From Patellaria atrata CBS 101060 (lineage: Eukaryota), in the NCBI GenBank assembly GCA_010093705.1, contig MU006095.1:1274663-1294662 (forward strand): a stretch of 20,000 bases of DNA. The letters run 5' to 3'. The notes beneath the pieces were generated by a model that was given only the letters and a program-made list of their open reading frames with translations, did no database searches and was not told where the DNA came from. This document shows, one piece after another, positions 1 to 20,000 of the stretch; the first letter of the stretch is position 1; every line of letters starts with the position of its first letter. The position numbers and the translations under genes were made by a program.

Positions 1-161
1 TTACTACAGGGAAAGGAATATCTAACTTCTCGCATACCTCCATCGCCCATTCAATACCCGTCACTCATCAGATACTTTCTTCCTCACTCCCCCTTCCCGC
101 TATACTCACAAAATCCCATTCCATCCCATACCGTCCTATCCTCCCGTCCAACCCTAGAAAA

Positions 162-197
162 ATATCCCTCATATCCCTCATATCCCTCATATCCCTC
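162..197. repeat. Tandem repeat (ATATCCCTC)x4, followed by degenerate copies to about 217
   Basis: Read directly: four perfect 9-mers at 162, 171, 180 and 189. Confidence 0.9.
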
Positions 198-377
198 ATA
201 ACCCCCTCATATGCCCCCAATCCATTCTAGGGTTTTTTTTTTACACAAGGGGCATGATATATCCTGCTCCTTTCTGCCCAGTGATTGCGGATAGTCCACG
301 CCTCTGGTCTCGGATCTGTAGTCTCGTTTTGGAGGAGTGCGTTGTATCGATCTGTTATCTCATACACCTACGGTTTA

Positions 378-403
378 TACAGTACAGTACAGTACAGTAC
401 AGT
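378..403. repeat. Microsatellite (TACAG)x5
   Basis: Read directly: tacag repeated five times from 378 to 402. Confidence 0.9.
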
Positions 404-580
404 GCAATAAACGTCTATCAATCGAACAATACTCAGGGGTTTAAAGTAGGGCTTACGATATGGAAAGACAAGGTGTAAATATATCCAAATAGAACTGAAA
501 TAACTAAATTTAAAGTGACATAACGAAGCATACTAAACATTACAACGGGACGTGTCCTTTACCAGCGAAGAAGTGCCATA

Positions 581-1664
581 TCACAGAGTGATAACCTTCT
601 CACCCTGCTTCGGCGGCCTACAACAAAACAGAATCGAGTCGACCAAACTCGCCAACCCGGCAACGAAAGGGATGAGCTGACCTGGCGTGCCCATGTCTCC
701 GAACGGTTCGAGATTGTTATACTGAATCGTCATTTCGGCCGTCGCGACGAAGAAGGGAAACATGATGAGACCGGTGACGGTAGGATACAAAAGTTGCGAT
801 GCGAGATTTGAGCGGCCTTCACCGGAGATAGTCTGAAAAGTGAGTTAGTACCTGGGCCAAGTCTGTAGTTGAAAGAATGCGAGTACATACCCATTCATCG
901 TCATCCAAAATGTCGTTCCACCACCACTTCGAAATCGGTATGACTGCTTTCGTCAAAGAATTGTATACGGAGAAAAGTACCAAAAACGATGAAAGAGCCG
1001 TCAGAGCCGCCATCATTTTCCAATACCAGCCATCGATCGACACTCGAGTAAAAAACCATGTCACGTTAATCGTGTCCAGTTTGGGTAATTTGGATCGTCC
1101 TACGGGCCAGAACCACATAAAAACACCGTTGAACCACAATGAGGTCGCATTGTAGAGAACCAAGCCGAGAGCGTTCCCTCGAATGCCTGAATTGATGATG
1201 CTGGTCCCTACAGTGGTCATATTGGTGCCGAGAATATTGCAGATGACCAGTGTCTCTGCGGCACTGATATCTTTTTTAATAACCAGTCGGCACCATGCAG
1301 CAAGCACGGAGATGAAAATGACTGTCGAAAAGATCATCGGTGGCCCACCTGCTGGAGAACGGAGTGGCCTGATCATAATGATCATACCTGCGATGGATTG
1401 AAGATAAAGTCCAACACGGATGCCGATGCCGTAAGTATCCTGAGCTGCGTCGGGATTGCCAATTACCCTCCGGGAAACTAGATGTTTCGGTAGAGTCTGT
1501 GAGGTATGGCTGAATATGAGAACTGCAGTGAGTCCGATGCAGAAGACAATCGATGTGCACATGAACGGCACAAACACATTTCTCCTTGAGGTAGTTTTTT
1601 CTTTCTCCAAGCTATATGTAGCTACCGACAATGACCGCTGCCCTGGGTATGCTTGTAAATCCAT
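581..1664 (-). CDS. Uncharacterized fungal multi-pass membrane protein, about 341 aa, 2 exons: complement(join(581..832,891..1664))
   Basis: ORFs 819-1664 and 581-790 join in frame across a 58-nt intron (890-833) with a GTATGT donor, TACTAAC branch point and CAG acceptor. The protein has several hydrophobic segments and the motifs GNPD..YGIGIRVGLYLQ and EMTIQYN..GQLIPF, which I associate with a family of hypothetical fungal membrane proteins. Confidence 0.85.
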
Positions 1665-3320
1665 GGCTCGTACCCGTTTTGCGAAATGTGACCAGTAGAA
1701 AAAAGATCACTGTGTGGACTGATGTAATTTATGTTTTCGATTAATGGCCAACATTTGAGTCAAGAGAACTTTATTATATATTTATTTGGCTACATTTGAA
1801 CAACCACCTCATTTTGTCGAAAGAGCCTCAATCAGGCTGTGGCTGTGGCTGTAATTCCGACCCTCATAGGTCTTCTGCAGACTTGGCAATACACGCCACC
1901 ACGAAATTCGACAAACACCATGAGGCTATGTGAAGCAGAGAAGAAATGACCAATCATACAGGCAATACGAGGCCATTAAGCGCATTTTTTTTTCGAAAAA
2001 GGTTGCAGAACATGTTTTTGTTGAAGCAAGGCTAAGCGAAAACCATTCGCAGTCCACTACGGTACACGCAAATGGAATGAAAGCTGAGAAAGAGAAGTCG
2101 AGAACTTCGACCGGTTTGACGAATATGGAAGTGATGTTTGTTAAAGGGATCCGACTTACCCGTTCTGTTTTATAGCCATATCTATTGAACGTTCAACGCC
2201 AGCCACAAAGTGATGGTAAAAATATCCTGACTTGTGTCGTCATCGTCGCTGAATAGTTCAACCAAAAACATAATAAGGAGTATACGTTTTCTTCTCAAGC
2301 AGCATGCAACCTCGACGGAGGCCGCCGAAAAAAAAGAAGATTATACCTACGAAACAGTCTCATGAGACAGAGTAGCACGCGATGTACCTGATAGACATTT
2401 GGACTGAAGAGAATAGGGCGCTCAACAACCGACATATTGTAGATATTACCATAACGTAATGGAAGGAGGATGCTCTTTGATAATAAGCAGTAAACGATGT
2501 TACGAATTGTGAAAGAAATGACTCTGAAGATGGATATGGTCTCATCCTGTTAAGCGCAACTTCAATCAATAGGAATTTTTAATAAACGACGTGCATTTGT
2601 GAGTTCAGTGTTAAATGGCGGAAATGTCGGATTCCGGCAAGATTTCGTAGATTTTTAGTTCGAATATATATCGAGATGCCTGAAGGTAAGGTGGAGTAGT
2701 AAACGGACCCGGGGGGATTTCAGAGTGGAACCTCACTGTGGACGATTACGGACCTCTAAAAGGTATGAAATGGCATGGACAAGGTATTTGCACAGTACAG
2801 TAGAAGTACTAATGAACCTGTTGGTGTTTCACGGATCCACGTCGCGTTGAGTGAGTTTGACGGTACTGCGGGTGCAGCTGACTGTGGTCGGGGAGCTAAC
2901 ATGCTGTTTTTGACTGTCATGAGCTGAGCGTCGCGGAGAACCAATTCTCCATTGCCGGATTAGGGAAACGCGAAGACAAAAAGGAGGCTGCAGGCTAATA
3001 ACGAAGATGGGAAGAATAAAGAGCGATGAGGTGTATGCTTGGATGGCTTGGTGCAAGGGAAAAGAACAGGAGCCGCCGGATCAAGGCGAAATGCTGGTTC
3101 TAACAATGCTTCCATGGATGCTGCTGAGTGCTGACGAGGGAGGGAACGAGAAAAGGCAGTCGATGGTGAAAGGGCTCGCACCTCAGACTATAATTGGGCC
3201 CGGATCAAGGAATTTTTGTCGCAATGTGCCACCTCGACTCGACCGGCGACAAAGAGAGAAAACAATCAGAGAGTAGAAGATAATAAATAAGGGAAGTAGA
3301 AAGTAAAAGATGAAGATGCA

Positions 3321-3366
3321 TTCTAAGGAAAGAGAGATTCTAGGAAAGAGAGATTCTAGGAAAGAG
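3321..3366. repeat. About 2.8 tandem copies of the 16-bp unit TTCTAGGAAAGAGAGA
   Basis: Read directly: ttctaaggaaagagaga / ttctaggaaagagaga / ttctaggaaagag. Confidence 0.8.
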
Positions 3367-3373
3367 TGGGTTG

Positions 3374-3381
3374 CACGTGAC
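3374..3381. promoter_or_regulatory. CACGTGAC E-box (Cbf1/bHLH-type site) upstream of the Ies4-like gene
   Basis: Exact motif about 480 bp upstream of the start, ahead of a C/T-rich leader. It is a single short match and could be chance. Confidence 0.3.
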
Positions 3382-3854
3382 CCGAGCTCTCTCACTTCAT
3401 CATGATCTTCCTGCGACAATTCAGAAGTGCTTGGGCGAACCTTAAGGGCTCAATAACGGTAAGTCAAACAACAAGCGACTCGCACCAATATGACGGCCAG
3501 CCCCAGCTTCAACCTTTTTAATCATGCATCCACCTCACACTTGTCCTCTCCTCACCCATTCAACTCCAACTCTTCAACTCACTTCCTCAAAACACCAAAA
3601 CTCCCATCGCCGCCATCCCCTTCTATCACCCTTACCGCAAACGAGAGATACGCTCGCGCCCCTTTCACGCTCCACCAACTCACGCTTCGGCCTGACTGAC
3701 TGACCTTGCACGCCAACGGTCGCTTTGAACGGTCACGACCTCCCTTTCAACCCACTTTTACCTCCGAATTTCATTCATCCTCAACACTAGGCATTCACGA
3801 CGAACAAAACAATCTCGCGATAATTCGTCAATGTCGCCTTCCACCACACTCACC

Positions 3855-4827
3855 ATGTCTTCCTCGCCTAAATCCACAAATATGGCAAAATCTAAGCTGG
3901 TAAAACTCGTCCTATCGAGTGAAGCACTCAAACGGTTCCCTCACGAAGCACCTGTTCGTAAAGAGTCGCGATCAAAGTCATCTTCATCGTCTACCTCAAC
4001 GCCAGCAGAGCACGTAGTCGATGCTTCACCACTCACCATCCCTTCCGAGATGAACGAGTCGCCAGCACCCAATGGCACTGCCAACCCCTTACCATCTAAT
4101 CCATCCTCGGACAATGCGACATCAACATCTCAAGCTGCAAATGGCCTTAAGAGGAAAGGGATTCCTGGCCCAAAACCAGGCTCCAAGAGAGGTCCTCCCT
4201 TGACCGCAGATGGCCTCCCCAAACCTCGAGGAAAGCCTGGACCTAAAAAGAAGCCAAGATTGTAAGTCTACAGCTACCCCAGAATCTATTCACAACATAT
4301 GTTCCCGTCCTTAGATGCATTGAATGGCTGAACCAGCAATGTATCAGCTTACACGCGTCTCTGATCCAATCATTCCATCACATATACTATCGTAATGAAA
4401 ACTAACATTATTCTGTAGGGGCGACTTCAATGGCGACCCTATGCTTCTCAAGGCTGCGTTGGGGAGCATGACAACCACGCAAAAACTGGGTCCCAAAGCC
4501 AACCAAGGCGCCATCAATGCCGGTCTACGCGCTCTCGACAGGTCTGGCAAACCTTGTCGTAAATGGGAAAGGCAAGGACTTCAACTCAAGAGCTTCACTG
4601 GAGTCGTCTTCAATGTTCCACTCTGGAGAGCTCCTAGGAAGGTCAACGTCGATGAGAATGGCGATGTCAAGAGTGACACTACTGGTTCGAGCGAAGCTAA
4701 ACCGAACAATGACAGCAGTGCTGTCCCAAGCGAAAAGAGCAATGGGAATGTAGACACCCCTAATATAGAGCAGGCAGCGGTCAATATTGTTGGCTCACCT
4801 AGCCCTGCTGTCGCCACACCAGCCTGA
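3855..4827 (+). CDS. IES4: INO80 chromatin-remodelling complex subunit Ies4-like (DUF1711) protein, about 271 aa: join(3855..4261,4419..4827); alternative start at 3831
   Basis: Contains the motif KLGPKANQGAINAGLRALDRSGKPCRKWER..LKSFTGV.F..P.W, preceded by basic KRKGIPGPKPG and KPRGKPGPKKKPRL segments. Intron 4262-4418 (GTAAGT..ACTAAC..TAG) joins the two ORFs in frame. The ATG at 3855 has a CACC context. Confidence 0.85.
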
Positions 4828-5928
4828 GTGAGGATCAACAAATCGGTAAGCACATTGTACTCCTTTCTTCAACATTCCTAAACTTCTTATCCTCGTTTAT
4901 GTCTCGCTCAGTTGCGCTTACCCGATCCTATGATCTTACATTATAATTCAAGTCATATTCAGTGCTAACCATATGATAGGACTACATTTCTTATCATATA
5001 TGCGGGACTGGTTCCTGCTTATCCATACTCTTTACACACTATCAAAAGTATCTTTAAAGGTTTCGAACCCTCTTCGATGCTCATTCTTCCTTCTTCGAGC
5101 ATTTTCTCACGTTACTGGCGTATATTGTGGAACGGGGTTCTATTCGGGTGGCATGGTCTATTGGGCGTTCTGAAAAGGAGCATTTTATGAGCTGGCGCGT
5201 TCAGATGCTAGTTCACATTGCAGGACGTTGGCGTATGACCTGGGGGAATCTGGAGGAGAGACCTGGAATAGGTCTTGGATGGTCTTACATTCACGGCATT
5301 GGGCCGTATCTGTATAATATCACAAGATTTGGAGCTTGCATGTCGTGTCATGGTGGCGTGTATTTGCTAACATGTAATTGTTTGCCTTTTGAGTAGCATC
5401 TGTGACTCGCTCAGCTATGAGTGATTCGCGGTGAGGGGCATCGGGTGTGCATGCTCTATGTTCGATGTACCTCAATCAAAAACCCCCCTTCCGCCCCCCC
5501 GCTATCTCAGTAGACAACGTCACGATACGGAAGATTATACCTGTCAAAGAGCTTTCGATTGATCCCGGAAAATGCCCAAATCTACCATTCCTGCAACTGT
5601 AACAACGTATAGTGTGCCTGGTCGCCATTGATACCCTGCCCTGACCAGCGCTCTTGCCACCTCCAACCTTCAACGTGATTCCCCAGCAAACCTCCCGTCC
5701 TACTTCACTCTCAGTATCACGGTATTAACGGCAAACATTCAGTTATCACCATCATTATCGTCCGAGCCTCCTACGCAGATACAATAACCTCGTTCTTTGA
5801 GCTTCTTGCAAGGTGACCTTAGCTCCATCGGGAGCAGGGCATCACCAGTCCCGGCATCTCCCATAGCGTTTCCGTAGCTCTTACTCTGTCACTAGACATA
5901 TCATCAACTGTTCTCCTCAAAGCTAACA

Positions 5929-8286
5929 ATGTTTCGAAGATCTTCGTATGCCTCAGTCGCCGCGGGAACCGCGGCCTCCACATCCCCACAGCCCTTCCAG
6001 TCTAGACCTAACACCTTATCACCCATGATGAACCCAACTTACAGCGGGGCGAATTCCCTCCCATATTCAACACACCATTCGCGACACCCGTCAAGAGGTA
6101 TGGACGTAGAAGGACATCATAATGCAGGTTCTTGGGGAAGAGGCGGTCAGCTCCCATCATATTCGAGCCAGTATGGCTATTCATCAAATGGTTCCGGTGG
6201 CGGAGCATATGACGGATTGCATGAGACTTTCTTCATACCATCCTACCTGAGGGGATCGAGGCATATGGAACGGTTAGAGGAAGCATACAAAGCACGCGTC
6301 GCTGCTCAGAGAGAAATGAAGTCTTCGCACTCCAACCCTGGTTCGCTATCCGCGAGTTCGAGCAGCGTAAACCTTCATAAGATGGTACCCTCGCATCGTG
6401 GGATGACACACGACATAATAGAAAGAGCACCTGCTCATAATGAGCCCAAATACGCTCCTTTACCCATGCGGTGGAGTGAATCAGATATGGTAGGACTCGA
6501 ATTACAAGCGGACGGGCTCGAAGTAAGATTTGGCGGCTCGAGTAAAACACACGATGATGCAGCATCGATAAGAGCAGATCATTGTATGCCACGGCAATGC
6601 GGAATATACTATTACGAGGTCACAGTTGTATCCAAAGGGAAAGAAGGGTGGGAGACCTCCCGTGGGTATAAAAATTGGGACTATTCTAACTGATTCAATG
6701 ATATAGGCTCATTGGCGTCGGTTTCTCCGCGAAAGGAGTACCCCTGAATAGATTACCTGGTTGGGAGCCACGCTCGTGGGCGTACCATGGGGATGATGGC
6801 TACAGCTTTTGTCAAACCGCACAAGGTAAAGCATATGGACCCAAATTTTCCACTACAGATGTTATAGGCTGTGGTATAAATTTCCGAACCAATTCTGCTT
6901 TCTTCACAAAGAATGGAATATATCTAGGTATGTCAATCCTTACAGTTAGAAAAAAAGTGTGCTTAGTTGTATCAGGAACCGCTTTTAAGGATATCCTTAA
7001 GGAGGAGGATCTCTATCCCTCGGTCGGTATGAAAAAACCCGGAGAGCATCTAAGAGTAAACTTCGGGCAGTCTCCATTCATATTTGACATTGATGGGATG
7101 ATGAGGGTTCGTAAGCAAATCCGCTTTTCATCTGATCAAAACTAAATTTTTATCCAGCAAGAGAAAAAGATGATTCAGGACGAAATTAACAAAGCAGATG
7201 TCGCATCGCTACATCCTCCACTCGACGAGACAGCACTAATCCATGAGCTAATCGCTCAGTACCTCGCCCACGACGGGTACGTCGAAACAGCACGTGCATT
7301 CGCCCATGAAGTACGCGCAGAGTCGCAAGCCCTCGCAAATGGGAACACTAACGCAACGATTAAAGAACTCGATCCCGCCGACGACATCGATGGTGTAAAC
7401 CGGCAACGTATGTTCCCCTTGTAAGCGCAGTCTCAAATTCTAAAGACTGACGGTAGACTAGGGATACGAATGGCAATCCTCGACGGCGACGTCGACAAAG
7501 CTCTCAAATACACAAAATCGTTTTACCCGCGCGTCCTACGCGAAAATGAAAACATCTACTTCAAACTCAAATGCTGCAAGTTCGTCGAAATGGCACGGCG
7601 GTTCGTGGAACAACAATCGGCAAATGCGCCGTCTTCGAATCGGGCCACCAGCAACGGCAACGCCACGAGCAACGGACATAGAAATCAAAATGGCAAAGCG
7701 CCCGTCATAAACGATTACGATGATGATGTCTTCGACCACCAGATGGAGCTTGATGACCAGCTGATCCATAACGGCGGCAGCGGGGACTGGGAACGCATGG
7801 ATATGGAGGACAGCCAACCGCATGAATCTCGAGCTACAGGGGAGAAGGAGCAACAGGGAGATCTGATGGTCGAGTTGTTCAAATACGGCGCCGAGCTCAA
7901 GACGGAGTTCAAGGATGACCCTAGGCGAGAGACGAAACAGACGCTCGATAGCATATTCGCGATTATCGCGTATCCGGACGTGAGGGAGAGTCCGGTGAAT
8001 CAGTTACTCGACGTTTCGGGGAGAGTAGCGGTGGCGGAGGAGTTAAACGGGGCTATTCTAGGTGAGTAGTTGAACATTTCTCCCATTCAGACACTGGAGA
8101 AGGGGGGTGGGATGGCAGTGCGGCAACAGGAGATCATGGCTAATGTGTACAACAGTGAGTCTAGGCAAATCATCGTCAGCAGCCCTCGAGCGCCTCTGTC
8201 AGCAAAGCGAAGCTCTCGTCAACGAGCTCGCGGGCGATGGTGGACCCGGCGCTTTCATCAACGTCAGGAAGGACTTTTTGCTGTAA
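5929..8286 (+). CDS. RanBPM/RanBP9-10-like (Gid1/Vid30-type) SPRY-LisH-CTLH-CRA protein, about 683 aa: join(5929..6647,6707..6927,6976..7106,7158..7407,7462..8061,8156..8286)
   Basis: SPRY motifs CGIYYYEVTV, IGVGFS, LNRLPGWEPRSWAYHGDDG, DVIGCGINF..FFTKNG and LYPSVGMKKPGEHLRVNFGQSPFIFDID. LisH motif LIAQYLAHDGYVETARAF, CTLH motif RIRMAILDGDVDKAL, and CRA-like end VAEELNGAILVSLGKSSSAALERL. Five GT-AG introns give a 2052-nt CDS ending in TAA at 8284-8286. Confidence 0.92.
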
Positions 8287-9273
8287 TCATCTCGTTTCCT
8301 CTTCTTGTTCTGCGTGTGGATCTGGGAAGGCAAGGAGAGATATCCCCCACTGTGACGGCTGGCGTTGGTGTGAATTTGCCAGGCATCGCTACTGGAATGG
8401 GTTTGTTTGCAATAGTTTGGGAAGAGAGCTTTGCGGTTAGGAGAATTTGTTGTGCTTGCTTCGACGGCGGCGGAGTGTTTGTTTGATAGTGCAGTATGCA
8501 GAGGAATCTTAGGAAGAGCGTGGAGTAGAGTCTTCTGATCCAGGTGTGGAATGAGCATTGCGTTTTGAGTATCACTGGTCCCGATTGGTCTGCGATATCC
8601 TGTCTACGGTACTTCTTCAGGCCCGCTTTTCATCGTACCTGTTCGGCTTTGTAAGTCTGAACTGGACTTGGATATCTTACTCCATCTGGCATCTAGACCG
8701 TGATACTTTTTACGGTTTAGTACGGTACGAGTAATGTACCTTTGCATACCTCCAAACTTTCCCGCCCACGCTATTGGATGAGGGGTTCTAGATCATCCCG
8801 GTGTGGATCATTGCATCTTCATGCGCTGCCCTGTCAGGTCCCGCTGCATGATTCGCGCACGGTCGATATGGAAATGTCGATACGGCTTTTGGGTTTTTGA
8901 CAGATGGTGGAATGTTATGTTGACTGTGATACTGTCGATAGCTGGAGATATGAGTATGAAGTGTGTGGTACTGTACCCTAAGGTTGAGGTTCAAGTTGTT
9001 AAACTAATGACAGTTGGATTTCAGCTTCAGCCAGGCAGTACCCCTCAAAGTTTGGGGGTATCAAATGGGGATATGAGTTCGTGAAGTGGAATTTGTTTAT
9101 CTATAACTTCGTCTCGTCTCTTAGGTTCACCATCCCTAGCCGAGGATGTAGAACTCCCTACCGAAGACCTATGAGATCGAGCAGCCTGAATAACGAAGTC
9201 GTCACTCAGGACTCGAGAACCACGGTCAGACTCAACCGAAAGATACCAAATTGACACCCAACCGTTCTAATCG

Positions 9274-10543
9274 CTATTCCCCACTACGAGAAAGGCAGAC
9301 CTGGCTCTCCCCCTCAAACCGCGCATGCGTCAACGCCCGCTCTGCCGTCAACCGACCGCTCGGATCCAGACTCATGAGCCCTTAAATCAAATCCTTGAAG
9401 CCCGGGTCGACAACCGTCCACGTCTCCAATAGCCTATACGTTTTCTGTAGCTCGGAGAGTTCATCACAAATAATTGGCCAAGGCCGTGACGTCGTCGAGC
9501 GAGTATTGAATATGCTTCATCAGACCCTTCAGACCGTCCGCGTCGCCAAAATAGGCGGCTTGTAGCTTCAGGCGGATGAGGGAGGGATGGTCGCTCTGTG
9601 CTCCTTTCATGGGGTTAGCGTGGGAGGGGTCAAATATGATATTATTAAGCATGGTGAAGATGTACTGGGTATGTTAGCAAAGGGTTGTTGAGGTGGATAT
9701 ATTCTTCTCTGTCGATGGGCTTTTGGGTGACTGTAAGCTTGTTGAGCACAAGTACATATTGTCAGGGTCTTCCCTCATGATGCCGCCCGTGTTTGTGTAG
9801 TAGTGTTGGGAAGATAGCTTGTTACAGCTCATAGCAAGGCAGAGAGTGTCACAAGAAAGGGGAAGACTTGGATGTAGGTGCTCACCACGGCTCCGAATGA
9901 AAGAAATGTCGGTCGACTTAGTGATTCCAGCTTTGAAGTAGGTTTCTGGACTTCGCCAGTTGTCGCTGCCGACCGGCTCGTCCTTGATGAACCATGCACC
10001 TGGAAGATGCGCCGCGTTTTCTAGATCAGTGATCTGGACCTGGTCGATTACCAGCTCACTACCGTCATAACGGCAGTTGACCACGATGTTCTCTGGTTTG
10101 ATATCTAAGATAGTTTGGCTATGGAGTGGAAGTTTATCCCTGGTGATTTACCTAGGTGTGCAATCTCACGCTCGTGCAGTTCAGAAATTCCTTGAAGACA
10201 AGTTTTGAGTACCTTTTTAGCTGCCTTCCGCGGGATTTGCCTCTGGACGAGGCCCAAAAGGTCAATCGTGAAGTACTGGTACACAAGGACACTAAGACCG
10301 AGGATGTTGTCGCAAGGTAATCTTATGTGTTGAGTTTGCGAGAGCAAGGGAAGCATGCTACTATTGAATCTAAACCATTTCGGCGCAGGAATGTATTTCA
10401 ATATGAAGAGTTTTTCTCCAGAACTTATAAATGATCAGATGAACCACAAGACATTATCAGGAAAGAGGCTCGAACCTGTATAGATCTGTTTCTTGTCGGA
10501 TCTTCTGCATAAAATCATATCGTTTTCCGCTAACACCAAACAT
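9274..10543 (-). pseudogene. Disrupted fungal Ser/Thr protein kinase gene
   Basis: After splicing introns 10475-10424, 10151-10105 and 9885-9665, the frames give FILK (VAIK-equivalent), LHEREIAHLDIKPEN, ITDLENAA (DFG-equivalent), GSDNWRSPE, TDI[F]SFGAV and FKDLI*GLMSLDPSGRLTAERALTHARF. Lesions: a frameshift near 9903, a frameshift with TGA near 9465, and an in-frame TAA at 9384-9382. Confidence 0.82.
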
Positions 10544-13000
10544 TATGCTAAAAATTGATGTTGCTTTGATAATCTTCTAGGACCCATGCTGAAAGTCGAT
10601 ATCTGGACGAAGCTGAACCGTCACGGAAGGAGCCATTGCAGCGAGGGTAGTGAGAATCCCTTAGTGAGAGCTTTGTCGGCCAGGTATCTGTTAAGTCCTT
10701 CGACATAGAAGGTGCGGTCGATAGCAACAAATAAATCAGATGGTTGGTCAGCACCATTTGCTTTCCTAAGATGGTTTCTTTCTTCAGGATCTATGAAATC
10801 CCTGAACATCCAGCAACGGGATGTCTGGAAAGCTACCATCCGTACGAATATCTTGGACATACATATCCTAGATGGTTATCGAGACTTGAAAATTGGGTGG
10901 TACCTCAGTCGTACAGTACATAGTGAGCCAGCCTGTACCAGTATCTAGCGTTGTAGCTGTACAGTACGAGTACCTAGATTATGCAGGTTTCGGAAGACTT
11001 ACAATGCTTCAGAAAATTGTCTTTGACTCCGCTGTACCCAATTGCTGGAATATATCCTGAGACCGTTAGCTGTACAAAGGCCTCAACCTTGAATTCCCTT
11101 CAGGAGCCATCTATACTCTCGGATGGGCCCCATCGACTGCTGATGGAAAGTGCTTATCAACTGAGGTATATTTCCTATACGTGCCCATATCATGGTGTTA
11201 TAAGGTCACTGTGCAGTCGCTACGTGTTCGCTCTTCCGCTCCGCTGCAAAAAAACCAGACTGGGCAGGTCAAACGATTGGAAGTTGTACGAAAGCATAGT
11301 CGCACACAACATACACACTTTGAAGCATGAACAACATCTGAGACTGATTTCGTTATGAAGTTCGGGTACAAGCGTACTGTACAGCACCCGAAGAATCTTG
11401 ACTGCAGTAAGAAGAGAGCAGGGTAAGATTAAAACTATGCCCGATCAAGACCATACTGGTAGCAGAAAGTAGTGATAAAGTTTAAGGTATGATGATCGGT
11501 CAAACGATCCAATCTTCATCTGATATTTTACTGTGGATCTGCAGTGATCTCAACCCTGATCAGGAAGCTCCTCCTGCATCCTTCTCTCCCGGCTCTCGGG
11601 TTTGAGATGTGAATATCTTGCAGAGTGCAGATGTGGATGCCTTACAGCTTTTACATTCGAAACACCACGAATCGATGAAGAGGAATCAACAAAGACAAAA
11701 ATTTAGAGAAGATAAAGGTGAAGAAAGCGCGTACTACGGCATTTAGGTTGAAAAAGAATAATAGGATAACAACAATAAGCGGACTAACACAGACCTTTTA
11801 CTTCGGGAGACGGGCTACAACGGTCCGCTGAGAGTCAGTGTCTCAAGCGCCCTGCTATGGCCATAATAAAAATGGACGATGTGGAGACTTGGATGACTGG
11901 GATAGAGAGACTATCGAAGATCGACAGTCATCTTGTTGAGACCTTAAGATACCACTCGAGATGCGGAAGGTGGTGTCGCTTTGTCGTGGCTATAGACAAG
12001 AGGGTTGGCTGTCTGTATGTCTGCCCAAATCTAAACTATTTACTGTTTATGATGCTGATATTGGTATCCAGGGAAAGGTGATAGGTTATCGAACTTTTGG
12101 GCACTTAAGGAGCAGCATCGTGCTGGTGATGAATCGCCCATCTGCAGCCCCAACGTTTACTTGTCGATATCACGGCCAAGCTTGTGTGTCAGTCGCGTCC
12201 TCAAAAGGGAAAATTCCCCTGGTGATCACTCCCATAGCTTTGGCCGCTAGTCCAGCTGCGTTGAGCGCGCAGATGCTTTTGCAATCTCAACCTTCGCCGC
12301 CACATGCGCTGAAACGGACTAGATTCTGCTCAAGCCCCCTATCAAGCATCACGAAGTGCCGGACAGGAAAAACGTCCCATCAGAACTGCGCGAGTTTGTT
12401 GGACTCTGTTGCTTTCTCGACATCGTGATGTGCTAACGACTTTGGACTCATCGGAGGGGGGAAGTTCCCAATTAGGATGAAAATTGCGATGATCTGCGGT
12501 AAGCGTGTGCTTTGGCAGAGGCGCGTTTTCTAACGTTTGAAGTTGGTATGGCTACTGGCTAGCATTCTTCGGTCAAAGTCTTTACGGTTGGCGGCCAACT
12601 ATTTCCTGACACCTGCTGACCTCCTGCTTGACCGCTTGATCTTTCCCCTCGAAATTCAAGAAATCGCTTGCCCGTGGGGAAGGGGCCCGAGGGACGCGAT
12701 GTGGATTTCTGGATGGTGATAGCCATCATGGGTGTGAATTGTTTACTCAATCAGTATGAAGTGGGTCTAGACTAGAGCTATGTCAGCGGTAGAGACTTTA
12801 TATCATGCCTTTCACTTCCACGTCAGATCCACATGAGACGACTCTTTTTTAAACACAGTCCTTCGTCTATCTTTATCTTATCCATCCTCAGATTCAAACG
12901 TATCAATTAACTTTGTATGCGTTAAAGATCGAGGTCACCATCATATATACTATACCTGCACGACTGCATTATTATAACCTTAATATATTAACTTCTAATC

Positions 13001-14641
13001 ATGGGCCGCTTAGCGAGGTATACCACCTGGTTCTCGGGAGACGACAACATCCCACCCATATTCTTAAAACAAAGATCCTCAAGTCTTTTTATCGTCTCTA
13101 CTGTCGGAATTGCAGTCTTTACAGACATTTTCCTATATGCTGTTATTGTTCCTATAGTGCCTTGGGCACTCACACAGAGAGCAGGTGTTGAGGAGGATAA
13201 AGGTATGAGCACACCATCCAACCCGCTTTTTGAGAATCCTTCACGCTGATACATTGGTAATAGTCCAACATTGGGTATCCATTCTCATAGCAATATACGG
13301 TGCAGCACTCGTTGCTTTTTCTCGTATGTTCTTGCTCTTACCCCACCTCGCAGTCCACCGAACTCGAAATCTTTCGTTATATTGCATCATTGACTGACTG
13401 GATCTTTAGCGATATGCGGATACCTTGCAGATCATACGTCTTCAAGACGATCACCACTTCTATTAGGACTTGTAGCTCTCGCGGGAGCCACTGCTATGCT
13501 TAATGTCGGTACTACTATCGCCATTTGGGTGGTAGGGCGTCTTCTTCAAGGGGCTAGTGCTGCTGTCGTATGGGTTGTAGGATTAGCCCTGCTAGTAGAT
13601 ACTGTTGGCCAACGTGATATTGGTAAAGCTATGGGCTTCGTCAGTATTGCCTTCACCATGGGCATTATGCTTGGACCCCTTTTAGGTGGTATTGTCTTCG
13701 ACCACGGAGGGTACAATGCTGTCTTTGCTATGGCATATGGTATGATTATCTTAGACATCATACTCCGGGTCCTTATGATAGAAAAGAAGCATGTGAAGAG
13801 GTGGGAGCCAGTTGTACCAAGGTCCGATTCCGTGTGGTCCAGCCCCCCAAATACGGCTACGACTTTGATGCCAGAGGAAAAGGCCTTCTATGGTATTGAT
13901 GAAGAGAAGACGTATGGTTCGGATAACGCTCAGCAGAGGAACATCGAACCGATGCCCCCTGGAACGGATTCAGCAGTAGACTCCAAGAGTAAATACCCCC
14001 CGGTCATTACTCTTCTCGCTTCCCGACGACTTCTCGCTGCTCTATGGGGGATCCTAGCCATCGGTTCCGTAATGACCGGCTTCGACGCGACTCTCCCTCT
14101 GTTTGTCCACGAAAACTTTGGTTGGGGGAGTACAGGCGCCGGTCTTATTTTCCTCCCCATTGTCATTCCTTCCTTCCTAGGACCACTCATCGGATGGGTT
14201 GCAGACATCTACGGTGCACGTTGGCTTAGCGCAGCAGGATTCCTTCTCGGAGCACCTTTCTTGATACTTCTACGTCTCATTGACCACGATGATATGCCCC
14301 AGAAAGTTTTATTATGCGCATTGCTCTTCTTTATCGGAACCGCCATCAACTTAGTCATGGCTCCGCTTATGGCAGAAATTACTTATGTTGTCGAAGCAAA
14401 AGAGAAAGAGAGACCTGGTATGTTTGGGCCAAAGGGCGCGTATGCACAAGCGTACGGGCTATTTAACATGGCATTCGCCATTGGATGTGTAGTAGGTCCG
14501 GTCTGGGCCGGTATGGTGAGAGATAGCAGTGGATGGGGAACTATGGGTTGGAGTTTGGCGATTTTGAGCGGTGTTAGTGCTATTCCTACTGCTATTTGGA
14601 CGGGAGGATTCATTCTTAGAGCAAAGAGAAGGGAAACTTGA
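13001..14641 (+). CDS. MFS transporter, vesicular amine transporter (SLC18)-like, about 497 aa: join(13001..13202,13264..13323,13410..14641)
   Basis: Motifs VFTDIFLYAVIVPIVP, motif A-like GYLADHTSSRR, GRLLQGASAAVVWVVGLALLVDTV, GPLLGG, GWVADIYGAR and AYAQAYGLFNMAFAIG, with about 12 hydrophobic segments. Introns 13203-13263 (GTATGA..GCTGAT..TAG) and 13324-13409 (GTATGT..ACTGAC..TAG) keep the frame. Confidence 0.92.
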
Positions 14642-15014
14642 ACGGGGTGTTTGGAAAGGGATGAACGTTGGTTTGACGGATGTATTGAGTACATGAGTGA
14701 TGCTGGACGGCAGCGAGTCTATTTATTCATACATTTTATTTGCACGTACGCCTATAGTGGCAAAAGTATCTTATACACAATTAAGACACAAGATTCACAT
14801 CGATATTTCTCGTCCTTTGCTGCCTGTGCACAGACCACTAGTTCTGTTAAAATTCATGGATGCATAGAACCAACGGCAGAATTTCGGCTACGCGTCTTCC
14901 AGTTGGCCCAAGCTCTATTTTTATTTTTCAAGACTTTAGACTTCCTCTTTATAAAAAACCACAGAAACTATGACATACCACCTTCTGACCAAAATTGATA
15001 CATGAATTCTTGAT

Positions 15015-17807
15015 ATGCGTATCTCTCTTAATATACGTCGTCATGGCCTCCCATCCGTCTCCCTTATTTGGCCCCTCAAACCGGCCGATCTCCCCAACCA
15101 GACCATCGTTCAGTTCCTCGAAGCTATCAACGATGCAATCCCTCTCGAGTCCTCACACTGGGGACTAGACGACTACGTAGTCACCATCCATGGCAATGAG
15201 CTTCTACACTACATGAAAGTTGCTGATGTCGTCGAGAAAGACGATGAAGTGATTGTACGCCCTTTACAGACATCTGAGATAAGGGCCAGGACGCTAGGTG
15301 GCAGGTATCAGATATCTGCTGCCGGACAGCATCTTACGGATGGTATTGCTTTTGGAAAACCCTGGCTGAGGAGACCGACAAGGCCGCTGGTCAATATTCC
15401 ACCTGCGAAGAGGAGGAGGGTGGGGTGGGGTGAGGAGGATGAGGAGGAGGATTTGTGGGATGAGGAGGGATTGGATGAATTGGAAAATAGGTTGCAGTTG
15501 CAGGATACCCCGAGGACTGGAGATAATCATGGGTTTCAAGATGAAGATGAAGATAAGGAAGACGATGAAGATTGGGTTCCTGAGGGAGTCAAGGACGTAT
15601 ACATTGGAGGTAGGTCTACTGCTGACGACCGGTATTTGCCCCCGAAAACTTCAAAAGCTAGAAAGAGTGTCACGTTCAACGATAGAGTGGAGACGAATGA
15701 GGATAGACGTCGAGTCCCACTTATGAATAAGCTCCCAGCGTTAACAACACTTGACAAGGACGATGAGGATAGTGAAGATGACTTTTTACCATCGTCGGAT
15801 GAGAACTCAGATTCAGATTCAGATTCAACGTCTAACCAGTCTGAAGAACAAATGAAGTCTGCTCGTGACGATTCAGATTCAGATTTGGAAGACTCTGATT
15901 ATGTTTCTACTAGTTCCGACGACACCTCATCTCTAGATGACGACAGTTCGGATTCTTCAGAAATGTCTGAACCTGAAGATCAACCCGCGAAACCCCCAGC
16001 TACGAAGAAACAAATAGATGCCGAAAGTTCCAGTTCATCTGCCCCGTCCGAGTCTGAAGATGAGCCCAAGATCCTTCCGACGGTGAAAACGAAGACAGCG
16101 GTAACTGAACCTAAGAAACAATTACAACAACTCAAGAAGGTACCATCCGAAGGATCTTCAAATTCAGTCTTGTCAAAAGCAAAATCAGAGTCAACAGCTA
16201 AGCTTCAGAGCAATAAAAAGGACCATACTCCGGATCAACCCGTAATCCCTCCAGGAAAAGGCCAGAAAGAGACGCGAGAACGCAATAAGAGGCGAAAAGA
16301 TAGCAAAAGGCTCCGCGCATTAAAAGCGCGAGGACTTCTTCCAGCGAACGCGGATAGAGCGGATCTTTCGGAGTACCTACGTAAGACAAATCAAACAGAA
16401 GAAGGTTTCGAGGAGGAAGACTTAGCGAGGTCCCAAGACAACGCGACTAGAATTCCTCGAAATGGAAGTAATGACATAATGGGTATAAACGGGTCTCACA
16501 CCAGCGCAGAAGGTGGGACGCATAATAAGGAAAACAAGAACAATGGCCCTTCCGGAACTGGAGAGCAGACTTCTGATCTCGCTCTAGTTTCTAGCGCACA
16601 TTATACTATCAACTCAGATGTACAAGACGATACAATGAAGGACGACACACTACCCACGAAACGGGCGCGACTCGACCTCGCAGGTTCAAGAAGACTCGTC
16701 TTCGGTTCTCTAGGAGTACGCACACCAAAGACTAAAGAGGACGAAGACCGTCTCCGTAACAAACTTTCCGCTAAACAACTTCCCCGCGAACTCAGAGCCG
16801 CCAAAGTCGCTCAGGACGCCACAACAGCTAAAGCGGCGAAGAATACTCCGCCTCCTGACCCAGAGGATCCGGACGCTTGGAAATCCAAGGTCGTCCTTTC
16901 TGCGATAGAGTGTTGGGACAAAACGGTCGAGGAGCTAAGCACTCCGCCTTACCCGTTCAAGCAAAGGTGGGATCCCCAGCAGGATGCGAGCTACTATCAT
17001 ACCAGATCGAAGCGTACGAGTAAGAAGAGGAAGTTGGCTGAAGCATATGGAAGAGGTGAGACGGAGGATATCGGTTACATGGAGGAGAACTCATATAATT
17101 ACAATCACGAAGAAGGTCCCGAATACGAAGGGGAATATCCTGATGGTGGCCTCAATTACGACGATGAGGTCATACAGGAAGATACCGAAGCCGCTGAATC
17201 CCAACTCATTCAGGAGACCGAGATAGCGGAATTCAGAGACGATAGCGTCGACGGTGGTATCCCCCCTCTCCCACCCGACCCCTCGATCCTTTCTCCCCTA
17301 GACTATCAGGACGTGGTACAGGGCGCCATCATCGTCTTCAAGCAGCTCGAGGTCTCCCAAGCCACGAAATGGGAGCCTAAAATGTCAGGCTGGAAAACGG
17401 CGACGGTGGAAGGATGCATGAACTCCCTCGTCTACATAAAACTAGCGGCGCGCGATATCCCCAAGAAGGAGAAGAAGTTCGATCACGAGGGTCGCAGGAT
17501 GTACGAGAAGTTCGAGATGGCGTCCGATTCCGAGGACGAGGATGAAGGCTTCCTGGCCATTTCTTTCGACGAGTTGGTCGAACCGAAGTTCTTGAGGGAA
17601 GCGAAGCCCGTAAATAGCGGTAAGGAAGGGGTGGAGATTGTGGAGCCCGAAGATAGCAATACGCTAAGTTTGGAGTCTGTCACCGCTGTTGCTGACGGTG
17701 TGGATATGGTCGTTCGCGAGGCGAGTGCGGGAGCTGCTGGGGAGGAGGGGATTCAGGTCTCGGCTGAGGGCGCACAGGAATCGCCATTGATAGAAGCGAC
17801 GGCTTGA
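15015..17807 (+). CDS. 930-aa intronless nuclear protein, putative coilin (Mug174-like): N-terminal coilin-type domain, long acidic/Ser-rich disordered linker, C-terminal Tudor-like domain
   Basis: Uninterrupted ORF with basic NLS-like patches (PAKRRRV, RNKRRKDSKR, KKRK) and D/E/S tracts. The C-terminal GAIIVFKQLEV..WEPKMSGWKTATV..KFEM..ISFDELVEPKFL matches the coilin C-terminal pattern as I recall it. The CDS is high confidence and the coilin identity is moderate. Confidence 0.8.
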   Translation: MRISLNIRRHGLPSVSLIWPLKPADLPNQTIVQFLEAINDAIPLESSHWGLDDYVVTIHGNELLHYMKVADVVEKDDEVIVRPLQTSEIRARTLGGRYQISAAGQHLTDGIAFGKPWLRRPTRPLVNIPPAKRRRVGWGEEDEEEDLWDEEGLDELENRLQLQDTPRTGDNHGFQDEDEDKEDDEDWVPEGVKDVYIGGRSTADDRYLPPKTSKARKSVTFNDRVETNEDRRRVPLMNKLPALTTLDKDDEDSEDDFLPSSDENSDSDSDSTSNQSEEQMKSARDDSDSDLEDSDYVSTSSDDTSSLDDDSSDSSEMSEPEDQPAKPPATKKQIDAESSSSSAPSESEDEPKILPTVKTKTAVTEPKKQLQQLKKVPSEGSSNSVLSKAKSESTAKLQSNKKDHTPDQPVIPPGKGQKETRERNKRRKDSKRLRALKARGLLPANADRADLSEYLRKTNQTEEGFEEEDLARSQDNATRIPRNGSNDIMGINGSHTSAEGGTHNKENKNNGPSGTGEQTSDLALVSSAHYTINSDVQDDTMKDDTLPTKRARLDLAGSRRLVFGSLGVRTPKTKEDEDRLRNKLSAKQLPRELRAAKVAQDATTAKAAKNTPPPDPEDPDAWKSKVVLSAIECWDKTVEELSTPPYPFKQRWDPQQDASYYHTRSKRTSKKRKLAEAYGRGETEDIGYMEENSYNYNHEEGPEYEGEYPDGGLNYDDEVIQEDTEAAESQLIQETEIAEFRDDSVDGGIPPLPPDPSILSPLDYQDVVQGAIIVFKQLEVSQATKWEPKMSGWKTATVEGCMNSLVYIKLAARDIPKKEKKFDHEGRRMYEKFEMASDSEDEDEGFLAISFDELVEPKFLREAKPVNSGKEGVEIVEPEDSNTLSLESVTAVADGVDMVVREASAGAAGEEGIQVSAEGAQESPLIEATA

Positions 17808-18988
17808 TTGTGATTATATTGGGTGCGAGTCGGACTTTCGCCGTGGTGGGGTGGAAGTATAGTTCAAGTGTCGCCGCGGTAGGAGTCGTTATATTTGCAT
17901 CTGCATACCTTAGTGGATAGTTAATATGCAGCATGGGACGCCAGCATAATGGTCAGGTGTTAGCACAGCGCGGGTCTTTATCATCGCCATCTGCGTAGGC
18001 GTGGTTTATGTAGCATGTATAGCTGAATAGCATTTTCGTTCCCTCTTATTCTTCTCCCACGTCCTTGTACTGTATGGTCGGTGTATAGAAGGCAGTCTGA
18101 GTCAGTGAGTGGGTATGCTTGTCTGATATCTAGAGATATATGGTAGAATAGACCAAAGTAGAGTCATGCACTACAGCACGTTGGTGACATTACTGCTTTG
18201 TACTTTGACGCTGCTGTACGCTTATCTCATACATCCACGCTGCTGTAAAGCACGGTCCGGTACACTCACGCTTTAGAATCTTTCGAACACTCCCATTAAA
18301 CTTTATAGTGTAGTATGGTCTAGTATGGGAACCTAGGGTGCCGTAGTGTACTACTAGACTGTACCGTACCACCCGTCTGAATTGAACAGGAACACTTGCG
18401 TACAGTACGGTATAGTACAGTAAAGCAGAACAACTGAAAGTAGGTCCTTTAGGTTATTAGATTGTTACTGTACTATACCACATCATGCCACAACCTCGTC
18501 CCGTCGTTCTGAAGCAAGAGTTGAAGAAGCGCACAGCACACGCTGGAAAGCGCAGCTGGGATGGAGGAATACAACTCCGACGCCTCGACTCGAGGGGAAC
18601 GAAGAACGAAGAATGTCAGCAGTGGTGCGTAGACCATGGTATCACGACGGAGTAGAACTACACACAGCATCGAGTCCCAGCACAGTGTGGCCAACGATCC
18701 GTATCGATAAGGTATTAGTATTCTCGGTATTTCATCGGTATTGTATCGAATATCATAATACCTTAACAATACTCTTGGCATTTTAAGATTTTTTAATATT
18801 CTTTAGAATTCAACTAAAATATTATCGTTTTCTTAGAAATTTAATTAAAATAAAGATACTCTTCGTACGAAGGGATTATATAGCTATGAATAACATCTAT
18901 AGCTGTTCTAAGATAGAAGGCACGAGGGCGTGCCTACGTGCCTGCCTGTCCACCTGTCTACTGGCCCACCTGCCTACCTGCCAATTTG

Positions 18989-18995
18989 TATAAAA
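18989..18995 (+). promoter_or_regulatory. TATA box (TATAAAA) followed by a CT-rich tract, upstream of ORF 19118
   Basis: TATAAAA, then a pyrimidine tract at about 19000-19050, which is a typical core promoter layout in filamentous fungi. Confidence 0.5.
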
Positions 18996-19117
18996 TACAT
19001 CTTTTTTTTGAATTTCTCTTCTTCTCTTCTTCTCTCCTTCTCAATCTTTGATTTTAGTAACTCAAAGTGTAAGTACTCAGCTTAAACCTATCGTACGAAG
19101 GCTAATAAGACTATAGT

Positions 19118-19684
19118 ATGGCCAATACGCAAGTAGTTCTCTATAACCCAGCGATCACGGCTGCCGCTCACGCGAACCGCAACCCGGTGCTACTCGTAAC
19201 ACAGCAGCAATTGGCTCCGTGGTGTCACAGCCCACAGAATAGAGCACTTCTGGCCGTCGGTGGAGGTGTTGATGTTGAGTTCGTACGTGACTCTATCACA
19301 CCGAGCAGATTGGATCTCATAGGCAGTCATATGTCAATGGGATTCTTATCCAGTCTCGTGGAGGTGACGTTGATCCTTGTGCGGCTTGTCGTACGAGAGA
19401 TTTCCGTCCCTTCCTTAGTTGTCACCGCGCTGAGGGACACTTTGGCGGAACATGCGCCAACTGCAAATGGCGCGACCATACAGCACGCTGTTCCGTACGA
19501 GCTGGTGGTCCAGATAAGCCTGCTCAAGGAGCCAGGGTGCTTGGACCTGGTTCAGGGGTTGACGGAGCTGACGGCACCGCCCCTGGGAATGCTATTGTGC
19601 TGGATGACGATGAGGGGCTACTCCCCAAAATGCTATAATCATTGGTTGAGCAGAGCTTCGTACGAAGTATTCTTTGGCGTTTAA
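19118..19684 (+). CDS. Hypothetical (orphan) protein, 188 aa
   Basis: ATG-initiated ORF preceded by a TATA box, a CT tract and a canonical 48-nt 5'-UTR intron at 19069-19116 (GTAAGT..GCTAAT..TAG). No recognisable domain. Confidence 0.5.
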   Translation: MANTQVVLYNPAITAAAHANRNPVLLVTQQQLAPWCHSPQNRALLAVGGGVDVEFVRDSITPSRLDLIGSHMSMGFLSSLVEVTLILVRLVVREISVPSLVVTALRDTLAEHAPTANGATIQHAVPYELVVQISLLKEPGCLDLVQGLTELTAPPLGMLLCWMTMRGYSPKCYNHWLSRASYEVFFGV

Positions 19685-20000
19685 GCGTTCTGGCGTTTCG
19701 GTGTTCTGCTTTGCCTAGCTATCCAGGGCTGTTGGTAGCACTCAGACGTGATCTGTACCTTTACGTGTGTCTGAGATCAGTAGCCATTAGGTGAAACTAA
19801 ACAAATCGTACGAACCTTTCAATAAATTTTTTTGTTTTGCCCAATGTTTAAGACATTCAGTATGTTCTAACTCTCTTGAACTTAAGCGTGATCTTTCCCA
19901 TGATACCGTACGACGAGCTGCTGAAAACACTCGTTCTGGTTCATCGCTCATTGCTGGAATTGAGAGGATCTCAATTGCAAGTATAGATAATCGTGGAAAC

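Follow-up and report, generated by a model that had tools for sequence, protein, structure and literature searches.

A very probable coilin in a filamentous ascomycete, with a DUF7357 N-terminus and a Tudor-like barrel predicted to dock on the Sm ring

Known coilins and the mould gene

Coilin is the scaffold of nuclear Cajal bodies, which help to finish splicing particles. In vertebrates, humans included, it combines a Coilin_N domain (PF15862), an RG box and a Tudor_Coilin domain (PF23086), and an arginine-to-lysine change of the human RG box rescues RNA and snRNP binding. Coilin's Tudor-like domain bears extended loops, as does the protein described here, and human coilin uses these same loops on SmE/F/G (preprint 10.64898/2026.03.10.710772). 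Arabidopsis coilin lacks an RG box and binds RNA through basic clusters that were mapped by experiment; a disordered tail comes after its Tudor-like domain, and a ubiquitin-like N-terminus has been proposed for it (PMC3539977). Since the RG box is missing from the plant protein, it is not needed for coilin generally. In Schizosaccharomyces pombe the published coilin is Mug174 (PMC11347179; PMC9666668), whose foci, binding of Tgs1 and U snRNAs and part in TMG capping are proven by experiment; the TEaM complex has also been described in this yeast (PMC13473130).

The gene that we describe lies in a window of 20,000 nucleotides (the whole stretch of DNA that was analysed; Table 1). The open reading frame on which the original prediction was built is real and unbroken, and every motif quoted for it is present in the translation. 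Between positions 13000 and 19000 there are no letter differences, indels or joints relative to the contigs of two sequencing runs, which represent one sample, probably of DNA and possibly the source itself. Profile and sequence searches of the genome contigs with PF23086, PF24054 (DUF7357) and aa 540-868 returned one match each, and the gene is hence single-copy. Its neighbours are Ies4, a CTLH-domain gene and an MFS transporter, which offer no functional clue. Conservation was followed in 117 homologues, taken from a search that scored 8000 candidates of 511-1628 aa: block and motif counts refer to up to 117 homologues, N-terminal residue counts to 46 sequences, and the family profile scans (Tudor_Coilin, Coilin_N, SRP40_C) to 30 members.

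Like Mug174, this ascomycete protein has a folded domain towards each end and, between them, a disordered stretch with NLS or NLS-like motifs, and both were assigned to coilin via structure and not via BLAST; whereas Mug174 has been proven by experiment, the mould protein is known from sequence and models, and where S. pombe has Mug174 and Eas1, a single DUF7357 gene was found here. With human coilin it shares an N-terminus of ubiquitin-like fold, in which strand 1 carries a basic residue and an acidic one precedes the last strand, a Tudor-like barrel whose beta1-beta2 and beta3-beta4 loops are extended and predicted to bind the Sm ring, and, upstream of that barrel, a segment of positive charge. 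It differs in having no Coilin_N match, a K/R patch instead of an RG repeat, and 930 aa against 576, adding a conserved N-terminal extension of 48 aa and the motifs B1-B3. The likeness to Arabidopsis coilin extends to the ubiquitin-like N-terminus (proposed in the plant), the missing RG box, the tail behind the barrel and basic clusters, which are compared here by description, those of the fungus being predicted.

Table 1. Features of the mould gene and its product, with positions in the window
Feature	Residues (aa)	Position	Strand	Basis or remark
Very probable coilin gene (P0001)	1-930	15015..17807	+	Uninterrupted 930-aa ORF, single copy in genome
Ubiquitin-like (beta-grasp) domain, first part of DUF7357	1-87	15015..15275	+	PF24054, AF2, Foldseek/VIA
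DUF7357 extension	88-135	15276..15419	+	Helix, short hairpin, then NLS-like basic motif aa 130-135 (AF2)
Acidic Ser-rich disordered region	136-350	15420..16064	+	33% D/E, 15% S, 16% hydrophobic
Basic motif B1	410-452	16242..16370	+	PPGxGxxxTxxRNxRRR; in 115/117 homologues
Two-helix motif B2	547-585	16653..16769	+	In 106/117 homologues
Linear motif B3	616-657	16860..16985	+	W..KI.L.AVECC...LS.PPFPF.QRWDPQQ; in 117/117 homologues
K/R patch	664-673	17004..17033	+	At animal RG-box position; K/R-rich between B3 and Tudor domain
Coilin-type Tudor-like barrel	747-866	17253..17612	+	PF23086, structure search, AF2
Loop L1, beta1-beta2	780-793	17352..17393	+	W786-E787-P788; main predicted SmE/SmF contact
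Loop L2, beta3-beta4	811-845	17445..17549	+	Y830, F833, E834; F833 in predicted interface

The two folded ends and the predicted Sm-ring interface

The first 130 residues cover the whole model of DUF7357 (Pfam, E 3e-50), an entry that carries no function and for which our literature search found no paper. AF2 models aa 1-137 with a mean pLDDT of 88, and the fold of aa 1-87 has ubiquitin as its top match in both Foldseek and VIA (Z 8.4, rmsd 2.0, 74 aligned), while a PDB sequence search with the N-terminus returned no relatives up to E 10. In the ESM Atlas structure search the first family-bearing row beyond DUF7357 is a Mucoromycota coilin cluster (Coilin_N 54%, Tudor_Coilin 66%; TM 0.66), alongside TUG-UBL1, YukD and ubiquitin models at TM 0.62-0.70; a ubiquitin-like fold is not by itself specific to coilin. 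The Atlas feature score, 0.80, is no better than chance and lies below the tool's 0.9 lead level, and was not counted as support. R2 in strand 1 is invariant (46/46), and acidic residues stand before the last strand at aa 77 (D/E in 46/46) and aa 76 (41/46); by their place in the fold, R2 and this acidic pair are putative equivalents of human R8 and D79. On the modelled fold, aa 1-87 are a putative coilin self-association domain. The two globular ends of the original prediction are confirmed by AF2, except that the conserved N-terminal block reaches aa 135 (about position 15419) and not aa 85. Ten residues of the extension are invariant (R92, G96, R97, G104, L107, D109, G110, G114, R123 and P124, each 46/46), and aa 130-135 have the pattern of an NLS and may act as one. 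We infer that DUF7357 consists of the coilin N-terminal domain and an extension ending in an NLS-like motif.

The original prediction had proposed comparing both ends with coilin profiles and structures. The C-terminus resembles coilin models and has a Tudor_Coilin match of 25.5 bits (domain only, E 1.6e-5; 21.5 bits full-length, against a cut-off of 27). Coilin_N is silent on the protein up to E 10 and on all of the 30 family members that were scanned up to E 5. Scanning the genome with the same profile likewise yielded nothing, and the controls of that scan were equally silent. Across the family, PF23086 reaches its cut-off in 7 of 30 members and E<=0.01 in 17, with no match in 12 and a best score of 47.3 bits; a precomputed Tudor_Coilin match is recorded for 16 of the 117 homologues. 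When the ESM Atlas was searched with the C-terminus, the first two clusters belonged to the family itself and rows 3-7 were coilin clusters throughout, and the predicted models of the arthropod and chordate ones lie at TM 0.70 and 0.64; the feature score of 0.85, again below the 0.9 lead level, was not counted. These links to animals and Mucoromycota are cluster-level matches, no Mug174 or animal coilin sequence being among the search returns. Among solved structures, VIA matched the C-terminus to generic barrels only (best Z 7.4, with aa 540-757 barely covered), Foldseek returned nothing for aa 540-868 at E<=0.001, and a PDB sequence search gave one match at E 1.6 and no relative; a full-length profile search of the PDB gave 25 matches, all at the profile's acidic middle positions.

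The AF2 barrel has strands at aa 772-779, 794-802, 805-810, 846-850 and 854-861, and within about aa 750-860 most 10-residue blocks have a pLDDT of 90-98, falling to 77-82 where the long loop ends. The long loops L1 and L2 span 14 and 35 aa (family medians 14 and 39) and carry the conserved aromatics W786, F822, Y830 and F833; short loops that form an aromatic cage are the mark of canonical methyl-reader Tudor domains. W786 is kept in 111 of 117 homologues and P788 in all 117; the counts for Y830 and F833 are 109 and 114. K794, by position the putative equivalent of human K496, is K or R in 49 of 117 homologues and falls in a gap in 58. Behind the barrel, the tail is 64 aa long here and at least 300 aa in 89 of 117 homologues.

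A complex predicted with fungal SmE, SmF and SmG, the last two being substitutes taken from other fungal species, scored 0.72 against 0.00 for the best of three controls, with at least 90% contact agreement between runs and a partner pLDDT of at least 77. The mark for this score is reached by 51 of 78 solved pairs and 2 of 108 mismatched pairs; for eukaryotes the figures are 39 of 65 among solved pairs that have no similar complex and 2 of 126 among unrelated ones. The predicted interface comprises residues 778, 780 and 785-790, W786 and P788 included, plus F833, and coincides with the most conserved loop residues; L1 and F833 contact SmE and SmF, and no confident SmG contact is listed. No coilin chain was found in the PDB searches, which makes it unlikely that the prediction merely reproduces a solved coilin-Sm complex. 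The suggestion that Sm binding may work differently in this protein goes too far: the predicted Sm-binding loops look conserved, and the RG half, which binds RNA and SMN, is alone in having changed.

Central motifs and the K/R patch

The centre has the coilin trait of a long, poorly conserved disordered region with NLS-like motifs, the latter recognised by pattern alone. Its composition agrees with the low-complexity region that had been described (K/R make up 25% of aa 351-460, and several linker stretches within aa 540-868 have a pLDDT below 50), yet three conserved motifs are embedded in it. In B1, T420, N424 and R426 are each found in 115 of 115 sequences, and the motif is a candidate RNA-binding or nucleolar-targeting helix. 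B2 is modelled as two helices (aa 555-565 and 574-587; block pLDDT 76-93), with G567, P571 and R560 each in 105 of 106 sequences. B3, nearly devoid of secondary structure when taken alone (block pLDDT 56-80), has E632, P647, F648 and W652 invariant in all 117 homologues and, on the model, is a probable partner-binding motif. Of the 117 homologues, 81 contain all five blocks in the expected order, and each of the others is without at least one.

The absence of an RG repeat was correctly seen: RG occurs just twice in the protein, at aa 439 and at aa 680, and the animal-type arrangement of three RG within 20 aa occurs in 2 of 117 homologues. RGG, GRG or RGR stands within 25 aa after B3 in 49 of 117 homologues, against 63 of 5882 background windows. 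In 114 of 117 homologues the segment that links B3 to the Tudor domain has at least 5 K/R within 10 aa (mean 6.3, against 3.8 in shuffled sequences), and the patch may be a charge-based RNA-binding segment or an NLS.

Identity, rival readings and proposed mechanism

We consider it very probable that this gene is the single coilin orthologue here and that the proteins of Pezizomycotina combining DUF7357 with Tudor_Coilin are the mould coilins. Pfam, the structure search among predicted models, the fold prediction and the predicted SmE/F/G interface all bear this out; the two ends point to coilin by independent routes, and the coilin reading of the original prediction is therefore supported. That these proteins are unrecognised is true of most, which are labelled hypothetical or DUF7357, but not of all: the UniRef name of homologue P0002 is 'Coilin', and a Talaromyces marneffei protein is so called in a 2026 paper (PMC13689312). 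The surprise is limited, because fission-yeast coilin has been published and databases name some mould members automatically. What is new is DUF7357 as the coilin N-terminal domain, the conserved predicted Sm-binding loops and the extra mould motifs. The accessible portions of the literature on coilin and Cajal bodies in filamentous fungi yielded no test of a mould coilin, and a search for work on coilin phylogeny in fungi and the last eukaryotic common ancestor returned no paper.

An unrelated fusion of a generic ubiquitin-like domain with an SH3/Tudor/LSm barrel, for instance a chromatin reader or mRNA-decay factor, would fit the generic PDB matches of both domains and the silence of Coilin_N across 30 members, but we hold it very unlikely: Tudor_Coilin is the sole family matching the C-terminal block at E<=0.01, the top non-self structural matches are coilins, and long loops with a predicted Sm interface upon them are coilin features. 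The acidic, Ser-rich centre and the name of homologue P0026 ('SRP40-suppressor...') could instead suggest an Srp40/Nopp140-type nucleolar chaperone whose coilin likeness is a low-complexity artefact. The coilin signal, however, arises from the folded ends, and SRP40_C (PF05022) is absent from the protein up to E 10 and from 30 family members up to E 5, the genome's own match lying at another locus (G000:C2:773647-773850, E 6e-22); this identity is largely refuted and keeps next to no likelihood. As S. pombe has two coilin-related proteins, the DUF7357 protein might also correspond to Eas1 rather than Mug174, which we judge extremely unlikely, since the homology described for Eas1 concerns the N-terminus alone (PMC13473130) whereas this protein has both ends and holds the only DUF7357 and only Tudor_Coilin match in the genome. 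Some weight, though well short of an even chance, must go to a true coilin orthologue that serves as an Sm-ring adaptor without a visible Cajal body, being diffuse, nucleolar or a small TEaM-like Tgs1 co-factor complex. Aspergillus nidulans is said to be without canonical Cajal bodies (PMC11964246); against this, Mug174 foci contain Tgs1 and U2 snRNA (PMC11347179), and the mould protein has both conserved residues at the putative polymerisation sites and a long disordered region.

Under the preferred reading, a body-forming coilin, the protein would enter the nucleus via its basic NLS-like motifs and polymerise front to back through the modelled ubiquitin-like domain, whose R2 and acidic aa 76-77, lying on separate faces, would act like human R8 and D79. 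The N-terminus may recruit Tgs1, by analogy with that of Mug174, and the long Tudor-like loops are predicted to dock on immature snRNPs, at the SmE/SmF face of their Sm ring. The upstream K/R patch, with evenly balanced chances, might stand in for the RG box and hold snRNA through its charge. The outcome, on the S. pombe analogy, would probably be a Cajal-body-like condensate in which snRNAs, and probably telomerase RNA, gain a TMG cap and mature. Because the mould gene is very probably a coilin, moulds such as Aspergillus and Neurospora probably have Cajal-like bodies too.

We would go further only as speculation, and think it rather unlikely, that mould coilins are a distinct variant in which the tasks of Mug174 and Eas1 fall to one protein, the K/R patch is what a decayed RG box has left, and Tgs1 or other RNA factors dock on near-invariant motifs, namely the aa 88-135 extension, B2 and, most of all, B3. 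If true, the Cajal-like body would be linked, in Neurospora and Aspergillus, to TMG-cap-directed RNAi and to the silencing of transposons, as TEaM is in S. pombe. Reading DUF7357 as a coilin domain would supply a function for a family distributed across Pezizomycotina, and it shows which gene should be tagged in two classic genetic models. If docking of loops on the Sm ring is shared by mould and human, the Sm-binding module, and not the RG box, would be coilin's ancient core, and the human mechanism, so far from a preprint, would be backed as well. The genome also has Tgs1-like, Srp40/Nopp140, SMN Gemin2-binding and Sm matches, which speak for the coilin reading, and an SMN_Tudor scan of it gave two weak, unassigned matches, of 23.3 and 19.7 bits.

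A probable coilin orthologue in Patellaria atrata

We propose that the single ORF at 15015-17807 (+), translated from the window as a 930-aa protein (P0001), is very probably the coilin orthologue of P. atrata. Every motif quoted in the original prediction is found in its translation, and contigs of two public runs, both from one sample that is probably DNA and possibly the source, match it without a differing letter, indel or joint. It is also the sole match in the genome to DUF7357, to Tudor_Coilin and to its own residues 540-868. The coilin identity first read from its motifs is supported by a profile match to Tudor_Coilin, by coilin clusters in a structure search of the Atlas and by loops of the coilin type.

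The Tudor_Coilin (PF23086) match spans model positions 15-103 of 105, where the domain by itself scores 25.5 bits (E 1.6e-5) and the whole protein 21.5 bits, for a cut-off of 27; among 30 members of the family, 7 pass the cut-off, 17 have E ≤ 0.01, one has E 0.13 and 12 give no match. The barrel predicted by AlphaFold2 has five strands, with a 14-aa loop (L1, 780-793) and a 35-aa loop (L2, 811-845). The coilin domain differs from canonical Tudors by two extended loops (bioRxiv 10.64898/2026.03.10.710772), and the loops of P0001 are, as modelled, these two. In structure searches with the C-terminus, Atlas rows 3-7 (TM 0.59-0.70) are coilin clusters from arthropods, chordates, green algae and annelids, with unrelated barrels below them (TM 0.45-0.51). 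The solved structures matched are generic barrels only (best Z 7.4), with no coilin chain among the PDB sequence- and structure-search matches.

Taken alone, the modelled N-terminus is suggestive of coilin. DUF7357 (PF24054) spans aa 1-130 (Pfam, E 3e-50), and Coilin_N (PF15862) has no Pfam match in P0001 or in the 30 of 117 family members scanned. Residues 1-87 are predicted to adopt a beta-grasp fold (AlphaFold2, 46-row alignment, mean pLDDT 88), with ubiquitin and ubiquitin-like domains as the closest solved structures (Z 8.4, rmsd 2.0, 74 aligned). Coilin's N-terminal domain is itself described as ubiquitin-like, and its self-association requires R8 and D79 (PMC9556525). R2, in strand 1, is invariant in 46/46 rows, and all 46 carry D or E at aa 77, just ahead of the final strand; from position alone, in an alignment lacking the human sequence, we infer that these are equivalent to human R8 and D79. 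The fourth structural hit in the ESM Atlas is a Mucoromycota cluster (TM 0.66; Coilin_N 54%, Tudor_Coilin 66%); ahead of it stand a pair of DUF7357 clusters and an unnamed cluster of Basidiomycota. Unrelated clusters of ubiquitin-like type reach TM 0.62-0.70, and the N-terminus by itself is therefore not decisive.

S. pombe Mug174 was put forward as a fungal coilin on AlphaFold models (PMC9666668). It forms foci, binds Tgs1 and U snRNAs and promotes TMG capping (PMC11347179, whose main text mentions neither Aspergillus, Neurospora nor "fungi"), and together with Tgs1 and the second coilin-related protein Eas1 it constitutes TEaM (PMC13473130). A review by the same group deals with yeasts and worms (PMC11369484); general features of coilin are treated in PMC10494742. 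A Talaromyces marneffei protein, A0A093VAG7, which may belong to the DUF7357 family, goes by the name "Coilin" in PMC13689312. The description of the mould protein as unrecognised thus holds in part: a literature search, with most subscription journals outside its scope, yielded no paper about DUF7357 or about the function of a mould coilin, but one homologue (P0002) is named "Coilin" in UniRef and PF23086 is annotated on 16/117 homologue rows, so that automatic annotation has half recognised the family. The genome has Tgs1-like, SRP40_C (PF05022) and SMN Gemin2-binding matches, together with 15 Sm/Lsm matches; these are compatible with the coilin reading, not diagnostic of it. Visible Cajal-like bodies in moulds are reasonably likely; on the coilin reading DUF7357 would gain a function, and such bodies become open to direct testing.

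Conserved blocks and the basic patch

A search of 5.8 billion proteins gave 117 relatives including P0001 (drawn from 8000 candidates that were scored, 511-1628 aa long). All organism-named rows, from Arthrobotrys through Neurospora and Talaromyces to lichen fungi, belong to what we take to be Pezizomycotina. Local profiles delimit five blocks (see table), all present in 81/117 and in identical order in 81/81; Xylariales are heavily represented, so counts over the 117 are not independent. Strong conservation extends to aa 88-135 and to B1, B2 and B3, median identity to P0001 being 51% in B2 and B3 vs 34% in the barrel. B3 alone has nearly no secondary structure in AlphaFold2, which suggests that it folds upon binding a partner.

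The tail behind the barrel is bimodal, with at least 300 residues in 89/117 homologues and fewer than 120 in 25/117 (64 in P0001); part of the short-tailed homologues may be truncated gene calls. A Fusarium member, P0026, bears the name "SRP40-suppressor...", apparently a mis-annotation caused by the Ser-rich acidic region.

The absence of an RG-repeat box, noted at the outset, extends to nearly all of the family: P0001 contains RG only twice, at separate sites, and no more than 2/117 homologues have three RG in a 20-aa span. Arabidopsis coilin likewise lacks the box and binds RNA via basic clusters (PMC3539977); the absence is hence no argument against coilin membership. The linker from B3 to the barrel contains a 10-residue stretch with at least 5 K/R in 114/117 (mean 6.3 vs 3.8 in shuffled linkers), a median of 82 aa upstream of the barrel. 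In 49/117 the first 25 aa past B3 include RGG, GRG or RGR, vs 63/5882 windows elsewhere. The RG box of human coilin is reported to bind RNA through its charge, given that R-to-K restores binding (bioRxiv 10.64898/2026.03.10.710772). From the sequence pattern, the K/R patch, with the RGG-type motif, may be read as a charge-based substitute or RG-box remnant. We give substitution about an even chance; the patch may instead be a nuclear localisation signal only, and the 60-residue stretch just ahead of the barrel is acidic, at a median net charge of -11.

Predicted docking on the Sm ring

In human coilin, SmE/F/G are reported to be bound by both loops (bioRxiv 10.64898/2026.03.10.710772). We folded aa 745-868 with SmE (P0118, matching this genome's exons); proteins of other fungi stood in for SmF (P0370, 42/51 residues matched) and SmG (P0238, 47/50). 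The complex scored 0.72 (runs 0.71-0.73), and the best of 3 controls 0.00, in a job unlike the tool's calibration set and with alignments unused; the score mark is reached by 51/78 solved vs 2/108 mismatched pairs and, in eukaryotes, by 39/65 solved pairs without a like complex vs 2/126 unrelated pairs. Runs share at least 90% of contacts (partner pLDDT at least 77). Confident contacts join aa 778, 780, 785-790, 833, 853 and 855 to two SmE segments (16-24, 47-50) and to the N-terminus of SmF, no SmG contact being among those listed; W786 (111/117), P788 (117/117) and F833 (114/117) are among the best-conserved residues. K794, presumably the counterpart of human K496, falls at a position that is K/R in 49/117 only and a gap in 58/117, which counts against full conservation. 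The prediction favours binding and does not show it; that the loops bind the Sm ring is likely.

Neighbouring genes and other observations

Blocks of the probable mould coilin (aa) and other features of the window (nt)
Feature	Position	Strand	Details
Block N	aa 1-135		detected 92/117
Block B1	aa 410-452		detected 115/117
Block B2	aa 547-585		detected 106/117
Block B3	aa 616-657		detected 117/117
Block T	aa 747-866		detected 117/117
281-aa ORF	819-1664	-	several hydrophobic stretches; no Pfam match at E 0.01
INO80 subunit Ies4 gene	3831-4827	+	two ORF pieces; PF08193, E 7e-14 and 2e-41
RanBP9/Gid1-type gene, probable	5929-8069	+	CTLH match 7470-8066, E 8e-15
MFS transporter exon	13496-14641	+	adjoins coilin gene upstream; PF07690, E 2e-37
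Hairpin	18701-18772		in downstream element

The two Ies4 pieces are probably exons. The ORF piece upstream of the CTLH match has no Pfam match, and its end resembles what we take to be the start of a SPRY domain. A multicopy element begins about 0.9 kb past the coilin stop (18683-20000, extending outside the window). It has 18 matches in the genome, 8 of them (own copy counted) 100% identical across ~1320 nt, with contig depth 10-30x background and loose ends at 18681-18683, and is young; its first bases resemble, we assume, a DNA-transposon end, and its ORF 19118-19684 has no Pfam match. Intron 1 of the SmE gene preserves the reading frame and contains no stop, so that it is read across by gene callers; P0142 keeps an intron-like insert. 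Many SmG records from fungi are wrongly named "Serine/threonine-protein kinase smg1".
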